Positions 1 through 44,844 of a DNA stretch of 44,844 nt are shown in pieces (position 1 is the first letter of the stretch; the number at the start of each line of letters is the position of its first letter). Location of the stretch: the NCBI GenBank assembly GCA_024400785.1, contig JAKSME010000004.1, positions 1 through 44,844 on the forward strand. Direction: 5' to 3'. Made by a program: the position numbers and the translations under genes. This DNA is from Bacteroidales bacterium. GTDB taxonomy: Bacteria; Bacteroidota; Bacteroidia; Bacteroidales; WCHB1-69. Under the pieces are notes generated by a model. That model was not told where the DNA came from, searched no databases, and saw only the letters and a program-made list of their open reading frames with translations.

Positions 1-115
1 CGGGGGGCAGGATGATGCCGGCAATCCACAGATAGATACTGGCGCGGTATTCGAGCAGAAGATAGATGAGCCCGACTACGAGGGCGGTAATGTCGAGGAG
101 GCTATTCCATTCCAT
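1..115 (-). CDS. pnuC: PnuC-family nicotinamide riboside/thiamine transporter, 5' part only (runs off window start)
   Basis: Not in the ORF track. Manual translation from ATG at 115 gives MEWNSLLDITALVVGLIYLLLEYRASIYLWIAGIILPP..., matching the Bacteroidales PnuC N-terminal pattern GLIYLxLEYRASIYLWxxGII. Confidence 0.75.
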   Translation of the reverse strand, partial: MEWNSLLDITALVVGLIYLLLEYRASIYLWIAGIILPP

Positions 116-134
116 GATTTAGGAAATTAGGTGT

Positions 135-159
135 TTAACCGATTAACCGATTTAACCGA
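135..159. repeat. Three near-tandem copies of TTAACCGA between the tyrS stop and the pnuC start
   Basis: ttaaccga at 135-142, 143-150 and 152-159. Confidence 0.8.
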
Positions 160-160
160 A

Positions 161-1447
161 CTACTGTACTCTCACAATGTGGTAATTCTTCTTGCCTTTT
201 TGAAGCAATAGGTATTTCCCGTTGATGAGCATATCTTCGGTAACGATGCATTGGTCATTCACTTTTGCCTTGTTGACCGAGATGCCGTTGCCTTTGAGTT
301 CGCGGCGGGCTTCACCCTTCGATGCCAACATTTGGGTGTGGTCGGTCAGCAGGTCCACGATGCTGATACCGGCATTGATGGTGTCGCGACTGATGTCGGT
401 TTGGGCTACGCCGTCGAAGATGGCCAGGAACATGTTTTCCGGCAGGGCGGCCAGACTTTCAGCGGTGCCCTTTCCGAAAAGGATTTCGGAAGCGTTGACA
501 GCAGCTTCGTAGTCGGCTTGGGAGTGAACGCGGACGGTAAGGTCCTTAGCCAGAGCTTTTTGCAGTATGCGGAGGTGTGGGGCGGCTTCGTGTTCCTTTT
601 CCATAGCCTCAATTTCTTCTTTGGAGTAGAGGGTGAAGATGCGGATGTATTTTTTGCTGTCTTCATCGCTGCAGTTGAGCCAGAATTGGTAGAAGGTGTA
701 GGGGCTGGTTCTTTCCGGGTCAAGCCAGATGTTGCCTTTTTCGGTTTTACCGAACTTTCCGCCGTCGGCCTTGGTGATGAGAGGGCAGGTGAGGGCAAAG
801 GCTTCGCCGTTGGTTTTGCGGCGGATGAGTTCGGTGCCGGTGGTAATGTTACCCCACTGGTCGGAACCGCCCATTTGCAGTTTGCAGTTGTAATTCTGGT
901 TCAGGAACATGAAGTCGTAACCTTGAACCAACTGGTATGAAAATTCGGTGAACGACATACCGTCTCCTTCACCGTTAAAGCGTTTTTTCACGGAGTCTTT
1001 CGCCATCATGTAGTTCACGGTGATGTGCTTGCCGATGTCGCGGATGAACTCGAGGAAGGTGAATTTGCTCATCCAGTCGTAGTTGTTTACCAGGATGGCG
1101 GCATTGGGTTCCTTGCTGTCGAAATCCAAGAACTTGGAGAGTTGTTTTTTGATGCCTTCTTGGTTGTGGCGGAGGGTGGCTTCATCCAACAGGTTGCGTT
1201 CTTGCGACTTGCCGGAGGGGTCGCCAATCATACCGGTAGCGCCGCCGAGCAGCACGATGGGGCGGTGGCCGCATTCTTGCAGATGTTTCAGCATCATCAC
1301 GCCCACCAGGTGGCCGATGTGCAGTGAATCTGCCGTCGGATCGATGCCCACATACGCGGTGGTCATCTCCTTTTGCAGTTGTTCTTCCGTCCCGGGCATC
1401 ATATCATGAATCATGCCACGCCATTTCAATTCTTCAATAAAATTCAT
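161..1447 (-). CDS. tyrS: Tyrosine--tRNA ligase
   Basis: [15 protein letters not shown] (HIGH motif), [16 protein letters not shown] (KMSKS-type motif) and a C-terminal S4-like domain. Start placed at [11 protein letters not shown] (ATG 1447). Confidence 0.97.
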
Positions 1448-1512
1448 CTTATTATCTAATTTATTCTTACTAAGTACTTTACGAATGCGACTCCACAAAA
1501 GGAAACGCGCGG

Positions 1513-1520
1513 CAAAAATA
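1513..1520 (-). promoter_or_regulatory. Bacteroidetes -7 box (TATTTTTG) upstream of tyrS
   Basis: Matches the TAnnTTTG consensus, about 65 bp upstream of the start. Confidence 0.6.
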
Positions 1521-1570
1521 CGATTTTTCGTGGAAAAGTGAAAAGGTTGAAACCGTTAATGTGCTACAAT

Positions 1571-1595
1571 AAAAAAGCCCCACTTTCATGGGGCT
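1571..1595 (-). terminator. Rho-independent terminator of the HU gene
   Basis: Minus strand reads AGCCCCA-TGAAAG-TGGGGCT followed by a T run. Confidence 0.8.
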
Positions 1596-1620
1596 CTGCA
1601 TTGCTAAAGTGCAATACTGC

Positions 1621-1884
1621 TTATTTTGCCATTTCAGCACCAGCTTTGAACTTAACAACCTTCTTTGCCGGGATGGTCATCGTTTCACCGGTTTTCGGGT
1701 TGCGGCCTTGTCTTGCGCTACGTTCTGAAACTGAAAAAGTGCCAAAACCAACGAGGGCAACTTTGCCACCGTTTTTCAAAGTTTCATTGGTGGTAGCCAT
1801 GAAAGCTTCGAGGGCGTTTTTAGCATCAGTTTTTTTCAAACCGGCTTTTGCAGCGATTGCATCAATTAATTCACTCTTGTTCAT
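1621..1884 (-). CDS. hup: DNA-binding protein HU
   Basis: MNKSELIDAIA...LVGFGTFSVSERSARQGRNPKTGETMTIPAKKVVKFKAG is a canonical HU signature. Confidence 0.97.
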   Translation of the reverse strand: MNKSELIDAIAAKAGLKKTDAKNALEAFMATTNETLKNGGKVALVGFGTFSVSERSARQGRNPKTGETMTIPAKKVVKFKAGAEMAK

Positions 1885-1926
1885 TTTAATAAATTTAAAT
1901 GGTTAATATATTAACTTTTAGCAGCG

Positions 1927-1934
1927 CAAATATA
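1927..1934 (-). promoter_or_regulatory. -7 box (TATATTTG) upstream of hup
   Basis: Matches TAnnTTTG, followed by CGC. Confidence 0.65.
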
Positions 1935-2030
1935 ATAGTAATTTTGATATTTTCCTTGTTTTTTTGTTTTTTTTTCAAAAGAAATTAAAAATATTTTAAC
2001 TACAAATCATAACTTATTGATAATCAATAT

Positions 2031-2984
2031 TTAATGCGCCACTAATGTGTAATTTTCTGGGTGAAATCCTCTTAAAAAATCGGATATTTTTAGTTTTGTC
2101 TTTCCCTGCCATTGTAGAGTTTTGACAGAAAGGGCACCATCTTTTGCAAAAATATGGAAAGAATTGGGAAGTTCTATTTCAATAGTACCCGGTTGTCTTT
2201 CAACACTTAACGGCAAAACTTCGGCTTCGAAAATTTTGACGAATTCTTCTTGTCCTTTATGGTTGGTGATGAAAAAACCAGCCCCCGGAACAGGGGAGAG
2301 GCCTCTGATTTTGTTAAAAATTTGTTTAGCGGAATTTTCCCAATGGATGAAAGTGTCTTCTTTGTAAATTTTGGGAGCGGGTTTGAGTTCGTCAACGGGG
2401 ATGTCTTCTTGTTTGCGGACGGTCACCGTTCCCGCCTCAATATTATCGAGGGTGCGAACGGCCAGTTCCGCCCCGCACACCATCAGTCGGTCGTACAGTT
2501 CGCCGGTGGTTTCGTTGGGACCGATTTCCACTTCCGTGGCATCGATGATGTCGCCGGTGTCGATTTGCTGATTGAGGAAGAAGGTGGTGACGCCGGTTTT
2601 GTTTTCTCCGTTCATAACGGCCCAATGGATGGGGGCCGCACCTCGGTAGTTGGGCAGCAAAGCCGCGTGTACGTTGAAGGTTCCGCGTGGCGGCATGGCA
2701 TAAACCACTTCGGGCAGCATGCGAAATGCCACCACCACAAAGATGTCGGCGCCGATGGCTCGCAACTCAGAAAGAAAGTCTTCGTTTTTCAACTTTTCTG
2801 GCTGTAGGACGCGCAAACCGTGTTCTACAGCATACTCTTTCACCGCCGACGGCTTCATCTTCAGTCCGCGGCCGGCCGGCTTGTCGGGCGCTGTAATCAC
2901 GGCCAATACTTCATGTTTCGATTTGCAAATTGCATCCAACGAGCCCACGGCAAACTCCGGGGTCCCCATAAATACTACCTTCAT
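2031..2984 (-). CDS. fmt: Methionyl-tRNA formyltransferase
   Basis: VFMGTPEFA, PDKPAGRG, NVHAALLPNYRGAAPIHWA and DTGDII motifs. Confidence 0.97.
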   Translation of the reverse strand: MKVVFMGTPEFAVGSLDAICKSKHEVLAVITAPDKPAGRGLKMKPSAVKEYAVEHGLRVLQPEKLKNEDFLSELRAIGADIFVVVAFRMLPEVVYAMPPRGTFNVHAALLPNYRGAAPIHWAVMNGENKTGVTTFFLNQQIDTGDIIDATEVEIGPNETTGELYDRLMVCGAELAVRTLDNIEAGTVTVRKQEDIPVDELKPAPKIYKEDTFIHWENSAKQIFNKIRGLSPVPGAGFFITNHKGQEEFVKIFEAEVLPLSVERQPGTIEIELPNSFHIFAKDGALSVKTLQWQGKTKLKISDFLRGFHPENYTLVAH

Positions 2985-3044
2985 ATTAAGTATGTGTTAG
3001 TTCTTACTTTCAACTTTCCTTCATCCCATCACACCTTCGTCCAT

Positions 3045-3560
3045 TTACCCATTCACCTTTTCCCCCGTCTTCGAGTACATCTTTTTGTGGGTGTGGAGCA
3101 TTTGGAGGCAGGAAGCGGCGGCTTCCACACCTTTGTTGCCGTGTTTTCCGCCGGAGCGGTCGGCGGCCTGTTCCGCAGTGTCGCAGGTGAGTACGCCGAA
3201 AATCACGGGGATGGTGTATTCGATGCCGACCTTGGCGATGCCGTTGGCTACCGCTTGGGCAATGAACTCAAAGTGGCGCGTTTCACCTTGGATGATGCAG
3301 CCGAGGCAGATTACTGCGTCGATGTCTTCGTTGGCATCCAGCAGCATGGCGGCGGCGCTTGGCAATTCGAAACTGCCGGGGACATGGTAAACGAGAGTGT
3401 TGCCCTTCGGCACGCCCGCCTCCCAAAGCGTATTCAACGCACCTTCTTTCAGTGCACCGGTAACGGCATCGTTCCACATACTAACAATAATGCCAATTTT
3501 GAAATTGGCATTATCGGTATTGGGAACAAATATGTTAGAAAGATTTTTCTTCTTTTCCAT
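3045..3560 (-). CDS. ribH: 6,7-dimethyl-8-ribityllumazine synthase
   Basis: VPGSFELP, CLGCIIQGETRHFEFI, PVIFGVLT and GNKGVEAA motifs. Confidence 0.96.
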   Translation of the reverse strand: MEKKKNLSNIFVPNTDNANFKIGIIVSMWNDAVTGALKEGALNTLWEAGVPKGNTLVYHVPGSFELPSAAAMLLDANEDIDAVICLGCIIQGETRHFEFIAQAVANGIAKVGIEYTIPVIFGVLTCDTAEQAADRSGGKHGNKGVEAAASCLQMLHTHKKMYSKTGEKVNG

Positions 3561-4336
3561 TATTTTCCAGCTTTGATTTTGGCACGTTCATAATATTTGG
3601 CTACGCCCATGCCTTGGTATCTTTCGTAGTAGTTTTCTTTGATGGTGTTGTAATTGTCGTAAGCGGCGCTCCAGTTTCCTTCGCGTTCGCAGAGCATGCC
3701 CATTTTCCACAATGCGATAGGAGCAACGAAATCGGTTTCGCCCTTGATGGCTTTTTCGTAATATTTCTTTGCATTGTCAACTTCGCCCTTGTCATCATAA
3801 AGGTCACCGATTAACATTTGTGATTCGTACCAAAGATAATCGTCACGTTTTTTCATCTGGAGGAGGAGGTCCAAAGCGTCATCATTCTGACCCATGTTCA
3901 TGTAGCAGAGAGCTGCATAATATTTGAGACTGAATTTGGCAGCGCGGGCGGTTTTCAAACCGGGATGGTCGTAAGATTCGATAACGGAGAGGAAACCTTC
4001 CATGTCTTTGTTGCCGTCGAGGGCGGCTTTCAAGGTGGCGGTGTCCGTGCTGAGCGTTCCGTTTTGAACTGCGCTGGCGATGGCGGGCTGAGCGGCTTCC
4101 GCTGCTTGACCGTTCCATTTGGGAGCTAAAACTTTGAAATAAACTACGGCGAGGATGGCTACAATCAGAATACCGATACCGATGCCGTTGAACACTCTTT
4201 CGTTTTCGCTATAAAATCTAGCAAGTTTACCTTTTTCACCATTGGTGTCGCCTAATTTGTCAGAATGTGCATTGTGTTTTGCATTTCCTGCAACGCCAGT
4301 ATCTTTCAAATCGCCTAATTTTTCAGTGTTTGCCAT
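3560..4336 (-). CDS. Membrane-anchored tetratricopeptide-repeat protein (YfgM-like)
   Basis: One N-terminal TM segment and TPR-like helices (YYAALCYMNMG, IGDLYDDKG...AKKYYEKA). Its stop overlaps the ribH start, a common Bacteroidetes arrangement. Confidence 0.75.
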   Translation of the reverse strand: MANTEKLGDLKDTGVAGNAKHNAHSDKLGDTNGEKGKLARFYSENERVFNGIGIGILIVAILAVVYFKVLAPKWNGQAAEAAQPAIASAVQNGTLSTDTATLKAALDGNKDMEGFLSVIESYDHPGLKTARAAKFSLKYYAALCYMNMGQNDDALDLLLQMKKRDDYLWYESQMLIGDLYDDKGEVDNAKKYYEKAIKGETDFVAPIALWKMGMLCEREGNWSAAYDNYNTIKENYYERYQGMGVAKYYERAKIKAGK

Positions 4337-4364
4337 TTTTATTTCATTTTATAAATTAAGGCCG

Positions 4365-4372
4365 CAAATTTA
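4365..4372 (-). promoter_or_regulatory. -7 box (TAAATTTG) for the TPR-ribH-fmt operon
   Basis: Matches the TAnnTTTG consensus, about 30 bp upstream of ATG 4336. Confidence 0.6.
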
Positions 4373-4440
4373 CAAGTTTTTTTTCATTGTATAACATTTT
4401 ACATAAAATTATTTCCAAAGCCCTGTTTTGCTGCCGAAAA

Positions 4441-4470
4441 TAAAAAAAGGTCCGTGTTTCCACGAACCTC
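4441..4470 (-). terminator. Terminator after tRNA-Gln
   Basis: Minus strand reads AGGTTCGTG-GAAA-CACGGACCT followed by TTTTTT. Confidence 0.8.
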
Positions 4471-4544
4471 TGGTTGGGCGTGAAGGACTCGAACCTTCAA
4501 TGACAGGACCAGAATCTGTAGTGTTGCCATTACACCAACGCCCA
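4471..4544 (-). tRNA. tRNA-Gln (anticodon CTG), CCA encoded
   Basis: Cloverleaf folded by hand: acceptor TGGGCGT/ACGCCCA, D arm GTGT/ACAC, anticodon loop TTCTGGT, T arm GAAGG-TTCGAGT-CCTTC, then A-CCA. A -7 box TATTTTTG lies at 4586-4593. Confidence 0.95.
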
Positions 4545-4729
4545 ATGCTTTTAATGAAGCTTGCTTACGCACTTTCATCAGCGCGCAAAAATACATTTTT
4601 TTTTATTTTATTGAATTATTTTGGTGAAATATTTTTTAATCCATTGGTAATTAATAATTTATAATTTATTTCAGTGCGAATATTGCCAATATTTTTTATT
4701 GAAAATTTTTCTTTTTTTAATTAAAATCG

Positions 4730-4737
4730 TACTTTTG
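4730..4737 (+). promoter_or_regulatory. -7 box (TACTTTTG) upstream of the DUF151 gene
   Basis: Matches the TAnnTTTG consensus; divergent from the tRNA promoter. Confidence 0.6.
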
Positions 4738-4759
4738 CACCCTAAAAAAGCGCAAAACA

Positions 4760-5401
4760 ATGGAAATAGAACTCGAACTCGCCAATAAGGATTCCCCAAC
4801 CTTGCAAGGCGATGCGTTTACGTTGATTCTAAATGAAAAAAATGGAAACCGCTTTATCCCAGTGATTATCGGCATCGCTGAAGCGAAGTACATCATTATG
4901 GAGTATAATAAAATTCAGGTGAAGCGCCCACTGCCTTATGATTTGATTATGCAGTTGTTGGAACAGAACGATGCTGAAATTGTCAAAATCCGGGTGCGCG
5001 ATGTCCAAGACGGAATCTATTTCGTGAGTGTTTACTATCGGTGTGACGAAAAAATGTGGGAGCTCGACGCCCGTCTTTCCGATGCGCTGGTGCTTTCTCT
5101 CAAAACGCAAATTCCGGTGGTCATTCCTGCCGAAATTTTTGAAAGGGTTTGTTACGCCGAAACAGGAAAGTCGAAACAACGCGAACTTCCCGCCGCCGTC
5201 CGTGATTTCTGGAACAAGAGCGAGGAGAATGATGATGCCGAGGTCGACTTTTTCGAAGTAGGGGACGGAAAAGTCCCGTTGGACTTGAAAAAGGCCACAG
5301 CCGAGCAACTTCAAGAGCTGCTTCAAGAGGCGTTGGAAAAAGAAAATTACGAACTTGCGGCGGATATCGATGCCGAATTAAACTCGCGTAAACATGAATA
5401 A
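4760..5401 (+). CDS. Bifunctional nuclease (DUF151) family protein with C-terminal UvrB/UvrC motif
   Basis: IPVIIGIAEA, RPLPYDL and DARLSDALVLSL motifs; the C-terminal LQEALEKENYELAADI is a UVR motif. Confidence 0.85.
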   Translation: MEIELELANKDSPTLQGDAFTLILNEKNGNRFIPVIIGIAEAKYIIMEYNKIQVKRPLPYDLIMQLLEQNDAEIVKIRVRDVQDGIYFVSVYYRCDEKMWELDARLSDALVLSLKTQIPVVIPAEIFERVCYAETGKSKQRELPAAVRDFWNKSEENDDAEVDFFEVGDGKVPLDLKKATAEQLQELLQEALEKENYELAADIDAELNSRKHE

Positions 5402-5822
5402 TAGCGAAGTAAGTCACGAAGCCATCGTGCAATCTGTTGATGGAATAGATGTTACGGTAAAAATGACCGTAAGTTCTGCTTGTGCCGCCTGCCATGCGAA
5501 AGGGCTGTGCGGCGTTTCCGAGAGCGAGGAGAAACTGGTGGTAGCGAAAAATTTCAGCGCGGCACAGTTTGCCACTGGCGAGAAAGTGCGTGTGGAACTC
5601 CGTCAAACCCTTGCCGTAAAAGCAGTGATTATCTGTTACTTGCTCCCACTCGTGGTTCTTCTTGTCGCGTTCTTCCTCATGTATTTGGTTTGCTCCATCG
5701 AATGGCTAAACGTATTGGCTGCCCTTTCCGCCACCGCACTGTATTTCTTCTTCGTTTGGCTTTTTCATGAAAAAATTGAAAAAAATGTCACTTTTATTGT
5801 CTCAAAAATCCCACAAATCTGA
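5394..5822 (+). CDS. RseC/MucC-family (SoxR-reducing system) membrane protein
   Basis: SSACAACHAKGLCG (CxxC...C) followed by two TM helices (YLLPLVVLL). Confidence 0.85.
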   Translation: MNNSEVSHEAIVQSVDGIDVTVKMTVSSACAACHAKGLCGVSESEEKLVVAKNFSAAQFATGEKVRVELRQTLAVKAVIICYLLPLVVLLVAFFLMYLVCSIEWLNVLAALSATALYFFFVWLFHEKIEKNVTFIVSKIPQI

Positions 5823-5827
5823 TTCCT

Positions 5828-7069
5828 ATGTCTATACCTTTCAAACGACACACTCTCGCTAACGGCTTGACGGTGATTGTGCATGAGGACTTTACAACGC
5901 AACTCGCCGCTTGCAACGTCCTTTACAAGGTCGGCTCCCGCGACGAAAATCCCAATCAAACAGGACTGGCACATCTGATGGAGCATTACATGTTCTGCGG
6001 CTCCAAACACATTCCCGATTACGATACACCGTTGCAAAAGGTCGGTGCCATCAACAATGCTTATACTTCTCAAGACCATACACAATATTATATAGTGCTC
6101 CCGGCACAGAATCTGGAAACCGCCCTCTGGATTGAGTCAGACCGCATGCTCGAACTGGCTTTCGACCAGCAGGGGCTGGATACCCAGAAACACGTTGTGA
6201 TTGAGGAATTTAAGGAGGTTTGTCTCAATCAACCCTTTGGCGATTTGTGGTCATCCTTCAGTAATTTCGTCTATAAGAAATTTCCATATAAATGGATGCC
6301 GATAGGAAAGAAAATTTCTCATATAGAGGAAGTTACGATGGATACCATAAAAAATTTCTATTACCGGTTTTATCGTCCGAACAATGCAGTGTTGGTGATT
6401 GGGGGCCCGGTTCATTTCGAAGAGGTTGTTCCATTGGTGGAAAAGTGGTTCGGCGACATCCCAGCCGGCCCCGCTCTGGAAAAAAACTATCCCTCCGAAC
6501 CCGCTCAACGCGCCGCCCGTCAGAAAACTCTCTCTCGCACCGCTCCGTACAGCATGCTCCTGAAAGGATGGAAGATGCCCAACCGCCTCCACCCCGACTT
6601 TTACGCGTATGATCTTATCTCCGACCTCTTCGGAAATACACAGTCCGCCTACCTAAACAAAAAGTTTGTCATCGACAACCACTTGTTTACCGACATCTCC
6701 ATGTCGATTTCCGGTACCGCCGGACCGGGCATTTTGGCCATCGTCGCCCGCCCCGCCGAAGGTGTCGACATCCACGAAGCTGACAAAATGCTCAACAACT
6801 TCCTTTATCAAGATTTCCAATTCGGCAGCACTTTTGAGCATGACTTGCAGAAAGTGAAGAACAAAAATGAGTCATACCTGCTGAATAACGAAATCAAACT
6901 CGACAGCCGCACCTCCATTTTGGCGGTGGAAGAGTCCATCAGCAAGGTGGAAGATTTTGAAAATGACATCCAGGCCTACCGCGATGTCACCCCCGATAAA
7001 ATTCGCGCCCTTTTCACTCAGGTCATTTCTCCCAAAAAGGAAAACACACTTTTTTATTTAGCTGACTAA
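5828..7069 (+). CDS. M16 family zinc peptidase (pitrilysin-like)
   Basis: LANGLTVIVH, VGSRDE, inverted zinc motif HLMEH, NAYTS and LWIESDRM. Confidence 0.92.
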   Translation: MSIPFKRHTLANGLTVIVHEDFTTQLAACNVLYKVGSRDENPNQTGLAHLMEHYMFCGSKHIPDYDTPLQKVGAINNAYTSQDHTQYYIVLPAQNLETALWIESDRMLELAFDQQGLDTQKHVVIEEFKEVCLNQPFGDLWSSFSNFVYKKFPYKWMPIGKKISHIEEVTMDTIKNFYYRFYRPNNAVLVIGGPVHFEEVVPLVEKWFGDIPAGPALEKNYPSEPAQRAARQKTLSRTAPYSMLLKGWKMPNRLHPDFYAYDLISDLFGNTQSAYLNKKFVIDNHLFTDISMSISGTAGPGILAIVARPAEGVDIHEADKMLNNFLYQDFQFGSTFEHDLQKVKNKNESYLLNNEIKLDSRTSILAVEESISKVEDFENDIQAYRDVTPDKIRALFTQVISPKKENTLFYLAD

Positions 7070-7086
7070 GCTATTAAAATATTGAC

Positions 7087-7094
7087 TATATTTG
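7087..7094 (+). promoter_or_regulatory. -7 box (TATATTTG) for the DRTGG/kinase/hydrogenase operon
   Basis: Matches the TAnnTTTG consensus, about 35 bp upstream of ATG 7129. Confidence 0.65.
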
Positions 7095-7128
7095 CCCACT
7101 TTTTTAGATAATTTATTTTTTTAATACA

Positions 7129-7476
7129 ATGAAAATTCAGGAAGTACTATCTTTGATTTCAGGTACTGTCGTTGAAGGCGAGGCATTCTCCGACAGGGAA
7201 GTTGATTGCGCCTTTGCCTCGGATCTGATGAGCGACGTGTTAACCCTTCGCACCGACAAAGCTGTGATGCTGATTACGGGTTTGTGCAATATGCAGACGA
7301 TTCGCACATGCGAAATATCTGATATTAAGGTGGTTGTATTCGTCCGTGGCAAAAAAGCCACCGACGAGATGAAGGAATTGGCCGAAGATAACGACATGGT
7401 GCTCATCTCCACGGACTTTTCTTTATACAGCACTTCGGGCATTTTGTTTGGCGCCAACTTGCCCAATGTCTATTAA
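7129..7476 (+). CDS. DRTGG-domain protein (hydrogenase-operon type)
   Basis: AFASDLMSDVL, LITGLCNMQTIRT and VFVRGK motifs. Confidence 0.85.
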   Translation: MKIQEVLSLISGTVVEGEAFSDREVDCAFASDLMSDVLTLRTDKAVMLITGLCNMQTIRTCEISDIKVVVFVRGKKATDEMKELAEDNDMVLISTDFSLYSTSGILFGANLPNVY

Positions 7477-7487
7477 AATTAATAATC

Positions 7488-7898
7488 ATGCATTTTGAAT
7501 ATCAGGTGGAAGGCGGCGACTTTTCCAACGCCGGAACAACTTCCAGTGTAGTTAAAAAAATGATGAAGCAACTCGGTGTCGACTCCGCTATTGTGAAACG
7601 CACCGTTGTGGCGCTCTATGAGGCCGAAGTCAACATTGTGGCACACGCCTACCGCGGTACCATTTTCGTTGACCTTGATGACACTTGCGTCAAAATCAAA
7701 TTAGAAGATGAAGGCCCCGGCATTCCCGACATCGAGCAAGCTATGCAGATGGGCTTCTCTACCGCCTCTCCGGAAGTCCGTGAAATGGGCTTCGGCGCCG
7801 GCATGGGCCTTCCCAATATGAAAAGCAATTCCGACAAACTGTCGGTGACCTCTGTTGTCGGCAAAGGTACTACAGTAGAAATTACCAATTTCTTCTAA
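7488..7898 (+). CDS. RsbT/RsbW-like anti-sigma-type Ser/Thr kinase (HATPase_c)
   Basis: N-box ALYEAEVNIVAHA, DEGPG and GFGAGMGL are all intact. Confidence 0.88.
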   Translation: MHFEYQVEGGDFSNAGTTSSVVKKMMKQLGVDSAIVKRTVVALYEAEVNIVAHAYRGTIFVDLDDTCVKIKLEDEGPGIPDIEQAMQMGFSTASPEVREMGFGAGMGLPNMKSNSDKLSVTSVVGKGTTVEITNFF

Positions 7899-7899
7899 T

Positions 7900-9270
7900 A
7901 TGGAATACATTCATCACGCCTTGAAAATCAAGTACGACTTGTGCGTCGGCTGTTCCAACTGCACCAGCATTTGTCCTACCTGTTCCATCCATGTGGAAAA
8001 CGGCCGTCCCATTTTGGATCCTAACCGCTGCATCGATTGCGGCATGTGTTATCAAACCTGCCCCATGAATGCTATCTACATTGATCAGGACGACTTTGAT
8101 ACCATATATAATTATAAGTGTCCCGTTCTCTTGGTTCCTTCCATTTTCAGTGCGCAATTTCCGGAAAAGGTGAGCCAGAGGGCCATCCTCTCTGCCATTT
8201 ACCACCTCGGTTTCAGATATGTTTATGAGGTGGAAAAGAGCGTGGATGTACTGAAAGAGGTCATTAATGAAAAAGTCAAGGATTGTGATGCGGAAAAGCC
8301 AATCATTTCCTCTTTCTGCCCTGCCATTGTACGTTTGATACAGGTAAAGTACCCGTCGTTGGTGGGAAATCTTTTGCTGACGAAGCCGCCGTTGGATATG
8401 ACCGCAATCTATATCCGCGAAGTGCTTACAGAACACGGAATCGCCCCCGCCGACATCGGCATTTTCTATGTTTCCCCCTGCGCAGCAAAAATTGCCGCCA
8501 TCAAGAGCCCTGTGGGTGAGGAAAAATCCAATATCGATGGCGTTATCAATATGAACTACTTGTATAACAAGGTGTTCCGAATAATTAAACAGGGAGTTTA
8601 TACTCTTCGCGAAGATGAATTCGACTTTCACCCCCTCTCAAAAAACAGCATCCTTTGGTCGCTTACGGGCGGTGAAATCAAAGATATTGTCGTTGGACGC
8701 AACCTCGCTATTGACGAAGTTCACAATGTTTCCGACTTTTTGGAGAAGTTGGAAAACGAAGACCTCGACGGGATCGATTTCCTCGAACTGCGCGCTTGCG
8801 ATGAAAGTTGCGCCGGCGGAATCCTTTGCGCCGGCAACCGCTTCTTGGTCGCCGAACGCCAAAAGAAACGCGCAAAACAACGTCCTAAAACCGTTACTCC
8901 GTCTGAAAACAACATCCTCAATTATAAAGAATTTTTGCGCGAAAATATGTCACTTGGAGAAGTGAAACCCCGCTCCATGGACAAACTCGACGACAATATC
9001 TCCGTCGCTATGCGTAAAATGAAAAAGGTGTTTGAAATCACCAACGACCTCCCGAAGGTGGATTGCCGTATCTGCGGCTACCAGACCTGCAAGGCTCTCG
9101 CCGAAGCCGTGGTTAACAACCAAGCCGACATCCGACAGTGCTTCTTTGTGCAACGCATTCTTGAACAAACCGACAAACTTACCACCATGGAGGCCTTAAA
9201 ACTTACAAAAAAAGTATGGGGTGAAGTGAAATTGGATAAGGATTCTATCAAACATCTTGATTTAGAGTAG
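7900..9270 (+). CDS. [FeFe]-hydrogenase-like protein (putative sensory/group D type) with N-terminal 2x[4Fe-4S] and C-terminal Fe-S motif
   Basis: Ferredoxin motifs CVGCSNCTSICP and CIDCGMCYQTCP; H-cluster-like motifs SSFCPA, SPCAAK and ELRACDESCAGG; C-terminal CxxC-x4-C-x16-C. Confidence 0.85.
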   Translation: MEYIHHALKIKYDLCVGCSNCTSICPTCSIHVENGRPILDPNRCIDCGMCYQTCPMNAIYIDQDDFDTIYNYKCPVLLVPSIFSAQFPEKVSQRAILSAIYHLGFRYVYEVEKSVDVLKEVINEKVKDCDAEKPIISSFCPAIVRLIQVKYPSLVGNLLLTKPPLDMTAIYIREVLTEHGIAPADIGIFYVSPCAAKIAAIKSPVGEEKSNIDGVINMNYLYNKVFRIIKQGVYTLREDEFDFHPLSKNSILWSLTGGEIKDIVVGRNLAIDEVHNVSDFLEKLENEDLDGIDFLELRACDESCAGGILCAGNRFLVAERQKKRAKQRPKTVTPSENNILNYKEFLRENMSLGEVKPRSMDKLDDNISVAMRKMKKVFEITNDLPKVDCRICGYQTCKALAEAVVNNQADIRQCFFVQRILEQTDKLTTMEALKLTKKVWGEVKLDKDSIKHLDLE

Positions 9271-9346
9271 ATTAAAATATTTTTAAACTTTTAAACCCTC
9301 CCATTAAAGATGTGTCAACCACCCGTCTTTTTTGCGAAAAGGATTT

Positions 9347-10099
9347 ATGGAAGATTTACTTGAAAAATATAGAAACAACAATGCATTTTCTGTGCCAGAC
9401 GGCTATTTCGATGAATTGCCGGAACAGGTGATGCAACGCATCGCTGAATCTTCTGTTTCTGCTGATTTTTCGTTAGAAGACAAATTGGAAGGAGACTTTC
9501 CCGTTCCCGAGGGCTATTTTGATGCTTTGCCGGAACGGGTGATGGCCCGTATCGCTGCCGGTGAGGCAGATAAGCTGCCTGCCACCTTTGCTGAAAGCGA
9601 AGGCGAGAGCGACTTCCCCGTTCCCGTTGGCTATTTCGACGAGTTGCCCCAACAGGTGATGGCTCGCATCAAAGCCGATGAAACGCGCAAGTTGTTCCTG
9701 CGCCGCCGTATGGTTAGAATTACTTCCGTGGCGGCTTCGGTCTGCCTGTTGCTTGGCGTCGGCGCTTTCGTGGCACTGCACTTGAATAATTCCGATTCGA
9801 AACCGAATGGCCCGGTCGCTCGCGTCATTTTGGAAAAGTCAAAGCCCGAGTCCCACCCGGTTGCAACGGAGGGCAAAACTCTGGATTTGGAAACCGCATT
9901 GGCATACAATTCCGTTAGCGCGACTGAACCATCGGCAAAGCCGCAACATCGCGTCAATAACTCCAACTTAGCCACCGATGCCCGGACCGACAAATTCATC
10001 GATGACAATTTGGTGGACGAAGAACTCGATGAGATGGATTACGAAATTCTGGATTTTTACACCGACGACATCGCTTCATACGATGTGTGGGGATTCTAA
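9347..10099 (+). CDS. Hypothetical single-pass membrane protein with three FxVPxGYFDxLPxxVMxRI repeats (putative anti-sigma-like)
   Basis: Repeats start at 9386, 9497 and 9614. RRR precedes the TM segment VAASVCLLLGVGAFVAL, and the C-terminus is acidic. ATG 9347 preferred over TTG 9332. Confidence 0.75.
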   Translation: MEDLLEKYRNNNAFSVPDGYFDELPEQVMQRIAESSVSADFSLEDKLEGDFPVPEGYFDALPERVMARIAAGEADKLPATFAESEGESDFPVPVGYFDELPQQVMARIKADETRKLFLRRRMVRITSVAASVCLLLGVGAFVALHLNNSDSKPNGPVARVILEKSKPESHPVATEGKTLDLETALAYNSVSATEPSAKPQHRVNNSNLATDARTDKFIDDNLVDEELDEMDYEILDFYTDDIASYDVWGF

Positions 10100-10118
10100 A
10101 CCAGGTACATTTTTACAT

Positions 10119-10152
10119 AAAAAAAACGGTTGCCTTTTGACAACCGTTTTTT
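10119..10152. terminator. Bidirectional terminator between convergent genes
   Basis: A-run, ACGGTTG...CAACCGT stem, T-run. Confidence 0.85.
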
Positions 10153-10170
10153 CTTATTCATGATGTTCTG

Positions 10171-10875
10171 TTATTGCAGTGAGAAGGTAATCGGGAGGTT
10201 GAAGAATGAACGGCAAGTTTGACCATTGTTCTTACCGGCTTTCCATTTCGGCATGCTTTTTACAACGCGGATAGCTTCTTCATCCAAATCTTTGCAGACG
10301 CCGTTGAGTACAGTTACTTGTCTGATACTACCGTCTTTTTCAACAACGAATTCCAGCATAACAACACCTTGGAAACCGTTTTCACGTGCCGCAGGCGGAT
10401 ATTGGGTGTTTTCCATGAGGTATTTTCTCAAAGCTGCCATACCACCGGGAAATTCTGCTTTTTCCTGCGGAATACGAATAATGATTTCATCTTCTTCGTT
10501 ATCTTCAACGATTTCGATGTTATCGTCTTCCATTTCACCGAAAGCAGTTTCATCGTCAACTTCGGTATCAAAGTTAAGATCGGTCAAAACTTCTTTTTCA
10601 GTTTCTTTGAAAACGGTTTCGATCACTTCTTCCTTCATGGGTTCTTCTTCTGGTGGTGGTGGCGGTGGGGGAGGAGTCTTATCTGTGTTTGGCATTTCCA
10701 TTTCCTGTGCGTCAGGTTCTGCTTGGATTACCTGGCTTGCTGCTTCCTTTTCTTTAGCGCTTGCCCAAATGTCCAATGCCAATAAGGACAGGGTGAGGGC
10801 AACTGCGCAACCCAACAGGAAGAAGTTGATCTTTCTGGAGTCAAGGTCAGCCTTTGTGGTTTTTTTCTTAATCAT
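10171..10875 (-). CDS. tonB: Energy transducer TonB
   Basis: KKTTKADL plus TM, poly-Pro linker, and TonB_C domain (EFPGG...YPPAARENGFQGVVMLEFVVEKDG...EAIRVVKSMPKW). A -7 box TAATTTTG lies at 10910-10917. Confidence 0.9.
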   Translation of the reverse strand: MIKKKTTKADLDSRKINFFLLGCAVALTLSLLALDIWASAKEKEAASQVIQAEPDAQEMEMPNTDKTPPPPPPPPEEEPMKEEVIETVFKETEKEVLTDLNFDTEVDDETAFGEMEDDNIEIVEDNEEDEIIIRIPQEKAEFPGGMAALRKYLMENTQYPPAARENGFQGVVMLEFVVEKDGSIRQVTVLNGVCKDLDEEAIRVVKSMPKWKAGKNNGQTCRSFFNLPITFSLQ

Positions 10876-10978
10876 ATCTAATGATTTTAGATTACAAAAT
10901 TATTGGGTGCAAAATTACTCATTTTTATTCATATAACGAAGTTATTGGAAAAAAATTTTGTAAAGATGGTATTTTTAA

Positions 10979-12130
10979 TCATGCCCCACATATAATATGC
11001 AGTACTACAGCGGTTTGTCCGCGGTGAGCTCGGTTGCAGTAGTTGCTGAGGAATACCATAAACACATTTTGTGCCGGATAATAAAGAAGAACGTGGTTGT
11101 ACCCATGCCACAATCCTCCGTGATATACCAATTTCCCGTAGCACGGACTCATTTCCAAGTGCCAGCCATAGCCGTACAATTCAGACGGTATGCGATTGTC
11201 TTTCAAGTTGTTTTGTTGGGAAATTGCTGCATCGGTCATTTCCTTGGAAATGATTTTGTAATCGCGGAAATATGCCTTTTTCCATGCAAAAAGGTCATTG
11301 ATGGTGGAATACATGCCTTTGTCTCCGAAAGTCCCATCTAACCCTTTGATTTCTTGCGGAATGCGGTCGGCTTTGTGCCCGACGGCGATGCTGTAACCGA
11401 TTTTCGACGCCCGTTCTGTAATGTAAAAAGAGTGGCTCATTCCCGCCGGTTCAAAGATGTTTTTTCGGACATAGTCTTCAAACTTCATGCCGGAAGCTTT
11501 CTCCACGATCAGTGCCAAAAGAGCGTAGTTGGTGTTGGTGTATTTGTATTTTGTACCCGGGGCAAATTGAACTTGGGGTTTGTACTTCATCAGCACGTCC
11601 ACCACATCCTGATTCGTGGTCAGTCGCCCCACTGGGAACCATGACTCTTTGAAGTCAAAATATTCGGGTAATCCGGAAGTGTGAGCCAGCAGATTTTGGA
11701 CGGTGATGCCGGTGTAGGGAAAGTTTGAAAAATATTTTCCCATATAGTCATTCAACCCGATTTTCCCTTTTTCAACCAATTGTAACACAGCGGCTGCGGT
11801 AAACTCTTTCGAAACACTCGCCAACTCGAAACAGGTGTTCTCAACAATGGGCTGGTCGGTTTTGCCCAACGTTTTCACCCCGGCGGCGCGTTTTACCCAA
11901 ACTGCATCATCTTTCGCGATGAGCATCGTGCCATTCAGTTTTTTGCAAACCGAATCGGCGTATGACTTGATGGCCGTTTTCTTGAATGTGCTGTTCGCTT
12001 GGTTGAATAATTTGTTCAACTCGCTCGTACTCAGTGTTTTCAATTCTTTTTGCGGTGGGTTTTCCAATTTAACTTGTGCAAAAAGAAAGAAGGGTAAAAA
12101 GGTTAATAGAAGGCAAATGCTTTTTTTCAT
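10979..12130 (-). CDS. Secreted serine hydrolase, beta-lactamase class C/AmpH-like family
   Basis: Signal peptide MKKSICLLL...FAQ; SxxK (FELASVSK), LLAHTSG, YxN (YTN) and HGG motifs. Confidence 0.88.
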   Translation of the reverse strand: MKKSICLLLTFLPFFLFAQVKLENPPQKELKTLSTSELNKLFNQANSTFKKTAIKSYADSVCKKLNGTMLIAKDDAVWVKRAAGVKTLGKTDQPIVENTCFELASVSKEFTAAAVLQLVEKGKIGLNDYMGKYFSNFPYTGITVQNLLAHTSGLPEYFDFKESWFPVGRLTTNQDVVDVLMKYKPQVQFAPGTKYKYTNTNYALLALIVEKASGMKFEDYVRKNIFEPAGMSHSFYITERASKIGYSIAVGHKADRIPQEIKGLDGTFGDKGMYSTINDLFAWKKAYFRDYKIISKEMTDAAISQQNNLKDNRIPSELYGYGWHLEMSPCYGKLVYHGGLWHGYNHVLLYYPAQNVFMVFLSNYCNRAHRGQTAVVLHIICGA

Positions 12131-12148
12131 AAGTCTTGTAATGAACAG

Positions 12149-12186
12149 AAAAAGCAGGGGCGGTATCGATTTTACCACCCCTACTT
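12149..12186 (-). terminator. Terminator-like hairpin after pepD
   Basis: Minus strand reads GTAGGGGTGGTA-AAATCGA-TACCGCCCCTGC (with G-U pairs) followed by TTTTT. Confidence 0.7.
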
Positions 12187-12233
12187 GTTCTTGATGAACA
12201 AAAATGGTATCGCTTGAAGTTGCGATGAATGGA

Positions 12234-13682
12234 TTATTTCAAAATGCGGAAGAATTCGAGAATGAGGTCCCAGCATTTTTTCACCGTGGCGATTTCGAGT
12301 TTTTCGTCAGGAGAGTGGACACCGCGGAGTGTCGGCCCGAAGGAAACCATGTCGAGGTCGGGATATTTTTCGGAGAAAAGTCCGCATTCCAATCCTGCGT
12401 GGATGGCCTTAACGGCGGGCTCTTCGTGGAATACATTGTGGTAGGCTTCAACTAACAGTTTGAGTACCTGTGAGTTGGGATTTGGATTCCATCCTGGGTA
12501 GCCGTCACCTTGAGTTACTTCGTCGGCAGCTGTGGCGTAGAAAGCGCAAGCCACGTGGTCGCAGGCATCCTGCTTGCGGGTTTCAACGGAGCTGCGTTGG
12601 CTGGTGGTGATGACAATCTGTTCGTTAATCATTTTCACGGAGGCCAGGTTGGTGGAGGTTTCTACGAAGCCGGGAATGTCTTGCGACATTGCCAGTACAC
12701 CGTGAGGACAGGCGTACAAAGCGTTCATGATGTCGATTTGAAGCATTTCGTTCAAAATTCTTTTCGGCATGTCGGTTTTTTCGCATTTGGCATAAACGCC
12801 GGCGTCGCTGGTATGGAATTCGTTTTTGAAAGCGGCATCCATTGTGGATACATATTTTTCAAATGCCGGGGCATTTTCTTTCGGAAGGGTGATTACGGCC
12901 CAACCCTCACGGGCGATGGCATTGCGCAGATTCCCCGCTTGAATGTCAGCCAAACGGGCATCGTATTCCTGGTATGCATTCCAAAGAATCCTGTTGAGCA
13001 ACTTTACAGCGTTGCCGCGGTTCTTGTTGATGTCGTCGCCAGAGTGGCCGCCTTGCAAACCGCCAACCATGATTTTGTAAGCAACTGATTTACTTGGGAT
13101 TTCATTCTCAAAATCACATTCATAGGTGGCTACGGTGTCTTTACCGCCAGCACAGCCGATGAAGAGCTCGCCCCAGTCTTCGGAGTCAAGGTTGAGAAGC
13201 ATTTTGCCTTTCATAAAACCGGCCTGCAACGCAAATGCCCCCGTCAAGCCAGTCTCTTCATCCACGGTGAACAAACATTCAATCGGACCATGTTCGATGG
13301 TGTTGTCGGCAAGAAACGCCAACGCGATTGCGATTCCGATTCCGTCATCGGCACCCAGCGTTGTGCCTTTGGCTTTCAACCATTCTCCATCGACGTATGA
13401 TTGGATGGCATCTTTTTCGAAGTCAAAAACGGTATCGTTGTTCTTTTCACAAACCATATCCATGTGGGCTTGGAAAATTACCGGGGTGACATTCTCTTTT
13501 CCGGGAGTAGCGGGTTTGGAAATCAATACGTTACCAATTTCATCACGCTTGCTTTCCAGTCCGAGCTTCTTGCCTTCGTTCAATAACCATTCGGTCATGC
13601 GAGCCTCTTTCTTGGAAGGACGCGGAACTTTGCAAATCTCATTGAAATAATCAAAAATGGCTTTGGGTTCTAAATTGCTCAT
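12234..13682 (-). CDS. pepD: Aminoacyl-histidine dipeptidase (M20C)
   Basis: PRPSKKE, QAHMDMV, TTLGADDGIG, VDEETGLTGA, NLDSED, GGHSG, IHAGLECG and HSPDE motifs. Confidence 0.95.
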   Translation of the reverse strand: MSNLEPKAIFDYFNEICKVPRPSKKEARMTEWLLNEGKKLGLESKRDEIGNVLISKPATPGKENVTPVIFQAHMDMVCEKNNDTVFDFEKDAIQSYVDGEWLKAKGTTLGADDGIGIAIALAFLADNTIEHGPIECLFTVDEETGLTGAFALQAGFMKGKMLLNLDSEDWGELFIGCAGGKDTVATYECDFENEIPSKSVAYKIMVGGLQGGHSGDDINKNRGNAVKLLNRILWNAYQEYDARLADIQAGNLRNAIAREGWAVITLPKENAPAFEKYVSTMDAAFKNEFHTSDAGVYAKCEKTDMPKRILNEMLQIDIMNALYACPHGVLAMSQDIPGFVETSTNLASVKMINEQIVITTSQRSSVETRKQDACDHVACAFYATAADEVTQGDGYPGWNPNPNSQVLKLLVEAYHNVFHEEPAVKAIHAGLECGLFSEKYPDLDMVSFGPTLRGVHSPDEKLEIATVKKCWDLILEFFRILK

Positions 13683-13700
13683 ACTATTTTATATTTAATA

Positions 13701-15764
13701 TTAAATTTCTGGTTGTTTTTTTTCTTTTTTGCGCCACAAACGCAAAATGGCGATTTCTGCCAAAAGGAAGAATAAGGCGCAAAGTACAAAATAAAACCAT
13801 AGCGGTCGCCCGTGAATGGTTTGGATGATTTGGCTGCTGATGTCTTGTGAATCCCCAGTGATGAGTTGAATATTCTCATCCTTAGATTGCTGTCCAACAG
13901 CGTTTTGTAATTCTTCGGGTTTGTAGTATGCCAGTTGTGATTCCTTTCTGTTGAAGTTGAAAGCGATGGCATCCTGAACCGCGCCATCGTGCATCACATC
14001 GTAAATTCCGGCTTCCGTCATTTGGTCGTTGAAGAACAGCAGTGTTTCGTTTCCAAGGTTTTTCTGTTCGGGAATGATTTCGCCGTTGCCTTTGCGCGAC
14101 TTGAGGGAGAGTACGTTCTCGGAGCCTTCCACCGTTTTGGCGATGCTTTGTGAGTGGTCGACACCAATGGTGTTGTACAACTTTTGCTGCATCAAACTGC
14201 GGATGCCGATATTGTGCAGGGGAATGAAAAACAGCGCATGTTTGTGGATGTTTCCGTAATCGTCGTTCATCGCAACCGCCGACAGAATGATGCGGCCTTT
14301 TCCCACTTCATTCACAAATAGCAGTGGAGCTTGATTTTCCATGCTCATAACGGTTTCTTCTGCGTGAAAGTCGCTGAAAGCAAAATACTTAGTCGCAGTC
14401 GGCATGTCAATATGGCCGTCATTTTTCTCCAAACTTCCTTTGAAGTAAATGCTCTCGTTGTTGATGCTGCCCACTTTGAGTTCCTGTTGGACGATGCTGC
14501 CATATTGGCTGGCATGGATGGAGGAGAGGAAGTTGTTCCAACTTCCGCGGTCCATCTCTTCGGTGGGGAAGACGAGGACGGTGCCGCCGTTGTTGAGGTA
14601 TTTGGAAAGCTCGTCGGCTAGACCGGATGAGAGCGATTTCACCTCGCTCAGCACAACGACCGAACTGGCGGCAAAGTTGCTGTAGTTGATGCGGTCGACT
14701 GACATGGCGGTGTAGTTGAAGATGGAGTCTTTGCCGTAAAGTGCATGTAGATAGCGGTTTTCATCCTTTTCGCTAATCACCGTGATGTTGGTGTTTTCAG
14801 ATACGCGGTAGGTGAAATAGAGTTGGTTGTCAAAAGTGATGGGGGCGTCTTCTATGGAGAGAGTGCCGCAGTGCAAACCGGTGGAGGTGAGGGTGTAGTT
14901 GAGTTGGTACTCCGCCGTGCCGTTGGCTGCGACATCGATGGCAGCCATCGCTTTCTGTTCCCCGTTCACGTGCAATTTCATCGGTAGTTTTACCACATCT
15001 CCGTCTCCGCAGTTGCGAACGCGTACGGTTAAGGTGACTTGCTGTCCTTCACGAAATACGGGCGAGAGAAACCAACAGCTGTCGATAGAAATGTTGTTCA
15101 CCTCTTTCGCGGGTTTGTGAATTAGGTACGAAGCACTTCCATCTTGGTGGGAATATTGCTTGAAGTTAAAGTTATTTTTCTGAAAATCAGAAATATAATA
15201 ATGGAAAATGTTGCTATTGGAAGCTTCAGTGCAGGCATTTTTTTCAAAAGAAAGAAGTTCCTGCCACGTGCGGCTGTTGGGCGAAATTTCCCAGGTGTCC
15301 AACTCCTGCAACGCCTCTTCCTTCGTCAACTTCATGCGTTGCTTGGAGGAAAAATTGTTGTTATAAAGAATGAACTGGTCAGAAAAGTCAAAATTATTGA
15401 TGATTTGTCGTGCGTTTTCTATGCCGTCATAAAAAAGCGTTCCCTCGGCCGTATTGCTCTCCATCGAGAACGAATTGTCGATGTAAATGGAAACCAGGTT
15501 GCCCGACTTTTTGTTCGTGTTTTGGTTCGGAAAGTAGGGACGGGCGAAGGCAGTCACCAATGCGATAATTGCCAAACATCTCAAACACAGCACGATAATG
15601 TGCTTAACGCGGGACTCTCGCTTCGTTTTTTGCGCCACATCTTGCAGCATCTTCACATTGGAAAAATAGTACGTTCTGTACCTTCTGAAATTGAAAAGAT
15701 GTATCAGAATGGGAATCAAAACGGCTGCATAGCCAATTAAGAAAAGAGGTTGCGTAAATTGCAT
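13701..15764 (-). CDS. BatA/N-terminal double-TM domain protein with vWA-like, Ig-like and glutamine-amidotransferase-like regions
   Basis: IPILIHLFNFRR, LRCLAIIALVTAFARP, IDNSFSM (DxSxS), DNQLYF, N..RKES and C-terminal LWFYFV...AE motifs. Confidence 0.85.
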   Translation of the reverse strand: MQFTQPLFLIGYAAVLIPILIHLFNFRRYRTYYFSNVKMLQDVAQKTKRESRVKHIIVLCLRCLAIIALVTAFARPYFPNQNTNKKSGNLVSIYIDNSFSMESNTAEGTLFYDGIENARQIINNFDFSDQFILYNNNFSSKQRMKLTKEEALQELDTWEISPNSRTWQELLSFEKNACTEASNSNIFHYYISDFQKNNFNFKQYSHQDGSASYLIHKPAKEVNNISIDSCWFLSPVFREGQQVTLTVRVRNCGDGDVVKLPMKLHVNGEQKAMAAIDVAANGTAEYQLNYTLTSTGLHCGTLSIEDAPITFDNQLYFTYRVSENTNITVISEKDENRYLHALYGKDSIFNYTAMSVDRINYSNFAASSVVVLSEVKSLSSGLADELSKYLNNGGTVLVFPTEEMDRGSWNNFLSSIHASQYGSIVQQELKVGSINNESIYFKGSLEKNDGHIDMPTATKYFAFSDFHAEETVMSMENQAPLLFVNEVGKGRIILSAVAMNDDYGNIHKHALFFIPLHNIGIRSLMQQKLYNTIGVDHSQSIAKTVEGSENVLSLKSRKGNGEIIPEQKNLGNETLLFFNDQMTEAGIYDVMHDGAVQDAIAFNFNRKESQLAYYKPEELQNAVGQQSKDENIQLITGDSQDISSQIIQTIHGRPLWFYFVLCALFFLLAEIAILRLWRKKEKKQPEI

Positions 15765-15772
15765 ATAATCAA

Positions 15773-16324
15773 TTAGTTGTAAGATAAAAGATGGCTGTCA
15801 AGATCTTCAATCACGAACTTCTTTCCATCATAATACAGTTTGCACCGGCGGTCTTCGGAGCGGAAGTAGAGCACGCGGTAACCATTCACAAATTCGTTGT
15901 CCGGCCCCAAGTCTGCGTCGGTAGTCCCTGGTGTGCTGAACAAAATGTGAAATCCCTTTGCGGTCCGTTCGCAGATGTAGATGTTGTTGTCGCCCGACGA
16001 CCCTTGTTGGTAGCCGATTTCCTCAAAGAAGGTGCCGTGAAGGGAGTCTTGCATGTAGTTTGGCACACAAAAGTCGACATCTTCTGAAATGCAGTCGAAG
16101 GTGTGACGCCCGCCGTTTTTGTGATGGTCGCAAACGAAGGCTTCTTCCGGAATGATGGCGCTGTCGAGGTAGAAACATAATAATTCATCGATCATGGCGC
16201 TGTCTTCCAAGTCGAAAGAGACGATTTTTTCCGGCTTTTTTTCCTCTTTCTTTTGTTTGCAGCCTACGGCAAGGAAAACGAATGCCAGGGCAAACAGAAT
16301 GACGGATAAGTGGTTGATTTTCAT
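15773..16324 (-). CDS. Hypothetical lipoprotein
   Basis: MKINHLSVILFALAFVFLAVGC lipobox. Start placed at ATG 16324, 8 bp after the upstream gene's stop. Confidence 0.75.
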   Translation of the reverse strand: MKINHLSVILFALAFVFLAVGCKQKKEEKKPEKIVSFDLEDSAMIDELLCFYLDSAIIPEEAFVCDHHKNGGRHTFDCISEDVDFCVPNYMQDSLHGTFFEEIGYQQGSSGDNNIYICERTAKGFHILFSTPGTTDADLGPDNEFVNGYRVLYFRSEDRRCKLYYDGKKFVIEDLDSHLLSYN

Positions 16325-16332
16325 TTTGTTAA

Positions 16333-17196
16333 TTAGAAAATACGTTCTAATACGGTTTGTATCAATTTGTCGACGTAGGGATGGTAATCTTTGGAAAAGT
16401 CGTGGGTGATGCGGTTGGCGATGGCCACGCAGACGGTCAGCATGTTGTGGCCCATGATTTGGCCGAAGCCGTAGAGCGCGGAAGTTTCCATTTCGAGGTT
16501 GGTGATTTTGCGGTCGCCGAATCTGAAGGAGTCGATTTTGGTGTTGAGGTCGGGATATTCGATTTTGGCGCGAACCGAGCGTCCTTGTGGGCCGAAGAAG
16601 CCGGGGGCACTGGCGGTGACGCCTTTCACCATGTCGAAACCGATACGGTCGAGAAGTTCCTTGCTTCCCTTGGCGCAATAGGGATAGGGGAGGCGTTCGT
16701 TCCAGCCGGTGTGCTTAACGAAAGCGTCAACGATTTCTTCATCAAAGCCGTTGCCATGTTTGTAAAAATGCATGAGGCCGTCGAAACCGAAACCCCACTC
16801 GGCAGCGATGAAAGAGTGGACGTCGACTTCGGCCTGCAGCGCGCCGCAGGTGCCGATGCGCACGATGTTGAGCGTGCGGTGTTCCTTGTTTTCCTCCATC
16901 GTTTGCAGGTTGATGTTGGCCACGGCGTCAAGTTCCGTCATCACAATGTCGATATTGTCGGTACCCATGCCGGTGGAAAGTGCGGTGATGCGCTTGCCAC
17001 GTAGCGTGCCGGTGTGAGTGACCAGTTCGCGGTTTTGGTGCTTGAAATCAACCGTGTCGAAATATTTTGATACATTGGACACACGGCCGGGGTCTCCAAC
17101 AACAATGATGTGGTCTGCCAGATTTTCGGGGCCGATACCCAGGTGGTAAATTTTTCCGTCAGGAGTGAGTGGCAATTCAGATGCGGGAATTTTCAT
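16333..17196 (-). CDS. Nucleoside phosphorylase (uridine phosphorylase/PNP_UDP_1 family)
   Basis: VGDPGRV, STGMGTDNIDI, RIGTCGAL, GFFGPQGR and NLEMET motifs. Start at MKIPASEL. A -7 box TATCTTTG lies at 17259-17266. Confidence 0.9.
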   Translation of the reverse strand: MKIPASELPLTPDGKIYHLGIGPENLADHIIVVGDPGRVSNVSKYFDTVDFKHQNRELVTHTGTLRGKRITALSTGMGTDNIDIVMTELDAVANINLQTMEENKEHRTLNIVRIGTCGALQAEVDVHSFIAAEWGFGFDGLMHFYKHGNGFDEEIVDAFVKHTGWNERLPYPYCAKGSKELLDRIGFDMVKGVTASAPGFFGPQGRSVRAKIEYPDLNTKIDSFRFGDRKITNLEMETSALYGFGQIMGHNMLTVCVAIANRITHDFSKDYHPYVDKLIQTVLERIF

Positions 17197-17315
17197 AGTT
17201 TGTAAAATGTTAATTCTCAAATAATTAAATGATTGCCGGGTTTCCCCGACAATCACGGCAAAGATAATATTTTTTGTCAGATTTTATTCTGTAAGGAGAT
17301 AACTTTTTTGCAGTG

Positions 17316-18512
17316 CTATTTGTCCTCGTTCAATGCTTTGATACCGGGGAGTTCTTTGCCTTCCAGATATTCGAGCATGGCGCCGCCGCCGGTGCTGATG
17401 TAGGAAACATGGTTGGCAAGTTTGTAGTTGTTGATGGCTGCGATGGAGTCGCCGCCGCCGATGAGTGAGAAGGCGCCCGACATGGTGGCCACGGCCACAC
17501 AAAGGGCCACCGACTGAGTGCCGCGTTCGAAATTCGGGAATTCATAAACACCCACGGGGCCATTCCACAGAATCGTTTTTGAATCCTTGATGATGGCGGC
17601 GAATTTCTTGATGGTGCGCGGACCGATGTCCATGCCTTCCCAACCGTCGGGCATGTCATTGTGCGTGGTAATGAACTGTTTGGCGTTGTTGTCGTATTTG
17701 TCGGCGCAGACGTTGTCGATGGGGAGGAAGATGTCAACACCCCGGAGGTGCGCTTTCTTGATGATGTCTTTGGCCACGGGAACCATGTCTTCTTCCAACA
17801 GTGAATTGCCGATTTTTACGCCCATGGCATGAAGGAAAGTGTAGCTCATTCCACCGGCAATAATCAGGCTGTCAACCTTTTCCAGAAGGAAGGTGATGAT
17901 GTTGAGTTTGGTGGAGATTTTGCTGCCACCGATGATGGCGGTGAAGGGATGGGCGGCATTGTTGAGCACGAGGTCGAGGTTGGAGGCTTCTTCATAGAGT
18001 AGGTAGCCGGCGTAGCAACGGCCGGGGAAGAATTTGGTGATGGTGGCAGTGGAGGCGTGGGCGCGGTGGGCCGTGCCGAAAGCGTCGTTCACATACAGGT
18101 CGCCGAGGCGGGCAATCTGTTCCGCAAATTTCTCGTCGCCAGCTTCTTCTTCGTTATGGAAACGAAGATTCTCCAACAAAGCAACATCACCGGATTTTAA
18201 TGCGGAAACTTTTTTATCTGTCTCAGAATCAAGAACATCTCCTAAGAAAGCAACCGGAGTCCCCAGCACTTCGCTTGCTTTGGTCACAATGTGTTTCAAC
18301 GAAAACTTGTCGCTGGCCTGCCCTTTCGGTCGGCCGAGGTGCGACATCAAAATGGCAATGCCGCCCTCGTTCTGAATCTTCTTCACCGTGTCAATGGTGC
18401 GGATGATGCGGGTGGCATCAGTAACTTCCAAATTGTCATTCAACGGAACGTTGTAGTCAACTCTGACTAATACTTTTTTACCCTTCATCTGGGCCAGGTC
18501 GATAGATTTCAT
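17316..18512 (-). CDS. pgk: Phosphoglycerate kinase
   Basis: VRVDYNVP, SHLGRP, LLENLRF, NDAFGTAHRAHAS, WNGPVG, GGGDS and STGGGA motifs. Confidence 0.98.
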   Translation of the reverse strand: MKSIDLAQMKGKKVLVRVDYNVPLNDNLEVTDATRIIRTIDTVKKIQNEGGIAILMSHLGRPKGQASDKFSLKHIVTKASEVLGTPVAFLGDVLDSETDKKVSALKSGDVALLENLRFHNEEEAGDEKFAEQIARLGDLYVNDAFGTAHRAHASTATITKFFPGRCYAGYLLYEEASNLDLVLNNAAHPFTAIIGGSKISTKLNIITFLLEKVDSLIIAGGMSYTFLHAMGVKIGNSLLEEDMVPVAKDIIKKAHLRGVDIFLPIDNVCADKYDNNAKQFITTHNDMPDGWEGMDIGPRTIKKFAAIIKDSKTILWNGPVGVYEFPNFERGTQSVALCVAVATMSGAFSLIGGGDSIAAINNYKLANHVSYISTGGGAMLEYLEGKELPGIKALNEDK

Positions 18513-18563
18513 ATTTCGATTTTTTATTTGTTTTCTATATAACTATAAATAAAGAAGAATGTT

Positions 18564-19307
18564 CTACTCAAATTGAATGGAAGCACTCGCTTTTGCCTTC
18601 TTCCCTTTTTTTGATTTTTTCGGTGCCTTCTTGGAAAATGAAAAATCACCAAAAAGTTTGCTCAATTTTTCCATGTGAAGCGTGATGTCGAAATAAACAT
18701 CCCAAGTTTTGTCGGGATCATCGTCATACAAAGTCATTACGTCGCAGTTGCCGACCAGGGCCTGCTGTTTTACATTTGCACCAAAGACATTGTAAATGAT
18801 GATGTATTCATCGGGCACTTCCATGACTTTGAAAGCGGTTTTCTCTGTTTTCCCATCTCCCGTGGACAAAATCAGGTAAAACAGTTGCGAAATCTGTATT
18901 TCACAGGTGTCGGCATTAAGATCCAACTCTTTCAAACAGATCCACTCCCGAAATAAAATATCCAAACTGGCGGGCGACACCTTCAACTCTTCGTGACACA
19001 TTTTCAAAGCTTCTTCATACTTTTCTTCTTTGATCAATTGGGACGCTTCTCTTGACAATTCTTTGTATTGATACTTGGAAGAATAGTTTGTGCCATAAAA
19101 TATGTATTTTAACTCATTGGCTTCAAGCAAGGTATCGCCTTCAATGAACCTTGCCATCAATTCGTTATACACTTTTTCGTTTTGGTTGACAAATTTCTCG
19201 ATTTCAGAATAGTTGACCTCCAAAAAAGCGTTGTTTTTTTGCCCGAAGCAATGATTTCCACCGAAGCAGACGATAAGGGTGAACAGCACCGAGAGAATTT
19301 TTTGCAT
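18564..19307 (-). CDS. Exported DUF4919-like protein
   Basis: Signal peptide; YNELMARF..GDT.L, ILSTGDGKTEKTAFKV...DEY and YFDIT motifs. A -7 box TAACTTTG lies at 19332-19339. Confidence 0.75.
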   Translation of the reverse strand: MQKILSVLFTLIVCFGGNHCFGQKNNAFLEVNYSEIEKFVNQNEKVYNELMARFIEGDTLLEANELKYIFYGTNYSSKYQYKELSREASQLIKEEKYEEALKMCHEELKVSPASLDILFREWICLKELDLNADTCEIQISQLFYLILSTGDGKTEKTAFKVMEVPDEYIIIYNVFGANVKQQALVGNCDVMTLYDDDPDKTWDVYFDITLHMEKLSKLFGDFSFSKKAPKKSKKGKKAKASASIQFE

Positions 19308-19402
19308 AAAGAAAAATTTAAAAATGCGGTGCAAAGTTAATACTTTTCTTTGAAATAGAGAAATAAGACTTTGATTCGAAAGTGGAGATGCTAAAGGCCG
19401 CA

Positions 19403-20737
19403 TTAATCATCGGTAAGGAGGAAACACATATACAAAGGCAGTATGAGAAGTGCGCCGATGCGCCCAATGTTATAATCTCCCAGTTTTATGGCTTGCTCCA
19501 CGTGATATTTTTCGGGATGAGCGAGCACGGTTTTCATTGATTTGGCATCCCCCGTTGTTGATTTGCATTCCAAAGGAGTACACTTCCCTTTCCAACGGAT
19601 GACATAATCCAATTCTATTCCTCCGTCTTTATGAAAATAATATAAATGACGGCCCATTTTCCCGAGGACATCAGCCATCAGATTTTCAAAAATCGCACCT
19701 TTGTACCCCAGCAAGTTGCCATTCAATATGTCGGACTGAGTCCCGTTTTCCAATTGACAAACGAGCAAACCAATATCTGCCATATAAACCTTGAACTCAC
19801 TGTTGACGCGGTTCCCATCAAGTGGCAATTCTGTAATATTCAAATTATAACATCTTCGGATGATGCCAGCATCTTCAATCCATTGTAAACTACCAACATA
19901 GTCGCGCCCTCGTCCATTTTTCCGAATGGCTGAGAATGTGAACTTTTTATACTCACGCGCTAATTGAGATGGAATCGACTCAAAGCATTCACGGATGTGC
20001 GATTTGTCTTGTGATGATGCGTACTTTATCATATCAGCTTTGTATTCATCTACAATTCGTCGCTGTACTGTGAGCACTTTGCCAATAAGTCCTGTACTTA
20101 GAAAAGTTTTAACGGATTCAGGCATTCCTCCAACAATGACATATTGGTGCAGCAGTTCTCGAAAACGATGGTGAATGGCAATATCTACAGGGATTTCCGC
20201 TTTTAAACAATCTTTAAGATACTCAATATGAGGTGGTTGTATTCCATTGGCCCACAGCCATTCTTCAAAATCCATAGGGTACATCTCAACGATATGCTCA
20301 AATCCAACAGGAATGGAAAATTCATCATCATCATTCCGTGTTTTTTGCTTGTAACCGTGAACACCTAATAATGAACCCGTGCACATTACGTCGTATCGAC
20401 CATCCAAATGGAAATATTTCAATGCACTGCGCGCCTGCGGACAATCCTGAATTTCATCAAAAACAAAACAAGTGTTATTCTCTTCGATTTCTGCCTCTGG
20501 CAATGCCGCTGTAATTCTCAAAATAATAGTGGCAACAGAAAGATTGGCCGTGAAAAATGCTTTGTATTCCGGATGCTCTCTAAAATCCAGATAAACAACC
20601 TTTTTGTAATTGCGATGTGCAAAATCCAATACGCTACTGGTTTTACCACACTGACGAACACCTTTTACGACAATGGGCTTATGTTCTTTGTCGTTTTTCC
20701 ACTCTTCAAAATAATGTTCAATTTTGCGCCTAAACAT
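19403..20737 (-). CDS. AAA+ ATPase (AAA_14) with DUF4143 and C-terminal PD-(D/E)xK-like region
   Basis: Walker A GVRQCGKT, Walker B FVFDEIQ, TGSLLG, MYPMDFEE, GGMPE, KVYMADIGLL, GAIFEN and ELDYVI...PLECKS. Confidence 0.9.
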   Translation of the reverse strand: MFRRKIEHYFEEWKNDKEHKPIVVKGVRQCGKTSSVLDFAHRNYKKVVYLDFREHPEYKAFFTANLSVATIILRITAALPEAEIEENNTCFVFDEIQDCPQARSALKYFHLDGRYDVMCTGSLLGVHGYKQKTRNDDDEFSIPVGFEHIVEMYPMDFEEWLWANGIQPPHIEYLKDCLKAEIPVDIAIHHRFRELLHQYVIVGGMPESVKTFLSTGLIGKVLTVQRRIVDEYKADMIKYASSQDKSHIRECFESIPSQLAREYKKFTFSAIRKNGRGRDYVGSLQWIEDAGIIRRCYNLNITELPLDGNRVNSEFKVYMADIGLLVCQLENGTQSDILNGNLLGYKGAIFENLMADVLGKMGRHLYYFHKDGGIELDYVIRWKGKCTPLECKSTTGDAKSMKTVLAHPEKYHVEQAIKLGDYNIGRIGALLILPLYMCFLLTDD

Positions 20738-20767
20738 CGTTGTCTTTTTTATTTATTTTGCAATTCT

Positions 20768-20931
20768 CGCACGTTTTCCACCCCAATTTTTGATGAATCA
20801 CGCACGTTTTCCACCCCAATATTTGATGAATCACACACGTTTTCCACCCCAATTTTTGATGAATCACGCACGTTTTCCACCCCAATTTTTGATGAATCAC
20901 ACACGTTTTCCACCCCAATTTTTAGATGAAT
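20768..20931. repeat. Five tandem copies of a 33-bp unit, CRCACGTTTTCCACCCCAATTTTTGATGAATCA, with no spacers
   Basis: Copies start at 20768, 20801, 20834, 20867 and 20900. Variants: G/A at position 2, one T>A in copy 2, and a 1-nt insertion plus truncation in copy 5. Confidence 0.97.
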
Positions 20932-20992
20932 AAATATTTATTTAATTGATATATAGATAATTAAATAAAATATTACCTCTATGCTTGAGGTT

Positions 20993-21000
20993 GCAAATAT
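20993..21000 (-). promoter_or_regulatory. -7 box (TATATTTG) upstream of the repeat array and AAA ATPase
   Basis: The reverse complement of tgcaaatata is TATATTTGCA. I saw no exact TAnnTTTG match between the array and ATG 20737. Confidence 0.6.
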
Positions 21001-21006
21001 ACACTT

Positions 21007-21105
21007 TTTTACAAGATTTAACCGTTTCCACGTTTTACAAGATTTAACCGTTTCCACGTTTTCACGCTTCCACTACTCTTACGTTTTCACGCTTCCTCTA
21101 CTCTT
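21007..21105. repeat. Two adjacent short direct duplications (26 bp x2 exact; 25 bp x2 with one mismatch)
   Basis: 21007-21032 = 21033-21058 (ttttacaagatttaaccgtttccacg). 21056-21080 is nearly identical to 21081-21105 (acgttttcacgcttccwctactctt), and the latter overlaps the stop codon at 21098. Confidence 0.92.
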
Positions 21106-22531
21106 GCTCGCGGTGTCGCAACACCACATTCACCTCCGGATATTTGGCGCGAAGATGGTCGGCGACACTTTGGGCGAAATAAACGGAGCGGTGCTGTCCA
21201 CCGGTGCAACCGCAGTTAACGCAAAGATGCGTGAAACGGCGTTCCAGGTAATTGTCTACGCTCATATCCACTATGGCAAATATATGTTGCTTGAATTCAG
21301 CGACTTCTGGGTATTTTTCCAAATATTCAATCACGTCTCGGTCCTTGCCGGTACTATGTTTGTATTGTGGTTCTCGCCCCGGATTCGGCAGCGCGCGGCA
21401 GTCGAACACAAATCCGCCGCCGTTGCTCGACTCATCGGTGGGAATGCCTTTTTTATAAGAAAAGCTGCTTACCGCCACCGTTAGGCGGCCATCGGTGCTT
21501 TCTGCCGGATTCCAGTCGCGTGCCGCGATGGCGCGCAATACGGAGGTTAATTCCGGCAACTGCAATGCAATTTTGTCGTTATCAAGCAGATAGCGAATGT
21601 TGTCCACCGCCGGCGGGATGCTTTGCAGAAAATGCGACTTTCGTTCGTAGTAGCCGCGATAACCGTAAGCGCCCAAGGTTTGCAGAACGCGAATCAGCAC
21701 GTATCCGTAGTAATGCTGCTGAAATGCGAGACGGTCAACTTCTTGGTAATGAGAAAGTTCATCCAAATAATATTCCAACAGAGCTTCGCGCTCCTGGCTG
21801 GACAACCCCGCTTTGGCTTGAAATAGCAGCGAGGAAACATCATATTGCAGCGCGCCTTTTCTTCCCCCTTGATAATCAATAAAATACAACTGATTATCGT
21901 GTATCATGATGTTGCGTGACTGGAAGTCCCGAAACATGAAATAGTCGTGTTCGGCTGACAATAGAAACTGTATAAGTGTTTGAAAATCATTTTCTAACGC
22001 TTGCTCATCGAAAGGTATGTAAGCCAATTTGAGAAAATAGTATTTGAAATAGTTGAGGTCCCACTGCATTGCTTGTCGGCCAAATTCATCGCACGGATAA
22101 CATTTGGAAAAGTCAAAACCTTTGTGACCGCAAAGTTGCAGTTTTACCAAATGACGCAATGCCTCTTTGAAATAGTTGTAAGCATCGGGGGGTGTGGCGG
22201 TTGTTCCCAGCTCTTTTTTTCTTCTATTTAAAAAAGAAAACAACAATTCATCGCCCAAGTCTTCCAACAGGTAATACATTCTATCATTGCTGATTTTCAA
22301 TATTTTAGGCACATTGATTTTTTCTTGCAAGAAAAAATGGGTAAAGGAAAAAAAAGCCTCATTTTCCTTCAAGTCGTCATTGAAAGCGCCCATCAAAGTG
22401 GTGCCGTCGGACATGAAAAGACGGGTGTAAACGCGATGTGAACCCGACTGAGCGATGGCTTCCGTGCGGGTTACATTTTGTCCGGAAAGTTGCCTTGCTA
22501 ATTGAGTTAAAATATTGATATCAAACGACAT
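21098..22531 (-). CDS. APH/AmgK-like sugar phosphotransferase fused to a RapZ C-terminal domain
   Basis: GSHRVYTR, LEDLGD, FMFRDFQSRNIM, IDYQG and YDVSSLL kinase motifs; the C-terminus has SFSYKKGIP, FVFDCRALPNP and GCTGGQHRSV. Confidence 0.88.
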   Translation of the reverse strand: MSFDINILTQLARQLSGQNVTRTEAIAQSGSHRVYTRLFMSDGTTLMGAFNDDLKENEAFFSFTHFFLQEKINVPKILKISNDRMYYLLEDLGDELLFSFLNRRKKELGTTATPPDAYNYFKEALRHLVKLQLCGHKGFDFSKCYPCDEFGRQAMQWDLNYFKYYFLKLAYIPFDEQALENDFQTLIQFLLSAEHDYFMFRDFQSRNIMIHDNQLYFIDYQGGRKGALQYDVSSLLFQAKAGLSSQEREALLEYYLDELSHYQEVDRLAFQQHYYGYVLIRVLQTLGAYGYRGYYERKSHFLQSIPPAVDNIRYLLDNDKIALQLPELTSVLRAIAARDWNPAESTDGRLTVAVSSFSYKKGIPTDESSNGGGFVFDCRALPNPGREPQYKHSTGKDRDVIEYLEKYPEVAEFKQHIFAIVDMSVDNYLERRFTHLCVNCGCTGGQHRSVYFAQSVADHLRAKYPEVNVVLRHREQE

Positions 22532-22542
22532 ATAGAAACAAA

Positions 22543-23634
22543 TTACATTTTATCACCAATTTTCTCGCACTCTTCTTGTGTTAATCCGAATAGTTCTTTC
22601 CCGGCATTGAGGCAGCTTTGGAAAGTTTCGGTTTCGTGCAGTCTTTTGTAGCAGGCGAGTTCGCCAGTCCAGATGTCCCAAATGTAGCCCATGCCTTGTT
22701 TGGCGGTGTTGTAAGCGATGAGCGCGTCTTTGTAGTTTTTGGCGGTGGCGAGGGTTTGGGCATAGAGCACCCAGAAAATGGGGTCGTCGCCGGTATGGTT
22801 GATGAGTTGGGTGATGGTGAGGAAAGCGTTGTCGGTGTCGGCCTGCCCGATGAAGTAGCAAAGTTTGTGGTAAAGAATGAACCGCTCGTCGGCGCCATCA
22901 TTGCGCAGATTTTCCAAATCGGCCACAAAGTTGCGAGAGCATTCGTACAATCCGATGGGATAGAACTTGTAAAAGTCGGTAAATTGCAGCAACTGAGCTT
23001 TTTTGTCTTGCATCAGCTCCCACATTCGGCTGTATTGGCCGCTTTGGCAAAGTGCGGTTACGAGGATCATGTTGCGGGCATCTTCCGTCGGATTGTCGAT
23101 GGTCATAAAGGTGTTGAGAGTCACTTCGGAAGCGATTTTGTCGGAAAGGAGGGCGGAGATGGAGTAAAGGAAGGCGTCTTCGATGACCACTTTCCCTTTT
23201 TTGAAATTCAGCAGCAAGTCGTCAAACATGATACTTCCGCGGTCGTCGTAGGTTCGTAGCACGAGGTGGTAGTGTCCGTTTTTGGTGTAACAGGTGTCGA
23301 AGCGCACGCTTCCCCCGGTTTGGTCGACGGAGAGCAGGTAGTCACCGTAGCGGCAGTTGCCGTGGAAGATTTCCATTCCGGCCCCGATTTCGAGGGCGGA
23401 GGTTTTTTTCGCCACCAGCGTTTTGAGGGCGACGGTGTCGACGGCATTATTCAAAAAATCGGCATCGCCCGACGCCAGACTTTCCATTGCCTTGGTTTTG
23501 AAGGTTTCGATGGCGGCCATTTTTTCCTTGTCGCTCATTTCGGTCTTGGGCTTTTCTTGTTTTTTTTCTTTGCAGCCGGACAGACAGAAGGCGGAGAAGA
23601 TGGCGCAAAGGAGGAGGATGGTGATTTTTTTCAT
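22543..23634 (-). CDS. Hypothetical lipoprotein with C-terminal TPR-like helices
   Basis: MKKITILLLCAIFSAFCLSGC lipobox; a TPR-like segment WVLYAQTLATAKNYKDALIAYNTA. Confidence 0.75.
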   Translation of the reverse strand: MKKITILLLCAIFSAFCLSGCKEKKQEKPKTEMSDKEKMAAIETFKTKAMESLASGDADFLNNAVDTVALKTLVAKKTSALEIGAGMEIFHGNCRYGDYLLSVDQTGGSVRFDTCYTKNGHYHLVLRTYDDRGSIMFDDLLLNFKKGKVVIEDAFLYSISALLSDKIASEVTLNTFMTIDNPTEDARNMILVTALCQSGQYSRMWELMQDKKAQLLQFTDFYKFYPIGLYECSRNFVADLENLRNDGADERFILYHKLCYFIGQADTDNAFLTITQLINHTGDDPIFWVLYAQTLATAKNYKDALIAYNTAKQGMGYIWDIWTGELACYKRLHETETFQSCLNAGKELFGLTQEECEKIGDKM

Positions 23635-23635
23635 G

Positions 23636-24865
23636 TTATTTTCCTGCATAAATCAAGGTTGAAAATTGGTCTGGGATGAATATGCGGTTGGCGGCTTCCA
23701 GAATTTCATCGGCGGTAATGGCTTCAATTTTTTGGAAAGAACTTTCGGTGGTTTCCACTTCGTTGAAGTAAAGTGCGCTACGGCCGATGGAGAGCATTTC
23801 GTTCAACTTGGCTTCATTGGTGATGGCCAGTTGGCCGATGAACTGTTTCTTGGCCGTATGAAGTTGCAAAGTACCCAATTTGGTGGCGACAACTTTCTGT
23901 AACTCTCTGTGTACCAATTCAATACTTTTTTCAATAGCTTCTTTTTCACAGCCGACATAGACGGAAAAAAGTCCGTTGTCGGTAAAGGGGGAGTAGTTGG
24001 CTTCGACGGAGTAGGCGAGACCTTTTTTTTCGCGGATGGCGACATTGAGGCGGGCGCTCATGGCCTGCCCGCCGAGGTAGTTGGCGAGAAGGGTGAAGGG
24101 CACGCGTTCCTTTTCTTGGAAGGAGAAGGCCTGGTTGCAAAGCATGATGTGCGCCTGGGAGGTGTTTTTGCGTTTTCGGAGTGTTGTAGGTGTGTAGGTG
24201 GTGAAGGGGAGGCGCACCCGCTCGCAATGTGCCGCGATGGGTTGGTTGAAATATTTGTTACAATATTTTATTATAGAAGAGGTAGGAAGGTTTCCGACGG
24301 AAGATAGTACGATGTTGTCGGCGGTGTAGTTGCGGCGGACGAAATTGATGATGTCGTCGCGGCGGAGATTGTAGAGGGATTTTTTTGAGCCGAGGATGTT
24401 TCGGCCGAGGGGGTGACCAGCGTAGGCCACCTCTTCGATTTCGTCGAAGATGAGTTCGGCGGGGGTGTCGCGGTAATAGTTGATTTCTTCGAGGACGACA
24501 TCTTTTTCCTTTTCAATTTCCTTTTCCGGGAAAGTGGCATGGAAGAGGATGTCGGCGAGAAGTTCGATGGCGCGGGGATAGTCTGCTGACAAAAAGGAGG
24601 CGTGAAAGCACGTCTCCTCTTTAGCGGTACAGGCGTTGAGGTCGCCGCCTGCGTTTTCCATTCTTTGAGTGACCTGGTAGCTGTTGCGCCGGGTCGTACC
24701 TTTGAAAAGGGTGTGTTCTACAAAGTGGGCCAGACCGTTTTGGTCATCGGCTTCGTCGCGCGTCCCGGCATTGATGATGACACCGAAGTGCGAGATGGGC
24801 GACGAAACCTCTTTGTGGATGACCTTGATCCCATTTTCAAGGGTCGTGATGGGAATCAATTCCAT
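23636..24865 (-). CDS. M16 family zinc peptidase
   Basis: LENGIKVI, AGTRDE, HFVEH, NACTAKEETC, EKDVVLEEI and REKKGLAYSV motifs. Confidence 0.93.
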   Translation of the reverse strand: MELIPITTLENGIKVIHKEVSSPISHFGVIINAGTRDEADDQNGLAHFVEHTLFKGTTRRNSYQVTQRMENAGGDLNACTAKEETCFHASFLSADYPRAIELLADILFHATFPEKEIEKEKDVVLEEINYYRDTPAELIFDEIEEVAYAGHPLGRNILGSKKSLYNLRRDDIINFVRRNYTADNIVLSSVGNLPTSSIIKYCNKYFNQPIAAHCERVRLPFTTYTPTTLRKRKNTSQAHIMLCNQAFSFQEKERVPFTLLANYLGGQAMSARLNVAIREKKGLAYSVEANYSPFTDNGLFSVYVGCEKEAIEKSIELVHRELQKVVATKLGTLQLHTAKKQFIGQLAITNEAKLNEMLSIGRSALYFNEVETTESSFQKIEAITADEILEAANRIFIPDQFSTLIYAGK

Positions 24866-24876
24866 TATGATATGGA

Positions 24877-26325
24877 TTATTCAGCTTTGGATTCTTCTTT
24901 GATGTTAGGAAGTTCAAGGCCCCAACCTTTCTTTCCGTCGAGAGCCTTCAGATAAATGGAGAGGATGAGGGCAGCCACACCAAAGCCGGCGAATACTACC
25001 ATCGGAACGGTGTAGTTGTAAGGAATCAAAACGTCTGCACCTCCGGCAACAGCTTCCTTAGCCGCCAAAACGGCTTCGTTGGCAGCGTTGGTGGCAGCCA
25101 GAACTTTACCGATGATTAACGGAACAAAGCAGAGCCCGATGTTCTGAATCCAGAAAATCAAGGAGTAAGCACTACCAAGATATCTGTTGGGCATAATCTT
25201 CGGAATGCTCGGCCACAAAGCGGCGGGAACCAATGAAAATGAAATACCCAAAACAATGATGGCGGCGAAGGCAATCACCTTGCTTTCTGTTGCGGGAACG
25301 ACGAATGCAAAAGTTAAGTGGCAGACAATCATCAAAATAGAACCTAACATAAGCATGGTTGCACCTTTACCTTTGTGGTCTAAAAATGAACCCAGGAAAG
25401 GAGTGATGATGGCAGCACCGATGGGGAACCAACGGAATACGTTGGCAGCTGAAGTGGCATCCATGTGCAGGTTGCATTGCAACATGTTGGTTGCATAACG
25501 CTGGAACGGGAAAATAGCTGAGTAGTAAAGAACGCAAAGCAAAGCAACAATCCAGAATACCTGGCTTGAGAAGATTTTGCCAATGTCACTGAGTTTGAAC
25601 TGGTCTTCTTCTGAGACTTCACCACCATCGGTAATGCCGAGCTGACGGTCGAACTTGCGGTCCATAACGCAGAAAACGAGGAAGAAGATGAGCCCGATGA
25701 CCAACAGACAGGCGCAGAATGCTACGGGGCGCACGATGGTTTTCGGTTCGAAGCTTTCAGCCAACCAGGGAGAAATGGAGAAAACGGCGAAGACTCCGAC
25801 ACGGGCAATAGCCATTTCCAAACCCATGGCCAATGCCATTTCCTTGCCAGCAAACCATTTCGCAATGGATTTTGAAACGGTGATACCGGCCATTTCACAA
25901 CCGCAACCGAACATCATGAAACCCAGGGATGCCATTTTTGCACTTGCAGGCATGGATACCCACCATGAATTCAACCATTCGGCGAAACCAGAACCCTGGA
26001 ACCAGTCGCTGATACCAACATACTTAATCATTGCACCAGCAACCATCAGGGATGCAGACAGGGTGCCAGTGAAACGAATACCGCATTTGTCAAGAATGAT
26101 ACCGGCGATAATCAGAAAACCACATACATTCAAAATGTACTCGGCACTTGCGTAGGTGCCAAAAACCTCCGGAGCCCATCCCCTTTGTGATTCAACAAGG
26201 TTTTGAAGGGGGGACATCACATCGACAAACATGTAGCCGAATAACATCATGAACGCGATGAGGAACAACGCAGTCCATCGAACAACTGGATAGTCGTTCA
26301 TCAATTTTTGTACTTTTTCAGTCAT
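24877..26325 (-). CDS. MFS transporter (Bacteroidales conserved type)
   Basis: About 12 hydrophobic segments; GIILDKCGIR (motif A) and KWFAGKEMALAMG. Start at MTEKVQK. A -7 box TACTTTTG lies at 26374-26381. Confidence 0.9.
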   Translation of the reverse strand: MTEKVQKLMNDYPVVRWTALFLIAFMMLFGYMFVDVMSPLQNLVESQRGWAPEVFGTYASAEYILNVCGFLIIAGIILDKCGIRFTGTLSASLMVAGAMIKYVGISDWFQGSGFAEWLNSWWVSMPASAKMASLGFMMFGCGCEMAGITVSKSIAKWFAGKEMALAMGLEMAIARVGVFAVFSISPWLAESFEPKTIVRPVAFCACLLVIGLIFFLVFCVMDRKFDRQLGITDGGEVSEEDQFKLSDIGKIFSSQVFWIVALLCVLYYSAIFPFQRYATNMLQCNLHMDATSAANVFRWFPIGAAIITPFLGSFLDHKGKGATMLMLGSILMIVCHLTFAFVVPATESKVIAFAAIIVLGISFSLVPAALWPSIPKIMPNRYLGSAYSLIFWIQNIGLCFVPLIIGKVLAATNAANEAVLAAKEAVAGGADVLIPYNYTVPMVVFAGFGVAALILSIYLKALDGKKGWGLELPNIKEESKAE

Positions 26326-26483
26326 AATACTATTTGATTTTGTTAATAAATATATTGTCTTGCAAAAAGCCCGCAAAAGTACGATTTTTTTTCTTTTTGA
26401 AAACAAAAATTTATCCCAACACGATTGTTTACAACTTGTAAAAATATAAAGTTGAGAGTGTGTTGTACTTTTAATAATTTTTG

Positions 26484-26491
26484 TATATTTG
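26484..26491 (+). promoter_or_regulatory. -7 box (TATATTTG) upstream of secDF
   Basis: Matches TAnnTTTG, followed by CA. Confidence 0.65.
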
Positions 26492-26552
26492 CAAGCTCAA
26501 AAAAAATCTAAAAAAATAATATAAATATTTAAAAATCAAATAAATAAGCTGT

Positions 26553-29519
26553 ATGCGAAACAAAGGTTTAGTTTTATTTTTTACGATTCTTATCGCACTC
26601 GCATGTCTGTATTGCCTCTCGTTTACCGTAGCAACCAAGAATGTTCAGAAGAAAGCCACTGAGTTTGCTACCACCGGTGCAACCCATGACAAAGCCGTCA
26701 AAGAAGCCATCGCCGCTTTCGAAGCCAACGGCCAAAAAGCTACCGCCCGCGATAAAAAACGTATCACCGAGGAAGTCGAGAACTCCCTCGAACGTGAATA
26801 CCTCGATAGCCAAAAGGATTCTTCCATCTGGCTGGGATTCACTTACGGACAAAGCAAGGACAAAGAAATCAACCTTGGTCTTGACCTCCAAGGCGGTATG
26901 AGCGTAACTCTCGCTGTATCATCTCCCCAGTTGGTTCAGCAATTGTGCAGCGAAACTTACGTTGCTGATGATCTCTTCCTTAAGTCTTTCAACGCAGCAG
27001 TTAAAAAGTACAACCACGGAGCTAATGGTACCGACTTCCTCGATATCTACGCTAAAGAAGCTTCCAGCGTGAAGTTGGCTACCTTCTTCGGCGAGAACCT
27101 CGGCAAGCCCAATGCCAGCAACGAAGAAATCATCACTTCCTTGAAGGAAAAACGCGCTGAAACCATGGATGATACCTACGAAATCCTTCGTACCCGTATC
27201 GACCGTTACGGTGTTGCTCAGCCGAACATCCAAACCGACGCCGCCGGCCGTATCATCGTTGAACTTCCTGGTGTTAAAGATAAAAAACGTATCGAAGACC
27301 TCTTGAAGAGCACCGCCCAACTCGAATTCTGGAAAGTGGTTTCTTCAAAAGAACATTTTCCCGCAACTTTCGCCGAAGCTGTTGACGCTTTGATTAAAGA
27401 AGCTAACGACAACCAAGACAAAGAAACCGTTAAGGAACTTACCGAAGTTAAAAAACATTGCGGTGGCGACCCGCGCGCAGTGGCATACTTCCCGCTCGGC
27501 GATACCGCTAAAATGGGTAAATATCTCCCCGCTATTAAAAAACAAATCGGTGAAAGAGCTAACAACGTGGTCTTCTATTGGGGTAAGGCTGATAAGAAGT
27601 CTAAACTCTCTCCCCTCGTTCCGTTGGAAAAGAAAGAATCTGACCTCGGTCCGGTTCTCTGTAACAAGACTTTGGACAAAGGCGCCCGCATCATCCGTAA
27701 CGCTGAACAAAACGTTGACGAATACCAACGCGTTATCGTTAACATGACCATGGAAGAAGACGCTGCCAACCAATGGCAACGCATTACCAAACAGGAAAAA
27801 GGTGAATGTATCGCTATCGTCCTCGATGAACTCGTTTACTCTTATCCTGTCATCAACGACGAAATCGCTAACGGTCGTTCTCAAATCAGCGGTAATTTCG
27901 ATGTTCAAGAAGCTAAGGAATTGGCTATCGTTTTGAACTCCGGCGGTCTCGATGTCAGCTTGGACATCATTTCCTCCGACCTCGTCGGACCTTCACTCGG
28001 TGAAAAATCCATCAAGTCAGGTTTGCTCTCCTTCTTGTTGGCATTCGTTCTCGTGCTTCTTTACATGTTCTTGTATTATGACCGCGCCGGTTTCGTTGCA
28101 GATATCGCACTTTTGTGCAACGTATTCTTTATGGTCGGTGTCCTTGCCTCCCTCAACGCCGTTCTCTCATTGCCGGGTATGGCTGGTATCGTCCTTACGC
28201 TCGGTATGGCAGTTGACGCAAACGTGTTGATTTACGAACGTATCCGCGAAGAAGTCCGCAACGGTAAAGGTATGCGCCTCGCTGTTGCTGATGGTTACAA
28301 AAACGCTTACTCAGCTATCATCGACGGTAACGTCACTACCTTGATTACCGGTATCGTTCTCTACCTCGTGGGTTCAGGTCCTGTTAAGGGTTTCGCCATC
28401 ACTTTGATCATCGGTATCCTTTCATCCTTGTTCACCGCCATCTTCATCTCTCGTTTGATTTTTGAAAGACGCTTGGCAAAGGGTAAAGAACTCAGATTCG
28501 GAAACAGCAAAACCATTAATGCATTTATTAATGTCCATTTCAATTTCTTGGGCACCAAGAAAGTATGCTACATCATTTCCGCCTCCCTCATCGGTATCAT
28601 GATTATCTCCTTCTGCACGCTCCGTCTGCAGATGGGTATCGACTTCGCCGGTGGTCGTACCTACGTCGTTCTCTTCGACAAAGACGTTGATGCTGCCGCT
28701 GCTTCCGAGGCTGTCACCGCTGAATTCGGAGGTGCTCCCCAGGTAAAGAACTACGGTGCTTCTGACCAATTGCGCGTCACCATCAATTACGATGTTGACA
28801 ATCCGTCAGAAAAAGTTGAACAGGAATGTAAAGACAAACTTTACAAATCTTTGAAGGGTTTTTACTCATATAATATCACTCAGGATGAATTTGAAGATGT
28901 AAAAGCTAATGAAAACGGTATTCAGAGTGCTTCTCGCGTGCAGGCAGCCATGGCCAGCGAATTGATAGGCAAGGCCGTTCTCTCCGTTTTGATTGCTCTC
29001 GTTCTCATCTTCATCTACATCGCCATCCGTTTCCGCAACTGGCAGTTCGGTTTGGGTAGTGTCCTCACCCTGTTCCACGATACCATCATCACCATCGGTA
29101 TGTTCTCCCTGTTCTGGAAGATCGCGCCGTTCTCACTCGAAGTCGACCAACAGTTCATCGCAGCAGTCCTCACCGTTATCGGTTATTCTATCAACAACGT
29201 GGTGATTATTTATGACCGTGTACGTGAAAACTTGACACTTTCACCGAAAGCTGGTTATGAAGCCAACTTCAACAACGCTATCAATGCCACCCTCGGCCGT
29301 AACGTCAATACTTGCGGTACCACCATCATGGTATTGTTGGTTATCTTCATCATGGGCTTCTTCGGCGGTGAAAACATCCAGGGCTTCGTATTCGCTATGT
29401 TGATGGGTATCATCTGCGGTACTTACTCAGGTATCTTCATCGCTCCCGGTCTTGCTTTCGACCTCCTCAGCCATTCAAAGAAAAAAGCTAACGTTGCTAA
29501 GATTCAGTTGATGAAATAA
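26553..29519 (+). CDS. secDF: Protein translocase subunit SecDF (fused)
   Basis: NLGLDLQGG, RIDRYGVAQP, GPSLG, GMAVDANVLIYERIREE, GIDFAGG, FHD and GYSINNVVIIYDRVRE motifs. Confidence 0.97.
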   Translation: MRNKGLVLFFTILIALACLYCLSFTVATKNVQKKATEFATTGATHDKAVKEAIAAFEANGQKATARDKKRITEEVENSLEREYLDSQKDSSIWLGFTYGQSKDKEINLGLDLQGGMSVTLAVSSPQLVQQLCSETYVADDLFLKSFNAAVKKYNHGANGTDFLDIYAKEASSVKLATFFGENLGKPNASNEEIITSLKEKRAETMDDTYEILRTRIDRYGVAQPNIQTDAAGRIIVELPGVKDKKRIEDLLKSTAQLEFWKVVSSKEHFPATFAEAVDALIKEANDNQDKETVKELTEVKKHCGGDPRAVAYFPLGDTAKMGKYLPAIKKQIGERANNVVFYWGKADKKSKLSPLVPLEKKESDLGPVLCNKTLDKGARIIRNAEQNVDEYQRVIVNMTMEEDAANQWQRITKQEKGECIAIVLDELVYSYPVINDEIANGRSQISGNFDVQEAKELAIVLNSGGLDVSLDIISSDLVGPSLGEKSIKSGLLSFLLAFVLVLLYMFLYYDRAGFVADIALLCNVFFMVGVLASLNAVLSLPGMAGIVLTLGMAVDANVLIYERIREEVRNGKGMRLAVADGYKNAYSAIIDGNVTTLITGIVLYLVGSGPVKGFAITLIIGILSSLFTAIFISRLIFERRLAKGKELRFGNSKTINAFINVHFNFLGTKKVCYIISASLIGIMIISFCTLRLQMGIDFAGGRTYVVLFDKDVDAAAASEAVTAEFGGAPQVKNYGASDQLRVTINYDVDNPSEKVEQECKDKLYKSLKGFYSYNITQDEFEDVKANENGIQSASRVQAAMASELIGKAVLSVLIALVLIFIYIAIRFRNWQFGLGSVLTLFHDTIITIGMFSLFWKIAPFSLEVDQQFIAAVLTVIGYSINNVVIIYDRVRENLTLSPKAGYEANFNNAINATLGRNVNTCGTTIMVLLVIFIMGFFGGENIQGFVFAMLMGIICGTYSGIFIAPGLAFDLLSHSKKKANVAKIQLMK

Positions 29520-29537
29520 TCATTTCTAAATAATTGC

Positions 29538-29591
29538 AAATTAGGTTGCTATAATTGGGAAATTTTTTCTATTTTAGCAACCTAATTTTTT
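29538..29591 (+). terminator. Long inverted repeat after secDF (terminator-like)
   Basis: AAATTAGGTTGCTA (29538-29551) and TAGCAACCTAATTT (29575-29588), then a T run. Confidence 0.6.
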
Positions 29592-29611
29592 AATAGAAAA
29601 AATTTTTAGTT

Positions 29612-32137
29612 ATGACGATAAAAAAATTTACCGTATTTTTTCTAACCCTCTTATTTTTAGGTGTTTGTAATGCTCAAGCACCTGTTGTGAAGGATGCAGA
29701 CAATGCCTTCAGAACTTGCAAGTATGAGAAAGCTTTGCAAGAATATAAAAAGGTAACGAGCAAAATCAAGAAGAATAAGGTTGAATCACGTCGTGTGGCT
29801 TACCAGATTGCGGAATGCTATCGTATCATGGGCGACGTGAAACATGCTAAAAAACAGTATGAATCTTTGTATAAAAAGAATTATCAGAAAGATAATCCGT
29901 TAATTCTTTATCATTTGGGTAATATCAGCATTAATGAAGGCAATTACGATGCCGCTTTGAAGTATTATCAGGAATTTAAGAAGAAAGCTCCCGAGGACAC
30001 TCGTGCCGATGTGATGATTGAGTCATGCGCCCGTGCCAAGAATTGGAAGGAAACCCCTACCCGCTACGAGGTGTTCCCGATGAAAAAACTCAACACCCGT
30101 TACGATGAATGGGCCCCGCGTTGGGGCAACCCCGATCGTAAAACCCAGATTATCTTTACCTCCAACCGTGACGGTTCTAACGGTAAAGGTACCGACCAAT
30201 GGACAGGTCAGGCATTTTCTGACATCTACGTCAGTGAACTGCCCAAGAGCCGCAATACCGAATGGCCCGGTGAATGGTCTCCTGTTGCTTCTTACGATGA
30301 AAACAGCATCATCAATACCGGTGTCAATGAAGGCGAAGCTTGCCCCAACCAAAAGGCAACAGCTATGTACTACACTTTCTGTCCGCAGGATAAAAAGGAA
30401 GTAAAAGGCTGTTACATCTATGTGACCACAAAGAAGGGTAAAGATTGGACCGAACCCGAAATGGTCAACCTCGGTCTTGACTCTTTCAACTATGTCCACC
30501 CCTTTGTCACGGGTGATGAACTGACCCTTTTCTTTGCTTCCGACATGCCCGGTGGATATGGTGGATATGACCTGTATAAAGTCACCCGTGCCAAGAAAAC
30601 CAAACCGTTTGCGACTGCCGATGTCAAGAATCTCGGTAATGTCGTAAATACCGCCGGCAATGAGGTTTTCCCCGCTCTTCGCGGCGACAGCCTTCTTTAT
30701 TTCTCTTCTGATGGACATTATGGTTTCGGCGGCCTCGACATTTACTATTCTGAATACGTAAATGGTAAGTATCAAACGCCTCAAAACCTTCTTTCCCCCA
30801 TCAATTCCGAAGCTGATGAAATCGGTATTATGTTCGATGACGCACCTGCCTTGGATCCGAAGTCAAAATCTCCTTATTTGGAAAAAGGTTACTTCTCATC
30901 TAACCGTGCCGGTGGCAAGGGCGGCGACGACATCTATTACTTCCTCCTCCGTCCCTTGGTTTACACCATCGCCGGTTTTGTAAAAGATGCCTCCAACCTT
31001 CAACCTATCGACGGTGCCACCGTTGAAGTCGTAGGCTCCGACGGTAAGACCTATCAAACCAAAACCGACGTCAAAGGTTACTACAAATTTGACAAGGAGA
31101 AAATTTTAGCCAATACCACTTACAGCATGGTCACTACAAAATCCGGTTACTATGCTGAAAACAATACCGCCAGCCAAACCACCGTTGGTTTGACCGAAAA
31201 CACCGACCTCAAACAAGACTTCAAACTCACACCGCTTCCGAGAGAACCTATCGTTCTTCCCGAAATCCTTTATGATTTCGATAAATCCGACCTCAAACCT
31301 CAGTATGAAGACTCATTGCTTTTTGTCTATGACATTATGACGCAGAACCCGACCTTGGTGGTCGAACTCCGTTCACATACCGATAATCGTGGTAACGACG
31401 AATACAACGAAAAACTTTCACAGGCACGTGCTCAGTCTTGTGTTGACTATTTGATTAACGTCAAGGGTATCGACAAAAACAGAATCAGTCCGAAGGGTTA
31501 TGGCGAATACATGCCGCGTGTTCTTACCAGCGACATGACCGTTACTTACAACAGAAAGAAATACACCTTCACCAAAGGCACCAAGCTGACGGAAGAATAC
31601 ATCAATTCACTTTCTCCGAAAGATTATCAGGAAGCAGCCCACCAGCTCAACCGTCGTACTGAGCTCTACATCTTGCGCGACGACTATGTTCCCGGTGGTG
31701 ACAGTATCGCTCCTGTTGCAGATGCAGGTCAGATTAATGTTTACAGTCACAAGTCAATTCCTGTAACTATCTCCAAGGGTGTGGTTAAAGGCGCTTGTTT
31801 CGCTGACAACAAGACTTTCAACTTCGAAATGGTTCCCGGCGACACTGTTTATATGAACCATGCCGACGCCATGCGCTTCTTGAAAGACCACATCGTTTCT
31901 GTTGAAGACTTTGAAGCCAAAGCTGCCGCTATCAATGAAGAAGATGGACAGATTGTTGAAAACGCTATCTTGACACTCAAATCTTTCAATATGGGCGACA
32001 ATGAAGCTGAAAATATTAAGGTCGTTGTTAAGAGAGGCCTCACCTCCTCATTCCTTGTTGGTGAAAACTTCTTGACAAAGACTTATGGTAAATTCACCTT
32101 GGATAAAGGTAAAAAAGAAATCATCTTTGAAAAATAG
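29612..32137 (+). CDS. porE: PorE-like T9SS peptidoglycan-binding protein (TPR + PD40 + carboxypeptidase-regulatory-like + OmpA_C) with an extra C-terminal domain
   Basis: TPRs; PD40 motifs (LFFASDMPGGYGGYDLY, LYFSSDGHYGFGGLDIY, GYFSSNR.GG.G.DDIY); OmpA domain (ILYDFDK, ELRSHTD, LSQARAQS, GYGE...LTEEYI...NRRTE) with the long PorE-type insertion. Confidence 0.75.
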   Translation: MTIKKFTVFFLTLLFLGVCNAQAPVVKDADNAFRTCKYEKALQEYKKVTSKIKKNKVESRRVAYQIAECYRIMGDVKHAKKQYESLYKKNYQKDNPLILYHLGNISINEGNYDAALKYYQEFKKKAPEDTRADVMIESCARAKNWKETPTRYEVFPMKKLNTRYDEWAPRWGNPDRKTQIIFTSNRDGSNGKGTDQWTGQAFSDIYVSELPKSRNTEWPGEWSPVASYDENSIINTGVNEGEACPNQKATAMYYTFCPQDKKEVKGCYIYVTTKKGKDWTEPEMVNLGLDSFNYVHPFVTGDELTLFFASDMPGGYGGYDLYKVTRAKKTKPFATADVKNLGNVVNTAGNEVFPALRGDSLLYFSSDGHYGFGGLDIYYSEYVNGKYQTPQNLLSPINSEADEIGIMFDDAPALDPKSKSPYLEKGYFSSNRAGGKGGDDIYYFLLRPLVYTIAGFVKDASNLQPIDGATVEVVGSDGKTYQTKTDVKGYYKFDKEKILANTTYSMVTTKSGYYAENNTASQTTVGLTENTDLKQDFKLTPLPREPIVLPEILYDFDKSDLKPQYEDSLLFVYDIMTQNPTLVVELRSHTDNRGNDEYNEKLSQARAQSCVDYLINVKGIDKNRISPKGYGEYMPRVLTSDMTVTYNRKKYTFTKGTKLTEEYINSLSPKDYQEAAHQLNRRTELYILRDDYVPGGDSIAPVADAGQINVYSHKSIPVTISKGVVKGACFADNKTFNFEMVPGDTVYMNHADAMRFLKDHIVSVEDFEAKAAAINEEDGQIVENAILTLKSFNMGDNEAENIKVVVKRGLTSSFLVGENFLTKTYGKFTLDKGKKEIIFEK

Positions 32138-33314
32138 TATCAAAAATTTAGTTTTTGTACTCATCCTTTTCATTACCATAGCAACTCCCACAATGGCACA
32201 GCCCGTTGTGGGAGCCGCATTAATGGACGAGTACCTTCCATTGCTGCAAGGCAAACGAGTGGCCGTTTGCGGCAATCACACCTCCATGGTGGGAAATGCA
32301 CATTTGGTGGACACGCTGCTTTCTCGCGGTGTGAATGTCACCACGATTTTCTGTCCGGAACACGGTTTCCGCGGCGATGCCGAAGCAGGGGCCCACATCC
32401 AGTCTTCCGTTGACAGCAAAACCGGTCTGCCTATTGTTTCATTATATGGAAACAACAAGAAACCGCAACCTGAGCAAGTCAAGGGCGTGGATGTGATTGT
32501 TTTTGACATTCAGGATGTGGGATGCCGTTTTTACACCTACATTTCCACGTTGCACTATGTGATGGAAGCCGCCGCCGAAAACGGCGTAAAAGTCATCATT
32601 CTCGACCGCCCCAACCCTAACGGCTATTTCGTTGACGGCCCGGTGTTGAAACCTAAATTCCGTTCATTCGTTGGCATGCACTGTGTCCCTGTGGTGCATG
32701 GCATGACTATCGGTGAGTACGGACTGATGGTTAATGGGGAAGGATGGCTGGACAATGGGGTGAAGTGTGATCTCACAGTGGTGAAGATGCAAGACTATGA
32801 CCATACGATGCGCTATTCGCTTCCTATTGCGCCTTCACCGAATCTGCAGAGCGATGCGGCCGTTTTCCTCTATCCCTCGCTTTGTCTGTTTGAAGGGACC
32901 AACGTCAGTGTCGGCCGTGGCACCGACCGCCCTTTCGAAATGTTCGGCTGCCCTGAAATGCAGTCCGGTGACTTCTTATTTACCCCGCATCCCATCAAGG
33001 GCGTTTCCGAAAATCCACCATATAACGGTCAAGAGTGCAGAGGTTACCAACTTACCGCTGTGGCAACGGCCCACCTGAACTCTTTCAACCTCTTCAATGT
33101 GGCTTTTCTCCAATTGGCTTATCGCGACTTCCCCAATCAGTCGAAATTTTTCCTTTCCAACGGTTTTTTCAACAAACTGGCAGGCAACGACGAGTTACAA
33201 AAGCAGATTATTTACGGTGTGAGCGAGGACGAGATTCGCGCTTCTTGGAAGGAAGACCTTGACAAATTCAAAGCCATTCGTTCCCAGTATTTGCTTTACC
33301 CTGATTTTGAATAA
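32127..33314 (+). CDS. namZ: Exo-beta-N-acetylmuramidase NamZ (DUF1343) family
   Basis: PEHGFRG, SLYG, FDIQDVGCRFYTYISTL, LDRPNP, HGMTIGE, PSPNL and SVGRGT motifs. Probable TTG start at 32127 gives the signal peptide MKNSIKNLVFVLILFITIATPTMA-Q. Confidence 0.88.
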   Translation: MKNSIKNLVFVLILFITIATPTMAQPVVGAALMDEYLPLLQGKRVAVCGNHTSMVGNAHLVDTLLSRGVNVTTIFCPEHGFRGDAEAGAHIQSSVDSKTGLPIVSLYGNNKKPQPEQVKGVDVIVFDIQDVGCRFYTYISTLHYVMEAAAENGVKVIILDRPNPNGYFVDGPVLKPKFRSFVGMHCVPVVHGMTIGEYGLMVNGEGWLDNGVKCDLTVVKMQDYDHTMRYSLPIAPSPNLQSDAAVFLYPSLCLFEGTNVSVGRGTDRPFEMFGCPEMQSGDFLFTPHPIKGVSENPPYNGQECRGYQLTAVATAHLNSFNLFNVAFLQLAYRDFPNQSKFFLSNGFFNKLAGNDELQKQIIYGVSEDEIRASWKEDLDKFKAIRSQYLLYPDFE

Positions 33315-33315
33315 T

Positions 33316-33900
33316 ATGGTTTTTCCGCAAGTTGACACGGATGTATTTTTATTCCTCAATGGAATGCACAGTCCATGGGCCGACCGTTTTTTTTATGTGG
33401 TAACACAAACGTGGACTTGGCTTCCAGTTTATTTGGTCACGCTCTTTTTTATCTTCAAAAAATTCAAAAAAAGCGGGTTTTGGGTGGCATTAACGGTTGC
33501 GCTCATTATTTTGTGTACGGACCAGACCTGTAATTTGTTGAAGCGCACGATACAGCGGTCGCGGCCGTCTCATACGGAGCAGATAGCGGATCAAATCCAG
33601 CTTGTAGCGAATCCTGAGGGAAAACTCTATTATGGAGGGCAATACGGCTTTCCATCGGCGCATGCGGCCAATACGGCTGCTTTTGCCCTTTTTCTCATTC
33701 TTTGTTTCAGGGAGCAGCGTCGTTGGCTGTTGCCAACCGCGCTTCTGTGGAGTTTGCTGCTTTCCTATAGCCGCATTTATATGGGGGTGCATTTCCCCAT
33801 TGATATCCTTTGCGGCTGGTGTGTCGGTCTCTTGTGGGCCTTCATGTGGTGGAAGGTCTGTTGCCGCTTTTTTATCAATCGAAAAAAATCCAATATATAA
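33316..33900 (+). CDS. PAP2-family membrane phosphatase
   Basis: KRTIQRSRP, FPSAHAAN and SRIYMGVHFPIDI motifs. Confidence 0.92.
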   Translation: MVFPQVDTDVFLFLNGMHSPWADRFFYVVTQTWTWLPVYLVTLFFIFKKFKKSGFWVALTVALIILCTDQTCNLLKRTIQRSRPSHTEQIADQIQLVANPEGKLYYGGQYGFPSAHAANTAAFALFLILCFREQRRWLLPTALLWSLLLSYSRIYMGVHFPIDILCGWCVGLLWAFMWWKVCCRFFINRKKSNI

Positions 33901-33906
33901 TATAGT

Positions 33907-34281
33907 ATGAAAAAATTCTTTTTGATTTATTTATTAGTGGCAGTGGCCATGTTTGTTGCCTGTGACAGTAAAACGTCGAAAGGCGTACTTGACAATGTAA
34001 TGGGCAAGGATTCCTCGGAGGTAAAGAAGGCGGAAACGGAAGAACCAGCGGCTTTTGCGGCTTTTGACGAGTTGATTGGCGTTTACAAAGTGAAAGTAAA
34101 CGGATGCACAACTTGTGCGGCTGTTGACCAGTGTCAGTTGGAATTTACGCGCGATTTTAATGCGTTAATTACTGACAATAAGGATATTGCAAATGAACTG
34201 CATGTAAAATCGCAGCCTGGAGTTACCGAATTGGGTTCATTGATGAACAAGAAGAAGACGGAATTGGGCTGTAATAAATAG
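33907..34281 (+). CDS. Small hypothetical lipoprotein
   Basis: MKKFFLIYLLVAVAMFVAC lipobox; followed by a terminator. Confidence 0.75.
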   Translation: MKKFFLIYLLVAVAMFVACDSKTSKGVLDNVMGKDSSEVKKAETEEPAAFAAFDELIGVYKVKVNGCTTCAAVDQCQLEFTRDFNALITDNKDIANELHVKSQPGVTELGSLMNKKKTELGCNK

Positions 34282-34282
34282 T

Positions 34283-34320
34283 AAAAAAGAGGGCCGTGGT
34301 AGTGAACTACGGCCCTCTTT
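34283..34320. terminator. Bidirectional terminator
   Basis: AAAGAGGGCCGT...ACGGCCCTCTTT stem between convergent genes. Confidence 0.85.
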
Positions 34321-34338
34321 GTATTGTGTGGTGGCGGA

Positions 34339-34785
34339 TTATAAATTCTCCACCTTTTTTGTGTTCTGCTGAAGGATGGCGGCGCGGTCAACGGTGTCGA
34401 AAGTGGGTGTCACCATGATGTCGAACCAGAGTTCCTGGCCGTTGTTGCGAAGTTCGTGTTTGTCGGTAAGGCAGGCAACGGTGAATGCTGCTGTGTCGGC
34501 ATCGTTGAAACTGGCTTTGTCGATCATTTGGGCGACTTCGGTCAAACTGTTGAAGTTGAGTAATTGAACGGAGATGCGGTCGCTTTCAACGTAGAAATTG
34601 ACTGTAAAGTTGGTGAATTGCGTTTCGCTGCAGCGTTCCACGAGCGACATCAGTTCGTGCATTCCGTAAGAAATGGTGCCGAATTGTTCATCCAGATGGA
34701 AACTGTCGCAGATATTTTCTACTGCGCCGAGAATGCGATTTTGGGCATCCTGTAAAGTGAGATTTTGTAATTCAATATTATACAT
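34339..34785 (-). CDS. Hypothetical protein, probably a degenerate RsbW-like (HATPase_c_2) fold
   Basis: Size and pattern (VENICDSFHL...FGTISYGMHEL...AFTVACLTDKHELRNNGQELWFDI) resemble anti-sigma ATP-binding proteins, but the N-box Asn and DxGxG are absent. Confidence 0.55.
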   Translation of the reverse strand: MYNIELQNLTLQDAQNRILGAVENICDSFHLDEQFGTISYGMHELMSLVERCSETQFTNFTVNFYVESDRISVQLLNFNSLTEVAQMIDKASFNDADTAAFTVACLTDKHELRNNGQELWFDIMVTPTFDTVDRAAILQQNTKKVENL

Positions 34786-34795
34786 GGTAATTGAT

Positions 34796-37700
34796 TTATT
34801 CTATGTTATAAAAATACTGGTTGACTTTTTCTTTGTAATAATAATTCAGATTGGCGGGAATGGACTTTAGCATTTCGGTTTGTTGTTGCGTTTTTTTGTC
34901 CACGTTCCATTCTTTGGGCGGGTTGGGATTGATGATGTCGCGACCTTCGGTGCTTTCGCGTTTTTCGTCTTGTTCGCGTTGCATTTGGGCGCGTTCACTT
35001 TCCAACATTCGTGTTTCGATATTCTTTTGTCGTTTGATTGTTTCTGCAGTAATCTGTCTATTAACCAGTTCTTTTTCAGTTTTTTCCATATCTCGAATCA
35101 TCTGTTCAACGGCTTTATCTCCAACGCCGTTTTGTGATTTGAGAGCGTCTTCATATTCTTGCATCATCTTGCGGATGGCTTCCTGCTGAGCGGCCAGTTT
35201 TGCCAGCTGTTCGCTCATTGACTGGCCGTTATTGCCTTGTTGGTTTGGCTTTTCACCTTGTTTTTGGCCTTGTTCCATGGAGCGTTTGAGAGCCTCCATT
35301 TGCCGGTTGAGCTGTTGTTGCAGTTCACGGGCGGTTTTGGTTTTTCCTTTGCCGCCGGGATTGCTGCAAGAGCCTTTTCCGCTCTTTTTATTTTTGCAGT
35401 TTTTGCACTCACTTTGTTTCTGTTTTACCTCTTTCATCGATTCTGCCAGCATTAGTGCCAGGTTGTTCATGCTGGTCATGGCGTATTGCTGTTGGGCGAG
35501 TGCGTTTTGTACTTTTCCGTTGTTGAGGGAGGCGACAGCGGCATCGATGTAGTTGTTGATTTTGCCAACTTCTTCGTTGATAAAAGGTTTCACGGCGCTT
35601 TGGCGGCGGGCCAGCGCGTTGAGCGAGTCGGCAATCATTTCCATGTTTTCGCGGAGGTTGTGTTGCGCGCGGGTGATGTCTGTGATTTGTGAGGAGTGTT
35701 GGTTGAGCGGGCGGAGACGCTCCATGTTCTTTTCCTGGTTGAAGGAAATCTGCACCAGATTGTCCAAAATCTGTCGCAAACTCTCGATGTCTTCTTCCAA
35801 ATTCTCTTCTTCGTTGTCCAACATGTTGTCTTCCATTTTGTCGGCCATTTCTTCCATCTTTTCACCTGCATCCTGCTGACTGCCAGCCGCTTTGTTGCGG
35901 TTGTTTTTGCTCAGCGCGTCTTTGCTGTCCTTGAAGTCCTGTTCAATCTGTTTTTGCAAATCTTTCGTGTTGGCGAGTTTGTTGGGATCTTCAAGCCCTT
36001 GGTTGAGTTTTTCAAGATCATTCAAATCTTTTTTCAACTCATTATATTGTTTTTCAATATCTTGTTGCTTTTTCAGAAGTTCCTCTTTGTCAATGGCCTT
36101 TTGTTCGCTGAGTTTGGAAAGCGCCTTTTGTTCTTCGGAGAGTTTCTTGGTTTTGTCGATAATGTCGTTATATTTCTTTTCAAATTCGAGTTGCTTGAAA
36201 AGTTCAAGTTGCTGGTCAAGGGCTTTGTTGAGTTCTTCGGTGTTTTGTTTCACTTCCTGGACCGCCTTTTTCGCATCCTCTTTATTGTTTTTCTCATTGA
36301 GTTGGTCCATCATTTTTTGGAGTTTTTCATACATTTCCTTGATTTCATCCGAAAGGACGTTGTTGAAGCGTTCTTCCAGTTCCTTTTGTTTCTTGATGAG
36401 GTTTTCAGGAATGTTTTTGTATTTATCCTCCATCATATCTTGTTGATCCTGAGACTTTTTCATCTCATCGATCTGTTTTTTCAGTTCTTCGTACTGTTGG
36501 GTGAGCTCTTCCAATTTCTTTTTGTCCTGCCAGGTCATTTCTTTGTTTTGCATCATTTGTTGTTGGAGTTTGTCGATTTCCTTCAACAAATCTTTAGAAT
36601 CCTGAGCCATTTCCTGGAGGTCGTTTTTGGCTTGGCTGTTGGAATTTTCGAGTTGTTTGTCGATTTCTTCTTCCGTCATCACGCGATAAGTTTCGGTGGT
36701 GCTTCTGGCAGACTTTGGTCCATTAACTCCATCGTTATCAAATACTTGGAAGAAATAATCAATATGTTGTCCGGGGTCAAGCATGAGGGTGCCAGCATCG
36801 AAATAGTGGTAGAAGTCTTGAACGGTTAAAGAAGAGTTGACATTGATGTTTTGTACTTTGTTGGCTTCGAGCAGGTTGTTGTCTTTGTCGTATTTGGAGT
36901 AGACGAATTGGACTTTGGAGAAGCCGTAATCATCGTGGATGGTGCCTTTGAAGTAGATGCGGTCGGGGAGGACGGAGTCGGCCTGACTGATGACGGAGAT
37001 ATCGGGGTATTGGTCGGGAACGATGTTGATGTTGTGTTTGAGGGTATCGGTAGAAATGCAGAATTGGTTGTTGTTGGCGACGGCGTATCCGAAGGAGCAT
37101 CGTGCGATTTTGGAGATTTTGAAGATGCCTTTTTCGGGTTTTACGGATTCTTTTTCATCGTTGATGATGAATTGGAGGCGGTCGGTATTGCGGGTATAGA
37201 ACGACCAAGTGATTTGTGTGCCGTCGGGGATGGTGGCGTCACCGTTGTTGTCGATGGTTTCATCGTTTTTGTGGAGATATGCGGGGTAGTGGAGCGTCAT
37301 GGCGAAACTTACGATGACGGGTTTGGGGAGTACGCTGAGGGTGTATTCGGGGGTTGTGACTTCGTCGGTATAGATGTGGAATTTGGTGTCAGACTGGAGG
37401 TTTTTGAAGGTGTAGGAGAAGTGGATGTTGTCGTTTTTTGACATTTGGTATTTGCGGTTTCCGAGTTCTATGTATACCGCGTTGGGGGTTTCTTTTCCGT
37501 TGACTTTGACATTGAGGACGAAGTCTTCATTTTGGAAAGTGGAGAGTTTTTTATTTTGAACGGTAAAGGAGTAGGGTGCGGGTTTTACGTAGAATTTGTC
37601 GTGGTTGACGATGCGTTCGGTGGACTGGGTGAAGATCTCGCTGCGTACGCTGAAGATGACGACGAAAAGAAGAACGGGGATGAGTGCCCATTTTGCGTAT

Positions 37701-38170
37701 TTGCGGGTGTGCTGGAAGTTGATGGCTTTGACGAAGGGGAAGGGTTTGATTTTTTCGATTTTGGTATCGATGGCGGCGGAGAGAAGTTCAGCGCTTTTGC
37801 AGTCGCCAGCCTCTTTCATCGCTTCCAGTTGGAAGAGGTTCAGCAGCTTATCATCGATTTCAGGAAAATGTTTGCCGATGATTGAAGCGATTTGGGTGGC
37901 TGTCAGCTGTTTGCCGATGCCAAAAATCTTGAGGAGCGGGATGGCAACGTAGAAGACGAAAGTTGCGGCGAAGACCGCCAGATAGGAGTAGAAAAGGATG
38001 GAGCGGACGGTGGTGTTGAAGTAGGAGAAATATTCCAGGAGCGTGTACGTGATGAACACCATCAACGTAATGATGATGAACAGCAATGCGCCCCTAAGCA
38101 ACTTGTTTAAGTAATACTTATGGACGAATTCTTTAATCTTTTGCTTGATAAATTCCTGGTTGTTAGTCAT
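34796..38170 (-). CDS. Large membrane-anchored coiled-coil protein (DUF4175-like)
   Basis: Three N-terminal TMs, Ig-like middle (YPAYL, PDQYPDI, DDYGFS, VFDNDGVNGPK) and a Q/K/E-rich coiled coil ending YYKEKVNQYF. Start at MTNNQEF (ATG 38170). Confidence 0.8.
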   Translation of the reverse strand: MTNNQEFIKQKIKEFVHKYYLNKLLRGALLFIIITLMVFITYTLLEYFSYFNTTVRSILFYSYLAVFAATFVFYVAIPLLKIFGIGKQLTATQIASIIGKHFPEIDDKLLNLFQLEAMKEAGDCKSAELLSAAIDTKIEKIKPFPFVKAINFQHTRKYAKWALIPVLLFVVIFSVRSEIFTQSTERIVNHDKFYVKPAPYSFTVQNKKLSTFQNEDFVLNVKVNGKETPNAVYIELGNRKYQMSKNDNIHFSYTFKNLQSDTKFHIYTDEVTTPEYTLSVLPKPVIVSFAMTLHYPAYLHKNDETIDNNGDATIPDGTQITWSFYTRNTDRLQFIINDEKESVKPEKGIFKISKIARCSFGYAVANNNQFCISTDTLKHNINIVPDQYPDISVISQADSVLPDRIYFKGTIHDDYGFSKVQFVYSKYDKDNNLLEANKVQNINVNSSLTVQDFYHYFDAGTLMLDPGQHIDYFFQVFDNDGVNGPKSARSTTETYRVMTEEEIDKQLENSNSQAKNDLQEMAQDSKDLLKEIDKLQQQMMQNKEMTWQDKKKLEELTQQYEELKKQIDEMKKSQDQQDMMEDKYKNIPENLIKKQKELEERFNNVLSDEIKEMYEKLQKMMDQLNEKNNKEDAKKAVQEVKQNTEELNKALDQQLELFKQLEFEKKYNDIIDKTKKLSEEQKALSKLSEQKAIDKEELLKKQQDIEKQYNELKKDLNDLEKLNQGLEDPNKLANTKDLQKQIEQDFKDSKDALSKNNRNKAAGSQQDAGEKMEEMADKMEDNMLDNEEENLEEDIESLRQILDNLVQISFNQEKNMERLRPLNQHSSQITDITRAQHNLRENMEMIADSLNALARRQSAVKPFINEEVGKINNYIDAAVASLNNGKVQNALAQQQYAMTSMNNLALMLAESMKEVKQKQSECKNCKNKKSGKGSCSNPGGKGKTKTARELQQQLNRQMEALKRSMEQGQKQGEKPNQQGNNGQSMSEQLAKLAAQQEAIRKMMQEYEDALKSQNGVGDKAVEQMIRDMEKTEKELVNRQITAETIKRQKNIETRMLESERAQMQREQDEKRESTEGRDIINPNPPKEWNVDKKTQQQTEMLKSIPANLNYYYKEKVNQYFYNIE

Positions 38171-39248
38171 TTTCACCGTGTTCTTGCATCCATGTATAGT
38201 TATAGAAGGCGTCTTTTTGTTGTTTGAAGTATGAGTACAGCATCTTATTTTTCCCGAAGAGTTTCTTCGTAAAGAAATGTCTGCGGAATGCACCGTTCAT
38301 TTTATTCAGTTTTTTTCTTTTTTCAAAAACAGAAGCTACGCTGTTTCTGTTGGGGTGGACTTTGCGGGCAAGTTCTATTTCTTTGAGAATCAAAGAAGAA
38401 ATGGGAATTTGGACGGGACATACTTGGTCGCAGTTGCCGCAGAGCATGGCATTTTTGGTAATATGTTCGGGGTTGTTGGCGTGGTGTAGGCAGTTGTCGC
38501 GAACTATGCCGATGGGGGAAAGCTCTTTTGTGTAATTGTAGATGGGGCAGACGGTTTTGCACGCACCGCAGTCGATGCAATAGAGTGATTCACGCAAAAT
38601 GTTATTTTGCATGATTCGTGATACTCCGTTGTCATACAAGAGGATGGTGATATCTACAGATTGTTTTGCGTATTTGTCTAAGGAAGATGACATGTTTTTC
38701 TCCACCAACTGGAAGGGTTTGTTGATGAGTTTCACATCATCGGGAAGAAATTTCTGGTTTTGGTAGAAAGAGCGGACATATAAGATGGTTTCCAAATCTG
38801 CAGCACGGTTAATCATCTTGCTGATATCCAGTAAGATGAAGATGTTTGGAACGCGATTGAGGCAGTTTCTGGTGCTTTTGTTGAGCAGTACGAGGGTGCC
38901 GGTTTCAACGATGGCAAAGTCGGCCTGGGTGAAGAGGTAGGTGGCACTGGTTTTACCGCTTTCCACATCGGCGAAGTGAATCTGTTTGACTCCCTTAATG
39001 TCATGGAAACTTTCCGGTGTGTGTGTCAAATCGAAGCAAACCTTATTGTATGGTTTGTTGGGCAGCAGGTTGGAAAAGGTTTGTGTCAGTTCTTCTTCAT
39101 CAGAAATCCACAGCACTTTGAAGTTCTTGTCCTTCATTTTGCGTTCGAAGGTGATGAGTCGGTTCTCCATGTCCTCGATGAAATCATGTCGGATGATATT
39201 TGTGCAGGACAAGATGTAATCGAGCGGAGCGTTTTGTGAAATTTCCAT
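38163..39248 (-). CDS. LUD-domain, 4Fe-4S LutB/YkgF-like protein (divergent)
   Basis: TQADFAIVETGTLVL, LLYDNG, LYCIDCGACKTVCP and LCGNCDQVCPVQIP motifs. Confidence 0.75.
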   Translation of the reverse strand: MEISQNAPLDYILSCTNIIRHDFIEDMENRLITFERKMKDKNFKVLWISDEEELTQTFSNLLPNKPYNKVCFDLTHTPESFHDIKGVKQIHFADVESGKTSATYLFTQADFAIVETGTLVLLNKSTRNCLNRVPNIFILLDISKMINRAADLETILYVRSFYQNQKFLPDDVKLINKPFQLVEKNMSSSLDKYAKQSVDITILLYDNGVSRIMQNNILRESLYCIDCGACKTVCPIYNYTKELSPIGIVRDNCLHHANNPEHITKNAMLCGNCDQVCPVQIPISSLILKEIELARKVHPNRNSVASVFEKRKKLNKMNGAFRRHFFTKKLFGKNKMLYSYFKQQKDAFYNYTWMQEHGEND

Positions 39249-39251
39249 GGC

Positions 39252-39677
39252 TTACAAGTTGATTTTTTGTACTCTTCTTTCGTGTCGGCCTCCTTCGAAT
39301 TCGGTGGCGAAGAAGGTTTCTACCAGGGTGAATGCCGTGGCTTGTTCGATGAAGCGGGCGGGCATCACGAGGACATTGGCGTTGTTGTGTTGGCGTGCCA
39401 AAGCTGCAATTTCTTTGTTCCAGCAGAGGGCGGCGCGTACATTGGCGTGCTTGTTGGCGGTGATGGCGACACCGTTGCCAGTACCGCAAATCAGGATGGC
39501 GCGTGCGTTTGCATCTTGGGAAACAGCTTCGGCCAACGGATGCGCAAAGTCAGGATAATCAACACTTTCCGTTGAATGAGTCCCGAAATCTTCCCATTCA
39601 TATAGGTTGGAAAACTGTTTCTTGATGGCCTCTTTTAATTCGTAGCCAGCATGGTCTGATGCAATATATACCTTCAT
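39252..39677 (-). CDS. rpiB: Ribose-5-phosphate isomerase B
   Basis: SDHAG, SVDYPDFA, ICGTGNG, ARQHNNANVL and FEGGRHERRV motifs. A -7 box TAATTTTG lies at 39702-39709. Confidence 0.95.
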   Translation of the reverse strand: MKVYIASDHAGYELKEAIKKQFSNLYEWEDFGTHSTESVDYPDFAHPLAEAVSQDANARAILICGTGNGVAITANKHANVRAALCWNKEIAALARQHNNANVLVMPARFIEQATAFTLVETFFATEFEGGRHERRVQKINL

Positions 39678-39743
39678 AAATTTACTTTTTTAGACAATCG
39701 GCAAAATTACAAATAAAAATCCAATTACGCTGTCTCAAAAATG

Positions 39744-39773
39744 AAAAAAATCGGGTCAAAAAGCCCGATTTTT
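39744..39773. terminator. Terminator hairpin downstream of the small membrane protein gene
   Basis: AAAAATCGGG...CCCGATTTTT inverted repeat. Confidence 0.7.
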
Positions 39774-39811
39774 CTCCGAATTTTTATGCCGTTTCAAACT
39801 GGAAATTTCCC

Positions 39812-40102
39812 CTATTTCTTGTTCAACATCATCTCCTTTTTATTCTTTCCTATGTAAAGAAAATAAAGGAAAAGATCGAAACCAACGATGAGCATGTTGA
39901 AAACGTACAGCCATACCACGTAGTCGCCGGGGCAGTTGATGATTTTGTGGATGATGCCCATGATGTATCCGAAAATGATGATGCTCATGAAGATGGGACT
40001 TTTACCGATGACGATTTTGGTGCGAAGGGCCTTGACGATGGAAACGGGCCAACTGCTTGCAAAACTGAGCAGCATGAGAATTTCCCAAATACTTGATTTC
40101 AT
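39812..40102 (-). CDS. Small three-TM membrane protein (PQ-loop/SemiSWEET-like)
   Basis: EILMLLSFASSWPVSIVKALR, GKS..F...IIFGY..GI.HK and YVFN motifs; three hydrophobic segments. Confidence 0.7.
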   Translation of the reverse strand: MKSSIWEILMLLSFASSWPVSIVKALRTKIVIGKSPIFMSIIIFGYIMGIIHKIINCPGDYVVWLYVFNMLIVGFDLFLYFLYIGKNKKEMMLNKK

Positions 40103-40119
40103 GATGATTTCTTTTTGTT

Positions 40120-42279
40120 TTATCGTTTGATGATTTTTTGAGTGAACACATTCCCATTTTCGTTGATAATGTGGATGATGTAGGTGCCAATAGCGAAATC
40201 AGAAAGGTCCAAATCTGTAATTTCCCCTTCTATATTTTTAGAAATCAGCAATTTACCAAAAACGTCATAGATAAAGCACTGACCTTCGCCGCTCTCGCAT
40301 TCCACATGGCAAATGCCGGAGGTTGGATTGGGATAGACGGCGACGTCACCGGTCTCCTCTGCGTCATCGATTCCTGTGTTGGGGGTTCGGGTGATTTTGG
40401 TGGAAAGCAGGTAAGTGCCTACGGTGCCTGACACTGCGGGCCAAACCTTGTAGAGGACGGGACCGCCATTTTCCAGCGCGAAACTGCCAGAGGTGGTGTC
40501 TTGCAGCATGGCCCAGGCGGCGTTGTTGATGGAAACGCGCATTTGAATGTTTCCGGAATACTGTTGCGGGTTGTTTTGGGAATCATAAAGGGTGGATTCC
40601 ACGTTGTAGCGGTAGCCGGCCGGCAAGTCGAATTTGTAGTAGTCGAAATTGTCGCCCACGTGGATGTTGGCTCCGGTGGTGTTGATGGTGGCTTGGTTGT
40701 TGGAAAAATTGGGCGTGAAAGTGTAGGCCGTGCCGGTGGTGTTATTGTTTTCGAAACTGTCGGGATTCAGTACCACGGTGATGTCGAGGCGGTTGGAGCC
40801 ATTTCCGATACCGACGTTGGTCCATTCGGTGCTGGTGTTGGCTTTGTAATAGAGGGTGAGCTTGTAATTCCCTGGCAAAGTGGTAATTACACTGGTGAAG
40901 GTTTTGCTGTTGGTGCTGTTTCCACTAATGGTGATATTGGGATATTCTTGAATAACCTGCTTCAAAACTCCATCTTCGGTTTCGATGACCAGTTTTAAAC
41001 TGCCGTTGAAGCTGGTGTTTTTGCTGTTTCTAACGGTAGCAGTGAAGGAGTGGCTGACGCCGTGTTCGACTGTGGTTCCGGAGGCCGGGGTGATGGAAAA
41101 TGCGGAACCGAGAACCAACACGGGCGGCTGGACATCAAAGAGGGCCTGCTGGTTGTAGGAGAAATTGCCATTTCCTCCGCCCCAGCCGGTACCGCCGGGA
41201 ATGAGGGAAGAAATGGTACAATAACAATCATAACTGCCGCCCCAGCCCCAGTTGAAGTGGAACTGGTTGTTGTTGTTGTAACCGTCGCAAACAAAGCAGT
41301 GACCACTGGTATTGTCGCTGTCGAAGCCGCTATAAATAACTGGACGACTGGCATCTAACTCGGTTTTCAGCATTTGAATCCATTCGTTGTCGGTGAATTG
41401 GCTTTTGCGTTCTCCGTGAATGGCGTTGCTGTAGCCGAAGAATCTGTTCAGTGCGTGTTCGGCGCAGTAGTCGTTGTCGTAATACGAAATGGTTTGTGCG
41501 CCGGAACCATCGGGGGTATAGTTCATTTCCACGCTCACTCCGCAGTGGTACGAAATGGTGGCTACCTGGGTATTGCTGCTATAAACGGAATTGGGCATGC
41601 TGCTCCAACTGTAGGTGGTATTGCCAAAGTTGGCCGATAGTGTGGAGCCGAAGTAGGAGCAGGTGTAGGAATGGCTGCCTTGGCCTTTGGGCGGATAAGC
41701 CCAATATTTCATCACTTGTGCCATGGCCGTAGCAACGCATCCGACGGGAGATCTGTTGAAGGCGCCGCCCGGACAGAGTGCATTGTACGGACTGCCCTGG
41801 TCCCAGGTGGTGGATAGCAGCGGGCTCACCGCAGTGGGTGACTTGGGGGCGAGGGCGATGCCGGCGGACAGGGCGTTCCACTCAGCGGCCGCCGTCTCAT
41901 TTTGTGCCACCCGGCTGTCCACCGCGTGCTGGATTTCGCTATTGCAACCTTGCAACCATGCACGGAAGTTGTCGGGCACGTTGCTGACGTCGATGCGGCC
42001 GTGCTCGGCGTATCCCAGCACGGGAATGGCGCGGTCGTCGGCAGAAATGATGACGAAACCTTCGCCGTTGATGTTTTGCAGAACGTAAATTTGAGAAAAT
42101 CCCATTTGTATAGCAAGATTCTGAAATTCAATATCTTGCTGTCCATTTCTGGAAGGTGTGACGTGAAGATTCCAAAAGTTTGAAGCTAATTTTTTTGCGC
42201 GGGTGGAATCCACGGGAGAGGCAATGGCTGCCATCATGGTTAGGCATAAAATCAGGCCTAAAACGATACATTTCTTCAT
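40120..42279 (-). CDS. C10 family (streptopain/SpeB-like) cysteine protease with prodomain and T9SS C-terminal sorting domain
   Basis: Prodomain GFVIISADDRAIPVLGY; WDQGSPYN; catalytic Cys in GCVATAMAQ; catalytic His in GHCFVCDGY; FHFNWGWGG; CTD VYPNP...IYDVFGK...GTYII...KIIKR. A -7 box lies at 42318-42325. Confidence 0.93.
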   Translation of the reverse strand: MKKCIVLGLILCLTMMAAIASPVDSTRAKKLASNFWNLHVTPSRNGQQDIEFQNLAIQMGFSQIYVLQNINGEGFVIISADDRAIPVLGYAEHGRIDVSNVPDNFRAWLQGCNSEIQHAVDSRVAQNETAAAEWNALSAGIALAPKSPTAVSPLLSTTWDQGSPYNALCPGGAFNRSPVGCVATAMAQVMKYWAYPPKGQGSHSYTCSYFGSTLSANFGNTTYSWSSMPNSVYSSNTQVATISYHCGVSVEMNYTPDGSGAQTISYYDNDYCAEHALNRFFGYSNAIHGERKSQFTDNEWIQMLKTELDASRPVIYSGFDSDNTSGHCFVCDGYNNNNQFHFNWGWGGSYDCYCTISSLIPGGTGWGGGNGNFSYNQQALFDVQPPVLVLGSAFSITPASGTTVEHGVSHSFTATVRNSKNTSFNGSLKLVIETEDGVLKQVIQEYPNITISGNSTNSKTFTSVITTLPGNYKLTLYYKANTSTEWTNVGIGNGSNRLDITVVLNPDSFENNNTTGTAYTFTPNFSNNQATINTTGANIHVGDNFDYYKFDLPAGYRYNVESTLYDSQNNPQQYSGNIQMRVSINNAAWAMLQDTTSGSFALENGGPVLYKVWPAVSGTVGTYLLSTKITRTPNTGIDDAEETGDVAVYPNPTSGICHVECESGEGQCFIYDVFGKLLISKNIEGEITDLDLSDFAIGTYIIHIINENGNVFTQKIIKR

Positions 42280-42371
42280 TGAGTTTTCTTTTTTTGTTTT
42301 TGCTAAAAAATGAGCGGCAAAAATACAAAAATTGTTAGGGAGGTCGGACTATTAAATTGAAAAAAATGTTA

Positions 42372-42379
42372 TACTTTTG
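42372..42379 (+). promoter_or_regulatory. -7 box (TACTTTTG) upstream of mutS2
   Basis: Matches TAnnTTTG, followed by CA. Confidence 0.6.
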
Positions 42380-42440
42380 CAGACTCAATTTTGAACATTT
42401 AAATCTTTAATTTTCAAACAGCTAACGGCTTTTCGCCTCC

Positions 42441-44844
42441 ATGATTTATCCATCCACTTTTGAAGAAAAAATAGGTTTTGAACAGATTCGCCAATTGCTG
42501 ACGGCCCGGTGCATTAGTGCTATGGGAAGGCGAGAGGTGGAGTCGATGAGTTATAGTGCCGATTTATCGGAAATTACTGTCAACCTTTTGGAAACCAATG
42601 AGTTCAAGGAGGTTCTTTTGATGGACGATCCGTTTCCGGCACAGGAGTACAACGACCTTTTGCCGGTGTTGGCGCACATCGCCATCGACGGCACTTATAT
42701 TGAGGTGGATGAGTTGGCCGACCTTCGCAATCTCATTCAGGCGGTCATCAATGCGGTGGTTTATTTCCGTGTTCGCCATGAGGATGGAAAATATCCGAAC
42801 CTGTGGGCGAAGTGCGAGGATGTTTTGTTGGAAAAAGAGTTGTTGGCCTCCATCAACCGTATTTTGGATCCGAAAGGCGGGTTGCGCGATGACGCTTCCG
42901 AAGAGTTGAAACGCATCAAAACAACAATGATACGCATTTCCAACGATGCCGACCGCCGCATCCGCAAGCTGTTGACACAGGCCAAACAAGACGGTATCGC
43001 CAAAGAAGATGCCGAAATGACCATCCGCGACGGCCGTCTCTGCATCCCCGTGCAGGCACAGTTCAAACGCCGCCTCCAAGGTTTCATCCACGACGAGTCC
43101 GCCACAGGTCAAACAGTCTTCATCGAACCTACCGAGGTTTTTGCCGCCAACAACGAATTGCGTGACCTCATCAATGCCGAAAAACGCGAAATTATCAAAA
43201 TCCTCACCCATCTCACCAACGAAATCCGTTCCTCAATACCAAATCTTCGTGAATATCACCACTTTATAGGACATATCGACTTCGTTCGCGCCAAGGCTCT
43301 TTTCGCCATCGACATCAAAGCGGGGTTGCCACATCTGATGGAATCTCCCATCTTGCATCTCCATAAAGCCGTTCATCCGCTCCTCTTTTTGAAATTCAAG
43401 TCTTTAGATAAAAAAGTTCAACCCCTCAATTTAGAGCTGAATCCGCAACAGCGCATCTTAATCATTTCTGGACCGAATGCCGGAGGTAAGTCTGTGTGTT
43501 TGAAGACTATAGGACTGTTGCAGTATATGTTGCAATGCGGTTTGCTCGTACCTGCCGACGAGCAGTCGGAAATGAGCATCTTTTCCGATTTCTTTATCGA
43601 CATGGGTGACGAGCAATCCATTGAAAATGACCTCAGTACATACAGTTCCCATCTTAGGAATCTGAAAGTGATGCTGGAAAATCTGAACGAAAAATCGTTG
43701 TTTTTGATTGATGAGTTCGGTTCCGGGACAGAGCCCACGCTGGGTGCTGCGATGGCCGAGGCCGCTCTGGAGGCTTTCTACCAAAGCGATGCTTTCGGCG
43801 TTGTGACCACACATTACGGGAATCTCAAAATGTTTCCCGATAAATATCCGGAATCCGTCAACGGAGCTATGTTGTTCGATACCACACAGTTGCGACCGTT
43901 ATTTATGCTGAAGGTCGGCAATCCCGGAAGCTCTTTCACTTACGAAATCGCACAAAAAATCGGTTTCCCGCAGTCTATTATCGACAGTGCGATTGAAAAG
44001 TCGGGAACTGCCCAAATCGACTATGAACGTAAGTTGCAAGAAATCGAGGTGGCCAAGTTGGAGATTGATGAAAAGTTGAAAATGGTACGCGCCGCCGATG
44101 AACAACTGGCTAAGATGGTGACTGAATATGGGGAGAAATTCGGTGAATTGGAAAAACACCGTAAGGAGATTTTGCAAAAGGCCAAAAATCAAGCAACTTC
44201 CATTATCGACAATGCTAACAAGGTGATAGAAAAGACGATACGCGATATTAAGGAGGCGAAGGCGGAACCGACGAAAACACGCGCCATCCGTAAGGAGACG
44301 GAGCAGGCAAAGGAACAGATGCGTACCGAAATAGAGCATTTTGAAAAAAACGAAGGCCCGAAACCCGCCGTGCCCCTCAAATTCACCAAGCCGCTTCAAC
44401 CTAAAGAAGAAAAAAAGGTGGAAGATCCGGAAATCCATGTCGGCGACTCTGTATTCATGGTTGATATACAGACTGTTGGAGAAGTCTCCAGCATCAACGG
44501 TCAGGATGTGGTGGTGTATTTCAATTCTGTTTCCTTCCGAACTTCGCTTAAACAACACACGAAAATCAGCAAGAAGGAGGCGAAGGATGTGAAGAAGCAC
44601 GGTGTCAGAATCGGAGGTGGGAGTACGTTGAGCGACCTTATGAATGAAAAGGTGGCTTCTTTCAATCCGACATTAGACATTCGCGGGGTGCGCGCCGATG
44701 AAGTGGCCGACATTTTGGAACCCTATATCGACGAAGCTGTGTTGCTCAGCATTCACCAAGTGCGCATTTTGCACGGCAAAGGCAATGGGATATTGAGAAA
44801 AGTGGTGCGCGAAAAGTTGTCGCGCCGCAAGGAAGTCATCTCTT
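42441..44844 (+). CDS. mutS2: Endonuclease MutS2 (with Smr domain), 3' end outside the window
   Basis: Absent from the ORF track because there is no stop in the window. Manual translation: MIYPSTFEEKIGFEQIR..., HDESATGQTVFIEP, Walker A SGPNAGGKS, GDEQSIENDLSTYSSHL, DEFGSGTEP, TTHY, and Smr motifs LDIRG...ILHGKGNG. Confidence 0.95.
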   Translation, partial: MIYPSTFEEKIGFEQIRQLLTARCISAMGRREVESMSYSADLSEITVNLLETNEFKEVLLMDDPFPAQEYNDLLPVLAHIAIDGTYIEVDELADLRNLIQAVINAVVYFRVRHEDGKYPNLWAKCEDVLLEKELLASINRILDPKGGLRDDASEELKRIKTTMIRISNDADRRIRKLLTQAKQDGIAKEDAEMTIRDGRLCIPVQAQFKRRLQGFIHDESATGQTVFIEPTEVFAANNELRDLINAEKREIIKILTHLTNEIRSSIPNLREYHHFIGHIDFVRAKALFAIDIKAGLPHLMESPILHLHKAVHPLLFLKFKSLDKKVQPLNLELNPQQRILIISGPNAGGKSVCLKTIGLLQYMLQCGLLVPADEQSEMSIFSDFFIDMGDEQSIENDLSTYSSHLRNLKVMLENLNEKSLFLIDEFGSGTEPTLGAAMAEAALEAFYQSDAFGVVTTHYGNLKMFPDKYPESVNGAMLFDTTQLRPLFMLKVGNPGSSFTYEIAQKIGFPQSIIDSAIEKSGTAQIDYERKLQEIEVAKLEIDEKLKMVRAADEQLAKMVTEYGEKFGELEKHRKEILQKAKNQATSIIDNANKVIEKTIRDIKEAKAEPTKTRAIRKETEQAKEQMRTEIEHFEKNEGPKPAVPLKFTKPLQPKEEKKVEDPEIHVGDSVFMVDIQTVGEVSSINGQDVVVYFNSVSFRTSLKQHTKISKKEAKDVKKHGVRIGGGSTLSDLMNEKVASFNPTLDIRGVRADEVADILEPYIDEAVLLSIHQVRILHGKGNGILRKVVREKLSRRKEVIS

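What the first reader, a model, noticed from the sequence alone, without database searches (positions are those of the whole stretch)
19403..21105. Solitary AAA_14/DUF4143 ATPase with a 5x33-bp repeat array in its leader: candidate undescribed repeat-controlled module
Seen: a lone ATPase gene with Walker A/B motifs and a C-terminal ELD...ECK nuclease-like motif. It is preceded by five spacer-less 33-bp repeats that end 30 bp before its ATG. The only clear -7 box (20993-21000) is upstream of the array, so the array would be transcribed as leader. Two more duplications sit just beyond the promoter, and the gene looks more AT-rich by eye than pgk. Known: AAA_14/DUF4143 proteins are widespread, sporadically distributed and functionally uncharacterised. 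Inference: the array is a cis-partner of the ATPase, either iteron-like operator sites for autoregulation or a copy-number tuning element, on a small acquired islet. It may be a selfish or defence module that recognises its own repeats.
Basis: partly seen in the sequence, partly recalled or inferred. Interest (0 to 1): 0.75.

Follow-up and report, generated by a model that had tools for sequence, protein, structure and literature searches.

The report
Private operator repeats of ATPase-nuclease gene
Five DNA boxes spaced exactly 33 bases apart in front of this very common but uncharacterised ATPase-nuclease gene travel with the gene across bacterial phyla, so they are most likely the protein's own docking sites for controlling itself.

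Summary
A 33-bp x 4.9 array (20768-20931) ends 30 nt before the ATG of a solitary AAA_14/DUF4143 gene (19403-20737, minus strand), which matches PADLOC candidate PDC-S01.

The array is a conserved partner of the gene:
- 75 of 80 orthologue loci carry 2-5 copies of a 20-nt core (consensus AAAGTCGGCAGGAAAATGTG).
- 106 of 113 core spacings are exactly 33 bp, in register with the Bacteroidota -7 box.
- No neighbouring gene family is shared by more than 5 of 80 loci.
- Four paralogues in this genome have their own repeats.
- 19 of 27 distant relatives have 32-34-bp arrays with different cores, and 12 of these arrays lie upstream of the promoter. This favours action on DNA, not RNA.

The predicted fold is AAA+ plus helical domain plus winged helix (Orc/STAND-like), followed by a PD-(D/E)xK nuclease.

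Best reading (about 0.6): these are operator sites bound by the gene's own product. Binding was not shown.

The two duplications beyond the promoter belong to an unrelated genome-wide 8-mer repeat family. The DUF4919 and ATPase genes are an insertion relative to four same-genus genomes.

This scan has noted the same kind of array before on other DNA (e1-5263682, e1-3589650, e1-5037997). I found nothing on it in print.

The parts
19403..20737 (-). AAA_14/DUF4143 ATPase-nuclease gene (444 aa; PADLOC PDC-S01). Domains: AAA+ (about residues 1-165), helical domain (about 168-240), winged helix (about 240-330), PD-(D/E)xK nuclease (about 340-444).
   Evidence: Pfam. PADLOC PDLC04786, E 9e-144. AF2 model pLDDT 94. 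PDB matches 2qen Z 16.1 and 2fna Z 15.2 over residues 1-330. C-terminal half matches winged-helix regulators and PD-(D/E)xK nucleases at Z 4.5-6.7.
20768..20931 (-). 33-bp array. Five 20-nt cores (AAATTGGGGTGGAAAACGTG; the fourth reads ATATTGGGG...) at 20902-20921, 20869-20888, 20836-20855, 20803-20822 and 20770-20789. Each is followed by a 13-nt spacer.
   Evidence: TRF. PWM scores 23.1, 23.1, 23.1, 17.8 and 23.1 bits; the only other sites at or above 17 bits in the 2.1-Mb genome are three isolated single sites (17.0-18.9 bits). Rows in register.
20738..20767 (-). 30-nt A-rich stretch between the last core and the ATG. It takes the place of the 3-10 nt seen in most orthologues.
20932..20993 (-). 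AT-rich stretch between the -7 box and the first core. It is not core-like (PWM -29 and -39 bits). It is shared only with the closest orthologue, L018.
20994..21001 (-). Bacteroidota-type -7 box TATATTTG, preceded by AAAAAAGTG. It corresponds to the family's GAAAATGTG-TAnnTTTG promoter unit.
21007..21105 (.). 26-bp x 2.2 and 25-bp x 2 duplications. They are members of a dispersed intergenic 8-mer repeat family (ACGGTTAA / ACGTGGAA / ACGTGAAA) and are not part of the ATPase module. The 25-bp unit overlaps the stop codon of the rapZ-like gene.
   Evidence: The 41 BLAST matches elsewhere in the own genome all map within query positions 17-140, which cover these duplications and the promoter box; none maps to the 33-bp array. 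49 regex hits against 0 in reversed sequence; 48 of 49 intergenic.
18541..21113 (.). Segment (DUF4919 gene + ATPase gene + repeats) absent from four same-genus genomes, where pgk and the rapZ-like gene lie next to each other (about 45-105 bp between the aligned blocks). It is also low in GC.

Best explanation
The 33-bp array is a private operator lattice of the ATPase-nuclease gene.

Each unit carries a bipartite 20-nt core: box A, AAA(G/C/T)T(C/G)GG; four free bases; box B, (G/T)AAAA(T/C)GTG. I propose that one protomer, or one dimer, of the gene's own product binds each unit. The winged-helix domain would bind one box, and a second surface would bind the other, as Orc1/Cdc6 does on ORB elements. 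Protomers would then line up head-to-tail at a fixed 33-bp pitch.

In this orthologous group the lattice runs from the -7 box to the start codon. Occupancy should therefore shut the gene off. That is negative autoregulation of a potentially toxic nuclease. The copy number (2-5; five here) would set how steep the control is.

Shown: the array, its strict phasing, its inheritance with the gene across phyla and contexts, subfamily-specific cores at constant pitch, placement outside the transcript in many relatives, and an AAA+/winged-helix/nuclease fold.

Inferred: that the protein itself binds, and the sign of regulation.
For: 1. Conservation with the gene. 75 of 80 orthologue loci (57-84% identity) have at least 2 cores within 260 nt upstream on the sense strand: 2 cores in 45 loci, 3 in 24, 4 in 4, 5 in 2. 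There are 188 hits in those upstream windows, against 33 elsewhere on both strands of 517 kb. 106 of 113 successive spacings are exactly 33 bp. The last core ends 3-10 nt before the ATG in 56 of 75 loci, and overlaps the GTG start codon in 8 Fibrobacter loci. The PWM was trained on these same sites, but TRF alone finds period 33 in 40 of 80 loci.

2. Phase with the promoter. 60 of 76 loci have a TAnnTTTG box. 50 of 70 boxes are in exact 33-bp register, and 42 of 70 directly follow ATGTG, a half core that lies upstream of the transcript.

3. The trans factor must travel with the gene. No flanking gene family occurs in more than 5 of 80 loci. There is no conserved 3' element. The Fibrobacterota copies form one clade (support 99) nested among Bacteroidota copies. 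They keep the cores while using a GTG start inside the last core; by eye the flanking hexamers look sigma-70-like. An unverified phage-labelled contig has three cores upstream of a TATAAT.

4. The operator follows the protein, not the host. Within this one genome the five intact paralogues have different units: C132 33 bp x 2.5, C31 about 33 bp, C122 33 bp x 3 (degenerate), C136 23 bp x 4. Among 27 relatives of the C132 paralogue (30-67% identity), 19 have a period 32-34 repeat (17 of them exactly 33), each with a different core. Controls: 0 of 81 coding windows and 14 of 1480 own-genome upstream regions.

5. Action on DNA. In 12 of those 19 relatives the array lies wholly upstream of the -7 box. 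The same holds for the C136 paralogue.

6. More distant subfamilies. 21 of 27 other Bacteroidota DUF4143 genes have a 33-39-bp dyad ending 0-20 nt before the ATG, against 2 of 54 control windows.

7. Fold. Residues 1-330 align with the archaeal AAA+ proteins 2qen and 2fna (Z 16.1 and 15.2), with CED-4 and plant NLRs (Z about 13-14), and with Orc2 1w5t (Z 10.7). Foldseek also lists DNA-bound Orc1 structures 2v1u and 2qby. Residues about 238-333 align with winged-helix DNA binders.

8. Association when searching by DNA alone. Of 23 testable arrays found by DNA pattern alone, 14 precede a full ATPase gene and 4 precede an internally deleted one.
Against:
- Mutual information between protein columns and core positions among orthologues did not localise to the winged helix.
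- The winged-helix and nuclease fold matches of the C-terminal half are only middling (Z 4.5-6.7). In STAND proteins the winged helix usually does not bind DNA.
- 5 of 23 arrays found by DNA pattern have no ATPase gene within 1.6 kb. An array can therefore persist, at least for a while, without the gene.
- In the window itself the array is separated from the -7 box by an AT-rich stretch (80 nt from box start to first core), and the true transcription start is unknown.
- Arrays lie upstream of the promoter in many relatives and downstream of it here, so the sign of regulation cannot be read from position alone.
- Pitches of 33 bp, 23 bp and 22 bp all occur, so no single helical-phase rule explains every subfamily.
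Confidence: 0.6

Rival explanations
1. The protein does bind the array, but transcription control is not the main purpose. The array could be an assembly or anchoring platform that keeps the nuclease parked on 'self' DNA. Or it could be an iteron-like cis site for replication, maintenance or horizontal movement of a one-gene selfish cassette.
For: - The arrangement looks like an initiator plus iterons: direct repeats next to an Orc/STAND-like AAA+ winged-helix gene, and in the window an AT-rich stretch beside them.
- The gene sits at different loci in same-genus genomes, and the window copy is absent from four of them.
- At least one cross-phylum transfer is implied.
- No integrase or other partner gene recurs in the flanks.
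- Several array boundaries in metagenome contigs fall exactly at a core edge (L150, L168).
Against: - The copies lie in chromosomal contexts on contigs up to 318 kb.
- The AT-rich stretch is present only in the window and L018; in most orthologues the promoter abuts the first core.
- There is no second 'end' or conserved 3' element, and no bracketing direct repeats around the window's insertion.
- The strict phase with the promoter box is what a transcriptional operator predicts.
Confidence: 0.15
2. The repeats act in the mRNA leader. They would bind a protein or ribosomes, or form a structure that tunes translation or stability.
For: - In this orthologous group, 59 of 60 loci with a -7 box have all cores downstream of it, so the cores would be transcribed.
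- The last core abuts the start codon.
- The last core carries an ATG less often than earlier cores (27 of 56 against 68 of 87; Fisher p 3e-4, not corrected for kinship).
- Words from the array occur in a metatranscriptome run.
Against: - A half core sits upstream of the -7 box in 42 of 70 boxes.
- In 12 of 19 relatives with period 32-34 arrays, and in the C136 paralogue, the array lies wholly upstream of the promoter.
- There is no fixed-column covariation, and only a weak hairpin tendency (z -2.4 against swapped spacers; mean -2 kcal/mol).
- No Rfam family matches.
Confidence: 0.08
3. The cores are sites for a host factor, or by-products of promoter duplication and replication slippage with no dedicated partner.
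For: - This genome is rich in intergenic tandem repeats: 183 merged TRF arrays of period 15-60.
- Spacers inside some arrays look like -7 boxes, as expected if a 33-bp promoter segment was duplicated.
- Copy number varies from 2 to 5.
Against: - The core is kept across phyla, apparently with different promoter types (by eye).
- Paralogues in one cell have different cores.
- The spacing stays at 33 bp even where spacers have diverged.
- The motif is essentially absent elsewhere: 33 hits in about 1 Mb of flanks scanned on both strands, and no other cluster in the own genome.
Confidence: 0.08

Closest known systems
PADLOC phage-defence candidate PDC-S01 (Pfam AAA_14 + DUF4143; COG1373)
   Same: The protein is a full-length member: PDLC04786 E 9e-144 over residues 1-442, and both Pfam domains score above their cut-offs. 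It is a single gene, sporadically distributed, and sits on a variable segment.
   Different: PDC-S01 is defined by the protein alone. None of the passages I read mentions upstream repeats or DNA-sequence recognition (DUF4143: 4 papers; PDC-S01: 7; COG1373: 8). Its defence role is unproven. The source preprint calls the 145 candidates untested (10.1101/2024.01.29.577857, passages). One representative gave no protection against T4, T5 or T7 in E. coli (10.1101/2024.09.26.614923, section 5).
Plasmid iterons and their Rep initiators (R6K, RK2, pPS10, pSC101, P1). Recalled knowledge, not from a call.
   Same: Direct repeats at a fixed pitch lie next to the gene of a winged-helix protein. In the Rep systems the protein both binds the repeats and represses its own promoter. 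As with Rep, some relatives use direct repeats and others use dyads.
   Different: There is no Rep-family domain. The protein is an AAA+ ATPase fused to a nuclease. The loci are chromosomal cassettes, not replicons. The unit is 33 bp with a bipartite core.
Archaeal Orc1/Cdc6 with ORB elements beside its own gene. The ORB arrangement is recalled; the structures come.
   Same: AAA+ plus helical lid plus C-terminal winged helix. Structural matches to Orc2 1w5t (Z 10.7) and, by Foldseek, to DNA-bound Orc1 2v1u and 2qby (E about 1e-5). Repeated sites of about 20-35 bp lie adjacent to the gene.
   Different: No sequence membership: Pfam lists only AAA_14 and DUF4143. The closer structural neighbours are 2qen/2fna and the STAND proteins. 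There is an added PD-(D/E)xK domain. There is no evidence of origin function.
Archaeal Walker-type ATPases PABY2304 (2qen) and SSO1545 (2fna), and STAND NTPases (CED-4, plant NLRs, Avs)
   Same: These are the best structural matches over residues 1-330: Z 16.1 and 15.2 for the archaeal proteins, and 13-14 for CED-4 and NLRs. The nucleotide-binding, helical and winged-helix modules come in the same order.
   Different: No sequence-level hit to any PDB chain. There is no repeat-type sensor domain. The effector is a C-terminal nuclease. The DNA arrays have no counterpart that I know of in those families.

Membership tests
AAA_14 + DUF4143 (COG1373) / PADLOC PDC-S01 | Profile matches to both domains, and to the PDC-S01 models, over the full length | tested here: met
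   PF13173 75 bits (cut-off 27). PF13635 99.8 bits (cut-off 28.1). PDLC04786 477 bits, residues 1-442.
AAA_14 + DUF4143 (COG1373) / PADLOC PDC-S01 | Intact Walker A, Walker B and PD-(D/E)xK catalytic residues | tested here: met
   G31/K32 invariant. D94/E95, E375, E390 and K392 at least 90% conserved in 84 sequences. The C-terminal 140 residues align with Card1, Can1, McrC and restriction enzymes at Z 5-6.7.
AAA_14 + DUF4143 (COG1373) / PADLOC PDC-S01 | Protection against phage | not testable with these tools
   The literature read here reports the family as untested, and one representative gave a negative result.
Iteron/Rep replication modules | Phased direct repeats next to the gene of the protein that recognises them | tested here: inconclusive
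   Phased repeats beside the gene are met. Recognition by the protein is not testable here.
Iteron/Rep replication modules | Rep-family (WH1-WH2) initiator on an autonomous replicon with an AT-rich unwinding element | tested here: not met
   No Rep domain. Chromosomal contigs of 50-318 kb. An AT-rich stretch occurs only in the window and L018.
Orc1/Cdc6 initiators | AAA+ / lid / winged-helix architecture | tested here: met
   1w5t Z 10.7 over residues 1-330. Foldseek hits 2v1u and 2qby. The winged-helix matches of residues 238-333 are modest (Z 4.5-5.6).
Orc1/Cdc6 initiators | Sequence membership (Cdc6/Orc profiles) | tested here: not met
   Pfam lists only AAA_14 and DUF4143 at E 0.001 or better. 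No PDB chain by sequence at E 1 or better.
STAND NTPases | NBD-helical-WHD module plus a C-terminal repeat sensor (TPR/WD40/LRR) | tested here: not met
   The module resembles CED-4 and NLRs (Z 12-14). The C-terminus, however, is a 100-residue nuclease domain with no repeat sensor.
Cis-regulatory RNA (Rfam) | Match to a curated RNA family, or a covarying structure | tested here: not met
   Only a chance-level mir-973 hit, E 0.38. No fixed-column covariation.

The most novel reading that the evidence does not exclude
PDC-S01 genes are self-recognising one-gene cassettes. An Orc/STAND-like ATPase-nuclease polymerises head-to-tail on a private 33-bp lattice in its own DNA. That lattice would be more than an operator. 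It would mark 'self' and serve as the cis site through which the cassette is maintained, amplified or moved between genomes. On this reading one of the commonest 'defence candidates' is a new kind of selfish element, or a defence gene whose trigger is loss of, or competition for, its own DNA sites.
Probability: 0.12. Interest if true: 0.85.

Novelty: new variant of a known kind. Interest (0 to 1): 0.62.

Why it matters
Papers read here (passages) call PDC-S01 the fourth most common defence system across prokaryotes (PMC12988326) and the most frequent single locus in rumen genomes (PMC13356809). Yet it has no known activity, and its one reported phage test was negative.

A sequence-specific DNA site that is private to each subfamily gives a concrete handle on the family:
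- It predicts that the protein is a site-specific DNA binder.
- It supplies the exact DNA for EMSA, footprinting and cryo-EM.
- It explains how a nuclease gene can be carried safely as a lone cassette.
- It warns that heterologous tests using foreign promoters, or omitting the array, may not report the native behaviour.

The constant 33-bp pitch under freely changing core sequences is also a clean natural data set for working out the recognition code of this winged-helix family.

Tried and rejected
- **RNA hairpin in the unit.** Spacers often end in CACA, which pairs with the core's GTG. But the mean MFE is only -2 kcal/mol, z is -2.4 against spacers swapped between units, and no column pair stands out. 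Dropped as a defining feature.
- **Protein-core mutual information among 74 orthologues.** The top columns are scattered and not in the winged helix. Uninformative.
- **Rfam.** Nothing.
- **Sequence searches.** PDB by sequence: no hit at E 1 or better. NCBIfam: none.
- **Bracketing repeats or a second end.** No direct repeats bracket the insertion. There are 3 PWM hits in the 200 nt after the stop across 78 loci.
- **IUPAC pattern over 301 genomes of the order.** One genome matched, with 0 control matches. The window's own genome did not match because its core reads TTGG where the pattern required TC. The search was therefore too narrow to measure prevalence.
- **Reads.**
  - All four runs are contigs that break at the array, so they say nothing about copy number.
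  - One DNA run (X2) joins across the array with 99 bp (three units) fewer and has a single 26-bp unit. This could be real variation or repeat collapse at k=31.
  - The RNA run X7 covers the ORF up to 20797 and holds array words. It has no contig over 20900-21043, where DNA runs X1 and X2 do. That is at most a weak hint, from one study, that transcription starts near the distal end of the array and not at the 20994-21001 box.
- **Register of the -7 box with the array in the window.** The distance is 80 nt, one more than 13 + 2 x 33, and the intervening DNA is not core-like. There is no evidence for decayed units.
- **Literature search for 'AAA_14'.** It returned unrelated papers.
- **Complex prediction** was not run. 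A homo-oligomer pass would not have separated the readings.
Full report
**What is there**

On the minus strand, a 444-aa ORF (19403-20737) matches Pfam AAA_14 and DUF4143 and the PADLOC candidate family PDC-S01 over its full length (E 9e-144). Thirty nucleotides upstream of its ATG lies a tandem array of period 33 with 4.9 copies, 95% identical, at 20768-20931. It has the top Tandem Repeats Finder score in the window.

Each unit is a 20-nt core (AAATTGGGGTGGAAAACGTG) followed by a 13-nt spacer. An AT-rich stretch separates the array from the only TAnnTTTG box, which lies at 20994-21001. Beyond that box are a 26-bp x 2.2 and a 25-bp x 2 duplication.

GC is about 0.40 over the gene, 0.51 over pgk, and 0.466 for the genome.

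**The duplications beyond the promoter are not part of the module**

I ran BLAST with the 411-nt upstream region against the window's own 2.1-Mb assembly. Apart from the region itself it gave 41 matches. All fall within query positions 17-140, which cover the two duplications and the promoter box. None falls on the 33-bp array.

These duplications belong to a family of intergenic arrays built from 8-mers (ACGGTTAA, ACGTGGAA, ACGTGAAA). A regex finds 49 hits, against 0 in reversed sequence. 48 of 49 are intergenic and 15 lie within 300 nt of a contig end.

**The 33-bp array is inherited with the gene**

The search for related loci returned 80 orthologue loci at 57-84% identity. They come from Bacteroidales, Muribaculaceae, Prevotellaceae, Paludibacteraceae and Fibrobacter, plus a few bins labelled Firmicutes, Treponemataceae or Staphylococcus.

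- TRF alone finds a period-33 repeat in the 400 nt upstream in 40 of 80 loci.
- I built a position weight matrix from the sites (consensus AAAGTCGGCAGGAAAATGTG; positions 9-12 nearly free). It finds at least 2 cores within 260 nt upstream on the sense strand in 75 of 80 loci: 2 cores in 45, 3 in 24, 4 in 4, 5 in 2.
- That is 188 hits in the upstream windows, against 33 elsewhere on both strands of 517 kb.
- 106 of 113 successive spacings are exactly 33 bp; 3 are 32 bp and 2 are 34 bp.
- The last core ends 3-10 nt before the ATG in 56 of 75 loci.
- The five misses are four loci with visibly diverged 33-bp repeats (L071, L073, L080, L092) and one with a displaced match start (L072).
- The matrix was trained on these sites, so the enrichment figure is partly circular. 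The TRF count and the spacing distribution are not.

In the window's own genome, the only other sites at or above 17 bits are three isolated single sites (17.0-18.9 bits); the five array cores score 17.8-23.1 bits.

**Phase with the promoter**

Of 76 loci with at least 2 cores, 60 have a TAnnTTTG box. In 59 of those 60, the most upstream box precedes all scored cores. 50 of 70 boxes lie in exact 33-bp register with the cores, and 42 of 70 directly follow ATGTG, the 3' end of a core.

The promoter box therefore occupies a spacer slot of the lattice, with a half core on its upstream, untranscribed side.

**Solitary cassette, variable context, cross-phylum spread**

- No flanking ORF family recurs in more than 5 of 80 loci.
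- Similarity stops at the stop codon, and there are only 3 core hits in the 200 nt after it across 78 loci.
- In four same-genus genomes, pgk and the rapZ-like gene are adjacent (about 45-105 bp between the aligned blocks). Neither DUF4919 nor the ATPase is found there by tblastn. Window 18541-21113 is therefore an insertion, or a deletion in those genomes.
- Same-genus genomes do carry orthologues (61-64% identity) at other loci, each with a 33-bp array.
- A FastTree tree places the eight Fibrobacterota copies as one clade (support 99) inside a 71-row clade (support 100) made mostly of Bacteroidota. The window pairs with L018, and the same-genus copies fall outside that clade. This is a FastTree result with midpoint rooting only.
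- The Fibrobacter copies keep the cores and use the GTG of the last core as the start codon.

**The repeat follows the protein, not the host**

The genome holds five intact DUF4143 genes and one truncated one. Each intact paralogue has its own repeat:
- C132: 33 bp x 2.5
- C31: about 33 bp
- C122: 33 bp x 3, degenerate
- C136: 23 bp x 4, upstream of its -7 box

I then searched 401 genomes drawn evenly from the order with the C132 paralogue and kept the best 30 loci. Two were dropped because the N-terminus was not matched, and the query's own locus was left out. Of the 27 remaining (30-67% identity), 19 have a direct repeat of period 32-34 in the 170 nt upstream (17 of them exactly 33), each with a different core. 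Controls gave 0 of 81 coding windows and 14 of 1480 upstream regions of crudely called genes in the own genome. Three of those 14 are DUF4143 genes.

In 12 of the 19, the array lies wholly upstream of the -7 box. In 4 the box is inside the array, in 2 the array is downstream, and 1 has no box.

Among the 30 best PF13635 matches in 151 genomes of the phylum, 3 were dropped for technical reasons. Of the 27 kept, 21 have a 33-39-bp dyad ending 0-20 nt before the ATG, against 2 of 54 control windows further upstream. Three have 22-bp direct repeats. Many of these loci are kin, so the counts overstate independence. By eye there are about nine distinct operator types.

**Search by DNA alone**

An IUPAC pattern for two cores found 25 metagenome stretches and one genome locus. 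Three had fewer than 200 nt downstream and could not be tested. Of the 23 testable:
- 14 are followed by a full or contig-cut ATPase gene,
- 4 by an internally deleted one,
- 5 by no recognisable ATPase within 1.6 kb.

The gene can therefore be lost while the array remains.

**The protein**

An AlphaFold2 model built on an 84-sequence alignment has mean pLDDT 94.
- Residues 1-330 align with the archaeal AAA+ proteins 2qen (Z 16.1, rmsd 4.1, 262 aligned) and 2fna (Z 15.2).
- They also align with CED-4 and plant NLRs (Z about 13-14) and with Orc2 1w5t (Z 10.7). Foldseek also lists DNA-bound Orc1 structures 2v1u and 2qby.
- I folded residues 236-444 separately (pLDDT 95). Its first about 95 residues align with winged-helix DNA binders: NsrR Z 5.6, LP_0360 Z 5.1, and the KAT6A and SAMD1 winged helices bound to DNA at Z 4.5.
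- The remaining residues align with PD-(D/E)xK nucleases: Card1 and Can1 Z 6.7, McrC Z 6.4, and several restriction enzymes at Z 5-5.3.

These domain-level Z values are middling. They support the fold assignment but do not prove it.

**Interpretation**

A factor that recognises a core must be present wherever the cassette lands. It must differ between paralogues in one cell, and it must change when the protein changes. The only gene that always accompanies the array is the ATPase itself, and it has an Orc/STAND-type winged helix.

The constant 33-bp pitch under changing sequence points to a geometric constraint set by the protein assembly.

Arrays that lie outside the transcript in many relatives, together with the half core upstream of the -7 box, place the action on DNA. 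In this orthologous group the lattice covers the -7 box through to the start codon, which predicts autorepression.

Binding, cooperativity and the sign of control are inferences.

**Transcription in the window**

Transcription is unresolved. All laid runs are contigs that break at the array. An RNA run covers the ORF up to 20797 and holds array words, but has nothing over 20900-21043, where DNA runs do. This is one study and a weak hint only.

**Literature**

- DUF4143 is listed as a PD-(D/E)XK family of unknown function (PMC3424549, table row).
- PDC-S01 is described as an untested candidate, very common in rumen and archaeal genomes (PMC13356809 and PMC12988326, passages; 10.1101/2024.01.29.577857, passages).
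- One representative gave no protection against T4, T5 or T7 (10.1101/2024.09.26.614923, section 5).
- Full-text searches found 4 papers for DUF4143, 7 for PDC-S01 and 8 for COG1373. I did not open all of them. None of the listings, abstracts or passages I saw mentions upstream repeats or operators. Supplements were not read.

**Earlier notes of this scan**

Earlier notes describe the same kind of array on other DNA: 33-bp in e1-5263682; 23-bp in e1-3589650 and e1-5037997; palindromes in e1-2462785; a paralogue cluster in e1-2306713. I reached my reading before seeing them, and I tested it here on independent loci.

Noticed in passing
window 21007-21105; own genome, e.g. C126:9005-9164, C136:25280-25424, C132:5765-5876, C90:12279-12438: A genome-wide family of intergenic arrays built from 8-mers (ACGGTTAA / ACGTGGAA / ACGTGAAA). 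49 regex hits against 0 in reversed sequence, and many lie at contig ends. The unit CGTGAAAA contains the 3' half of the ATPase core (GAAAACGTG). Whether that is coincidence is unknown.
   Followed up: partly
own genome C122:8797-8914 (locus L143:1798-1915): A second 33-bp x 3.6 array (unit contains GAAAATGTC...AAAGTT) lies upstream of the promoter of a C-5 cytosine DNA methylase gene (PF00145, E 2e-100). It is about 1.7 kb from the C122 DUF4143 paralogue. It might be a further target of one of the ATPases, or an unrelated array.
   Followed up: partly
metagenome loci L148, L150, L164, L166 (deleted genes); L151, L153, L156, L168, L169 (orphan arrays): Arrays with perfect cores persist in front of internally deleted ATPase genes, or with no ATPase at all. 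In L150 and L168 the upstream junction falls exactly at the edge of the first core.
   Followed up: partly
L019, L024, L025, L075-L078, L087 (Fibrobacter loci): In Fibrobacter the protein starts at the GTG that ends the last core. By eye the core and spacer supply sigma-70-like -35 and -10 hexamers (TTGGGC ... TATAAA), so the same lattice appears to have been re-used with a different promoter type.
   Followed up: partly
window 21098-22531 (minus strand): The upstream neighbour is a 477-aa fusion of a phosphotransferase (APH, PF01636) domain with a RapZ C-terminal domain (PF22740). It lacks the usual RapZ P-loop N-terminal domain.
   Followed up: no
window 19306-19403: The DUF4919 ORF as listed starts at a TAATG overlap with the ATPase stop. 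A downstream ATG (MQKILSVLF...) follows its own TAACTTTG box and gives what looks by eye like a signal peptide, so the ATPase is probably monocistronic.
   Followed up: no
window 20802-20902 and 21007-21032, in run X2: A near-identical strain's contig has 99 bp (three units) fewer in the array and a single 26-bp unit. The 26-bp difference is likely real. The 99-bp difference could be repeat collapse in a k=31 assembly.
   Followed up: partly
L201:9195-9300 (MT836311.1, 'UNVERIFIED: Bacteriophage sp.'): A 58%-identical ATPase on an 11-kb contig has three cores (AAAGTCGCTTGAAAAAGTTG type) at about 33-bp spacing upstream of a TATAAT box. The phage label of the record is unverified.
   Followed up: partly
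own genome, e.g. C2:7561-7690, C31:4890-5011, C119:8459-9236, C44:4225-4319: Other dispersed repeat families occur in this small genome: GC-rich hairpin units (GAATTCCCCTCCTTTTTAAGGAGGGGA) and 7-mer arrays (AATGCAT / ATAATTC).
   Followed up: no
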